Below, one piece after another: positions 1-64,000 of a DNA stretch of 64,000 bases. The stretch's first letter is position 1; every line of letters begins with the position of its first letter. Both the position numbers and the translations under genes were made by a program. Source of the DNA: Phallusia mammillata (taxonomy: Eukaryota); assembly GCA_965637545.1 (NCBI GenBank), contig OZ281495.1:20770001-20834000 (forward strand). Reading direction: 5' to 3'. Below the pieces are notes generated by a model. That model was given only the letters and a program-made list of their open reading frames with translations. It was not told the DNA's origin and did no database searches.

Positions 1-605
1 GGAGTACGATTGAGTTATCCACGACAGCGATAGAACTATAGTAACTAAACATTGCAACAATGCATAAAGATGCCCATAAACAAAGCGTAAATTTTTAAAA
101 TCTCACAAAAGGCACAGAATAAAAAAGTCACGGAAGAAACTGGCGCCGATGCAAAGTAGAAAAAAATGTCAAAGTTACGTTTATTTTAATGCTTTGGATT
201 TAAGTTTAGAGTAGGGTTGCCTGTGTGAGTAAAATTCCTGACGGTTTAAATAAATACCTTTGGCGACACCAAACTTGCGTTGTATAGCAATGATGTTACA
301 TGTCACCAACCCAAACAGTTCCATTTGCGGTAAATATACGGCTAGACAGTTTTTGCGCGATATGTTTCTTTAAAGGGATTTTGTTAGCTTTAAAGGCACA
401 AAAAATCATCAAACAACCTTTAACTCAAGCTGATTAGTTGTTTCGCATATATGTAGGCTGCATTATGCATCAAAACTCCACATACAACATTTAAACCTCA
501 AAATGGTCGAGCCGAAACCAAATATTCGACCATGAGGTCAAAATGATTCAGTAATATTAGGCCGGACTTATAGAATCCCCTATCTGGTGGACATTTTAAC
601 TGAAC

Positions 606-923
606 TAGAGTTGCAAGTCGGGCCGGGCTTTTCGGGCCGGGTTCGGGCTTAGGTTTTTTCAAAAAACGGGCCTGATTCGGCCCTGACTTTACACTCTGTT
701 TCAGCATTTTGTAATATAATTAGCTATAAGTAGCCAGTTGATGGTCCTGACCTAAAGTCAAACAGGCTTAAAACGCCCTTTTCACGACGAATTGTCTATT
801 GTGTTTGTTTTCTTGGTCTTTCTTGGTGCTTCAATTTATAGGCCTGTCAATCAAACTTTCGGGCTTAAACGGGCTTCTTAAAAACGAATTGAGTTCGGGC
901 CGATGGCTCAATATATTACTCTA
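606..923 (+). mobile_element. MITE-like dispersed repeat (family also at ~48960-49296, 53219-53595, 54114-54290)
   Basis: Shared core (cgggccggg...ttcgggcttaggttttttcaaaaaacgggcctgattcgg...ctgactttacactctg) recurs in both orientations; the 53219 copy has CAGAGTTG-type TIRs and an 8-bp TSD. Boundaries of this copy are approximate. Confidence 0.7.
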
Positions 924-1030
924 CAAGTGGGAAATTCCCCTTCACTTCCCCAATAGCTTGGGACAAAAAACATAACCAACATATTGTGAATATCTGTGAC
1001 AATTAAAAAAAATAACAGTCTTTATTGCAG

Positions 1031-2137
1031 GAACATGATGCCGCTCACAAATGATAGACAAGTTACAATGGAGAAAACACCAGTATATTTTGCTTTTCCA
1101 CCCTTAAATACCCCACAGTTAATAAAATCATCTATTCCCGATGTAAAACTGATTCTGATCGTCTGTGATCCAACCACAAGAGCGTTTTCCGATTTTATTC
1201 ACGAAGTATGTTGTTTTGAAAATACATAATTTACTTGTACTTAGGAATTGTGGCTAATAAAGATGGGTAATGTTTCGTCTTACCATATGTGTCACCATGA
1301 TGTAGGTTCACCAACCATTTTCTTGTCAAAGTTTGTAGACAATCACGGTTAGAATCGTTAGCCTTGTTCGATGTGATATGAATACCCTGCTTTATATTAT
1401 GACCGAAACAAAAAATGTTGAGTTTTTGATTCAAAACTACACAAGCTAGTTTTAAATTTTAAATTATCATAACCTAACAAAGTTACAGAACGTGTGCAAA
1501 ATTACTTCCTGATTATATTTGATTTTTTTAAATATCACTTTTGCTGCAGAGAATAAGACATGACCTCTACGATGACCCAATGATAAAAAAATACAAAACA
1601 TTTGAGGAATATGTTGATGAATATCTTCCAAAACTGCAACACAACATCGAAGAATGGCAAAAATATCTTCATTCGACATTCGGATTGGCGAGAAAAAATC
1701 GTCGACTTAGTCCGCACCGATCAAGCTTCGACACTGCTATCCAATGGAATCTATTCAGCTCACATTAAAGAGTGGCAGCGTTTGTTCAACCCTTCCAGTT
1801 TAAAAGTTGTAGACGGTAACCGATTCATAGATAACCCTGGTTTAATTATTGAAGACCTTCAAGATTTTATTGGAATCCCGAAAGTTTTATTGAGGGAGGA
1901 CTTTGTTCGCCATCCAGACACGGGGTTCTTTTGCTATCGTCAGATAACAGCGCAACATAAGTACACAAAGTCAGTGGGCGATGTCAAACAACTCAAGTGT
2001 TTGGAAGGGGAAAAGGTCGTACTCGCAATGGTAAGCAGAAAGCCAACGCGGAAACTATGGAAAAACTGCGAGCATTTTATCGCCCCTTTAATCAGCAATT
2101 TTTTTAAGATGTTGAGGACGTTTCTAATTGGGATTAA
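1031..2137 (+). pseudogene. HS3ST-like sulfotransferase copy C, last two exons (1031-1205, 1550-2137), frameshifted
   Basis: Exon 1031-1205 has AG/GT boundaries and MEKTP and CDPTTRAFSDF motifs. Exon 1550-2137 aligns to the intact exon at 22969-23568 but has a +1 shift near 1665, a -1 shift near 2005 (ggaaggggaaaagg) and a TAA at ~2105 before the homologous stop. Upstream exons are not seen in the window. Confidence 0.85.
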
Positions 2138-3171
2138 AATGCCAATCCATTAATCCGAACACCTATGGCCTGAAACGCGGCCACTTTGGTCAGCCTGTCT
2201 TTTTATAATTTACTTGGCCACACTCCATGGAGAAAACCTTTCAACTTGTGTCTTAACTTAAAAAAACTCATGCGATTGTGAATCAGCGTGATATTTTGTG
2301 CCTTTTAACAAGTTGTTGAACAACAAATCCAAGATCGTCTGATGTTCTATTTCCGAGGAACACCAGACATAGGCCTACTAACACTGGACGTAAGAGGTGT
2401 TTTCTCTAATGGCTGCTGATGTTTCCTTTGCGGTTCGTTTTTTAATACTTCTCGATAGAATAGAAGGAAAAGGCTAGAACAAAAAAGGTTAACCAGTGCG
2501 CTTTAATGTATAACCTGGATGAAGGCGTTAAATCCTACACAAAGCAGCGTCTAACCACTGCGCAGGACGAAACATACGAGTATTAAAGCATATAAAAAGC
2601 AGATGACCAACTCGCATCTCCATCCTAATTAACTGCAACAGAAAATATTACAACGTTCAAACATTTGGCAATACAGTTGAATTAGGTTGACACACATTGA
2701 CTTCTTGCGAGCTTATCGAGTCGCAACGCGCTTTTTTGGAAAATAACAATTGCAGAATTTTCACAAATCATCATTGCAATCGCGACAGTATAATACTGCC
2801 ACAAAATGTTTTTATGTTGTAGTTTGCCATAGCTTTGCAATATTGCATGGGGTAATGATTATTATGCTCATACAATTGAGTCACAATTGTCTGGATCTTT
2901 AGAGCTATAAAGCATAAAGTGTTTATTTTGTAAGTCTAGTGGTGCAAGAAAATGCAAAAAAACTTGCAGGACATCGTAAAGTTGTGGATCGTAAATGGTT
3001 AAAAAATAATGTTTAATCTCATTGGTTTGAACCTGCTACAAGCAAAAACTAACTAACTTTTTTATTTTACTATTATTGTCACGGCTAGTTTTAACTATTT
3101 ATATTATTTACTGCGATATAAAGTTTATATTATGTAAAGACTCTGTTCCATGTGACGTTTTCATTCTATAA

Positions 3172-3612
3172 TAGGGTTAACAGACGTCCGGAAATAATTT
3201 TTGAAAAAAACTCTTATGTCCTAAATTTTTGCGTCGTGTAGCCTAAACTGCGGTAGTTTTCACATTTTTTACGAGGTCTTAAATGTTCATGTTATAACGG
3301 TTTTCTGTGCTGATTTTGATGCACGAAGCACCCTACCGCGTACATTCATCTTCATGCGAGACAACACGTCGTCTTGAAAGCTAACAATACTATGCCAAAA
3401 GACCGAATCTTGTAAATGTTTGTAACTTATTTAGAAATAAAACTGCTCTTTTTATCTCTGTGATAGTAATGATATTTCATCCAAAATGGCATTGTTTTGG
3501 ATGGTATAACGTGTAACAACATGCTATATAATGCATTGTAACGCAACTGTGGTCTCGCAAAACATTTATTGAAACCGTCCGGAATTTAGCTCACGGACAT
3601 ATGGAAACCCTA
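3172..3612. mobile_element. hAT-type MITE
   Basis: Imperfect TIRs TAGGGTTaacagacgtccgg / TAGGGTTtccatatgtccg; flanking 8-mers ttctataa / ttctatac. Confidence 0.65.
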
Positions 3613-4293
3613 TTCTATACGCAAGCATGGTTTGCTTTAAGTTGTAGGTCAATAAACAACAATATGCGTCTTAAGAAATGTGTAATTCAGGACTGTTGTC
3701 ACAAAAGTCACAACAGGCTATTTAGGAATTTTATCTTGAAAACGAATTTTTATCTATTGCCGCAAATCAAATAGGACTTCTAACTTACCACCAAAACAGA
3801 ATGATAAAATAATATTAAACTTCAACTTAATAGCTAGTGAAATAAAACCTAGGTTGCGCCTTAAAACTCACAAAATAATAATAAGTTAAGCTTTAAAAAA
3901 ATGTGTTAAACGAAAACTTCTAAACACACGCCAAAACAGGTGACCATCTTTTGCAGGAGCAAATTTGATTAGTTAACGGACAAACAAAGAGTTGTAGCAG
4001 TTCTGCTACACATTGTAAACATTTTTGACTTTTTGACTTTTATTTAAATGCACATTTTGCTTTATACGGCAGCTTTAGAAAAACACATATTTCGGTTAGT
4101 TAAATCCAAATAAGCGTTCTAAAAGAATAGACAATCACTTGACAAACCCAAATTTTGTTTGTTCCATCTGGTAGTGTACTGTCGTTAATGTACGGAAGTC
4201 ATTACATCCTACGTCTTTTTGGATTGTTCCTAAACATAACAAACAATTAACACCATTTCTTAGTATGGGTAGTAAGAAAACTCGGAAGTTCAG

Positions 4294-4468
4294 AAAAAGA
4301 ATGCCGCCGACAAACGATAAACAAATCGCAATGGAAAAGACACCAATATATTTTGCTTTTCCACCGACAAACATTCCATACAGAATCAAAACATCAATTC
4401 CTGGTGTAAAGCTTATTCTAATCGTCTACGATCCAACCCTGAGAGGGTTTTCGGAGCATGTGCATGAG
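4294..4468 (+). pseudogene. Orphan HS3ST-like exon (copy D)
   Basis: 175-nt exon, the same length and phase as 44524-44698 and 1031-1205 (RKRMPPTNDKQIAMEKTP...); AG acceptor present, donor GTGAGT mutated to ATGAGT; no flanking exons found on the + strand. Confidence 0.85.
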
Positions 4469-4517
4469 ATGAGTTTATAAACAGGTGGTATCCAAATCGT
4501 TATGTGTGTGTATAACC

Positions 4518-5004
4518 CAGCGGTTCTCAAACTGGGGTCCGAGGTCCCTTAGGGGTCTGCCAAGCGATTTCAGAGGGACCGCGAGGAGCCTAAAGTATTT
4601 CTACAATCATATGTATATCAGCTCTTACGATTGTATAAGCGAAAATTAGACAGACATATGGGTATTCTGTGACAAGAAGTGGTCCATTACTTCATTTCCA
4701 AGTAACAAACAGAGACGATTGTTCGCGCACTATGTTTATAATGTTTTATTCTTGCTTGTGACGTAATAAATCGCCTTTGGAACAATCCCACGCAAAGTGA
4801 TCTTACAACACTAAACTAAATTCATTCTGCATGTTATTGTGGAAATACTTTCGAAAGCAATAAACTTTTAGTTGGTAACTTGGCAGTTTTATTTTGCCGA
4901 GATGTGTTTAGTTTTTAGTTTATATTTAGCTTCGACCGCGAGTGCTCGAAAAAATTGCAAAGGGACCGTTATGACAAAAAATTCAAAAAGTTTGAGAACC
5001 GCTG
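4518..5004. mobile_element. hAT (Charlie/Buster-like) MITE; second, right-truncated copy at ~17023-17500
   Basis: TIRs CAGCGGTTCTCAAACT / AGTTTGAGAACCGCTG; degenerate TSD gtataacc / gtatacaa; internal sequence co-linear with 17023-17500. Confidence 0.8.
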
Positions 5005-5416
5005 GTATACAACCGAATCTTTGCAAAAATGGCCGATTCGGCCGAATAAACTTGGCAACCAAATATTCGGTACATCTCTAGCTTTAAGTGCCACGCTTAA
5101 GACACGGTACGATTTTTCTACGGGGTTCGAACCCAAGACATAGTCGTTCGCTCCGGACAATTCCACCTAGTTCTGTTTTTCACGCCGCCAAAACTCGACT
5201 CACGCCGCCAAAACTCGAACACTTTATAAATGACTATTTATATTCAATAATTGGAACAATAAAACCATTTCTTTCTAGTCAACTTCACAGCAATGGTATC
5301 AGAACTTTAAAATTAATTAAGTTATAATGGTTTATTTTTACATAGCTTTTGTACATTTGTGTTCAAATAATACGGCTGGATTCCAAAAAGAGTGCCACAC
5401 AAAATAGCTGTAAGTC

Positions 5417-5912
5417 CAGGGGTCACCAAACTTTTATTTACTGCGGGCCGGATAAGTTTAATAATAATTCGCGCGGGCCGGATAGTTTACTTGCCCTATA
5501 GCGCCGTCTTTGCGAACTTAGCCCGCAAGGCGATTTTGATAGGGGCGCTAAGATATGGTCTTTCTATAATCCCATTGAAAATCTGGTGATGCGACTGTTA
5601 AATTGCATAGTTAGTCTCATCTTACAAGCAACGCTTGCATATTACGTCACAAGTGACTAAAGAAAGCAATTGTTTGCGCACAATTAACACTTTTAGTCTT
5701 GTTTGTGACCTAACAAACTGGCTTTGGGTCAATCCTGGGCGTTGTAATCCCATAAAACAAGGTAATATCAATTCTACATATCGCGACAGGAAAACTTTCG
5801 TAAGAAGTAGATTAATTTTTAAATGTTACAAAGTTATCAATGCGATTTGACAAACCAAAAAATGTGGTCGCGGTCCGGATCCGGCCCGCGGGCCGTAGTT
5901 TGGTGACCCCTG
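5417..5912. mobile_element. hAT MITE
   Basis: TIRs CAGGGGTCACCAAAC / GTTTGGTGACCCCTG; perfect 8-bp TSD TGTAAGTC; subterminal cggcccgcgggccg motifs. Confidence 0.92.
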
Positions 5913-6888
5913 TGTAAGTCAATTGTTGCATTTTTTGTTTTAACCATTGAAAGTCAATCGTTCTTTTTAGAATCAAGACAAAATGCGCTGCGACTTTTTG
6001 AAGAAAACACTTGGAACGACGTGGTTTTGCTATCGCCCGCACAAATATGGTCTGGTTCCAAAGAAATAATCTGGTAGCAACGAACTGATGCAAAATTAGA
6101 ACATAATGAGTGCAAGAAGTTGTTTAACACAACACTAAACAGAGAAATTAACGTATTCCAAATCAAATTTGACTAAAAGCGAGTTTGCAAAGGATTTTAC
6201 GTTTAATCTGTGGGACTGCTTACCCAATCTGAATGATACAACTGATTTTTCCTAGTTCCCAGTAGTTTGCCATGCGGTGGTAATGCCAACAATAATCCTT
6301 ATGCGCGGTTTCGACCGAATCCAAATTAAGCCGATTCGGTACATTTATGACAGTAAATATCCAAACATTTGCAAGGACTTGTTTACAATTGCACAAACAA
6401 ACATAGCATATTTTAAAACAATGTATGTTAATTATTTTACTTTATGTTGAGTCACATGTGTCATTTTTGTATCTTGAACGTTATATTATTTTTAATGTAA
6501 CAAAGCTTTTCAACTTCAAACATAATTTATTGGTTTGTGTGTGACCCAAAGTCAACAGAAGTTATTCCGAACGTTGATACTGAGCACTATAAGCGCATGA
6601 AACTTCTTGGGTCAAGTAAATATACTGTGGCGTATTTTCATGGCTACTCAAACCAACTCAAATTTGCGAAAAAAAGAATTACACATGGTTATCTAGTAAA
6701 GTTGCACTTGTAAAATCACTTATACAGTTCCTTCTGTGATAAACAAAACCCTTCATTGTGGCCGTTTTATAGTCGCAAATTTAAATGTATAAAATGCCAC
6801 AAATACGTTGCTGTTTTTTGTTTGATTGAACAGCAACCTCTTTTAATTTTTGACATCGGTATACTGTGGATTCGTCGGTAAAAAGTTT

Positions 6889-7300
6889 GTAACGTCCCGT
6901 GAACGCGCCCCGGTTATAGCGCGAAACGTCACACTAGGAAAGAATTGAAACGTGATTCCTAAAGGCCTCCAACAAGCAGTCAACACAGATAAGTGTTTTG
7001 CTGATCTTATTAGGCGAATTCTTTGAATGCAGGACAAGGAGGACGGTAGGAGCACATGGAAAACGAACAGGAAACGGTTTCTACAAAATGCATGACATTA
7101 ACACACTGCGCTTTAAATGCAGAAATATAGCACAAATCTTACCAACTGTTGTGGTAACCGGACAGAGTAAATAGCAAGGGTATTCAATTCGCATCAATTA
7201 CTGGTACACACGTAAACATACAATAACATATATCACCACGATGCGCCTTTATAACGTCACACACAGTTCTTACCAAGCTTAAAGCTATGTTGGGTGACAG
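6889..7300 (-). mobile_element. Diverged solo-LTR fragment related to the BEL/Pao LTR at 32489-33808
   Basis: Reverse complement matches the LTR 3' end (tgtaacgtcccgtgaacgcgccccggtta...) and stays co-linear for ~400 bp until the hAT terminus at 7306. Confidence 0.75.
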
Positions 7301-7305
7301 TACAG

Positions 7306-9480
7306 CAGGCCTGCACAACTCAAAACAACGCAAGGCCCACAAAGGAACATATAAATGTTTCGCGGGCCGCATGCTAACGTATTTTAAATGTTTGTGAAGT
7401 AAAATCGGCGAGCACTTGGCCGGAAACCGTACGTCTCTGTATAAGTCTATAATAACTCTATTGGAGTGTACCACAATACTGTTTTAAAAACTTATCGGTC
7501 ATGCTGGATATAACTGTTATAACCAAGGCAAAATTTGAAATTTGTTCTGTCTATCTCTTATAGTTATAACTTTCTTTCGTCGCTGACAAACAATATCACA
7601 TGAACGAATAAATTTTCTTAAGCATCAACATCAACCCAAAGAACACAATTTGTAACTAAAATTCAATGAGAGATGTTGCATCTTTTGTTGGCAACAAGCG
7701 CGTCGTAATCAGGCACGAGGCTGGAACTTGAAATTTTTAGAATATCCTCCAAATGTCCATCAGCAAGTGAAGATCGCTGTTTGTTTTTATTAAAGTTTAA
7801 TACAGAGAAAGTTTGTTCACATATGTAAGTGCTGCCGAATAAACTGAACATTTGTTTTGCGAGAGTTACCAAATTTTTAAACTTTTCTTGGTGCAAACAC
7901 TTGTAAAAGTCTTGCAAATTGCTTTCTTCGTGTTTTCTTTTAAGTAAAGACGAAGCTTGCAAATCAATAACCTCCATTTGCAAATGTGAAGGTGCCTCTT
8001 CCGGATATATGGAAAACGGGTATATGGAAAACGGGTTTTCGACGATTTTAAGCTGCAGTTTTTCTTCACAGGAAAGAGAAAGCCGGTCGTTGAATTCTTT
8101 AATAAGGAGTTCGATTTGTTGGGCGTATTTAGTTCCTGTGGCCAAATGCCTCTCTTGCGAAATATGCTGCGAACAGGTCGGAAAATGTACCAATATTCCT
8201 TTCAAAAGACAAGAAATTCGAAAATAAATGCTCCTTTTCCTTGAAGCCTAATGTTGAGCTCATTCAAATGTGAAGCAATGTCGCAAAGAAAACACAAATC
8301 TTCGTTCCAAGAAGAATCATTGAGCTCAGAAAATCGCTTTTGCGGATCTGTTTTAAGAAAACTTGTTATTTCCTCTTTCAAACCTACGAACCTTTTCAAA
8401 ACTTTTGATCGGCTTAGCCACCTCACATCTGTATGGTACACCACGTCACCATATTCTGCACCAGCTTCTTCAAGAAACGAATTAAATCAGTGGTTCTCAA
8501 ACTTTTTTATTGTTGGGGCCAAGTGGTATTTTTTAAGTGTGTAGGGAGCCGCAAAACAATGAAACCTTGAGAAAATCACTAAAGAAGATGACTTTGAAAG
8601 CTAAAATAGCAATGTTTGGTGGCTTTCTGAGGTCTGGTGCGAGCCGCAAAATAAGTAGTTGGGAGCCGCATGCGGCCCCGAAAACCGAGTTTGAGAACCA
8701 CTGATTTAAATAGTCGATGCTTCAGTTTCCTGGTTCGGATGTAATTTACAATGGAAACAGCAACAGACATCACATGGTCAAATTGCAATACCTTGCTGCA
8801 TAGCACCTGTTGGTGTATGATGCAGTGGTGACAAATTATTTTTCTACCGATAAATGATTGCAGACAAGCCATTGCTCCATTTTTACACCCACACATAGCA
8901 GGAGCACCGTCAGTGCACATTCCAACCAAATTTTCAAAATCACTGGATAATTCGGTAGTAATGCAATCAATGATTTCGTTGCAGATTTCTTTTCCAGACG
9001 TCCGACCTTTCATAGACTGCATACCAGCAAGCTCCTCAGATATGTTGAAATTGTCATCAATACCTCTTATAAACACCAAAAGCTGTGCTGTATCAGTACA
9101 ATCTGTGCTTTCATCCACAGCCAAAGAATAGAATGCGAATCCTTTAATTTCTTCATGCAGCTGGTCGGTCAAGTTTTGTGCAATATCTTCAACTCTTCTT
9201 TGTACAGTTGATCGAGATAGGCTAATTTTTCGAAATTTATCAAGATTTTTTGGGCAAATCGATGAAACAGCACTCAACATGCATTTTTTAACAAACTCGC
9301 CCTCTGTGAAACTTTTTCCTGCTGCAGCAATTTCCCTGGCTATCTCAAAACTCACTTTGGTAACAGATACACTTTCATTGCCCGGAAGCTTGAACAAGTT
9401 TTGTTCTGAGCAAAGTTTCTTACGTAAACTCTCTGCTTTAAGACTCTATTCACTGGCATCTAATTTTGTGAGGTCCGGGT
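7306..9480 (-). mobile_element. Decayed hAT (Charlie/SPIN-like, GTF2IRD2/EPM2AIP1-type) transposon, 5'-truncated
   Basis: ORFs 8579-9397, 8202-8444 and 7663-8205 join into one transposase (SLAVDESTD, CTDGAPAM, HCIIHQQ, VRWLSR, FGSTYICEQTFS); TIR CAGGCCTGCACAAC at 7306; interrupted by a MITE, a frameshift near 8205 and a 15-bp tandem duplication (~8004-8040). Confidence 0.92.
8488..8703. mobile_element. 216-bp hAT MITE inserted in the transposase
   Basis: TIRs CAGTGGTTCTCAAACT / AGTTTGAGAACCACTG; TSD aattaaat / atttaaat; removing it restores ...HRLFKSFLEEAGAEYGDVVYH... Confidence 0.92.
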
Positions 9481-9803
9481 GATTACCATTGTTACGCGAT
9501 AAAGACCCATGAATGGCATATTGTGTCCAAAATGATACAGCGGGTATAGGGTAAAATACATAAATTAACTCATTTCTGCAAACTGGTAGAGCCGAATTTA
9601 ATAAAACTTTTGCGTTCTAACATTTGAGCGTAATAATGTACACTGAAGTCTACTTGAAAATTAAGCGGGCATATTTACATGAAAATAGTTTTAATTTCGG
9701 CATTACCCCTATCGGAAAAATTGGGGTCGCGTGTAAATGCTGTTTCAATTTTCTTTTAAATTGGGGTCGCTTTCAAAAAAGGTTGAAGACCACTGGCCTA
9801 GAA

Positions 9804-10629
9804 CAGTGCTCCGCAACCGGTGTGCCGCGGCACACTGGTGTGCCGCAAGACGATGCGGGGTGTGCCGCCGCAAAACGTATAACTTTTTGTGTTAAATTTG
9901 TTTTTATTTTATTCATAGCAAATGATACAGTTCACAACACCACCAAACTAAAGCTACACTACTCACTACGCATTCATGTTTTATTACGTCATAATATACT
10001 TTATACTGGCTTAATGCAGGGGTCTCAAAACACGCGGCCCGGTGTGGCCCTAAGAGGGTTTTTGTGGGGCCCGCGAACTAACTTTTAAATTTTAGGTGTT
10101 TAGCTCAGGTGGAATACCCTGTCAGGCCACCGATTTTAAGAAACAATCATTCTTTATAAGTATTGGTTGAAAATAAATGCAACGTTTTAATCGTATGGTG
10201 GAAAGAGTCCCTCCTGTTGAAAATCAACAATTCATTCCAGTTGTTGAGTCATAGTTTTTAATTGTTTCGTCATTGTATGCCATTGTTTTCACACATAGTA
10301 GTTTATTGTACTTGCTTTTTTTAGTTTGCTACACTGTATATTCGTTTCTTGTTGATTGCATTACAAATGTGTACATGAAATGGCAAAAACGCACAACATT
10401 TTAAGCACATAATATTTTTGTTCATGTTACTTTTACAAAAAAGTTTAAATATTACGGCGCTTTACTAACGTAAAAAATGTTTTTGGCCCTCAAAGAAGCT
10501 TAAGACCCCTGACTTAATGCTTTTTTAGGCTTTCAAATATTCAAATCGCATTTTTTGGGTTCGGGTGTGCCGCCGAACATTTAAAGCTTGTATGGTGTGA
10601 CGTGCGTGAAAAAAGGTTGCGGAGCACTG
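9804..10629. mobile_element. hAT MITE hosting a nested MITE
   Basis: TIRs CAGTGCTCCGCAACC / GGTTGCGGAGCACTG; perfect TSD GCCTAGAA. Confidence 0.92.
10017..10511. mobile_element. Nested hAT MITE
   Basis: TIRs CAGGGGTCTCAA / TTAAGACCCCTG; TSD gcttaatg / acttaatg. Confidence 0.8.
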
Positions 10630-11369
10630 GCCTAGAAGACTCCCACGGAATTATTGTCGTTGAGCCGAATAGAATGAAACTTATTATAATTACAAAGAAC
10701 AAAATAAATCTTACTGACAACTGCAAATACAAAATGGAACCCGTTTAAGCGTATTTGACACACATTTCTCTTGATTCCGAAAAAGAAAAAAAGCGAAGCG
10801 CATCAGACATTTTGAAAAGAAACAAAGCATTAATATAAACCAAAACAATGATAGCAAACCAAGAACAATTACAATGTGGCAAAGTGCCCGGTTTATAGCT
10901 TCCTATAGGAAGCATTTTGTCCTCTATAATGTTAAATAATGATTATTGGTAAATATCAAATTATTAGTTACGTATATGAAGGTGCATTTTACGATGAAAA
11001 ATGAACATGGCATTTAGGCACTTCATGTGAATCATTGCCTTTTAGGGAATTTTAAAAAGAAAGTTGTTAGACTCGTTTACTATATTGGTCTGCATTTACG
11101 TATCGGGTTTCCAAAACCCACACATCATATAATGGAGTCGGGCATGCTTCTTTAAATTTGCAGCAAAGCGGATCGGTTCTTTTCAACCCATTCCATTTTA
11201 GCTTTGTGGCGAGACACAACATAACTATTCAAGGGCAAAACCATGGGGAGGTAAATATATTGAGTCATTGTGGACAAAATGAACGGTTAATACATCTGAA
11301 TAGGCCGAACTTGAACAACAAAGTGGTTTTGTAACCACCGCCGAACATTGGCTACGAGAGATTCTAGTT

Positions 11370-11510
11370 TAAAAAAAACACCGATCCTGTCCCCGTCGAA
11401 CTTTATCCAAGGGCTATCTCGGAAACGAGAAATATTGTGCGGTTATCACAGAAGTTCTTGTTAAATGAGTACTATGATTTTCTAGTGTAATTCTAATATG
11501 CGAATTTCTG
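11370..11510 (+). repeat. Dispersed repeat also at ~63030-63170
   Basis: Shared gtcgaactttatccaagggcta...gcggtta.cacagaagtt...tagtgtaattctaata block. Confidence 0.7.
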
Positions 11511-12376
11511 CGATATTTCAATGAATATTCAGAATTGAAATGAACCGGTGTTTTCTTTATTGATTTTTGCAAGGGTATAATGTAAAAAAAATCCACTGCA
11601 AACCCGTTTTATAATTGAAAAGGCTTTGTCAAAGTTTGATGCGTTCCCGTTTTTTTTTAAAAAACGAGTGTATCATCCGCCAGGAGTGAGACCTCAAAAT
11701 CGGTGCCATTCAGATTAAGCCCTATTTCGTCAACTTGGCGAAGCGCCGCGGCTAAGCATTCAATACAAAGCACAAATAGAATGGGAGATAGGGGATCTCC
11801 CTGCCTTACACCTCTTTCGATTTTAGAACCAATAAGGTATGCTGAAAGCGACCAACTTCTATGGGGTTACATTTCTGTTTCGCTAACCTGAACATACTGA
11901 AACTTTGCAGGCTGTTTCTGACTATAATTCCAGGTTGTCTCGTGAAAACTGTTTAATTGTATCTCAGTTCGTTCGTGTTTGAGACTCAACAAGGCAGGGT
12001 TCACCCACCTTTTTAATGCCGAAGGCAACCTAAAGATTACGAATTGGCTCGAGGTGTACCAGTTAAAAACATAAGTAAATGTTGTATTCTTCAAGTTGTT
12101 GTATTTACGACACCAAGTAAACGGAAATAAAATAGAATGATTAAACTCAACATGCGCAGCATTATATAGGCAACGATTATCCATTTACATTCCACGGAAA
12201 ACACGCCAGATTAGGAATAGTGTGCTTGCGGACCATACTTGAAATGTAAGGAATGCTGCACTGCGCTAAAGGCATACAAGGCTCGAAATGAGGTGCTAAT
12301 TAAAACACAACGTTCGAAATTACAACGCAACAATAGAAATCCTTAACACCTCCCCAACAAGTATGAAAAACGATAA

Positions 12377-14600
12377 TTAGCAACACAATAATTGTCGGGG
12401 TTTACGTTGTCGTTTTGAACGTCTCGGATTACCGGGACCATATTCTAAATGTTCGGGGTCCGCGACCTTCGGTGGTGAGGATTGTGTCGTGTCAGGTATT
12501 TCCTCATTTATTCTCTCACTCACGGGGTTAGGATCATCCGCCGGATTTTCATCTTCTTCTGTTGCGTAACGAGGACGGAGTTGTTCAATATGACGTCTCC
12601 ATATAGGTCCTCGCGGAATAACACGTACTTCAACGCTGCGACATCCATGTCGCTTGACAACTTTTGCTGCCACCCAGCGTGGTTGTTGGTTGTGCCTAGG
12701 ACCAAAGTAAAGGGCATAACAAGGATCACCAACTTTGTATGAATAAACGTTTGCTCTTCGCACTAGAGACTGAGATTTGGTGGCGATCTTCGATTGGATC
12801 CCTTGTGTGGTGTGGGCTGGAGATGGAAGCAATGCATCAATCTTTGTACGCATCTGTCGGTGGTTTAAAAGCTCGCTTGGTGAATAACCACTTCCGGCCG
12901 GTGTTCGGCGGTACTGCATTAAAAACTCGAGCAGCGCTTCTTTAGGCGGACTTGACGACTTCCGAAGAGCCTGCTTAAAAGTTTGTACCAAGCGCTCAGC
13001 AGCGCCATTAGTGGCTGGATGGTAAGGTGCTCCTGTAACGTGAACTATTCCTCGCTCTTTGCAATAATTCTGAAATTGTTCGGACATGAACGTGGGAGCA
13101 TTATCTGTCACAAGCGTGTGAGGATAACCGAAATGAGAAAAGTCGTTCTCCAAAAGATCGATTGTAGTTTTTGCTGATATCGACTGCGTCGGATGAATAC
13201 ACGGGTATTTCGAATATGCGTCAATTAGCAGCAACCAGTTGTAACCCATGAAGTTAATTGCATGGTCAACATGTAACCGACTCCACGGCTTTTCTGGACT
13301 CATCCATGGATGCAGGGCAACTTTTGATGGAGCGTTCTGATATACCGCACACGTATTACACTTTCGGCAGAGATCAACGATGTCCCTGTCGATGTTTGGC
13401 CAGTAGACTGCTGTACGAGCCAACTGCTTCATACGCTGCATACCGAAGTGTCCTTCGTGTAGTAGTTTAAGAACTTTTGGTCGAATACTTTCAGGAATCA
13501 CCGCTCGTGAGCCGTATAATAGACATCCGTAGCATGTGCTCAGTAATTCTTTAATTTTTCGAAAACTCTCTGCTGGATCATTTATATCCTCTACGCGAAA
13601 TTTCGCCGGCCATCCTTCTCGAGTATAACGCATCACCTTGGTCAATGTAGGATCTTTGGCAGTCTCTTTCTGCAAAGAATACGAATCTGACGGTTGAACT
13701 TGTAAACTCAAAGTCCGAATATTGCAAACGGTATCTACATCGTGAGCACTTTCTTTTCCGTCAAAAACTGGATCTTGACCCACAGGTAAGCGGCTTAGGA
13801 CATCAGCATTTTGATGCTCTGACGTTTTGCGGTAAACTATGTCGTATGAAAATTGATTTAAGAATAATGCCCATCGAGCTAAACGATTGGCTGCAAGGGC
13901 TGGAGTAGCCTTGTTTGGCCCAAACAGCGACAGCAAAGGCTTGTGATCGGTCACAAGGATAAACTGCCTCCCAAACAAGTATTGATAGAACTTCTTTAGA
14001 GCGTAAACAATTGCTAGAGCTTCTTTTTGTATTTGACTGTAATTTCGTTGACTGTCGGTCAACGTCTTCGATGCATTGGCTATCGGCCGCTCGCTACCAT
14101 CTGGATAACGGTGAAACAATACAGCTCCGATACCAACGTAAGAGGCGTCACACGCAATTCCAACAGGCAACGTCTGGTCAAAATGCGTGAGCACGTTGTT
14201 GGATGACAACATACGTTTTAGTTGCTCAAATGCGTCTTGTTCTGTTTCTTGCCACTTCCACTCGACACCTTTTCTTGTAAGTCGGTGTAACGGTTCTGAC
14301 ACTGTTGAAAAATTCGGTGGCATGAACTTGCCGTAAAACTGCACAGAACCAAGAAACGAACGAAGTGTTGAGACGTTGTGCGGCGGAGGCATTTTAATGA
14401 CGTCATCGACTTTTGCACCTTTTTCTACTCCGTCCTTTGATAATATGTGGCCCAAATACTCCACCTTGTTTTGGGCAAATTTGCATTTTTCCATGCGACA
14501 ACGAAGACCCTTCTTGTTTAATCTTTCAAAAAGACGTCGCAGATTTTTGAGATGATCATCGGCAGAAGAACCACTCACGAGGATATCATCTAAATATACA
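12377..14600 (-). CDS. Gypsy RT C-terminus, RNase H and integrase (frameshifted from upstream ORF)
   Basis: YLDDIL, CDASYVGIGAVL, HHCC zinc finger (HEGHFG...CNTC), D-D-E core (LHVDHA, VTDNAP, GAAER). Confidence 0.92.
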
Positions 14601-16526
14601 GTCTCCTGGTAAATCACAGGTAAGGTCATCCATGATTTTCTGAAAATAACTTGGAGCAGAAGATATACCAAACGGCAAAACGTTTTGCAGCAACACACCA
14701 CGGTGCGTGCTAAGTGCCAACCTCTTTCTGCTTTCGGGGCCTAGCATGATTTGATTATACGCATCCGCGAGATCTATCTTTGTAAAACCATGTCCACCCC
14801 CAAGTCTTCGTATTAATTCGTCTGGTAGAGGTAATGGATGACGATGCGTTTTAAGTTGGGGATTAACGGTAACGGAATAATCTCCACAAACTCTCAAATT
14901 AGCTTTGCATGTTCCAGGTAAAACTGCTTTTCGGACTGGTACAACTGGAGTTCCCCAGGAATTAAATTGAACTGGCGTCCAGATGCCCCTCGATATGCCA
15001 GCGTCGTAGGCCTGGTTGAGATCCTCTTGCAAAGCTATTGGGACGGCTCTAGGCTTGCAGAATATAGGCTTTGTCTCGGGTTGAAAATTTATTTCAAGCT
15101 CGTAGCCTTTCAAACAACCAAGTTCAGATTTAAACAAGTTTGGAAAACTTTCGCAAAGTTTTCGGCACTCTTGTGCGAGATTTTGTTCCTCAATTTTGTC
15201 GATAATGTTGACCGGATTTTCTTTGTGAAGAATGTCGTCTAAAGAAATATGCATCTTCTTGATGGCGTCACGACCTAATAGATTCAGCTTAGGGATGCTT
15301 GAAACAAGTAACGTAATGTTACAATCCTTGTTTGACCCAGCATGTCTCGCCATAGCTGTAAAAGAACCTAGGATTGGCATGGGATGATCTGTAGCAGATT
15401 GATATCGCGTATCTGGGTCTCGAAGCTTCGGCTTTCCAAGACTTTTCCAGGCCGCAATGGACAGAAAATTTCCACCTGCAGCGGTGTCGAGTTCCATGAT
15501 GCAAGTTTTCTTGTTGATAGAAATTGGAACCTCCAATTTTGGAACTTTAGCTACTTGGTTTAAAATATTTTTCACAGTAAACTTGTCGACACATTTTACT
15601 TTCATTGATTCGTGATACGCTTTCTTTCTGCAGACCGACTGTAAATGCCCACGTCGTTTGCAAAAACTGCAAGTTGAAGCCTTAAAACGACATTCACTTG
15701 CAAAATGGCCCTTCTTGCCACAACGATAACAATTATATGAGCTTGAATTCTCGTTCTGGAGCTCTGCAGAAGGAACCTCCCGGTGTCGCTGATTCCTTGG
15801 ACGAAACTTGCGCACCTTATTTACCTCACTTTGTTGCGTCCCGTAAACGGTTTCTTTAGCAACTCTAGCGGCGTCCTCGGTCTCCATGGCGACTTGAACT
15901 GCCCGTGCGAAAGTCAACTCGTCACTTTTAATTTTAAATACGGCCTTTAGAACCGCTTCATTTTTTACGGAACAAATAAAGCGTGTACGAAGTGCCTCAT
16001 CTAACGGATCCTTGATGGATGGAAAATCACAGGTGCTGGCGTCTTGACGGATTCGTGCTGCCAGTTCCTGGATTGCTTCTCCTGGTTTTCGCTTCATTTC
16101 ACTCCAGTAGCGAAATCGTTCCCGCACAACAAAAAGTTTGGGATCAAACTGGTCTTTCATGAAACCTACGATTTCTTCCATCGTCAAATCGTTGACTTGC
16201 TTCGGGGGCGAACTTTGACCTGCTAAATTGGCCAACAACTTATATACCGTACTAGTCTGGTTGGTCAAAAACACTTGTGCTTTGCGGTCATCGGACACAG
16301 CATGTGCCTTGAAAAACGTGCGAAATCTCGACCAATAATCTTCCCACAATTCCATGGTTTGATCAAACGCTGGAAAATTGGGCGTGGCTGTGCTGGAACT
16401 GGGCGTGGCGGAACTTTCAGATGTCGACGACTGCTTCAAGAAGTTCATCAAAGTTTCCATTTGGTCTTGATGTCGGCGTTCTTGCTCTTCCATCTGTTTT
16501 TGCATGGCTTCTAAAAATTTCTCCAT
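14586..16526 (-). CDS. Gypsy Gag-protease-RT N-terminal half
   Basis: CYRCGKKGHFASEC zinc knuckle, protease MELDTAAG, RT motifs WGTPVVPVRK, KIDLADAY and LPFGISSAP; the frame breaks at ~14600 just before YLDD. Confidence 0.92.
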   Translation of the reverse strand: MEKFLEAMQKQMEEQERRHQDQMETLMNFLKQSSTSESSATPSSSTATPNFPAFDQTMELWEDYWSRFRTFFKAHAVSDDRKAQVFLTNQTSTVYKLLANLAGQSSPPKQVNDLTMEEIVGFMKDQFDPKLFVVRERFRYWSEMKRKPGEAIQELAARIRQDASTCDFPSIKDPLDEALRTRFICSVKNEAVLKAVFKIKSDELTFARAVQVAMETEDAARVAKETVYGTQQSEVNKVRKFRPRNQRHREVPSAELQNENSSSYNCYRCGKKGHFASECRFKASTCSFCKRRGHLQSVCRKKAYHESMKVKCVDKFTVKNILNQVAKVPKLEVPISINKKTCIMELDTAAGGNFLSIAAWKSLGKPKLRDPDTRYQSATDHPMPILGSFTAMARHAGSNKDCNITLLVSSIPKLNLLGRDAIKKMHISLDDILHKENPVNIIDKIEEQNLAQECRKLCESFPNLFKSELGCLKGYELEINFQPETKPIFCKPRAVPIALQEDLNQAYDAGISRGIWTPVQFNSWGTPVVPVRKAVLPGTCKANLRVCGDYSVTVNPQLKTHRHPLPLPDELIRRLGGGHGFTKIDLADAYNQIMLGPESRKRLALSTHRGVLLQNVLPFGISSAPSYFQKIMDDLTCDLPGDCIFR

Positions 16527-16574
16527 AGTTAGAGATTTTATAGGACCAGACTGCGTTTACCTCGTTCAGCTGGA

Positions 16575-16592
16575 TCCCATCCTCGTCGCCAA
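16575..16592 (-). promoter_or_regulatory. Primer-binding site complementary to tRNA-Ser(GCU) 3' end
   Basis: Minus strand TGGCGACGAGGATGGGAT directly after the 5' LTR, complementary to the eukaryotic tRNA-Ser(GCU) end ...ATCCCATCCTCGTCGCCA. The PPT GGGGAGG lies at 12349-12355. Confidence 0.85.
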
Positions 16593-18654
16593 TTGTTGTA
16601 TTCTTCAAGTTGTTGTATTTACGACACCAAGTAAACGGAAATAAAATAGAATGATTAAACTCAACATGCGCAGCATTATATAGGCAACGATTATCCATTT
16701 ACATTCCACGGAAAACACGCCAGATTAGGAATAGTGTGCTTGCGGACCATACTTGAAATGTAAGGAATGCTGCACTGCGCTAAAGGCATACAAGGCTCGA
16801 AATGAAGTGCTAATTAAAACACAACGTTCGAAATTACAACGCAACAATAGAAATCCTTAACAGTAAACACATGTCAAAAATTAACTGCATAACCTACTTA
16901 AAACTGAAGTTGTTGTGAAAAAATACATAAGTTATATTTTGTAAAGTTCACAAAGATTTGAAGCGCGTATTATTATTGAAGTGCTAACAAAAGCAGGGTT
17001 TTATGTGATCCACTGTCTACAAAAGCGGTTCTCAAACTGGGGTCTGCGGTCCCTTTGGGGCGCCAAGCGATTTTAGTAGGACAGCGAGGAGCTTAAAGTA
17101 TTTCTACCATCTTATGTAATATCAGATCTTGCCAGTATATAAGCAAAAATTAGTCAGACAAATGAGTTTTCTTGACAAGAAGTAGCCAATCGCTTCATTT
17201 TCAAGTAACAAACAGAGGCAATTGTAATTCGCGCACTATATTTACATTATTTTAGGCTAGTTTGTCACGTAATAAATTGCCCTTGAAACATTCCCACGCA
17301 AAGTTATCTTACGATACTAAACTAAATTCATTCTGTATATTGTTGTCGGAATACTTTCGAAAAGAATAAATTGACTTTTGGTTGGTAACTCGACAGTTTT
17401 ATTTTGCCAGTTTTCTGTTTTAAAAATATATTTAGTTTGGAACGAGAGTGCTCGAAAAAATTGCGAAGGGACCGTTATGACAAAAAAATAAAAAATTTCC
17501 TAGTTCACTGACCGCGGTTTATTCCCGCGCGTGTGACGTAACAGTCAATTGTCACGATTGTCTACAATGCGTTGGCTTTGTTAACCTATTTCTTAACAGT
17601 CGTTCCCACGAAAATGTGTGTGATGTTTGCTTGTCATTTCCGGTTAGCTTACCTTAACTGACCTGAGCAAACTCAAACTTTTTACGCTGTTCCTGGCTGC
17701 AATCCCAAGTTGGCTCATGAAAACCGTTTAATTTTAACTCAGATTGTTCATTTTTTGTAAGGTTATTTTACGTTGTTTTTAAACGTATGCCAGCAGCTTT
17801 CCACTTAAATTACGGAGAATCTTTTAAAAATCGCTTTGAACTTTCTACATGTAACAATATCAAGATTCCCTTTTTAACATGAAAACTAGTGTTTTGAAAC
17901 TAAGTCTCATCTCTGTTTATTGAATCCGGGAGCTGTATTTGCAACAGACTATTGCATTATAAATATTATCGCATTTCGTCATGAATTCGTGACATTGTTA
18001 AATGTGTTTTGTTGTATTTCATTTTTTAACGTTCATGGCTCTCTAGCACATCCACGTGGACGATAATCAACAACAAATTCCGTTTTCAAAACGAAACCGG
18101 CAAACTTCGAAACGTGTCCCGCAAACTTCGTATTTCACCGTTAGTAAAATTCGTTACCATTTAAAAAATATCCAACAATAATCATCCTACTTTCGCAAAG
18201 CTTTGTGTTTTGAACAAATGTAAATTCCATAACTCTTTTGTGAAGGTCTACAACATTTTCCCTCGTTGTACAAGAAACATCCACGAGGGTCCCCTTCATT
18301 TCCGCTGTTTTAACAATTTTGTTAGCGAAAAATTCCTTTTTTCATTTACTTCCATAACTCATTTCTTTTGAGCTAGATCGAGTCTTCTTAAGCAATTAGG
18401 CCTTTTTAGTGCACTCTCAGTTGCCGCTTGCGCTTAACTAAACTGCTTGTTCATGGCTCCTTTCTCCACGAGCACCGGACGAATTTGTATTTCTGATCTT
18501 TTTTCACGGGGTTCGAACCCAGGACATTCCCGGTGACGAATTCCGATCAGGGTTTAAATAAAGTATCAAATTTGATATAAAATTGATATAATATGAAATT
18601 TATAGAGCTCTTGTGACAATTGTATTTTTTACCAACGTTTCAACGTTATATACA

Positions 18655-18978
18655 GGACGCCTTCATCCGGGTAAATGACACTGAATGCGCGTAGTACAGT
18701 GTACGATAAACAAAGGAAAAAACCCCGAAAAGAACATCAACGGGATGTTGCCAACAGCGAAGCGAAAAAGTCGGCTCTTTCCAATCACGCCGTATCACAA
18801 GGCTACCTTATAAATTTCATTGTGACGTCTGTTGTGGCCCGGGAGCCTGACTACAGGGAAAGACTATTTCTTGAGTCATGGAATATTCACCAACGGGGCA
18901 ACACAATGAACATCAAAACAGACGTGATGCTATCAGCGTGCTACAGGCACCTGCTTAAAGATTAGAGGCCCAATCATT
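18655..18978 (+). mobile_element. Penelope-like element 3' fragment (GIY-YIG C-terminus)
   Basis: KEHQRDV...KSALSNHAV...AREPDYRERLFLESWNIH; ends in gaggcccaatcatt like the copies at 56464 and 51320. Confidence 0.88.
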
Positions 18979-20980
18979 GAGCTGAGTATATTCCATTGGA
19001 GAGTAGAGTTGATGCAAGGCTTGTGTGAACTAAGTTGACAAATTTTTCTCGCAAGTCCGAATGTAGAAGGGATATTTTTTGCCACTCAGTTACGCTGTGT
19101 TGCAGTTTTGAAAGATATTAATCAACATACTGTTCGAATGTTTCGTATTTGCTGATCAACTAATCGTTGTAAAGCTCGTACCTTACACGCTGTGAACAAA
19201 AAAGTGGTTTAAATTATGATGCTATTTTCCGCGTATTATACATTTGCTGCTACTGATTTGTTACAAAAATGTATTATTTTAATCCATGGGCTATTGGTTG
19301 TAAGAATAAGATATTTGTAATGATAAAACTCGCGCTGTAAGATGGATTTCCGAAAGCTTCTTTAGTGTTGGTGGTTTGCAACTTAGCCCTGGACAACCGT
19401 AATGCAAAACCTTTTCCGCTCAACCAACAACGCAAAAGGCGCAAATAGCCACAAATTGGTAGTCGAAAAATTAATCTAAACACATAAACTTTAAGCAGAT
19501 AGACTCTATCGTTCTCAACCTTTTTTACTTCGCAATTCCCTTTGGAGGACTTTAACACAACGCAACCCCTTTAAAAACAAATGTAAGAAGTTTCACTGCC
19601 AGAATGTGATCAACAGACATTTGCTACTACATGTCACCGTAAGAGTTCGTCTTTTTGAACTGCAGCGAACCCCCTAATATTGTTGTCAGGACTCACGTCA
19701 CCATAAACATTTTCACTATTTACTCGTGCGTAAAGAAATTTCTTTGGATCTTAACAAACTCATAGGAGTATTTAATCACAAATGCTGTTGTACCAATTTT
19801 AAATCAAACTGTCGCGTCAGTTACTATGCTAAACAGTAGACTCGGAGAAAGTTTTTATGACAAGAATAAAATAATATTGAGTTGGGTTGTGTGTTTGCGA
19901 CCCCTCAAAAGTGCTTGGCGACCCCTTTGGGTCGCTACCCCAAGGTTGAAAAACACTGACACAGAAGAAGGATGCCAAAAGCAGTCAAGCGTGTCGTAGA
20001 TTTTCAAAATCGTAAATTGTATGCCAAAATTGTTTCACCTCTTGGTTTTTATTTCTTCTTTTATAATAATCCGACACATTACAGGAGCGTATTTTACTTG
20101 TTAGGTTTTCGACCATTAATATAAGTGTTCGGTGGGAAGTTTAAATTATAAAACCCTATTTTGACTCAAAAGCAGGTCTAAACTATAAAACATTGGCGCT
20201 AAAACACAAACACTTAGATACGGCTTACTTTCTTTCAATTTATAAACTCACCTCGTGTACATAATCTAAAAACGCTCTAGGAGTTGGATCACAGACGATT
20301 AGAATAAGCTTTACATCAGGAATTGATGTTTTGATTCTGTATGGAATATTTACTGGTGGAAAAGCGAAATATATTGGTGTCTTTTCCATTGCAACTTGTC
20401 TATCGTTTGTCGGTGGCATCCTTTTTTCGCAAAACACAAATTCATTATTTACCACAATAAAAAAACAAGAAATTTAAAGATGACATTGCAGTCAGCAGTA
20501 GAACAAACTAGCTTTTATTTATTATTGCCACGATAATTCTTTCAAAAAGCTATGATAGAAGGCGTAAATAAACAGTTCATCGGTAAGCATTTAAGTCTCC
20601 CATTTTCGCTGATGTGAAAACGAACATTTCCTTTTCTTTGGGAACTCGAATTTATGGATTTTGGTCAAGAAAGCCAAGTATACCCTGGGTACCACACTTT
20701 TTTACTCTAATGCCGATCACTTTTGGTAAGCGTCGCGTTTCATTCTGCAAAACTTGGAAAATTTAATTCAACATGTCTTTGAAAAAATGCTTTTCAAACT
20801 CCATGCATCCGTTTGCACTTTATCGCTACAAAAAAACATAAAGTTCCCAACAAAAACATCGATTTTTACAATTTGTTGAATGGTAGCAATTACTGCGGTG
20901 AGTAATTTCAATACACACAAAACGCTTTGGTTACGCATAAATATCGAAAAATAATATGAATGGAAGAAACATAAAGGAGT

Positions 20981-22039
20981 TAGTGGCGTAGCAGCCACTT
21001 GGCGGTTCTGGCTCTGCGACAGGGGCGGCAGGCTGCAAGGGGGCGGCAAAATGACTTAAGGGGACACTTCTGGATAAAAGTCAATATTTTTTTTTTCAAA
21101 ATGTCCTCACAAAACCACAAGCCAAACTGCAGAAGAAATCTACTGGTACGGTACAACTCGTTGCAAGATGAAACTGTTATGATGCCAGTTGTAATGTCAA
21201 AAGGATACCGCTTGATAGATTTCGAATGCTTGAACGAAAGTTTGAAAAGTGCTCACAAGTGTGTTGATGGTAAGAAAATTATCAGTATATGATAGTATGG
21301 ACTAAATTACACACTGATCAATTTTATCAACCATAGCCTAGTCAAGTATTCCTAGACACTTGCACATGAATAGCTTTGCATGTTTTTGTGTTTCTACTCT
21401 GTCATTGACGAGCAAAATTATGATGGCTTATGTTCAACACTAGCATTTATGTGCACAAAGTTTGGAAAGAAAACATCGATGAAAACTAGCAAGAGGATTG
21501 ATGGCAGAAGAGCTCATGATGTGAACCGCAGGGCATCATATCCAATGTCTGAACAAGGCAGAGACTGTAAAGCTTTGGCTAGTTTTTGTTGCGTAATGGT
21601 CATGCCACTCCCAATTAGTTCTAGTAACTAGGCAATTCTAGGTCGTATTTACGTTCTACCATGAATGATGATCGGCTATCTGCTCTATCGATTCTTTCTA
21701 TAGAAAGAGACTACGTTCAAAAACTTGATTTCGAAGATATTATCGCTGATTTTGCTTCGGCGAAAGCGCGAAAAGTTCAATTTTGAGGCGGCTATTGATC
21801 TTTAATTGCCTAATACATTTGTTCTCCACTTTTTGTTTTTTATTTTTGGCCTTAACGCTGAGACAGTGAGGCTTCTTTCTCGAGCAATATAGAACCTCTG
21901 AGACGCGGCACATTATTTGTAATTATTTTTATTGAAAAGATTGCTTAAACATGAAACTATTTCAAAATTTGCTGCAGTCTACTTAGGGCGGCATATTCAA
22001 CGAAAGCCAGGGGCGGCAGCATATGCTCCTACGCCACTG
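20981..22039 (+). mobile_element. Non-autonomous hAT (Tip100/ZMYM1-like) element
   Basis: TIRs (T/C)AGTGGCGTAG; perfect TSD AAAGGAGT; retains the transposase C-terminus YLRSTMNDDRLSALSILSIERDYVQKLDFEDIIADFASAKARK* at ~21646-21786. Confidence 0.9.
21056..21630 (+). mobile_element. Fragment of a TTAA-associated DNA transposon with a Mutator-like/Kolobok-type transposase N-terminus
   Basis: Begins ttaa|ggggacac; peptides GYRLIDFECL...HKCVDG and AHDVNRRA...LASFCCVMVMPLP resemble that domain by eye; no right terminus found. Confidence 0.5.
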
Positions 22040-22968
22040 AAAGGAGTACCTTAATATTTTCTGCGTTGAATCGTTTGATCTCCGTAAGTTGTTTTTCACG
22101 ATACAACAGTTTGGTTCGCAAAGCTATTGCGTTTCTAGCACCAAAACAATTTTTCGGCTTACATGTTTTTAAAACAAATCTTTTTTTGTGAATGCAATCA
22201 ACAGCAAAATACACAAGATTCCGATGACGACATTTGTCAATCTTGAATTGAGTTTGCATCTTCTCATTTTTAAAGGGATCATATTCACATCGAAATTTGT
22301 ACAAATTGTGCAATGTTTCTATAAACCGATACTTTTAAATGTTTAGTGTAGACCTGTAAAACCAAAAATGCCAAATAAAGCGTGGATAGGTTTCGAGTTG
22401 TCTGTTTACTGAAGCACATTCCGAACAAAAAACATAATTACATTCAAGAACGTGCCAACAAAATATAAAATTTATTTTCATTTTTACAATTTTTAGCTCC
22501 AAAACATCAATGCAAAATACGCGCAGCACTTACTTTCAACTTTGACATTTATAGGTCTCTGGTGTTTTAATAGGCACAGGTACGGCGCACCGGGGTACTT
22601 TTTTTGTTGAGCTTGCTATGGACATTAATTTGAAAACCGCTGGTCTAGGGTGGTAACTAATTAAATAGCAATGTGACATAACGGTGAATCAAAACCGGAA
22701 AAAGAGATATTTACACATATTTGGTTTCGACTGGTGCAGCATGCGGTATCAGGATCTAAAAAAACATGTTGCCATTGAAGACCGCACGCAAGAACAAAAC
22801 CAACTATACCATTGCAAATATGTTGGAAAATGACAGTTTTTAACTGCTAGCATAAAGTTCGAACACTTTCAGTATTAACATGTCCAAAACACTTTTTTTG
22901 GAAAAAATGTTGCTTTTCTTTTTAAGTTAGTCATAACTTATAAAAAATAAGTTACAACTCTCTCCTTT

Positions 22969-25900
22969 TTAATTCCAATCAAAATTTTCTCCGATATCGG
23001 TAAAAAATTGCTGGTTAAAAGGGCGATAAAATGCTCGCAATTTTTGTAAAGTTTCCACGTTGGCTTTCTGCTTTCCAGTGCGAGTACGGCCTTTTCCACC
23101 TCCTAAACAATTTAACATTTTTACACTTTCACTGCTGCTTTCGTTTACATGATTTTGTAGATGCTGAATGGTAAATTTTCGATAGCAAAAAAGTCCGGTG
23201 TCTGGATGTCGAACAAAATCTTCTCGCAACAAAACTTTTGGGATTCCAATGAAATCCTGCAGTTCCTCGATTATTGGTCCTGGATCTTTAATAAACCGGT
23301 TACCATCAACAACTTTTAAACTCGAGCTGTTGAAGAAACTTTGCCATTGTTTGATATGAGCTGAGTAAATTCCATTGGAGAGTAGAGTTGATGCATGGTT
23401 TGTGTGAACTAAGTTGACAAATTTTTCTCGTAAGTCCGAATGTAAAAGGGATACTTTTTGCCACTCAGTAATGCTGTGTTGTAGTTTTGGAAGATACTCA
23501 TCAACATACTGTTCGAATGTTTCGTATTTGCTGATCATTCGATCATTGTAGAGCTCGTACCTGATCCGCTGTAAAAAAATGGTTTAACTATTGGTTAATT
23601 TATTAATAAGCTACCGGAAATGCACACTGTTTCGAACTAAAAGGTATGTAACGGACATTAACACTTCTCAAGGACAAAAAACTTTCCCCGCCGTTGCAAC
23701 CATTGCGCCAAAAGTCCATTGTTACGACACAACTGCCAACTTTGGTGTCCTACTTTCACGGTTTCCACACGGTTAGTCTTTTCAGCAGTAGGTGGATAAT
23801 TTTACGTTATATAAGAGGGGTGGCCAGACCTGCTTTACGCTCGAGCCGCATATTACATAACTTAGTTTTAAAAGAGCCGCAACACAAAAAAATCAAAAAA
23901 CGAATTTATTCACTCACAACGAAGTGTATGCTATCAAATAATGATTATTGTTGCATAGTGATACTGTGTCTCCACCTGGGATGCAAGGTGTTTAAAATTA
24001 GGCTGCGTAATGACCTTTCAAGTTACTAGTTTTGTAATGATTGAGGAAAGCTTGACAGATAAAACACACAGGTTTAAACTTTGCAGTTTAGTAGCAGAAG
24101 CTGCAATACACATGTAAAATGCTTTCAATGTCAGCCCTGATTTACAGCCTAAATCCAAAAACATATTTGACTACAATGCACAATCTAGCACGCTTCCGTA
24201 CAATAATGTACTTTTCGGTTAGTTTTCGGAATGTACATTGGTTATGACAAATGACACTTTGCCATCTGGTCAAACAACTGCAAGATGGGGAATGCATGTG
24301 CAGCATCAAGGAGCCGCATTCATACCCAGCTAACACAAAACGTTATGACAACTTTCACAACGTTGTTTAAAGGTTGTAAAATGGTTTGAGGTCTTTTTAT
24401 TTTCAAAGTAAATGTTACATTATGGTTGCATGGTTTAACGTTATCCTTGAACGTTTTGAAAACGTTTCAGAAATGTTTTTTTGAAACGTTATTGAAAAAC
24501 ATTTTTAAACGGTGCTAATAGAACGTGTTTATAACGTCATCAAACCAACGTTACCGCATGAACGTTTCTGCAATGTCTATTTACGACATAAATAAAACGT
24601 TATAAATGGACGTTTTTATGTGGTTAAATATAATGTTTTTGAAACGTTATTAAAGTAACGTTTGAATGAGGACGTTTCTGCAACCTTACTAATTAACGTA
24701 ATAAAAATGTTTAAAGTAAACGTTTTTATGTGGTTAAATATAATGTTTTTGAAACGTTATTAAAGTAACGTATGCATTAGAACGTTTCTGCAACCTTACT
24801 AACTAACGTAATAAAAATGTTTAAAGTAAACGTTTTTATGTGGTTAAATATAATGTTTTTGAAACGTTATTAAAGTAACGTATGCATTAGAACGTTTCTG
24901 CAACCTTACTAATTAACGTAATAAAAATGTTTAAAGTAAACGTTTTTATGTGGTTAAATATAATGTTTTTGAAACGTTTTTAAAGTAGCGTATGCATTAG
25001 AACGTTTTTGCAACCTTACTAATTAACGTAATAAAACTGTTTAAAGTAAACGTTTTTATGTGGTTAAATATAATGTTTTTGAAACGTTATTAAAGTAGCG
25101 TATGCATTAGAACGTTTTTGCAACCTTACTAATTAACGTAATAAAAATGTTTAAAGTAAACGTTTTTATGTGGTTAAATATAATGTTCTTAAAGCGTTAT
25201 TAAAGAAGCGTATGCATTAGAATGTTTTTGCAACCTTACTAATTAACGTAATAAACACGTATAAAATAAATGCTTATTTGTGGTTACAATAAACTGTGAA
25301 AAAAACGTTGACAAAAATACGTTTCAAATTTAACGTTGTTTTATTCTTACCAGGGAAGGAAGTAAAACGTTTAATTCAAACGTCATAGTACGCCAGGCCT
25401 GTTCAAGGCGTTATACCGAATCAGCTGGTCTCCCAAGCATTCCCATATGGCAAGGCATAGACTAGAAAAATCTAGCCTGCGGTGGGATTCGAACCCACGA
25501 CCGGAGTCTTTCCGGGACTCGCGCTCTACCAACTGAGCTACACAGGCTCAGTGGAGAATCTAGTCTATGCCTTGCCATATGGGAATGCTTGGGAGACCAG
25601 CTGATTCGGTATAACGCCTTGAACAGGCCTGGCGTACTATGATTTATCGATATGTATGCCGTGATCGCTGGTCTGCATCGACGCTTCAGGGCTGATCCCA
25701 GTATGAATATGTTTCATCTTAGTTAATTCAAACGTGTTTGTGTTTTTACATTAAAGCGTTTTACAACGTTATTAGGTTACGGTACGCTGTTGTAACGAAC
25801 GTTTAAAATTAACGTTTTTTTTTTCATTGCAGTAAAACTTATGCAAAACGTCGTTGTTAAGGCAACGTAACCTACTTAGCCGGCGGTTTTTAAACTTTTT

Positions 25901-28900
25901 TCGTAAGAACACGGTATTTCAGTTGCGTTAACAAAGTTATGACCCAAACTCCACGATGCAACCTTAAGGTCAGGGTGGATTTTTGTTCGGGATCACCAGG
26001 CTAAAATCAGGGGCGCGAGCGCGTGTGTGTCGCATGTCTAGATGCAGATAGAATTTACCTTTTTGTGCCTAGTTTTGTTTTGTACAATTGTATAATAAAT
26101 TTGTGTGTAAAAATGAACGAGCAACGCAAAGAGTACAAAAGGCTGTGGATGAAAAAATATAGAGCCAGGAAATGTCGGAAGGTTACAATTTTGGAAAGTT
26201 CGGAATCCGATGGGGACACGCCCACAACCTCTCAAACACTGAAAAAAAACGTAATATCTGAAAAGGTAAACTGTGCTAAAACAAATACAGGTTATTTGTC
26301 TGATCATAGTTTTGCTGAGGAATCTGTAATGGGACCAAATTATTCCTCAGACGAGGGTGCTGTGTTAAGCTCTAAGTTTAAAAAATATCAGCACTGTCAT
26401 GACAGTGACAGTTCTTCATCAGATTGTGATGCTGAGAACTGTCTTAAGTCTGATGTGAATAAATGGGTAAATCAATTTCAGATCAAGCACAATGCAGTTG
26501 ACTCATTGCTTCATATTTTACGCAACCATGGGCATTCTAATCTTCCGAAAACTTGCCGTGCTCTTGTAAGTACATCTCGACTGGTCAAAACTGTAAAAGT
26601 GTCTGGAATGGACTATTACTATTTTGGAATACAATCACAGATAGCTTTACTATTTGACAGTGTACACCCAATTAATTATCCAAATGTTTTGGAACTCTCA
26701 TTTAACATTGATGGCCTTCCAGTTTTTAAAAGCAGAAACTCTTGTTTTTGGCCTATACTGTGCTCTGTTTGGTTCAATGAATTCCGTCAGTGTGTTTTTC
26801 CAGTTTCACTTTCATATGGAGAATCCAAACCATCATCTTTACAATTTTTACAAGACATGGTTCATGAACTAAAAGACCTCATTAAAAATGGATTGTCAGT
26901 TAACGGATATTTTATGGAAGTTAAATTACATTCAGTTATATGTGATGCCCCTGCACGTGCAATGGTCAAGTCAACAAAACTCTGTTCAGGTTACTTTGGT
27001 TGTGACAAATGTACCCAAAAAGGTTATTGGTGTGGACGTGTTACTTATCCACTTGTTTCACAACTTGTAGAAAGAACAGATATGTCTTTTCGACAACAAA
27101 CAAATCAGGAACATCACCATGCAGTGTCCCCTTTTTGTGATTTAGAGATAGACATGGTAAAACACTTTCCGATTGATTATATGCACCAGGTATGCTTGGG
27201 AGTAATGAAAAAGCTGTTATTAACATGGATACGTGGAAAAAGAAATGTTAAACTAAGCGCAAGTCAAATTTCTGAAATAAGCAACAGGCTGTTGGCACTT
27301 AAAAGTTATGTTCCAAAGTGCTTTGCACGAAAACCAAGAACTTTGCTTGAAATTGACAGATGGAAAGCAACTGAATTCCGGCAGTTTTTAATATATACCG
27401 GTAAAATTGTTTTAAAAAAGGTTTTGAGCAATGAGCTGTATGAACATTTTATGCTTTTAAGTGCAGCTATATCAATTTTTATTTCTCCATCTCTTTGCAA
27501 AACAAATGCCTGTTTGGCTCATTCCCTTCTTTGTACATTTGTCACACAGAGTACAACACTGTATGGTGAAGAATTTTTGGTTTATAATGTACATTCATTA
27601 TTGCATTTGATCTCAGATGTAAAAGAGTATGGGCCACTTGACAATTTTGGTGCATTTGCATTTGAAAATTATATGCACAAAATTAAACGCTTTGTTAGAT
27701 GTGGCAAAAATCCACTTGTTCAAGTAATAAAGCGAGTGCAAGAGATTGGTTTTTCTGAGCTCAACTATCAATCAGTCCCACAAGTTACTTTCTCCAAACC
27801 ACCAAATAATGCATATGTTGTATGTAAAAGTGAAACTGTGAAATGTGTCGAGATGGTGGAAAGCAATGATAAATCATGCCTGTGTAGAGTGTATAGTAAT
27901 GTACAACCTTTGTTCATGGAACCATTTAATTCATCTTTAATTCATGCATACAATATAAATATAAACAAAAGTTGTATGGAAACTCTTGACATTACAAGTG
28001 TCACCTTTAAGAGAGCTGTTTGCATTAAACAAGGCAACTTTGTCAGGTTGATGTGTATACTGCACCACTTATAACTATTTTTTTGCTCAGGTTAATATTT
28101 TATTGCTAATTGTTTGGAAGCATGTCATTTGCTATTGTTGAATTTGCTGAAGATAGCAGTGTGGAAGTTATACCTTCCACATGGATTTTTTCAAAACATG
28201 GGTCATCAGAGAAGTTCAGCTATTGGCCAAGACAGTCACAACGCCAAAAGGTAAAAAGAGGTGAAACACCAGATGAGGAGAAGTGGTTTGTTTACAAAAT
28301 AAAACGTGTGTTTGGATATGAAGGTAAGTTTTATTACAAGGTTTGTGTTGAGAAGTTATTAATTGGATTTTCTTGCAGATGAATATGAGATAGCACACAA
28401 AAAAGCAGGTCTTGCTGTCGACACATCAAACATTGACAGTTCTGATACTGAAACTACTATCACTAGGCCTCATAAAAGACCTGCCAGATATTTGTCGGAC
28501 GAAGGTCAGATATTAACATTGCTTGACTTTGATGATGCTTCATGTTCATCACAATCCTATAAACTAAATATTATATATATATACTATGAAAATTTAAAGT
28601 ATTGTCCTGTTTACAAACTTAAGTCTAAACTTGTCAGCAGACTTTAACTGTTAAAAATTAAATATTGTCAGAAATATAATTGTATGTAGGCTCTACACAC
28701 ACTGTTCAAATTGAAAGTTATAATGTTTTCATTACAGGAGAGTCACCAAGCAAATGTACCAACACAGGTTTGTAGTGTGACAGTTATTATCTACTTGGAT
28801 AAAAATCGTTTGTTCTACTTTTTTACTAGAAGTGGGGGATGAGACAGCTGCTGTGGCAGGTAGGTCTTCAAGATTATGCATATTCATTTGGTACTAAAAA

Positions 28901-31900
28901 TACACTCAAATATGATCTAAATATTTTACGATTTCATTATTGTTTAGTAAGCAGCAGGGTTACTCAAAAACTTTGAGTTTGTTTTCTTTCATTCCTAGTT
29001 TAGAGCTCTGTTTTTTAGGTGTTAATGCACAACAACAGGATGGGGATAGGCAGGATTTAAATGGTAGGTGTTGAAATATTTAAAATGCAAAGCAGGTCTG
29101 TATTTTGTTTGATTTTTTGCAGTAAAAATGGACATGCCTATTAAAGGGCAGCATGAACTGATGAGCATTTTGAAAGAAGCAATAACGAAAGGTGAAGCAG
29201 AAAAACTTTCTCAGTTTGATTTGGATTTGTTCAGCCAAAAGCTGTTGACTATAACAGATTTTCAGGCTTTTGAAAAAAAACTGGAGGAAAAACAGTTTCG
29301 CAGAACAACAGTAAGTAATGTTGTTTTAATTAATGCTGAAAATATTGCTGTCACAACAGATTCTGTTATTGTTTAGCGGCAGTTTTTGACAAGCCTTGGT
29401 GGAGATAATGTTGTGTAAGAAAAATGATGACTACAATTGGTTCCCATGGACTTTGGGAGAAATACAGTTATAAAGGAAGAAAAGGCAAAAGAGCCTTTTC
29501 ACAAACAAACTTTAATAAAGTACTGATGTGTAAGTACATTATTAGTTTTTCCTTTTTGTTTTATTCTTTTTTTAAACAATTGTTTTTCAACTTCCCTACC
29601 TTTTTTATTCCAGAAAGTATACTTCACACTAGGACTGACACTACTGTTCGAGCAGTTGAAAAAGAGCTACAAGACTTTTTAAAGCAGTGTCCTTTCAAAC
29701 CAGGTGGCACAAAGTATAAGGTGGGAAATCTATTGGTCAAGCATTTTTTATTGTTGTCATTAAATACATTTCTAAAAGAGTTTTGTCATCTTTAAAGTTA
29801 AATAAAGAAGTTAAAACATCGTTTGATACTGTTTCCAAGTTATCAAATTAACTTGCTGCTTTAGTAATGTGTTTGGTAAAACATCTTATTGCTCTAATAT
29901 TTAAAAAATAAATAAATATTTACTTTTCCCATTACATGGTTTAAGTTGGTTGTAAATCATACGAATTGAGTTTTGTAGCTGTACAATATTGTAGTAAACG
30001 TCATGTGTTTTTCAGAAATGTTTATCTCCCAACAATTCGTTTGACAGCAGCATCGACTCCTCTAACGGCACTGAACTACTGCTTTCATCGACAGATTCTG
30101 AATAAATCTTTTAAATTTTCTTCAAAACACATGGTCCGGTGATATTTCGTAATAAAAGACAACAAAACGTTTCTGCAGACGTTTAAAAACGACTTGTGAA
30201 AACGTTGACTTTGAGGTTTGAAAGACGTTACTGAGAGTCCACGAAAAGCCGTAGAATTAACGTTATTTTTGAACGTTAAAATACGTTCATAATTCCCTGT
30301 TTTGAACGTTTGTCTGTCGCCTAAAAGAAACGTTACATAAATCGAAATGAAGGACGTTTAGGCAATGTTAATAGTTGTCGTATGCAAAACGTTGAAAACT
30401 ACGTTTTATTGACGTTATGTCAAACGTTTACAGAACGACTATTTAAGCGTTGGTTTTAACGTTTAGGCAACGATTGATTAAACGTAAATCCTAATGTTTT
30501 AAAAACGTTACTGAGAGTCCACGAAAAGTCGTAGAATAAACGTTATTTGAAACGTTAAAATACGTTCAAATTTCCCTTTTTAAAACGTTTTATTAACGTT
30601 TTTGTGTTAGCTGGGTAGGCTCAAGGAGCCGCATTCATAGGCTTAATGAGCCGCATGCGGCTCGGGAGCCGCAGTTTGGCCACCTCTGTTATATAAGTTG
30701 GATTGTTCGGGCTGTTTTGTCATTGTGACGTTCTTGGTTCTTTTTGGGTCAAATAATAAAGTGCATCTGAGACCGACTATCTTACTCTGTCAAGAAACTG
30801 TAAGGTAGAATTAGCAAGGAGGTTTGTATTCTACAAGGTATCATCAGTATAGCTGACTACAAGGTATCATCAGTATAGCCAGACATTGGCAGTATATAGC
30901 AATTTTACGGCAATCGTATTTGCTCTGTGTGTTACATCGCAAGTTACTGTTTTTGTCTACCGTCTCCCCATATTGTAAGTTTCAGTGTAAATAGCGCAAC
31001 CATGTGGAGTTTCGCGCCTCGTATTTGACCATAGTATACTCACAGTCAAAGTCTACATAAAAACAACCAATACAATAGTAGTATCTACTTTCTGACTAGA
31101 CATTAGAAAATAAGATGGGAATCCGAATGTTTGTGTCAGGAGTGACATACAGCAAGTGCACCATTGAAGTTAAATAGTTTTAAATGTTTAATATTGTTAT
31201 TTAAAAAGTGGAAACCAGCTTACGACAGTAAGGGAAAGTGCATGAAAGTGGAAAAAACACTTGCTATTCTAAGCTGTTGTAAGAATCCAAGTCAAACTAA
31301 TGCTGTCTGGTAAATTGCATCGCCAATAATGTTGAAGGACTTTACTTTTAACTAGTTGTATTTCGCTTAATATGGTAGTAATAATCCTGATCTTGAAACC
31401 CTAATGACTACGTTATGAAAAATCAGGACTATGTCCAATTCTGTTAGTTTGTGGCAAAACAGGCCCTGTTCAGTAAAAAAGTTTTTTTTTATTTCGCTAA
31501 GTAAATGTTCGAGTGAAAACAGAAAACCCTGAACAGGCAATAGGTGCTGTTTACGGCAAACATCACAATCGCCAGTAGTTTGTTATGATTTCATGGGGCA
31601 CCATATAAAACTTTGGTAAATATTGGTTAATAAAATTAAACAACACATCATTTTACAGCCAGGTAATGTTGTTTTTGGAACTTACTTCTTTTCGAGTACT
31701 GGACGGGAAATGAAGTTTCCAGTTATTTCTTACGGTATACAAACAAACGGTCCCGCACAGCCATTCAAATATTTTATTACCAAATTAATACAGTTCGGCT
31801 AATAAAGTGACTTTTACAGCTGTATAATATACGTTCTCCTGCTAGTTTTGTAAAAAAATGTTTGGCGGGATTTTTGGCGTTAAACAATTTTTGTTTGGCG

Positions 31901-34900
31901 CTTTTTTGATTTGGTTGGCGCTTTTTTGAGAGTATTTGGCACTTTTCAGCAATTTTTATCTGGCAACCCTGTACTATGGTTCGACAAGTACTGTTAGTAT
32001 ACTATACGACAAGTTTTCTGGAAACGTCGGTAGTTCGTTTCCTGTGTCTAGAAAACTACTGTCGTTTGTTTTTCAGGAAAAATAATTAAATTAATTGTTA
32101 AATCTTAAGTAACCTGTTTCGTATTGCTGTGCACATCAAGTCTGCCAGTAAATCGGACCAAGTTGTTTTGGTAAGTGTTGTTTTATTTGCTTGTTTATCT
32201 TTGTCAACATTATTCCAATAACCATTGTCTTGTATTGTTAAACCTTTGCTGTGACGCTATGCCTGGTCTAAAGTGTACTCTGTTACTTACAGTTTGACTT
32301 GATTGCTCGTCGACATATAACTGTTTAAAGTCCTGATCCAAACGTTTCGGTAAGAGTGTTATATTGTTAAAACCGGGTTTATTCTATTGTGTTTATGCCC
32401 AGATATTTCCTTTAGAAAACCGTACGCCAGTTTATCCATCGTAATCCCATAGAAGTAACTGCATCTTGCTAATTAAAGCCATTACGGGTGTTACATCTTA
32501 TTTGCCAGTAATTGCCGATTTCTATTGATTCCCGCATTTCCTCAATACAACTTGTGTTGTAATCTATTGCGTTGTGTGACGTAACAATTGACTGCCAGTT
32601 TTCTGTGATAACGCAACGTGGTTTAGTTCTTTTCGTTGCTGACTTCCGTGATGCGCGGTGCTGCGTCGGTTGTTTGAGAAAAGCAGTTTATTGCCGTGTT
32701 GGCGATTGTTGGTGAGTCACTTTGTATATATGTGTTTAATGACTCAATATTGTAAATTACTATAATGAATGCGAACATAACTGACTTAAAATGTCATTTC
32801 GCTTTGTTTTAGTTGTACTCTACTTGTAGTTGGGTTCATTCACGTTGCTAAAGTTGTGATTGTTTACGCAGATTTCTTGTACGATACTCACGTGAAGCGT
32901 GATTTTCTACCCTGTTGCTCGACATAGCTTGGTAAGCATTGTGTATGACGTCATAATGGCATATTGTGGTCTCATGTTTTATAGTGTATTTAGGTGTGTG
33001 ACAGTGATTTCTGGGATCAAAGTCTATATAAAACACAAGTTGTCCAACCTATTGTTACGTAAAAAAGCCTATGGAGCCATTTTGCGTCCAAAATGACACA
33101 GCAGGGAAAGAAAAATAACACGTAAATTGTCTGATTTTTACAAACCGGAGAGCTTAGACGCGAATTTGATTCGCCAAATTGAATGAAAATTTCAGGTTCT
33201 AAGATTTCAACACAATGTTTAAAGCTAAATTGCTGTTTTTCATGTAAATTTGGCCGCTTAATTTTCATGTAAACTTCAAATATTTGCGTTCGGCGAGCAT
33301 TATCGCGCTCAAATGTTAGAACCCAAACATTTCATTCGATTTGGCCTATCAAACTAGCGTTAAAGCCCACCAGTTTGTAAAAATCAGACAATTTATGTGT
33401 TTTTCCCTATACCTGCTGTATTAATTTGGACACAAAATGGCGTCCATACGGCTCTATCGCGTAACAATGGGTTGGACTACTTGTGTTTTACACATACTTT
33501 GTCTGGGATTGCCCGTGTTATTTGTTTATTCCGGTTCCAATAACAGTTGGTGAGCTTAAAGGTACATTCCTACATTAAAGCGCCGTGCTAATGCCATGTC
33601 TTTGTAGAAATCGTTTCCTATTCGTTTCCTATCGTTGCTATCGCCTCCCACCGTCCTCTTCATTCTTCATTGAAAGTGTTTGAATATAAGATCTACAAAA
33701 CACACTATCTGTGTGGACTGCTTGTTGGAAACCATTAGGAATCGCGTTTCAATTCCCCCTCGTGTGACGTTCCGCACTGTAACCGGGGCGCGTTCACGGG
33801 ACGTTACATGAAAGTTTCAACTGTTTGTTGAACAGAATCTGCATTTGAAACTTGACTTCTTGAACTAAAGTTTAACTGTTCGCTGAACGCGATCGAAGAT
33901 GAGCCAATCAAACGTTACAACTCCTGAAGCGGTCGCTGATTGTCGTCGACGCCTAAGTGAACAATAGCTAGTCGCCGAGTGTCTGATGAAGGACCACCGC
34001 AACAAGCAGGTGCTCGAGACGGTTTTGGTTGCGCTTGAACATCTTTTTGTCGATGTTGTTGCTGCCTACGAGGCGCATCCCGATCTTGCTGACGAACTAG
34101 CAAGCATAAGGAAAAACAAGGCCGAATTCGATGACCGAGTCTCTCACTGGGTTCGCGAGGTAAATTCTCCATCTAGCAGTGTTTTACCTGTTAACATAGC
34201 TCGTCCAGGTGGAAGCGGCGATAAGAGTCCAAGGGACAACGACTCGTTCTGCGGACGAAGTAGGCGATCTAGTTCTTCGACTAACAGTAGAACTAGAGTT
34301 AAAGTATTCAGACTGCGCAGACGCGGGAGCTGGACAGACAGCACGAAGAAATGAAACACAACTTGGAGATGCTAGAACTGCAGCATCAGCTACAGGCCGC
34401 AGAGGTGGAAGAAAGGGTTTGGGACGAGATGTCAGGGAACACAGAGTACGTGACAGTAAAGGAAGGTTCGGCTGAAATGACCACACCTAAAGAGAAGCCT
34501 CTCGAGGAACAACGTCGCGTTCTGTTCACGCCACCACCTGTCACGTCGCAGCGAAGCCCTCCGGACCAGCGGTATGTGGTTGACTGTATTTCTCCGCCTA
34601 AGTCCCTGTCGCAAAATGCGCCTAAAATTAAATCTTCGTTTCATGAGAAAGGTTCTTTTACCGCAGCAAATCCAAAAGTAAATAATTCTTGTACATATGA
34701 TTCAGTCAAGCCAACTGGCGGACATGACAATGAGATTGCATCGCTTGTGAAACATATAAACAGACTAAAGCCCAAAGTTCTCGTTCTTAACGGCAATCCT
34801 ATGGATTTTATTGGAAGTTCGTTTGCAATTTCGATTCTGGCACCGACGACAAGGTCGATGACGAGGCCCGTAAACTGATTGAACACTGCTTTAGACTAAA

Positions 34901-37900
34901 GGAAAATGGGTACCAACAAGCGAGACAGTTACTGTACGACCACTTTGGCAAGTCACATATAATCGCTCATGCATGTGTAAGGTGTGTTGTCAACGGTCCA
35001 GAATTGCGACCGAACGATGCTGCTGGTTTAAGTGAGTTTGCGCAGTCGCTGCGCGATGGTTTACTTACACTTTCAGACATTGACGAGCATTCCGAGATGA
35101 ATCATTACCCTACGTTGATTGCTGTTGTGAATCTTCTACCGTTCAAGATGCAAGAGGCTTGGAAACGGCATATTGAGAAAATACTCAGAGATGCTGGCCG
35201 TGAATCTTTGTTTGGGCATCTTGTGGACTTTGTGGAAACTGAGGATCGGATTGCAAATTTGTTGTTCAGCCGCCAGTCATGTCGTTGTAAGCGAACAAGA
35301 ATCTAGGCCTAAGGTTCGTGCCGGACCTTCACACTTTCCTACTACCCCGTTGTGCCAGTGCTGTTCGGGAAACCATGGGCTTGCTAAGTGCGAGGAATTT
35401 AAATCCATATCTTACCGCGATCGTCTGCGCGTCACCCGGCGCCACAGACTCTGATAATTGTTTCGGATTGGGGCACTTTGCTACTAAGTGCACCAGCCCC
35501 AAAGCGTGTACCGTGAGGGACTGCAATGAAGCCCATCACACCTTGTTGCATCCGCCAGAGAAGAGAGAGGATGAGTCTCCTGTCAAAGGACCTGCGCCGG
35601 AACGGACTGTTTGTTCGGTTGTGACGGCGATTGAAAAGGACTGTCATGCCTCCTCTGGTAGACAGAGCGTCAACTTGATAATGGTTGCGGTCAAGGTCCG
35701 TGCTAACGGTATGACTGTTGATACGTACGATACGTAAACTGACAGACAAGCTTGGGCTGCGAGGTGAACCTAGCAACGTGGGGCTTAAAACGATCAACGG
35801 GGACAGTCGCAGGCGCAAGGGCAAAATAGTTAATTTATCTGTTGCTTCGCTCGATGGCTCCACAACTTTGGAACTTTTATGAGGTGTTCGCTGTTGATTG
35901 TCTGCCTATTACCGCCAACAAGTTTCCGAGAAACGCGGAATTGGATGCGCTGCCACATATCAGAGACCTGTCATTCCCACAGGTAGATTGCAGTGAAGCT
36001 TTGCTGCTCATCAGGCTGGACGTTCCAGAGGCCTTTCTCGTGCAAGAGGTACAAAAGGGAAAACCGAAGCAACCTATCGCATTTAGGGTTCCACTTGGAT
36101 GGGCATTGGGAGGACCTCTCTCTAACAAGTCAACCGATTTGTTTTCCGTCAACTTTACTCAAGTTGCCGATGATTCGCTGCAAGAGAAGTTAGAGCGAAT
36201 GTGGAAGACCGACTTCCAAGACACTAACGCCGACTCGATGCCTATGTCGCGTGAAGACCGGTACGTCTTGGATAAAATGAAAACAAGTGTGAAATTCAAG
36301 CAAGGTCATTATGAGTTGCCGTTGCCATGGCGCCCGAACGCACAACCGCTTCGGTGCAACCGTGATATGACGCTAAACCGTTTGGGTTCTTTGGAACGTC
36401 GCCTGAGACACGACGTCGTGCTACGCGATGCGTATACAAAGACGGTACAGGGTTATATAGCTAAAGGCTATGCCGAAGAAGTTCCAGATGAGAAACAGTC
36501 TGCAGAGGTAGTTTGGTACCTGCCTCATCACCCCGTTACAAATCCACACAAGCCCGGTAAAGTTCGGGTGGTTTTTGACTGTGCCGCCAGATACCGCGAC
36601 CAGTCGTTAAATGATGCTTTACTCCAGGGTCCGGATCTGACCAATTCCTTAGTACAGGGGTTCCTAACCTATGGTACGCGAAGGTTTTTCATGTGGTACG
36701 CGAGTAGCTTCCGTTTTTTCACAAAAGCCTGGTTTCACAACTTTACATTTTGTTTACGGTAAACAAAAACAAAAATCTCATTCAATTCAGTTGTGGTGCT
36801 TTAGTGTTATTTTAGTAGGCCATTATTCTTCTGAATAAAATATGATTCGATCAAATTAGTTGTTCTGCAAGAAGTGGTACGAGTGGCAGTGCAGAGCTTC
36901 CAAGTGGTAGAAGATCGTATAAAGGTTGGGAACCCCTGCCCTAGTAGGAGTTCTTTCAAGGTTTCGGATGGAAAAGGTAGCTCTTGTGGCCGACGTGGAG
37001 GCCATGTTTCATGAGATCCGTGTAAAACCGACAGATTGCGATGCACTTCGGTTGTTGTAGTGGCCTGATGGCGATGTGTCGAAGAAGCCCACCGCATACA
37101 GGATGCTTGTTCATTTGTTTGGAGCGACGTCTTCCCCTTCCTGTGCGAGTTTTTGTCTTAAACAAGCCGCTGATGATTTGCAAATCGAATTTTCTAATGA
37201 AGTTGTCGAAACTGTAGAAAAGAATTTCTACGTTGACGACTGTTTAAAATCCGTGTCGACTGAAGCAGAAGCAGTTCAGTTGCCTATAGCCTACACCAGA
37301 AGGTCAATCCTGTCGGTGGTAAGTTCCTTATACGATCCTCTTGGCTTTGCAGCGCCTGTGATCGTGGTGGCCAAGACGATGCAAAGAGATCTCTGCAGAA
37401 AACAGCTGGGATGGGACGACGTGCTTTCCGATGAAGACTCCGAAACTTGGGCAAAATGGTTACAGCAAAGAGACGTCGTTCTGCCAAGATGTGTGAAGCC
37501 GATTTCTGCCAAGATGTGTGAAGAAGATTTTGTTAAGGTGCGAAAAACGGAATTGCACCATTTTGCAGATGCCTCATCCACAGCTTACGATGAGGTGATC
37601 TATTTGAGGCTGGTAGACGAGCGGGGACACATACACTGCTCGTTTGTAATAGGCAAGGCACGCGTTGCCCCCCTGAAGACATGTTCGATTCCCCGCCTGG
37701 AGCTGACGGCGGCCGTTGTTGCAGCCAAGTTGGATCGACTTGTGACAAAGGAGCTGCAACTGAACGAACGCCAATCCGTGTTCTGGACGGATTCGACTGC
37801 GGTTCTTCAAAGTATTCGCAACTGCAATAAGCGCTTTCCAGTGTATGTTGCAAATCGCTTGGCCAAAATCGAGGATGTTTCCCGGCCTACGCAATGGAGA

Positions 37901-40900
37901 CACGTCAGCACCAAGGTAAATCCAGCTGACGAAGCGTCTCGTGGAATCAGTATGAATAAATTCCTTGGGTCCAGCCGATGGCTTAATGGACCCCAGTTTT
38001 TTGGGGAGCAAGAAAATACATGGCCCACCTGTCCAGACTTGTCGACATTGCCATTTGAGTTTCTTCTGGCCAAGAAAGAAACTCAAACCGTTTGTCTGGT
38101 CGCCAGTGAGTCCGCTACGGATCGACTCATTGCCAGATACTCATCACTCAATCGTATGTTACATCTTATTTGCCAGTAATTGCCGATTTCTGTTGATTCC
38201 CGCATTTCCTAAGTACAACTTGTGTTGTAATCTATTGCGTTGTGTGACGTAACAAATGACTGCCAGTTTTGTGTGATAACGCAACGTGGTTTAGTTCTTT
38301 TCGTTGCTGACTTCCGTGGAGCGCGGTGCTGCGTCGGTTGTTTGAGAAAAGCAGTTTATTGTCGTGTTGACGATTGTTAGTGAGTCACTTTGTATATATG
38401 TGTTTAATGACTCAATATTGTGAATTACTATAATGAATGCGAACATAACTGCAATGACTTAAAATGTCATTTCGCTTTATATTAGTTGTACTCTACTTGT
38501 AATTGGGTTCATTCACGTTGCTAAAGTTGTAATTGTTTACGCAGCGTTCTTGCACGATACTCACGTGAACCGTGATTTTCTACCCTGTTGCTCTACATCG
38601 CTTGGTAAGCATTGTGTATGGCGTCATTATGGCATATTGTGGTCTCATGTTTTATCGTGTATTTAGGTGTGTGACAGTGATTTCTGGGATTGCCCGTGTT
38701 ATTTGTTTTCTTCCGGTTCCCATAACAGTTGGTGAGCTTAAAGTTACATTCCTACATTAAAGCGCAGTGCTAATGCCATGTCTTTGTAGAAATCGTTTCC
38801 TATCGTTGCTATCGCCTCTCACCGTCCTCTTCATTGAAAGTGTTTGAATAGAAGATCTACAAAACACACTCTCTGTGTGGACTGCTTGTTGGAGACCTTT
38901 AGGAATCGCGTTTCAATTCCCCCTCGTGTGACGTTCCGCGCTTAGAAGCCTCAAAAAAAGTCTAAGAATAGACCCAGAATAGACCAAAAATGGACCCAGA
39001 AAAGAGCCAGAATTCACCCTGAATAGACCCGCGACAAAGTCGAAAATAAGCTATATATAGTAGAGCAAAATATTGGCTATTGCGTGAAACCTTTTTTCCT
39101 TAAAGTTATAGAATTCATTTTATGGCAAAGGTGCAATTTATAAAGTCATAGGGCCCTCGACCGAGCTGCTATGCTTCTTCTCAAGTACGAGCGGCTGTGT
39201 TCTACTTTAAACTTGAAACGGAAACGACAGTATAAACAAGAGGAAGTATGCGTAATGATAAACGAACACCTTATGTTTGTGCAGAACATTCTAGAATAAC
39301 CAATTGGTTAAATTGGTTAGTCATTTAAATGACTCAAAATATCTTATGACTTGCATGGGAACGGAAATACCAACACTTAAATCCTGTTATAAAGAGGCTA
39401 AACACTTCCCCTACATGCTTTGCAACATTATTGCAAACAACATGCTGACGTTAAACATAAACTTTGTGCACATTAATATCATGACCACTACACATGCGAC
39501 CCCATTTTTTTCAACACTGAGAAAAAATTTTTAAGTAATGCTGAACCGAAAGAAAAATTACGCAAACTGTACATAATTACAAACAAATATGGCGATACAT
39601 AAGTATTACGAAAAAATGGCTATACAAAAGCATTACGAAAAAAGTTTTTAAGGCGTTTCATTTAAGACATAAACCCTATTTTCGGAACACAAACTTGTCA
39701 AATTGTTCAACATTTAACTTGCACTGTTAGTGAGATGGTTGCGCCTGCATACTGTCCACAAGTTTTTGAAGCCACGGCTTGACTGTGCATAAGCTCAACC
39801 GCATGTCATGCTCCACTTCCAATCGATTACGATGTTTCGTTTTTAATACACTCATTGCACTAAATCCTGCTTCACACAGCCACGTGGTTGAAAACAGGAT
39901 TAGAAAAATTTGGCATAGTTGGGTACGTTGCATAAATAACTATTCACTCGTTCTGGTGTCACCTTAAATAATACAAACTTATAGTGTTGAGTCATAATAC
40001 ACCTTGTCGAAACCATTGTTACGCGATAAAGGCATTTTCTGTTTTTCCACTACCACGATTTAATTGCAACAGGAGGTGGCAAGCTGTGCTACAAAACAAG
40101 AGCAAAAGTTGCGATCTAAAAGAACATAATATTAGTTTCATTTTCTGTAATCAATTTTAAAATGCAATAAATTAAATTCGGCGACGTATTGCGACCCCAG
40201 AAAAAGTTTAGGCGACCCCACTTGGGGTCGCGACCCATAGGTTGACGACCACTGCCATATGCTCATCGCACCTTGGAAATTCGAACTGGAGGAAAAAGGA
40301 GCCCTTTGCTGCAAGAACTCCACTGGGGTGGTCATTGATCGGTCCATCACCAGATAAAAAGTATGTGCACGCCAATCGAATCAAAACTTTAGAGCTAGAC
40401 CAAAGAATACAAAGGTTATGGTACCAAGATTTTTGTGAAGAACCCGGCGATTTGCAATTCCCCATCTAAGCAAGACAGAAAGGTTTTAAAGTAAATTAAG
40501 GAAGAAATTAAACATGTGGATGGACATTTTGTCTTACCTTTACCCAAGAGAAATAGTCTAAAATTACCTGGAGACAATTTGGTTTCAGCACAAAGAAGAT
40601 TACTGGATTTGCAAAGGAGCCTGCAAAAAGATGACTTTCTTTGCAAAAGGTATGTGGAAAGAATTCAAGAATATGTTGATAAAGGATATGCTGAAGAGGT
40701 GCCAACTGAAGAACTGCAAACAAGTGACCAAACGTGTTACCTTCCTCACCCCCAGTTTATCATCTACATAAACCAGACAAAGTCAGAGTTGTCTTTGACT
40801 GTGCTACAAGACAGAAAGGTGTGTCCTTAAATGATTTTTTTATGCAGGGTCCTGACCTTGTAAACAGCCTGGTCAGTGTGCTGACCCGCTTCCGCATGAA

Positions 40901-43900
40901 TCAAATTGCAAATGTTGGTTATGTGGAAGCTGTGTTCCACCAAGTTATAGTAAAGAAGAATCCAATCTGCTGAGATTTTTATGGTGGCCTGAAGGTGATC
41001 TTACAAAAAAAAAATTCAACAAATGTTAGTCCACATACTTGGGGCTGCCTCATCCCCTTGTATGGCTACATTTTGTTTGAAGCACACAACTGAAGAACTT
41101 GGACATGAGTTTGACATAGTGAAGCACAATTTCTATGTAGATGATTGTTTTGCATCTGCACCTACTGAAGAGGAAGCAATTAAAACTGTTTTCCAACTTT
41201 GTAAATTACTACAAAAAGGAGGTTTTTATCTCACAAAGTGGATTTTAAACAGTCAAGCAGTTTTGGACCAGATCCCTGAACACGAAACAGCAAAATCAAT
41301 GAAAGATATCAGCCCGAAAGAAAGTGTCAAGGAAAGAGTGCTGGGCGTGTATTGGAATGTATTTGAGGACAAGTTTGGATTTCGAACAAGAAGCTATATT
41401 CCTGAAGAAACACTTACCAGAAGAAGACTGTTGTCAGTCATTAATTCCCTATTTGATCCTCTTGGTTTTGCAGCACCTGTTGTTCTGATTGCAAAAAGAA
41501 TTCAGCAAGAAGTTTTTCAATTGAAGTTGGGCTGAGATGATGCAATACCAGAATTCCTGTCCAAGAATTGAAAAAAATAGTGTGGTCAGCTGCCTGAACT
41601 TAAGCAGCTTTTATTGCCAAGATGTTTGAACCCGCCACATTTCGGAAGAGTAATTGAATGCCAAATTCACCATTTCTGTGATGCATCTGTAAATGGTTAT
41701 GGATTTGTAACTAACCTTCGACAATAAGATGAGAATCATTGTGTACGTTGTTCTTTCTTCTTTGGGAAAAAAAGGTCACTCCACCTAAAAGTGAAAGCAT
41801 TCCCAGATTGGAACTTGTTGCAGCTGTTCTTGCTGCTAAAGCTGACATGTGGTTACGAGAACACTTAGATTACCCTGATTGTAAGTCTACATTTTGGACT
41901 GTCTCAAGTGCTGTTCTCTTTAGCATTTCAAATGAGAGAAAGCGTTTTTCACATTTGTGGCAAATCGTTTATCAAAAATACATCAGCAGACTACCACATC
42001 TCAATGGACGAATCCTGCTGATGAAGCATCACGAGGAATTACAATGAAGAAGCTGCTTGGATCAAGTTTAGTCCGAGATTTTTAGAGAAGCATGAAAGTT
42101 CTTGGCCAAGCAACCCTGCCTATAAAGAATGTTGTACCAGATGAATTTAAGCCAATTGCAGTAAAAAAGTCAATGGCAACTTGCTGTTTTACAATCAACC
42201 CTGTTGACACTAAAATAAACAGGTTTTCATCATTGTTTAAGTTAAAGAAGGCAGTAGCCTGAATATTGTGGTTCAAACTCTACCTGCATTCGAAGAAACC
42301 TGTGCAGAAGGGAAAACTGACTGTTGAAGAGATTTTAAAGGCATAGCTGGAATTGGTAAAGTATGTCCAAAGGTCAGCATTTCCAATTGCATTTGAAGCT
42401 TTGTAAAAATCAGACACAGATCAAAAGGGTCGTCGCTGGTTGAAAAGGTCTAACCAAACAAACCCGCAACTGATAAGTGGTGTCATTCGACTAGGAGGAA
42501 GATTGGACAACGCACCTTTTCGAATCCAGACATCCTATTATCTTGCCAAGTAATCACCATTTGACAAAGCTGATTGTTATGCATTACCACGAGCAAGCCG
42601 GTCATTCGGGTACTGTACATACATGGACGGTGATTCGTCAGAAGTTCTGGATTATCAAAGGTGGTGCAGCTGTTCGTCGTGCTCTCGTGCACTGCATACC
42701 TTGCTTTAAGCACAATGTGCCTCACAGTCAGCAATTGATGGCAGATCTACCACCAGCACGCTTGAAGCCGAACGAGCCACCCTTTTCGTATGCCGGAATT
42801 GATTTTTTCGGTCCGTTTTTAGTACAGCGCGGACGCAGCGAAGTGAAGAGATATGGCTGCATTTTTACCTGCATGACGATGCCTGCCGTGCATATCGAAG
42901 TTGCCGAAGATTTGTCAACCGAATAGTTTATAAACGCCTTAAGAAGATTTATCGCCCGAAGAGGAAAGTCGGTTGAAATTTTTAGCGATAATAGAACGAA
43001 TTTTGTGGAAGCAGAGCGTGTGCTACGCAAAGCCCTAGCAGAGCTAAACCAGAAGAAGCTGGAAGGTCATCTTCAACAGAAAGGAATAAAATGAATGTTT
43101 CCCCAGCAGCAAGTCACATGGGTGGCATATGGGAGAGATTAATCCGTTTCATCCGAAAAATCTTGAATTTGATGCTACACAAGTCCCCGATAGTTAGTGA
43201 AGATACCCTACGTACGTTGATGGTGGAAGTTGAAAATATACTTAACTCCAGACCGTTGACGCCTGTCACGTTTAGTCCAAGCAACGACGTTCCTTTGACA
43301 CCTAATCACATCCTGTTGCAGAAGCCAAGCCCTATCATGACACCTGGGCAATTTGACGAAAAGTACAACTACACTCGCCGTCGCTGGCGCCATGTGCAGT
43401 TTTTAGCCGACGAATTTTGGAGACGAGTGGCCAAGGAGTACTTGCCAACCATCGCTTTGCGGCAGAAGTGGCCAGACCGAAGAAAAAATATCGAAGTCGG
43501 CGATTTCGTTCTCGTTGTTAACGAATCTATGCCCCGTCGAGGCTGGGACCTTAGTTGAGTTATAAATACCTATCCGGACAAATACGGAGTTGTCAGACGA
43601 GTTGACGTAAAAACGAAATCGAGCATAATCAAAAGGCCAATTGCAAAGTTGTGCCTTGTTGTTGAGGCCAGCGGTTCCCAAGTGCATCCGACACGCCCCG
43701 ACAACTAGTCGTTGATTACTAGTGTTGAGCGTGGTGCACTAGATTGAAAGAAGACATGAAGAAATGAACGCTATGCTGTTGAGCTAACACCCACGCTTGT
43801 TTATTTATACAGGCGTTTGATTGCTGCAACTAGCCAATTGAAATTGGCAGATTTTCGTCGCTATCACGTGTGAATTTACAATGTTTTTTGTGTTTGTGTA

Positions 43901-45529
43901 TTGAAAATGTACTCTTCTGAGCCGTACATTTGTGGGGGAGGATTTTACATAGCAAATAACTGTTTTTGTCTACCGCCTCCCCATATTGTAAGTTTCAGTG
44001 TAAATAGCGCAACCATGTGGATACTTTCGCGCCTCATGTTCGACAAGTTTGCCGGAAACGTCGGTAGTTCGTTTCGTGTGTCTAGAAAACTACTGTCGTT
44101 TGTTTTTCAGGAAAAATAATTAAATTATTTGTTAAATCTTCAGTAACCTGTTTCGTATTGCTGTGCACATAAAGTCTGCCAGTAAATCGTGAAGGTTTTT
44201 TGGTAAGTGTTGTTTTATTTGCTTGTTTATCTTTGTCAACATTTACTTACGTTGGAGTTTACTTATTTTCCGTTATCATTTTTGTGTACTGAAAATAGCT
44301 TAATAATTAAAGCGTCAAAACTTCAGTCTTACCAAAAGGCGAACACTAAAAAGCAATTTTTATATTATTAAAAAGTACATATTTCAATTCAAAACACATA
44401 GTAATGCAAAAGTTTCTTCTGCAAAAATTATGTGAATTAACAAACAAAGTTAATACAAAAACCTTGCCAGCAAAAACAATCAGTTTAGTATTTGGTCTTA
44501 ACTTTTTGTGGTAATAAACTCACCTCATGCACATAATCCGAAAAAGCTCTCGGAGTTGGATCACACACAATCAGAATAAGCTTCACATCAGGAATAGATG
44601 TTTTGATTCTGTATGGAATGTTTGTTGGAGGAAAAGCAAAATATATTGGTGTCTTTTCCATTGCGATTTGTTTATCGTTTGTCGGTGGCATTTTTTTCCT
44701 GCAAATTAAACATTCGTTATATCTGTTAAAACAATCTCCAAATAAGTAAACTTTTTGTTTTTTTAACAGAATTAAGGTACTTGACTGAAGTTATTTACCT
44801 ATAAGAATCCAAAGCTGGTAATTTCGGTAGCGAGAAAAAGAAGCTTTCCATTTGTTTAGGAATTCGAATCAGTGGATGGTGGTTAAGAAAAGCGATTATT
44901 CCATGGGTTCCACATTTTTTTATTCCGATGCCAATCACTTTTGGCAAGCGTTGCTTCTCATTCTGCCAAGTAGCCCTAATTAATTTTTTAGTCGTGGCAA
45001 AATACAGGCAGTACACAATTGAATAGGTTGAATATCTACATTCCTAACCATTATTATGAAATGACAGAATAAAGGCGCCCATTGATCATATTTATAATCA
45101 AAGTTACACCATCACACTTAGCCATAATGCAAATGCTAAAAAATGTGATAAACAAATTCAAATAGTGAATTAATCCTGATTTAATTCAGAAAACATAAGT
45201 ACCCGAAAATTTACTGCGATGTATTGTTTAATCTCCTTTAACTGGTTTTCCCGATGTAACAATCTACGTTCGTATTCTGAGTTAGTACTTGCTTCCATTA
45301 GACTTTTGGGACTGACATAATCTGAAAACGAACTTCGAGCTCTAAGTTATATTTTAGCTTTTTGATATACTGCAAACTTACTTGCGCCAAAACGGCTTTT
45401 TAGCATTGCACGATCTTGAAAGTAACTCCATTTTATAAATGCAACCAGAAGCAAAACACATATTATTCCGATTGTGATTTTTGGCAGTCTTGACTTCCAA
45501 ATGCATCTCAGATATTTTGTATAGCTCAT
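22969..45529 (-). CDS. HS3ST-like Golgi sulfotransferase copy A, 4 exons (45529-45203, 44962-44799, 44698-44524, 23568-22969), ~421 codons, in-frame TAA at codon 61
   Basis: GT-AG sites with compatible phases (0, 2, 0); N-terminal signal-anchor ITIGIICVLLLVAFI; LPKVIGIGIKKCGT (5'-PSB loop), ESFFF, MEKTP, CDPTPRAFSDY (3'-PB), NGIY, GLFC, CLGGGKGR and FYRPFNQQF motifs. Joining exon 3 to exon 4 across 21 kb is inferred: it is the only intact downstream exon 4 on this strand. Confidence 0.8.
24611..25270 (+). repeat. Six tandem 110-bp units in the CACTA left subterminal region
   Basis: cgtttttatgtggttaaatataatg recurs at 24611, 24721, 24831, 24941, 25051 and 25161; degenerate copies flank the array. 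Confidence 0.95.
25383..25722. mobile_element. 340-bp TSD-flanked insertion: perfect 84-bp inverted repeat enclosing a tRNA-like sequence, plus an 80-bp tail
   Basis: Arms 25383-25466 and 25559-25642 are exact reverse complements; flanked by the direct repeat TTAATTCAAACG (25371-25382, 25723-25734). Confidence 0.9.
25475..25547 (-). ncRNA. tRNA-like cloverleaf (SINE-head-like) with Pol III A/B boxes
   Basis: GCCTGTG TA GCTC AGTTGGTA GAGC GC GAGTC CCGGAAA GACTC CGGTC GTGGG TTCGAAT CCCAC CGCAGGC: all four stems pair. It is non-canonical (C33, 2-nt D/anticodon linker) and is followed by AGA-TTTTT. Confidence 0.7.
26113..28074 (+). CDS. CACTA/EnSpm transposase, intact, ~653 aa
   Basis: FNIDGLPVFKS, WPILC, CDAPARA...GYFGCDKC, IDYMHQVCLG, WKATEFRQF, YNVHSLLHL, FAFENY; first true ATG at 26113. 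Confidence 0.92.
   Translation: MNEQRKEYKRLWMKKYRARKCRKVTILESSESDGDTPTTSQTLKKNVISEKVNCAKTNTGYLSDHSFAEESVMGPNYSSDEGAVLSSKFKKYQHCHDSDSSSSDCDAENCLKSDVNKWVNQFQIKHNAVDSLLHILRNHGHSNLPKTCRALVSTSRLVKTVKVSGMDYYYFGIQSQIALLFDSVHPINYPNVLELSFNIDGLPVFKSRNSCFWPILCSVWFNEFRQCVFPVSLSYGESKPSSLQFLQDMVHELKDLIKNGLSVNGYFMEVKLHSVICDAPARAMVKSTKLCSGYFGCDKCTQKGYWCGRVTYPLVSQLVERTDMSFRQQTNQEHHHAVSPFCDLEIDMVKHFPIDYMHQVCLGVMKKLLLTWIRGKRNVKLSASQISEISNRLLALKSYVPKCFARKPRTLLEIDRWKATEFRQFLIYTGKIVLKKVLSNELYEHFMLLSAAISIFISPSLCKTNACLAHSLLCTFVTQSTTLYGEEFLVYNVHSLLHLISDVKEYGPLDNFGAFAFENYMHKIKRFVRCGKNPLVQVIKRVQEIGFSELNYQSVPQVTFSKPPNNAYVVCKSETVKCVEMVESNDKSCLCRVYSNVQPLFMEPFNSSLIHAYNININKSCMETLDITSVTFKRAVCIKQGNFVRLMCILHHL
28122..30105 (+). 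pseudogene. Spliced second gene of the CACTA element (DUF4806-like C-terminus), apparently disrupted
   Basis: Phase-compatible GT-AG exons 28122-28323, 28379-28504, 28738-28767, 28830-28859, 29019-29063, 29123-29310, 29377-29529, 29614-29720 and 30016-30105; motifs AIVEF...VEVIPSTWI and SLGG...YSYKGRKGKRAF; frameshift near 29415, and the exon 7/8 junction reads TAA. Confidence 0.7.
33018..33501. mobile_element. 484-bp MITE with long TIRs and 8-bp TSD (P-element-like termini) inside LTR-B
   Basis: TSD TCTGGGAT; ~100-bp imperfect TIRs starting CAAAGT; absent from the matching position in the 3' LTR (~38685); related sequence at ~9485-9690. Confidence 0.85.
36655..36938. mobile_element. 284-bp hAT MITE inserted in Pao RT
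   Basis: TIRs CAGGGGTTCCTAACCT / AGGTTGGGAACCCCTG; TSD ccttagta / ccctagta; removal restores GPDLTNSLVGVLSRFR. Confidence 0.92.
39727..39933 (-). mobile_element. hAT (Buster/SCAND3-ZBED8-like) transposase C-terminal remnant
   Basis: LFSTTWLCEAGFSAMSVLKTKHRNRLEVEHDMRLSL...AQPSH* is the typical Buster-type dimerization-domain end. Confidence 0.85.
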
Positions 45530-45945
45530 ATTTCCATCAATTATATTGATACTGTTACTAAGAACATACGAAATTTGTTTCGTGTTCGTCGCAAATTCTG
45601 TAATAAATGATGCAAAATGTGATTATATTTGTTTGTTTTTCTGTTGGCAAAATTAAACAAACAAAAACAGCAAATATTTTCGTATTTTTGTAGAAAATCT
45701 TGATTAATACCTTAATATGAGGTGAAAGAAAAAGACAAACATCATGACAAGACAAACAAGTTGTGTTAAAAGGTTTTGATTTTTTGTGTAATTGTAAAAG
45801 TTAGAACATGTGTTTTTCTAAACGTTTTTGAAAATTGCAACAAAATAGGAAAAGCATGTCAAAACAGAAAAATATGATTTTTTTTCAGTTTAACACAGCA
45901 AACACATAGCATCTTGCGGTCACCAAGGTTAGCAAGATACATTAC

Positions 45946-48267
45946 TCAATCACACAAATAAGACAACCAAAGAGCGACAGCGTCTGATATTAGATCAGGT
46001 TTGGTATGAATATCCTTTTGTGGATGCACTGTTGTTAATCCCCACGTATCAATAATTGTCAAATATTCCAAGTCTGACAACATACCGAGCATTATTTGAT
46101 TAAATCGGTACAAATACCATTCTGTTGGACGAAACGGACTGGGCACCGTGTATCTTATTCCCAAGCGAACGAAAACATTGACGTTATGATTTCGTCGCTT
46201 CAATCGATTTAGGGCGTTTTTAATGGCCGAAAGACGTTCTATAAAAATCGACGGGTCGTAATAATCAAAATGGGCACCGATATTAAACACTACACCAACA
46301 TTGCCTTGTTTTGTTATATTGTCCAAAGTGTTCACAATGTAAGGTTTGACACGGGGTGGTCCCGGGTTTTGCAAAGGAAGCCCGTGTGCTCTGTACTTGA
46401 TTGTGATGTTTTTCAGTTTATTTTTACCATTTTGTGGTTGTGACCAAAGAGCGCTTCTGTCTGCATCATCTGTCAATTTAAGTTTTTCAAGCAATATCAG
46501 GTACCACTGGCGCATTGTAGAGTCCCCGATGATGTAAACAACTTTGTTAGCCAGGCACTTATCAGCAACGGTCAAATCACGATGCGTGTTTTTGCATTCC
46601 AATGAATTCCACTTTCCATTGCGATAAAATCCGCTAGGAACCAACGATTCATTTACTTGCTTTCGGTTGATCGTTTTACATTGTTGCAAGTTTTGAGCAA
46701 ATGACAATTTGCTTGACTCAGTTTTGAGCAAAACTTTATTTTTGATCGCAATTTCTCTGTTGAGTTTTGTGTTAAACAGCTCCTTGCACTCTGGGTGTTG
46801 TAGTTTTGCCTCAGTTCTTTGGTACCATTGCATTTCTTTGGGGCATATTTCGTTAGTAGGGCGATAACAAAACCATGTTGTTCCAAACGATTGGTTTGAA
46901 AAATCACAGAACAGTTTATCATTTTTCCTGTAAAAAACAAGTAAATATTAGTTGTCAAAATCAAAAAGCAATATCTGACTTACCTTAGTTTTATGTCACA
47001 CTCTTCCTTGGTGCCAGACGGATACGTTCCAATAAACAACAAGGGGTTTATTGAACTTGCTTGCATGATCAGGTCGATGACAGCTTCACTGGAATGTACA
47101 AGCTCCACTTCTAATTTACTTAAACCGAGCCATGGTATCACGGTTCGCCAAGTATATTTACCATTTCCATGATCATAAATGGACACAGGCACTCCGTCGC
47201 CCGTTTTCAATCCTTGCGAATTTAAACGAGCAAGTCTGTTTTGGAAGCAAAATGTCGTTTTAAAAATATTATATTTGCAGCAATACCTGATAGAAATCTT
47301 TTTTTATTGCACTTGTCCAGGATATACAATCCACAACCATGACCGCCTTAAAAAGCACAAATGTGGCATTGTGTGTAGTTCGGCCCAAGTCGAGCTTATA
47401 TCAAGCTGAATCCCGAAGACAATAAATCAAAAATTAGGTATATGCTTGTGTACGTTTAAGTTGTCCGTATTCTTTTGTATTCGTATTCTTATGTGTTAGT
47501 GGCCCTGCTCTTTTATACATTCGGAAACCGAGAAAGACGGGTCCGGATTCGTTTTCTTATGTGTTAGTAGTTCTCTTCTTTTATGCTTTCGGAAAACGAG
47601 GAATGCGACCTTTCTTTTCTGACCTACTAAGAGGGGCGGAGTGCTTGGCAGCATTTTCTTATGCTTTGGCGATTACAAGATTACCAATACACTGACGTGT
47701 GAGACTTTGATAAGCAATGGATTCGCAAACAGCGGATAGCGACACGAATATGGGTTCAATCAAATAAGAAAAGAATTTCTCTATGGCTGGTAAAAATGTG
47801 ATGTTAACATGAAAATTTAATTGCAAAGCGGTAAAGTTAGAACCGATTTAGGTTTTAAACAGACCTAAAACAGACCGATGTTTACGACATTTCAAATACC
47901 TTGCTCTAAAATAATCCCCTCCGTAAGTTTTGTTTGCTCCGTAAAAATCCCTTGCCTGCATCTGTCCGATAACTTCCTCACCGACACGGTATGTTTTTTT
48001 GTTTGCAGTGTATATCAGCACTTTTGTTGGGTCGGTGGAATATTTCAGCTTCCAGTTTTGTTCAATATAACCCGACTCAATTTGTTCTAGAAGATGTTTA
48101 ATTTCAGGCATATATTTTCTCCATTGGAAACTTCCAAATTTTGCGTTTAATTGTCGATCGTCATGTTTGGTCAAAAATCTCGGAATTGATGTTTCAGAAT
48201 ATTCGTAAAGAAACACAGTTATTACTAGGGTTATAACAACAAGAAATATGACAGCAAGTTCTTTCAT
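45946..48267 (-). CDS. NXPE family (neurexophilin/PC-esterase, SGNH-fold putative O-acyltransferase), 3 coding exons (48267-47900, 47235-46984, 46927-45946), ~533 aa, intact
   Basis: GT-AG sites with phases 2 and 2; N-terminal TM LAVIFLVVITLVITVFLY; KTYGGDYFRAR, DHGNGKY, LVHSSEAV, WFCYRP, GFYRNGKW, IIGDSTMRQWY (GDS) and C-terminal DIH; an acceptor upstream of the ATG implies a 5' UTR exon or a trans-splice site. Confidence 0.9.
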
Positions 48268-49566
48268 ACTGCAATAAGCCTGCGAAAACAAAAAATCAGT
48301 AAATGAACATTTGCAGTGTTTCAGTTAAAAGTCAATGTTTAACCATTGTCTTTGCGCCCCGATGTCGTGACGATATCCGACGTAGCAGTGTTCGGCCACC
48401 CTAACGGTTTTATAAACTGTCTCTATACCAAAATAAAAATGGCAATTAGTGACAACGACATATCTATACCGTACGGAATAGGCGTGGAACATTGAAACAT
48501 TTTGACACACTTTTTGTCTATAATTCATAGGCCACATAAACACCGAATGCCAATGTAAACAATACACCGAATGCCAATGTATTGTACTCATTTCTAAGAA
48601 CAATCCGTGTTGTTTAATTGTGTGCTTTTTGGTCTTTTCGGTAATTTATTGTACCCCAGACGTTCGCCATCATGATTTGTGACCAAGTATATAGTATGAA
48701 TTAAAATTTCTTTCCAACCAAAGGCTTGCTGTATATCTTTACCCAGGATTTTCTTTAAAACGTTCTTGTAACAAAATAGTCTTTAAAATGTAGTAATTGA
48801 CACAGTAATTTGTTGTCTCCAGAAATAAATTTCACATTTTTTTGCGTAAAAAATATTGACCTGTTGTGGAAACAACTTCTTTCCGCAATACGATCAGTAA
48901 CGCATTTTTCTTGTTTCTTTAATTGTTAATTTTAAGAGAAGTGATAACAGAATTGAAAACAGGCCCTGAAATTGGATTTGGACCGAACCAGAATCGTTTT
49001 TGAGAAGCCCGTTTAGGCCCGAAAGTTTGATTGACAGGCCTATACATTGAAGCCTCAGGAAAGACCAAGACACCAGTGAAAATAGACAACAATAGACAAA
49101 TTGGTCTTTATTGAACAAGGCGTTTTGGGACTGTTTGACATTAGATCGGGTCCAGCAACTAGCTACTTAGCTACTTAAATTTGTTCTAAAAAATACTGAC
49201 ACAGAGTGTAAAGTCAGGCCCGAATCAGGCCCGTTTTTTTTTGAAGAAACCTAAGCCCGAACCCGGCACAAAAAGTCCGGCCCGACCTTCAACTCTGAGT
49301 GATAGTAAGTAACAAAAATTACACACGACTTAATTGATTTCTACATTCTAGGCAAATCTAAACGAATAGCAATGTGATTTCATGCTAAAAACAGAGTTTG
49401 ATATTTTTGCAATAAGTTTTGGTAACTTTTTACTTGACTTAGTTGTTGGTTGTAACGTAGTCGCCCATGAGTAATGTTTACCGATGCATGGGTGTCGAGT
49501 TTGACGGATGTCACCAGAAGGACTTTTATTTGTTTATGGCCTGGAGAAAATTTTTTTGTTGATGCC

Positions 49567-50320
49567 NNNNNNNNNNNNNNNNNNNNNNNNNNNNNNNNNN
49601 NNNNNNNNNNNNNNNNNNNNNNNNNNNNNNNNNNNNNNNNNNNNNNNNNNNNNNNNNNNNNNNNNNNNNNNNNNNNNNNNNNNNNNNNNNNNNNNNNNNN
49701 NNNNNNNNNNNNNNNNNNNNNNNNNNNNNNNNNNNNNNNNNNNNNNNNNNNNNNNNNNNNNNNNNNNNNNNNNNNNNNNNNNNNNNNNNNNNNNNNNNNN
49801 NNNNNNNNNNNNNNNNNNNNNNNNNNNNNNNNNNNNNNNNNNNNNNNNNNNNNNNNNNNNNNNNNNNNNNNNNNNNNNNNNNNNNNNNNNNNNNNNNNNN
49901 NNNNNNNNNNNNNNNNNNNNNNNNNNNNNNNNNNNNNNNNNNNNNNNNNNNNNNNNNNNNNNNNNNNNNTGCACGTCATACATCATTTTAATATTTGTTG
50001 CAAGCCTTACAAGTTTAGCCACATTCGATTCTGCCTCACTTCATGCCTTTGCCCTGCAAAGAGCCCCAAACATACCAGCCTGACCGCAAGCTCAAGTTTT
50101 ACTTATTGGCTATTTTACCTCTCCCACAGCCACAAGTAAGGCCGAAAATTAAATGTGCTTTTTTAANNNNNNNNNNNNNNNNNNNNNNNNNNNNNNNNNN
50201 NNNNNNNNNNNNNNNNNNNNNNNNNNNNNNNNNNNNNNNNNNNNNNNNNNNNNNNNNNNNNNNNNNNNNNNNNNNNNNNNNNNNNNNNNNNNNNNNNNNN
50301 NNNNNNNNNNNNNNNNNNNN
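49567..50320. other. Assembly gaps (49567-49969, 50167-50320) flanking a 197-bp contig
   Basis: N runs; 49970-50166 is identical to 50640-50836. Confidence 0.97.
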
Positions 50321-51319
50321 AGAATATGCCATTTTGAGCCACAAACTCTTAAATATGTAGATTTTGCAACAACGGCCAACTTGAATGTGACTTGTACAGT
50401 TTTACCTCGTATAGCATATAATTTCTGCAAACTTTTTAATTGCCCTGTTTAAACTCATAGCTTCTAAATTTATCACACTGTATGTGCAATGGCAATATGT
50501 GCTAAATCACACTTCTAGTTTTATTGAAGAACCACAATCCGTTTTTCGACAGTTATGTTTAGTTTGTAAACTAAGGGTTTGTCGGTCTTTGATTATTTGT
50601 GTTGGTGGTGGTGTAAGTTTCTCCGGTTTTAGAAAACTTTGCACGTCATACATCATTTTAATATTTGTTGCAAGCCTTACAAGTTTAGCCACATTCGATT
50701 CTGCCTCACTTCATGCCTTTGCCCTGCAAAGAGCCCCAAACATACCAGCCTGACCGCAAGCTCAAGTTTTACTTATTGGCTATTTTACCTCTCCCACAGC
50801 CACAAGTAAGGCCGAAAATTAAATGTGCTTTTTTAAATATCTTGTTTTCTAGAAATCGTGGCAAGGTATGCTATTCCCAAAGTCACAATACTTACCAAAT
50901 GAGCTCATTTTCACCAATTTTCAACGCATTACTTTCGTTTCCTACTAAAGTTCGGTGATACAAGAACGCTGTCCAAAGTAATCGAACTTCAGTCGTCCCT
51001 TTTCTCTTTAAAGACGACAGGTCGTGGAAATTTTAGTGTTGTTTTGCGCCGTGGTTCACAAACGGTAGTCTAGGCTATTTACCATCAGCTTTTGCGTGGA
51101 GCTCCGGGTGTGTATTGTTTCGAGAATTAATTGGTAAAGTTTGTCGTATTAAGAAAACTATGTGCGTGCTCTGCGTCAATAGTTGTGTAAGATCAGCCAT
51201 TTCTAGTTCTGCGTCATTCAAGCCTTAGTGCCCCAACCAAAAATCGTCTTTCGCCCTCATGTATTGTTTAAACTTAAACGCAAGCACGCCACAACGCAAC
51301 GAAAACACTCGCGATAACG

Positions 51320-52186
51320 AATGATTGGGCCTCTAATCTTCGAGCAGGTGCCTGTAGCACGCTGGAAGCATCACACATGTTTTGATGTTAATTGTGTTGC
51401 CCCGTTGGTGAATATTCCATGACTAAAGAACCAGTCTTTTCCTTTTAAGGACTATAGTCAGGCTCCTGGGCCACAACAGACGCCGCATTGTAATCAATAC
51501 GGTGGCCTTGTGATACCGCGTGTTTGGAAAGGGTCGTCTTCTTCGCCATTGGCAACATTCCCTTGATGTTCTTTACGGAGGGTGTTGAGTGACCTTCCAG
51601 TTTACCCGATATTAACGGAAACTCGGCGCAGGGAATAGAATATACAACGCCTCATCGGTCAAAGGTATTGATGAGATTTTTCGGGTGACTCATTAGCTTG
51701 CGGAAAGTGTTGGCTAGTTGGACGCCAACCGCTATGCCGAAGTCACGCAACATACGCCGTAAAATATCCGTCAGTTTCGGCATGTACGGAAGTATCACAA
51801 AACCCTCCGTTTTTGGGTGGGTCACATGTCAGGGGAAAGTTGCCCGTCGATCGCGGAGAATACAGTTGGGGTAGCCGTTAAATTTCAAGGCTTTGCGAAC
51901 CTTTGCCAGTTCCGCCTCGCAGTCGTCGCTACGAGCGTCGTACCTGATCTTTTAATAAACGAACCACACCTTTTTTCTGGTATGTGGGGTGATGAAATCG
52001 AAAATTGAGATACCTGCCGGTACTCGTTGGCTTGTGGTACACTCTCGTATACAAGACAACGTCATTGGTACTTGTGACTTAAGCGTCTGAAAATGGAAGA
52101 CAGTTTACCGATTGGAGTTCCTTGGTAAACCGAAAGCCTGGCCGCGCCTCGTTGAGATGCCGCAGAAATGCCTTAACCTGTTTCTT
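51320..52186 (-). mobile_element. Penelope-like element remnant (RT thumb + GIY-YIG)
   Basis: Inverted copy of 55625-56464; IPCAEFP...IG*TGRSLNTLRKEHQ across frameshifts. Confidence 0.88.
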
Positions 52187-52230
52187 GAACCTGCTGGTAA
52201 AAGCTTCCCATGAATGATAAAAAGGATAGC

Positions 52231-52550
52231 CAGTGATTCTCAAACTGTGGTGCGCGCACGACTAGTGGTACAGCGAAACTTTTCAGGTGGTACGCGAGTA
52301 GCTATTTGTGATACCTAGTTTAAGTCCGATCTAAACTCAGCCGATTAATCCTGGTTTGGGCGAAACTCGTGTTTTAGACATTCTTTTGAAATTGCCAATT
52401 ATGCTATCCAGGTCGAGAAAAAAAACTAATTTCATGGTCTATCTATTCAAACAGGGTTTAGGTCAATTGTTCCCAACCGGGGGTTCGCGGACTCTAAAGG
52501 CTTCCAAGTTGTCAGGTGGTACGCGATCCGTATAAGTTTGAGAACCACTG
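52231..52550. mobile_element. hAT MITE (related to 36655-36938) at a rearrangement junction
   Basis: TIRs CAGTGATTCTCAAACT / AGTTTGAGAACCACTG; no matching TSD. Confidence 0.75.
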
Positions 52551-53218
52551 CCATAAAGAAAAGCTATCCAAGATGGTTTGGGTAGACATGAAAGACAACC
52601 GCCCCCAACAAAGTCATGTGGTTCTCAACCATTTTTATTGTCGGGGCCAAACGGTAGTTTTTTAAGTGTGTATAGAGCCACAGAAACAATTTGAACAAAG
52701 AATGCAGCAAACAACAAGAATCTAAATAGCTACTTTTTGTCAATGACACTTCTCTGCAGAAAGCTAACTGAAACATGCTGGGTGGTAAACTTTATAATTC
52801 CATCAACTGCAAGAAGGCATCCCTCTGCGACCAATTGTTTCATTTGTCGGTACTCCGACCTACAATCTTGCGAAGTACCTGGCAAAAGTTATTTTTCCGC
52901 TAGTGGGCAATACAGAACAGACTGTTTCGAACTCGTCGAAGTTTGTTTTAAGAGATAACACAATCGCTTTCTTTGTCCAATTATGGAGTATTAAGTAAGT
53001 CTTTATGGAGTAATTTGGGACGTGTATTTTTAACAAAGACAAGTGCAGTTTGCACAGCCATAGTTTCAGCAATCGTTCTTTTTTCTCTGGCACGTTTATC
53101 GCTTGCAAAAAGATGACTCTTTATAGACAAGCAGCAGAAGTAAACAGCGAACGTCAGAAACTTTTGGGGTCTGACACACAAGAGTATATGTGATGTGAGG
53201 CAGATACACAGTTGAAAG

Positions 53219-53595
53219 CAGAGTTGTAAGGCGAACCGGGTTAGGGTTCGGGATCGGTCGGGTTTGAGCCGAGTTTGGGCTTAGGTTTTTTTCAAAAAAA
53301 ACGGGCTTGATTCGGGTCTGACTTTACACTTTGTGCCAGTATTTTTTGGATAAATTTAACTAGCTAAGTAACCAGTTGCTGGACCTGAACTAACGCCAAA
53401 CATTGCCTTGTTCAAGACCAAACCCTAAAATGCCTTGTTCAAGACCAATTGTAAATTGCGTTTGTTGTCTTGTCTTTCCTGAGACTACAGTACATAGGCC
53501 TGTCAATCGAACCTTCGGGCTTAAACGGGCTTCTCAAAAACGATTCTCGTTCGGGCCGGGTTCGGGTTTGAAGTTCAGGTCTGTCTACAACTTTG
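53219..53595. mobile_element. hAT-type MITE (same family as 606-923)
   Basis: TIRs CAGAGTTGTA / TACAACTTTG; TSD gttgaaag / gttgaatg. Confidence 0.82.
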
Positions 53596-55029
53596 GTTGA
53601 ATGGTTTACGTTGTTACAAAGTACACTTAGATTTTTTTACGGGCTTCCTAGACCAGCGAATCTCAACTGCGGCTCCCAGGGCGGCATTATCGCTTGCAAA
53701 AAAGCGACCCTATATCAACAGGAAGCAGAAGATAACGGCAAACATCAGGAACTTTTGGGGTCTGGTACCGAAAAGTAGAAGAATCCTTAAATAAGTTTAT
53801 TTCACACAAACGTGATAATGCCGCCCTGAAAGCCGCAGTTGAGAATCGCTGGTCTAGGAAGTCCAAAAATAACAAATCGAAATGTATTTTGTAACTGTTG
53901 TGATTTGTGCCTACTGCAGGAATGTGATTGGTGCGTTTGCAATTACTTCATGAGCCTATAAAAGGCTGTTCAGTTACTACGTTATTATTCTATTATAGTG
54001 ATTTCGAATGAATACAACCTAAGTTACAACAAGCAAACGGTGCTTATTTGGACTCTGTAAAGAAGCAAGGCGCAAACGTGATTAAAAACACAACAGTAAC
54101 AACTTGACCAGAACCAGAGTTGTAAACGGGCCTCGAATTCGAGCCCAAACCCGGCCCGAACCCGGAAGTCTCAGGAAAAACAAAACAACAAACACAATAG
54201 ACAATTGGTCTTGAACAAGGTGTTTTGTGGCTGTCTGGCATTAGTTCAGGTCCAGAAACTGGTTACTTAGCTAGTTGAATTTATTCAAAAAAATACCTTT
54301 CCTACTACGTAAGAATCCTTAAGTTTGTTTCTCTCTGCTGTGTATTCGAAAATTAGTGTTAAGTTCTGTTGGGACCGCATGTGTTTCGTTATATTGCTGT
54401 TTTGTTAACTTTTAGAGCATTCGAAAGGTAACTGATTTTATACTGCTTGTCATTGTATAAAAAGCCTAAATTGACACGAAAGTGCGGTTATGTTAGTATT
54501 ACAAGGTAAGTGGTATTGTTTAATTCTGCTTTAAAGTTGTACGGTTTTCCGTATATTTAAAGCATACAAATTATGTGTGTAGAATCCAGTTTTCCCAAAA
54601 GTGTCTTACTCTTGTGTGTCTGACCCCCCAAGTTCCTGACGTTCGCCGTTTTCTTCTGCTGTTTGTTTATAAAGCGTCATCTTTTTGCAAGCGATTAACG
54701 TGCCAGAGAAAAAAGAACGACTGCTGAAACTATCGCTGTGCAAACTGCACTTGTTTTTGTTAAAAATACACGTCCCAAATTACTTCATAAAGACTTATAA
54801 AAACTATCTAAGATGGTTTGGGTAGACATGAAAGACAACCGCCCCCAACAAAGCCATGTGGTTCTCAACCTTTTTTATTGTCGGGGCCAAAAGGTGGTTT
54901 TTTAAGTGTGTAAGGAGCCACAAAAACAATTTAAACAAATGCAGCAAACAACAAGAATCTAAATAGCTACTTCTTGTCAGTAACACATCTCTGCATAAAG
55001 CTAACTGAAATATGCTGCATTGTAAACTT

Positions 55030-56464
55030 TTAAATTCCATCAACTGCATAGTACGGACGGCTTCGCCCCGCGAACCTTCGGCTTACCAAACATCCACAAA
55101 AAAAGCATCCTTTTGCGACCAATTGTTTCGTTTGTCAGTATTCCAACCTACAATTTTGCTAAGTACCTGGCAAAAGTTATTTCCCCACTCGTTGGCAATA
55201 CAGAATGGAGTGTTTCGGAATCGTTGAAGTTTGTTCAAGAGACAACACAATCGCCTTCCCTGTCCAACGAAGAGGCAATTGTTTCGTATGACGTCGTGTC
55301 ACTTTTTACAGATGTGCCAGTAGAAATGGCGATGGACATAGCGTCATCCAGGATTTTGAACGCTTATAGCCACAAAGACAGAACACCATGACCCCCCTTT
55401 GATATTGTGGACGGTTTGCGGATTCGCTTAGTTTAGAGCAATCCTTTTTAAGATTCAGGGTAAGCTTTTACCAGAAGGTTCAAAGCACAGTGATGGGTTC
55501 CCCGGTCTCTGTAATTAACGCAAACATGACAATGGAAGCGCTTGAGGAAAAAGCCTTATCAACATTTGCCAACCCACCAAGTTTCTCGCGGAGATATGTT
55601 GAAGACATATTTTGTGTCATTGCTAAGAAACAGGTTAAGGTATTTCTATGGCATCTCAACGAGGCGCGGCCAGGCTTTCGGTTTACCATGGAACTCCAAT
55701 CGGTAAACTGTCTTCCATTTTTAGACGTTCAAGTCACAAGTACCGATGACGGTATCTTGTACTTGAGAGTGTACCACAAGCCAACGAGTACCGACAAGTA
55801 TCTCAATTTTCGATCCCATCACCCGACATACCAGAAAAGAGGTGTGGTTCGTTCCTTAAAAGATCAGGCAGGACGCTTGTGCACTCATAGCGACCGCTAC
55901 GAGGCGGAACTGACAAAGGTTCGTAAAGCCTTGAAATTTAACGGCTACCCCAACTAGATTCTCCGCGATCGACGGGCAACTTTCCCCTGACAGGTGACCC
56001 ATCCAAAAACAGAGGGTTTTGTGGCACTTCCGTACATACCGAAACTGACGGATATTTTACGGCGTATGTTGCGTGACTTCGGCATAGCGGTTAGCGTCCA
56101 ACCTGCCAACACTATCCTCAAGCTACTGAATCACCCGAAATATCCCATCAATTCCCTTGACCAACGAGGTGATCTATTCCCTGCGCCCAGTGTCCGTTAA
56201 TATATATCGGGGAGACTGAACATTAACGGGATGTTGTCAGCAGCGACGCGAAGAAGCCGGCCCTTTCCAATCAAGCGGTATCACAAGGCCATCGTATTGA
56301 TTTCAATGATGCGTCTTTTGTGGCCCGGGAGCCTGACAACAGGAAAAGACTATTTCATGAGTCATGGAATATTCACCAACGGGGCAACACAATTAACATC
56401 AAAACAGACGTGATGCTTTCAGCGTGCTACAGGCACCTGCTCAAAGATAAGAGGCCCAATCATT
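55030..56464 (+). mobile_element. Penelope-like retroelement, 5'-truncated and decayed (RT + GIY-YIG)
   Basis: PRTFGLPNIHK...RPIVS, SYDVVSLFTDVP, MGSPVS, RYVEDIF, LPFLDV, VYHKPT, YLNFRSHHP, LPYIP, YIGET and LFHESWNI; multiple stops and frameshifts. Confidence 0.92.
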
Positions 56465-58526
56465 CGGCGTGTTATCTTTACAGAGAAAAAAAGGGACCAC
56501 TAAAGTTGGATTACTTTGCATCACCGAACTTTAATAGGAAACGAAATTATTTTACTAAAAATTAAACGACAAAAGTTAGGGAACGATTGCTCAAATCCCA
56601 AGTATCGCTTTAATGCTGCGTAAAGACTTCATTATTAGCAAATAAACCCAATGAAAATTGTGCATATGTGGCAAATAGTAATCGAATGCATTTCGTGTGT
56701 ATTCCATTGTTAGTTGAGGTAATTGTCACCACTGTACCACAAAATTAGAAACCACGTTTTAAAAATGCGTTGAAAATTGGTCAAATTTAAGCTCACGACA
56801 TTTGGTAAGTATTGTGGCTTTGGAAATAGCATACCACGATTTGTAGAAAACAAGATATTTGAAAAAGCTCATTTAATTTTCGGCGCTGCTTGTGGCAGTA
56901 GGAGAGGTAAAAATAGGTAATGCGTGAAACTTGAGCTTGCGGTCAGACTGGAACGTTTCGGTCTCGTTGCAGGGCAATAAAGCGTAAAGGGAGGCAGAAT
57001 CGAAGATGGCTGAACATGTAAGGCTTGCAACAAATAATACAAAGATGTATAACGTGCAAAGTTTTCTAAAACCGGGGAAACTTACACCACCACCAACACA
57101 AATGATTCTAGGCCGACAAAGGTTTATAAACTAAAGGCAAAGTTTTTTATATATTCAATTCAAAAACATATAACTGTCGAATTGTAGTTCTTCAACAAAA
57201 CTATTTTTATTTTTAACAAAACTATGCATTTTGCAAAATAACTATGATAAATTTAGGTTCTATGAGTTTAAACAGGGCAATAAAAAAGTTTGCAGAAATT
57301 ACATGCTACACGAGGTACAAACTACACAAGTCGCATTCAATTCGGCCATTGTTTGCAAAATTTAAGCTTAATTATTCTAGGTGCTACATGGTAAAACTTA
57401 ACAATCAACACGGCCAAAGTGAACTGTCTAATTTTTATTTTGTTAAAAAAATTCACCCATTTTAGGGGGCCAGTGAGGAAAATATTGGGGCTGCAGGGTG
57501 AAACACAACAAATCGACACCTATAAATGGCAAATTTTTACCAGTATGAAGAGAGAAACTGTAGAGTTTACATATTCCAGAAAAAGCACAAATAAAACATA
57601 ACTACAAAAGTCAAAACTTTACTCTTTCAAATGTTGTTTTAGTATTTTAGTATTGTGTTTAATGTGTTGTTTTAAATATTTCACTTATGCGTTCACGTTC
57701 CAGCTATTTTATTTTATTCCGCAACAATTTTATGATAAAAATTAAAAATCAATCCCATTCAACTCCGCTCGTTTTCATCAAATCATAGAGTTACTGTTGG
57801 GGACCGCACATAAGCACACGTTTTGACTAGACATGTACCTTGCGTTCGCACAAAATGAGCTTATTACAGCTGAGCAACCAAATGCTTATGTGTAGGCCTA
57901 CTAGTTCTGTATCTTTAGACAATTGGCGACTTTCATTAACTGTTATCTTTGTGTTCAGAATGGGCACTCCTGTATTAGATATAAATAGGGCTGTTACCAA
58001 ACAAATAATTATTTGATTATTTGAAATTTTTTATTATTTGAAAATTTATCAAATTATTTTTTACTCATTTCAAATAATCAAATAATATTTTCCTATGCAG
58101 GTAACCTCGATATATGTGCTAAATCAATTTACTTGAACACATTGGTGACATTTTTATAAAATTGCGGTTACACAGAAGCACTGCAATATATGTTTTTAGC
58201 CTTATGTCTTAAACTCGTCTGTGATCTAGGTCAAATAAATCCTGAATGTTGTAGTGAAGGTGGAAATCTAGTGAGGAATTTATTTAGTGGACTGTATGTC
58301 CTGCAACTCTAAAAGGGAATAGCAAAACGACCAGTCTGTAAGTCAAAAAGTTTGAACACTACTGTTCTTGGCTTGGGAAATATGCGACCTAAACGAGTGT
58401 CGATAAACCTATTGGTGGTCTTTATGAACAAAAAGTTTCCCCACCCCTGCGCTAGCGCGTTTGTATAGCAAAGTAAACGCTTAAAAGCAAATACTTGTTT
58501 TTGACATGTACTGCGTTCGCTTAAAC

Positions 58527-59434
58527 CAGGCGTCACCAAACTGCGGCCCGCCAGGTCCAGCCCGCGAGGTCATTTCATCCGGCCCGCGACCGATTTTTTT
58601 GGTTTGCAAATTTATACTTATAACTTTGCAACATTCAAAAAATAATTTACTCTCTGCGAAAGTTTTTCAGCAACGACATGTGGAATTATTTTTATTAAAT
58701 TTGACCACAGACCTCACCTATTCTGAAAAGGGAAATGAGCTAAATAAAAATCACTGCCAAAAAACTGCAGCTAAGACACAATAAACGTTGTTCAATACAT
58801 TTGTCTAAACAAAAGATACATGAAGTATCTAAAGCAAAACCCAAGCAAGAGCTGCACCTAACCTACAGCTGCCGTAAAATGACTTGGGACCTACCAAAAT
58901 TTTACACGTTTTGAGGTGTGTTGAGCATCACACCTTATCAACCTAATTATTTCACTTAATGGTTTATGATTCACAATAAGTGGGCCATTTAGAACATTAT
59001 AAAGTAGGCTACAAGGTGTAAAATGAAAAGTTTACTGACAGTGCAACCTCTACAACACGACAATGCAGTTTGTAAACAATTTTTACAAATTTTGACATAT
59101 TGTAAATATTTTGACAAATTTTTGACTTAGGGTTACAACGTACAGGAATCATCCTAAGCCAGTGTTTTACATCACAGACAAGACTACAGCAAGTTTTAAT
59201 TGTTTGCGAACAATTGTCTTCTTTGATCACTTGTGACGTAATACACGAACATTACTCTTAAGATAAGACTAACTACAAAAATCAACAGTCGCATCACCCC
59301 ACTTCGAATACTATTGTAGAAAGATCTCTTGGCGGTACGATAAAAATCGCTTCGCGGGATGAGTTTGGAAAGACTACGCTAAGGCTTGTAAACTACTTAT
59401 CCGACCCGCGGTTAAAAAAGTTTGGTGATCCCTG
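58527..59434. mobile_element. hAT MITE, 908 bp
   Basis: TIRs CAGGCGTCACCAAACT / AGTTTGGTGATCCCTG; TSD gcttaaac / gcttgaac. Confidence 0.85.
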
Positions 59435-59589
59435 GCTTGAACCAAACGACAAGTACAGCACAATGCCAGCGAAAGAAAGTTTTTGCAAAAAGCAGCGACT
59501 CCGTTACGTGAAAATTAAGCAAAAATGATTACGAATGGCACAGTAAAGTTCTGCTGTTGTTTGGTTAAAGCCAACTGAACAGGTTATCT

Positions 59590-59907
59590 CAGTGGTTCTC
59601 ACGCAACCAGGGCCCATGGCCCACCAGGTGTGCCACGAACAGAAACACCCGCTAAAAGCCAACACTATTCCCTAATTTAATCGACTGTTTCACATACTAT
59701 TTGTCTATATTGAGGTTTTTGACGATTACGGATTCTTGTTTACTCTATTCGATCAGTTTATAGCCGAAATTAGTACCGAATTCCAACACGAGATTGCCAT
59801 TTACATTTTTACGGGCGGCCACAGGTCCTATAGGGTTACTTGAAGGGGGCCACTAGGCCCAAAAGTTACTTTGGGGGGCACGGCCCACGAAAGGTTGAGA
59901 ACAACTG
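59590..59907. mobile_element. hAT MITE, 318 bp
   Basis: TIRs CAGTGGTTCTCA / TGAGAACAACTG; perfect TSD GGTTATCT. Confidence 0.88.
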
Positions 59908-60604
59908 GGTTATCTGGTAAAAATTTTCCCTTTTTTGTTGGTATCAGGTCTTTGAAAATGTTGACTCAAGTCAGACTCGAGACTCCATCACTGCTAATTT
60001 GTATAAAACAAGGTATAACTGCCTTGACGTTAAACTTCCCAAGGTACGTACAGACCAATTAAAAATGCTAATACAAAAGCAAACAGCAAATTAAACGTCT
60101 TCACACACACGACTGTTGCTGTATGAACGTTGCAAATATGGTCCAAAGAAGTACCTCGCTTATTAACAAAGTTGTGACCAAAATAAATATGTGTAACAAA
60201 TGCTATTATAACGTTAAGAAAACTCACCAGCACTGTGTAGTCAGCACAAATGTGCACTTAGCACCATGACCTATGCTTGTCCAATTTACAAGGTATATGC
60301 CGATTCACACCACTACTTACACGACTTACACTGCAATAAATGTTACCGTTGACATTGCTAATTCTTACCAAACAACGGACACAACTGTGGCACAAAAAAG
60401 AACATCAAAACGAGATCTCGCTACAATTCGCGCATGCACCCAGGTAAGATTCATAAAATTTGTTGCATAGAGTTGCACTACTAAAAAATCAAAATCCACA
60501 TTCGTCAATCAGCATCAGCATTTTTTCAGTTTTAAGCATTTTTTTAAAGAACATACACTTTTGACCCTGCAATTTTTAACCTAATAATTATGGACCGCCT
60601 AGAC

Positions 60605-62060
60605 CAGGGGTGGGCAAACTACGGCCCGCGGGCCGCATGCGGCCCGACAAAGGAATTAATGCGGCCCGCCAAATGTTAGTAGATTTTAAAGGGAAAGCCG
60701 AACAACGCTAAATAATATTAGCACAGGCGGAGAGTTTTAAAAATACCAGAGTGCGACTTGCCGATACCTATACCATATATATACATTATCTGTACCTGTA
60801 CATATACTTTGGGACTGAACACAAATACTTTTTACGTGCTTTAGCCAGTGGCGTAGGCAGCCGAAAATTTTGGAAGGGGCCAAATAAATTTTGTCGCCTA
60901 CCCTTTATTCCCTAACGATAGGCGTAGGGCGTGTTTTTATCAAACAAGTGATTTTACAAACTGGGGTTCGACTGCACAGTCAAACGCTTGAATTACTTTT
61001 TTCATGTCTGCATTAATATCTTAATCACAAACATTACTGCCAAGCAGGGGAGGCTCGTGCGAGGGGGCTGCGGAGCTGCAGCACCCCCAGTATTTTTACT
61101 TGACATTCCTATTCCAAGTTGTTGTACAAAACAATCTTTACATATAGTTTTTATGTTTGATCAGTGTATACTAAGAATAACTTTTATGGCATTAATCGGC
61201 ATTTTATTAAAATAAAGTTAATAAAAAATTTGTATTATTTAAAAAAATTTTTTTTTTTTAAATAATAAGTTATCTATGGCGGAGCTGCAGCTCCAGTTTC
61301 GTGACGTTTCATGACGTTTTCAGTTGTGCGCATGCGCACTTGGAAAAGCTACATGCCGGGCGAAATAGGCGAGAGGGGGCTGTGGCTCGCGCAGCCCCTC
61401 CCGTGACGTAGCGCTAGTTGTGTTGTCTGCTGCGCGTCAGTGAGCTCCAAAGCCAAACCCGTGTACTGTGTTTTTAAGTTTGACAATGAGTGCAGTTAAA
61501 TAATTATTTTGCTATCATTAAATTTATTGTTTGACTGTTAGTCGTGACTTTTTAAGATGACTGTAAGTGGGTTTCAGTTTTTACAGTTATCATTGAATTA
61601 AATAAGTGTATCTAACACCTTGAAAAAGAAAAAAAGGTCATCTAACACCTTTAAAAGTCACAATTAACCTTTATAATAAATAACTGAATTAAAAAGATTT
61701 ATGAAAGTATGGGAAAAACATCTGCTACTCCAATGTCATGCAGGAATAAGCAACAACAAGAAATACTCAGTTTTAGTTCCTAATGCTACCAAAGAAAAAT
61801 TAAATTTGTGACTGTGAAGTTAAATGCCTCACTGAAATTCAGGCAATATCAAATGCAGAACAAACAACTGCAAGCAACAGGAATTTTGAAATGAAGACAA
61901 AAAAAGAGTGAAGACAATTTAAAGTGTGGATTTCTTAACACACCATGTGGACAGTATTTGCAACCAAGTGCAATCATGTGTATTGATATAATGGACATGT
62001 ACTGTTTGTCTAAACAGTAGCTGAAGCGTTTAAAGCGTGATCCAACACGTAAGTCGGAAC
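60605..62060 (+). mobile_element. Decayed hAT (Buster-like) left end with BED-finger remnant and nested MITE pieces
   Basis: Terminus CAGGGGTGGGCAAACTACGGCCCGCGGGCCGC at 60605; ~61900-62060 reads EDNLKCGF...LKRLKR, resembling a ZBED5-type N-terminus; linkage of the two parts is uncertain. Confidence 0.45.
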
Positions 62061-62273
62061 GCATCCTCAATAAATTTGTGGGGAAATTGCATACACCGAC
62101 GTGCAACAGTTTTCACAACGTGCAATAGTTTTCACCTGTTTCATCATTTTTAAAACAAATACGCATAGTTTTAGTTTGTCATTATCGACTTTGTAGCACA
62201 TAAAGAAAAATATTTCACGCTCAATGTACAGATATAATGTACAAAGTATTGTCCAATATTCGGAATAAATTAA

Positions 62274-62632
62274 AAATTCATTCCGCGCCTAATATTTTAC
62301 TATAAATTGGCAAAGATGTAGCCTACGAGTAGTTTGAGAAAGTAGTTTTAACTCGTTAAGCGATATTTATTGTTTCATTCCGTATTTGCCAACGAAATGA
62401 CTTTTACGGATGCCTGTTCCCAATTGTCGCTCACACATAAACGTATTTGCAGTGTAATGTCCAATCTTGTGAATGAAATAAAGTTCATTCCGCGCCTAAT
62501 ATTTTTCTATAAAATGGCACAGGTGTACGTTAGAGCAAATAGTCTTAACTCGTTAAGCGATATTTATGGTTTTTCCTCATTTGCCAGCGAAGTGACCTTT
62601 GCCGATGCCTGTTCTCAATTGTCGCTTACACA
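62274..62632 (+). repeat. Two diverged direct copies (~207-bp period)
   Basis: ttcattccgcgcctaatattt...ttaactcgttaagcgatattta...gatgcctgttc.caattgtcgct.acacat occurs at ~62275 and ~62482. Confidence 0.8.
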
Positions 62633-64000
62633 TCATCGATTCCGCCATTCGTTTTCCATCAATGACGTTTGTTTTAAAACACAACAATCGACACCTATAA
62701 ATGGCGAAATTTTATTTCAAATCCAAAATTTTTGTGTCTAATTATCTTTTACGGCACTCGGTCAAATAACATCATTACACGTTTTTTCAAAAAAAAATTC
62801 GTTTAGAATTTCGTTTCGAAACGAAAAAGTATCATACGAAACGAAATTTCGTTTCAAAACGAAAGTCAAAACGAAATGAAAAAACTTTATGCATTTACAT
62901 ATTGGCTGAACGGTCGTAGTGCGCACAATCACAAAACAATCGTGAGCTACCGTTTTAGAACGCATATTATATGAAAGGTTTTGATAGGCTCCGCAAAAAA
63001 ACTTTCTGAAGAGATTCCAATTTAAACAAAACAAAAAAACGATCCCGACCTAGTCGAACTTTATCCAAGGGCTATTTTCGAATCAAACATGATATGCCAG
63101 AAATATAGTGCGGTTAGCACAGAAGTTTTTGTTTAACGAGTACATATGATTTCCTAGTGTAATTCTAATAACAATGTTCAGTTGGATGAAGTTTGTAATT
63201 AACCTCCTAAACTTTTGCAATCTTCTAATTAAATTATATTTAAAATTGATCGGTATACCTTCTACATTATAGAGAGGTGCTAATGGAGAAATTTTATGGG
63301 TTAAACAGGCAAACTAATAAAATAAATAACTGTGAACTGAGACTTCTTTCTGGCGACTGGCACCATCAAATTTATTTCAATCTTTTAAACATTTTTGCTT
63401 TTATATCAGTTATTACGCATCTACACGATTATATTTATCAGTGTAAAATTTGTATCTGATTTTACGCAAAGCTGATGGTAAAACTCCAATCAACCCTTTC
63501 GGGAAGAAAATCCTTAATGAGGAGACTCAATCATCACTTGCATCACCAAATTGTGCTTGTTACTTTTGACAGTTTTCCTGCCACTATTTTACAAAAAAAT
63601 TTGCTAACTTACTTGCCATACAACGCGAGCAAACATGTAAAATGGTTCTAAAGATATACTCTTTCGACGTCATTGACAGTAAATAAAATATTTTTTGGGA
63701 CTTTAATTCAAATTCAAATGACGTGGCATGCTTGTTTGAAACCGGATGTTTGTGTGACTGTGATTGTCCCACGAAACTTGACGATATAAACCGAGCACTT
63801 GCCTTGGTTCTTACGTGTAACAAACCACCCAGAGTGTGAAAGTATTTTTCATCAATGTCTCAGGTTTTGGAAATTAGCTACAAACTCAAAAACTAAAAAA
63901 ACTCAAGTTTTGTCGACGCGTCGACGCCAGCATACGTCCAAGGCTACAAAAAACTGCACCTTTACAAGTTTTCAATGTGATTTCAGTTAGGTCTAAAACA

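What the first reader, a model, noticed from the sequence alone, without database searches (positions are those of the whole stretch)
25371..25734. Mobile cassette: a tRNA-like Pol III unit capping a perfect 84-bp hairpin
Seen directly: zero-mismatch 84-bp arms; a 73-nt four-stem cloverleaf with consensus A and B boxes in the loop; TTTTT four bases after the cloverleaf; an 80-bp unpaired tail; and a 12-13-bp TSD typical of target-primed reverse transcription. A normal SINE has its tRNA part at the 5' end and no terminator before its body. Here the tRNA part is central, Pol III would release only an ~80-nt tRNA-like RNA, and a read-through transcript from either strand would form long dsRNA. 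Inference: this is a non-standard retroposed unit, possibly mobilised by Penelope-type RT (known to create inverted terminal duplications), which could yield a small RNA and/or siRNA and silence its CACTA host. It lies ~400 bp upstream of the transposase ATG.
Basis: partly seen in the sequence, partly recalled or inferred. Interest (0 to 1): 0.8.

Follow-up and report, generated by a model that had tools for sequence, protein, structure and literature searches.

The report
Penelope-style insertion scar of tRNA-bearing retroposon
The perfect hairpin with a tRNA-like gene in its loop is real. It is the insertion scar of one young copy of a very abundant sea-squirt retroposon that inserts the way Penelope-like elements do, not a special small-RNA cassette.

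Summary
The arms are 84 bp and 100% complementary. A tRNA-like gene (Rfam tRNA, 56.6 bits) sits in the loop on the minus strand and is followed by TTTTT. There is an 80-bp unpaired tail and a 13-bp target-site duplication, and two empty sites confirm the duplication.

The hairpin is not the architecture of a mobile unit. The family unit is about 348 nt: tRNA-like head H, body B, tail T and spacer X. It occurs as tandem, 5'-truncated and part-inverted copies. In 22 sampled loci, copies end at only two positions, about 175 or about 256. This copy is two antiparallel partial copies, unit 1-175 and unit 92-255, made in one event. Their 84-nt overlap forms the arms, and T is the one-sided tail.

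Resident autonomous Penelope-like elements (reverse transcriptase plus GIY-YIG) show the same shapes and the same 12-14-bp duplications. Published biochemistry fits this: two internal reverse-transcription start sites, and both target strands primed.

No partner element sharing sequence with the unit was found, no hammerhead ribozyme was found, and there is no usable RNA evidence. Silencing of the host is unsupported, and the host transposon moved or was duplicated after the insertion. The host has no CACTA termini and is only weakly EnSpm-like.

This scan has already found the same family on other DNA of this genome. It is a new variant of a known kind.

The parts
25371..25383 (.). Left copy of the 13-bp target-site duplication TTAATTCAAACGT (its last T is also the first base of the left arm).
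   Evidence: D6. The 13-mer occurs once in the C3 sibling and in the X4 contig.
25384..25466 (-). Left arm: family unit positions 92-175 (body B) read on the minus strand. Its outer end is the family's main terminus at about 175.
   Evidence: The B-end 17-mer has 364 exact genome hits, and only about 45 of them continue into T.
25467..25558 (-). Loop: head H (unit 1-92). It holds the tRNA-like gene 25548..25473, A-box and B-box motifs, and a T5 run (25470..25466, whose last base 25466 is the innermost base of the left arm).
   Evidence: ARAGORN. Rfam tRNA 56.6 bits. H is 96-99% conserved across copies, against 80-97% for the rest of the unit.
25559..25642 (+). Right arm: unit positions 92-175 (body B) read on the plus strand, 100% complementary to the left arm.
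25643..25722 (+). One-sided 80-nt tail: unit 176-255 (T). It ends at the family's second terminus at about 255.
   Evidence: This corresponds to the 'tail' of Penelope-like insertions (PMC8557442, PMC11167929).
25723..25735 (.). Right copy of the 13-bp target-site duplication.
24325..30615 (+). Host DNA transposon of 6,291 bp. It has a 16-bp perfect terminal inverted repeat CCCAGCTAACACAAAA, 110-bp subterminal repeats at 24610-25291 and a 653-aa ORF at 26113-28071. A twin copy on C4 carries the same insertion.

Best explanation
The region 25384-25722 is one young insertion of an abundant non-coding retroposon family of this sea-squirt genome. The family unit is about 348 nt: a tRNA-like head H (1-91), a body B (92-175), a tail T (176-255) and a spacer X (256-348). 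In the sense of the unit, which is the window's minus strand, this copy reads [reverse complement of 92-255] followed by [1-175].

Shown: copies of the family end at only two unit positions, about 175 and about 256. Inverted copies almost always carry one end of each kind. The two arms of a copy are nearly identical to each other even in diverged subfamilies. Duplications of the target are 12-14 bp. This copy's 13-bp duplication is confirmed by empty sites.

Inferred: a Penelope-like reverse transcriptase/GIY-YIG enzyme nicked both strands of an AT-rich target 13 bp apart. Each 3'-OH then primed cDNA synthesis on family RNA at one of two internal start sites. The top-strand cDNA ran from 175 down to 1, and the bottom-strand cDNA ran from 255 down to 92. 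A template switch or repair joined the two. The 84 nt copied twice (92-175) became the perfect arms. The head, copied once, became the loop. The 80 nt between the two start sites became the unpaired tail.

The hairpin is thus an insertion scar. The tRNA-like gene keeps A and B boxes and a T5 run and may still give an RNA of about 85 nt, but that was not tested. The host transposon was copied to a second locus after the insertion.
For: Family and unit: 4,413 first-look candidates, 503 exact hits of a 26-mer of H and 364 of a 17-mer of the B end, with control counts of 0. Tandem periods are 342-355.

Two termini: in 22 independent loci every end lies at 171-185 or 244-262. Only about 12% of B ends continue into T. 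Nine of 11 inverted copies have one end of each kind. Among the first 100 listed places of each of two pattern lists, all 8 closely spaced inverted pairs are arranged 5'-to-5' and none the other way.

Single event: arms are 96-100% alike within a copy, while the same copies are 88-93% identical to the young unit.

Duplications: 12-14 bp in most copies.

Resident autonomous Penelope-like elements carry RVT_1 plus GIY-YIG with ORFs up to 845 aa. They show 100% identical inverted 5' arms, one-sided tails of 27-42 bp and duplications of 12-14 bp.

Literature: tandem and inverted insertions with a one-sided tail are described in PMC8557442. Reverse transcription from two internal sites whose spacing equals the tail, with both strands cleaved and extended and AT-rich targets, is described in PMC11167929.
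Against: No sequence similarity was found between the unit and 30 sampled Penelope-like loci of at least two clades, so no partner is identified. The tail is 80 nt, against 27-42 nt for the resident elements and 30-40 nt in the literature. No hammerhead ribozyme is present, although none was detected in the sampled resident elements either. The locus sample is small and was picked with this copy as the query, so it is biased. No read spans the whole hairpin, because only short-read contigs were available. The joining step is inferred, not observed.
Confidence: 0.72

Rival explanations
1. A conventional tRNA-derived SINE mobilised by a LINE, with this copy rearranged by LINE-type twin priming. 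In twin priming the second nick primes internally on the same RNA and gives a 5' inversion.
For: The unit has a tRNA-like head with A and B boxes followed by a body, and most copies end at about 175, so many look like a 175-nt tRNA SINE. A target-site duplication is present. Twin priming does give an inverted 5' segment (my own knowledge of L1 biology, not tested here).
Against: There is no A-rich or simple-repeat tail. There are two discrete outer ends 80 nt apart, not a variable internal priming point. Several tandem units lie inside one duplication pair, as in L021 and L025. An 84-nt duplication at the inversion recurs in a similar form in other copies. The same shapes and duplication lengths are seen in the resident Penelope-like elements. 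No LINE sharing the 3' end was looked for.
Confidence: 0.1
2. One reading: the hairpin with a Pol III gene in its loop is itself a functional, mobile cassette that yields a tRNA-like RNA and/or siRNAs and silences its host transposon.
For: The A and B boxes and the T5 run are intact. A read-through RNA would fold into an 84-bp perfect duplex, with predicted energy -222 kcal/mol and z -21. The tRNA-like part is the best-conserved part of the family.
Against: Canonical copies have no hairpin, and hairpin copies differ in their inner junctions, so the hairpin form is not what is copied. The only exact duplicate of this form is carried inside a second copy of the host transposon. The host was moved or duplicated after the insertion. 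There is no RNA evidence.
Confidence: 0.05
3. A DNA-level origin: an assembly fold-back artefact, a replication fold-back, or two independent head-to-head insertions.
For: Perfect palindromes are a known assembly hazard, and no read spanning the whole structure could be examined.
Against: The same structure is assembled at two loci, C2 and C4, with 0.4% divergent surroundings. One 13-bp duplication flanks the whole structure, and two empty sites lack exactly 352 bp. A 377-nt contig of an independent run (X2) covers 25694-25950 without a difference, although only 29 nt of it lie inside the element. Architecture and end positions are family-wide. Two independent insertions would give two duplications.
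Confidence: 0.04

Closest known systems
Non-autonomous Penelope-like elements and animal (non-LTR) retrozymes
   Same: Short and non-coding. They occur as tandem or partial-tandem units, 5'-truncated copies, an adjacent inverted 5'-truncated arm and a tail on one side only. The duplications match those of the resident Penelope-like elements (PMC8557442; bioRxiv 10.64898/2026.07.22.740005, abstract).
   Different: It carries a conserved tRNA-like gene with Pol III boxes and a T5 run. No hammerhead ribozyme was detected. No sequence similarity to a resident element's repeat or 3' end was found. The tail is 80 nt rather than 30-40 nt.
tRNA-derived SINEs mobilised by LINEs
   Same: A tRNA-like head with A and B boxes followed by an unrelated body, high copy number, target-site duplications, and most copies ending at one main 3' position of about 175.
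   Different: A second terminus lies 80 nt downstream. There are tandem multimers and inverted arms inside single insertions. There is no A-rich or repeat tail. A T5 run lies directly after the tRNA part, upstream of both termini, so a simple Pol III transcript would not contain the start sites.
L1-type 5' inversions (twin priming)
   Same: An inverted 5' segment joined to a direct 3' segment inside one duplication.
   Different: Here the outer end of the inverted segment is a fixed second start site rather than a variable internal site, and 84 nt are duplicated. This comparison rests on my own knowledge of L1 and was not tested here.

Membership tests
Non-autonomous Penelope-like retroposon | Insertions occur as partial tandems and 5'-truncated copies. 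| tested here: met
   Tandem neighbours lie at 342-355 bp. 5' ends are variable, and coverage rises towards position 175.
Non-autonomous Penelope-like retroposon | An adjacent inverted 5'-truncated copy, with an extension (tail) at one end only. | tested here: met
   Nine of 11 inverted copies have one end at about 175 and the other at about 256. This copy has an 80-nt tail on the right side only. All 8 inverted pairs seen in the first 100 listed places of two pattern lists are arranged 5'-to-5'.
Non-autonomous Penelope-like retroposon | The same insertion footprint as autonomous elements of the same genome. | tested here: met
   Resident RT plus GIY-YIG elements have 100% identical inverted arms, tails of 27-42 bp and duplications of 12-14 bp. 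The family's duplications are 12-14 bp, and this copy's is 13 bp.
Non-autonomous Penelope-like retroposon | Sequence similarity to an autonomous partner (repeat region or 3' end). | tested here: not met
   blastn of the unit against 30 Penelope-like loci gave only an unrelated nested fragment and tRNA-arm matches. The sample is limited.
Non-autonomous Penelope-like retroposon | A hammerhead ribozyme in the repeat (typical of canonical clades and retrozymes, absent in Naiad and Chlamys). | tested here: not met
   Rfam scans at E up to 1 find only tRNA. None was found in 5 resident autonomous loci either, at E up to 0.1.
Non-autonomous Penelope-like retroposon | Mobilisation by a Penelope-like reverse transcriptase/endonuclease. 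| not testable with these tools
   This needs a retrotransposition or in vitro priming assay.
LINE-dependent tRNA SINE | A tRNA-related Pol III head with A and B boxes at the 5' end of the transcript. | tested here: inconclusive
   The head and boxes are present. However, copies commonly continue upstream into X, no recurrent 5' end at the head was seen, and a T5 run follows the head.
LINE-dependent tRNA SINE | A single 3' end with an A-rich, simple-repeat or LINE-derived tail. | tested here: not met
   There are two termini 80 nt apart and no A-rich or repeat tail. A LINE match was not searched for.
MITE or foldback DNA transposon | Terminal inverted repeats reach both ends of every copy. | tested here: not met
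   Canonical copies have no inverted repeat. In this copy the right 80 nt are unpaired.
CACTA/EnSpm (CMC) transposon, as the host | CACTA-type termini and a Transposase_21-type transposase. | tested here: inconclusive
   The terminal repeat starts CCCAGCTAACAC. No Pfam family passes its threshold, and only DUF4218 appears at E 0.03. Atlas features lie near Transposase_21 clusters with scores 0.93-0.97. The flanks fit 2-bp duplications, TA and AG.

The most novel reading that the evidence does not exclude
The family would be a new kind of SINE: a retroposon dependent on Penelope-like elements whose strongly conserved tRNA-like module is functionally required. The module could serve as a Pol III promoter with a leaky T5 terminator, or as a tRNA-like handle cut by RNase P/Z or recognised by the reverse transcriptase. 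In either case it would take the place that the hammerhead ribozyme holds in retrozymes. Hairpin copies such as this one would then be live Pol III genes sitting on an 84-bp duplex and possible sources of small RNA.
Probability: 0.3. Interest if true: 0.65.

Novelty: new variant of a known kind. Interest (0 to 1): 0.4.

Why it matters
How Penelope-like elements insert is the least understood part of eukaryotic retrotransposition. The two-start-site, both-strand priming model rests on one in vitro study of a lizard element.

A short, very abundant, recently active element offers thousands of natural insertion products against which that model can be tested. Here the two termini lie 80 nt apart, and whole insertions fit in a few hundred bases.

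The family also joins a Pol III-type tRNA module to a Penelope-style footprint. I found no description of that combination in the searchable literature.

For genome annotation, such copies are easily mistaken for MITEs, foldback elements or assembly artefacts.

Tried and rejected
1. blastn of the unit against 7 GIY-YIG loci and 30 Penelope-like RT loci found no shared sequence, so no partner is named.
2. Rfam scans at a permissive E-value, over this copy, a full tandem unit and five autonomous loci, found no ribozyme, only tRNA.
3. RNA evidence gives no verdict. All runs are short-read contigs. The one run guessed to be RNA (X15) has depth on the element in the same proportions as the DNA runs and none on the flanks, so DNA carry-over and real transcription cannot be told apart.
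4. Reads spanning the hairpin could not be obtained, because contigs break at the repeat.
5. Pfam on the host ORF at E 0.01 gave nothing. At E 10 it gave only DUF4218.
6. Structure around the two start sites: both lie in apical parts of predicted hairpins. Only 7 similar sequences were available, so covariation could not be judged and I make no claim.
7. Literature searches for a described ascidian SINE of this kind, or for tRNA-bearing Penelope-dependent elements, found nothing relevant.
I used the listed coordinates instead.
9. A self-BLAST of palindromic copies returned nothing for several loci, and a local self-alignment ran through the loops. I replaced both with arm-by-arm alignment.
10. 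The zero differences between the C2 and C4 copies of the insertion are not unusual. About 1.5 differences are expected at 0.4% divergence, so I make no claim of conversion or selection.

Full report
OBSERVATION.
- The repeat finder gives arms 25383-25466 and 25559-25642: 84 nt, 100% complementary, 92 nt apart. It also gives the direct repeat TTAATTCAAACGT at 25371-25383 and 25723-25735.
- ARAGORN calls a tRNA-like gene at 25548..25473 on the minus strand.
- Rfam's tRNA model scores 56.6 bits, E 2.6e-11, against a gathering score of 29.
- TAGCTCAGTTGG and GGTTCGAATCC occupy the A-box and B-box positions. On the minus strand TTTTT follows 3-4 nt after the cloverleaf.
- The 80 nt at 25643-25722 are unpaired.
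- The first in-frame ATG of the downstream ORF is at 26113, 391 bp away.

WHAT FAMILY IT BELONGS TO. The genome is a 240-Mb sea-squirt assembly, and the window is C2:20,770,001-20,834,000. A search of the genome with the element gave 4,413 first-look candidates.

I cut the element into three parts: head H (the loop, in tRNA sense), body B (the arm) and tail T. I then laid these on 30 fetched loci. Canonical copies read H-B-T in one orientation, and in arrays H-B-T-X-H-B-T with a 93-nt spacer X. The period is 342-355 bp.

I took a 348-nt unit from a young tandem copy: H 1-91, B 92-175, T 176-255, X 256-348. Exact-pattern counts give 503 hits for a 26-mer of the tRNA 3' end plus the T run, and 364 hits for a 17-mer at the B end. 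The reversed-pattern controls gave zero hits.

Across the sampled copies H is 96-99% conserved, while the rest varies between 80 and 97% in 10-nt blocks. The k-mer depth profile of three DNA runs shows the same pattern.

TWO TERMINI. In 22 independent loci every insertion end lies at unit position 171-185 or 244-262.
- Genome-wide, only about 45 of the 364 exact B-end sites continue into T. About 175 is therefore the main terminus and about 256 the minor one.
- 5' ends are variable, and coverage rises steadily towards position 175.
- Some insertions hold more than two tandem units (L021, L025), and flanking duplications mark L021 as a single insertion.
- Eleven loci hold inverted arrangements. 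In nine of them one outer end is of the 175 type and the other of the 256 type.
- Among the first 100 listed places of the H pattern there are 14 tandem neighbours and 6 closely spaced inverted pairs.
- The B-end list adds two more inverted pairs, one of them this copy.
- All 8 pairs are arranged 5'-to-5' and none 3'-to-3'.
- Target-site duplications could be read in most copies and are 12-14 bp, with a few longer imperfect ones.

THIS COPY. In unit sense (the window's minus strand) it reads [reverse complement of 92-255] followed by [1-175].
- The 84-bp arms are the overlap 92-175.
- The loop is the head, which is present once.
- The unpaired tail is T, the stretch between the two termini.
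- B and T are 100% identical to other young copies, so perfect arms simply mean a young insertion.

The answer is yes. In L004, L005, L006 and L018 the arms are 96-100% alike, although these copies are only 88-93% identical to the young unit. Both arms being copied from one RNA species in one event explains this, and no concerted evolution is needed. The inner junctions differ from copy to copy, so the hairpin form is made anew at each insertion and is not itself propagated.

THE INSERTION IS PRECISE AND RECENT.
- A diverged sibling of the host transposon on C3 has the 13-mer once, and its flanks run on collinearly.
- In run X4, from another study and year, a 1,147-nt contig joins 25370 directly to 25723. 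It therefore lacks exactly 352 bp, which is the element plus one copy of the duplication (table 8, record 25).
- That contig differs from the window at several flank positions. It may be an empty allele or another copy of the host transposon.

LINK TO PENELOPE-LIKE ELEMENTS. The literature describes their insertions as 5'-truncated partial tandems, often with an adjacent inverted 5'-truncated copy and a 30-40-bp tail at one end only (PMC8557442). A purified lizard element cleaves and extends both target strands, prefers AT-rich sites, and starts reverse transcription at two internal RNA sites. The tail is the stretch between those sites (PMC11167929).

I tested whether this genome's own elements behave in the same way.
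- GIY-YIG and RVT_1 searches found many copies with open frames up to 845 aa, in at least two clades, some in tandem arrays.
- Self-comparison and cross-comparison of 30 loci show 100% identical inverted 5' arms and one-sided tails of 27-42 bp.
- Seven insertions with clear boundaries have duplications of 12-14 bp.

The tRNA-bearing family therefore shares its footprint with the resident autonomous elements, including the length of the duplication. It does not share sequence with any of the 30 sampled loci. It has no hammerhead ribozyme, and none was detected in five autonomous loci either. Its tail is about twice as long as theirs.

MECHANISM (INFERRED).
1. The two strands of an AT-rich target are nicked 13 bp apart.
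2. The top-strand 3'-OH primes cDNA from unit position about 175 down to 1. The bottom-strand 3'-OH primes cDNA from about 255 down to 92.
3. A template switch or repair joins the two cDNAs.

This accounts for the arms, the loop, the tail and the duplication without giving the hairpin any function.

The T5 run directly after the tRNA part lies upstream of both start sites. A plain Pol III transcript of the head could therefore not be the template. Read-through or another promoter is needed, and this question stays open.

THE HOST. The element lies in a 6,291-bp DNA transposon at 24325-30615.
- It has a 16-bp perfect terminal inverted repeat beginning CCCAGCTAACAC and 6.2 subterminal repeats of 110 bp.
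- It has a 653-aa ORF with no Pfam family above threshold. DUF4218 appears at E 0.03, and the language-model neighbours include Transposase_21 clusters.
- It is best called possibly EnSpm/CMC-like, not shown to be CACTA.
- A twin on C4 has different flanks and differs by about 0.4% outside the tandem repeats. It carries the identical insertion. The host was therefore moved or duplicated after the insertion.
- Zero differences in the 352 bp are within expectation.

READS. Only contigs were available.
- Three DNA runs from three studies hold the flanks. Run X2 covers 25694-25950 without a difference, which includes the right junction, but only 29 nt lie inside the element.
- No record spans the hairpin.
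- The run guessed to be RNA shows depth on the element in the same proportions as the DNA runs and none on the flanks.
- Nothing can therefore be said about transcription.

RIVALS.
- LINE-type twin priming of an ordinary tRNA SINE would not give two fixed termini, tandem multimers, or the match to the resident Penelope-like footprint.
- A functional hairpin cassette is contradicted by the variable junctions and by the linear canonical form.
- An assembly or DNA-level artefact is contradicted by the two loci, the single duplication, the exact 352-bp empty sites and the family-wide pattern.

EARLIER NOTES OF THIS SCAN. Five earlier findings on other DNA of this genome describe the same family as a Penelope-style retroposon with a tRNA-like gene. 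I treated them as leads. They turned my first reading (LINE-type twin priming) towards the Penelope test, and I then ran that test independently.

LIMITS. The locus sample was drawn with this copy as the query and is small. The partner element, transcription of the tRNA-like gene and the joining step are all untested.

Noticed in passing
window 24325-30615; twin at G000:C4:28618137-28624525 (approximate): A 6.3-kb DNA transposon with a 16-bp terminal inverted repeat CCCAGCTAACACAAAA, 6.2 subterminal 110-bp repeats rich in AACGTT (24610-25291), apparent 2-bp duplications (TA, AG) and a 653-aa ORF without any Pfam family above threshold. Only three copies are in the assembly: two about 0.4% apart and one 81-86% identical on C3.
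   Followed up: partly
C4 twin, opposite window 28026 (L033, roughly 2655-2948): The C4 copy of the host transposon has about 294 bp that the window copy lacks. The segment is unrelated to the retroposon unit and to anything else in the window. Its longest open frame there is 600 aa, against 689 in the window.
   Followed up: partly
window 24300-24324 and 30616-30660: Both flanks of the host transposon contain nearly the same 20-mer (CAAGGAGCCGCATTCATA and neighbours). The right flank holds further GAGCCGCA motifs and a GAGCCGCATGCGGCTC palindrome. The transposon appears to sit inside another repeat.
   Followed up: no
L041-L070 (e.g. G000:C1:1489196, C2:24754366-24760738): There are many Penelope-like elements with long open frames (up to 845 aa). 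Some are identical copies or tandem arrays of period 2,600 bp, with 100% identical inverted arms. No hammerhead was detected in five of them at E up to 0.1. They look recently active.
   Followed up: partly
family copies in L002-L030 (unit coordinates): In hairpin copies the arm primed at about 255 often stops at unit 68-123, with three of ten at 85-95. This is just 3' of the tRNA-like structure and the T5 run, which may act as a block to the reverse transcriptase. The sample is small.
   Followed up: no
unit positions 127-206 and 226-280 (window 25594-25673 covers the first and 25693-25722 covers positions 226-255 of the second; this copy lacks 256-280): Both termini (about 175 and about 256) fall in the apical parts of two predicted hairpins, reminiscent of the stem-loop start site of the lizard element. 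There are too few diverse sequences to test covariation.
   Followed up: partly
L051/L052 657-750: A fragment of the tRNA-bearing unit (positions 54-146, 84% identity) lies next to a Penelope-like copy. This is probably a nested insertion rather than shared ancestry.
   Followed up: no
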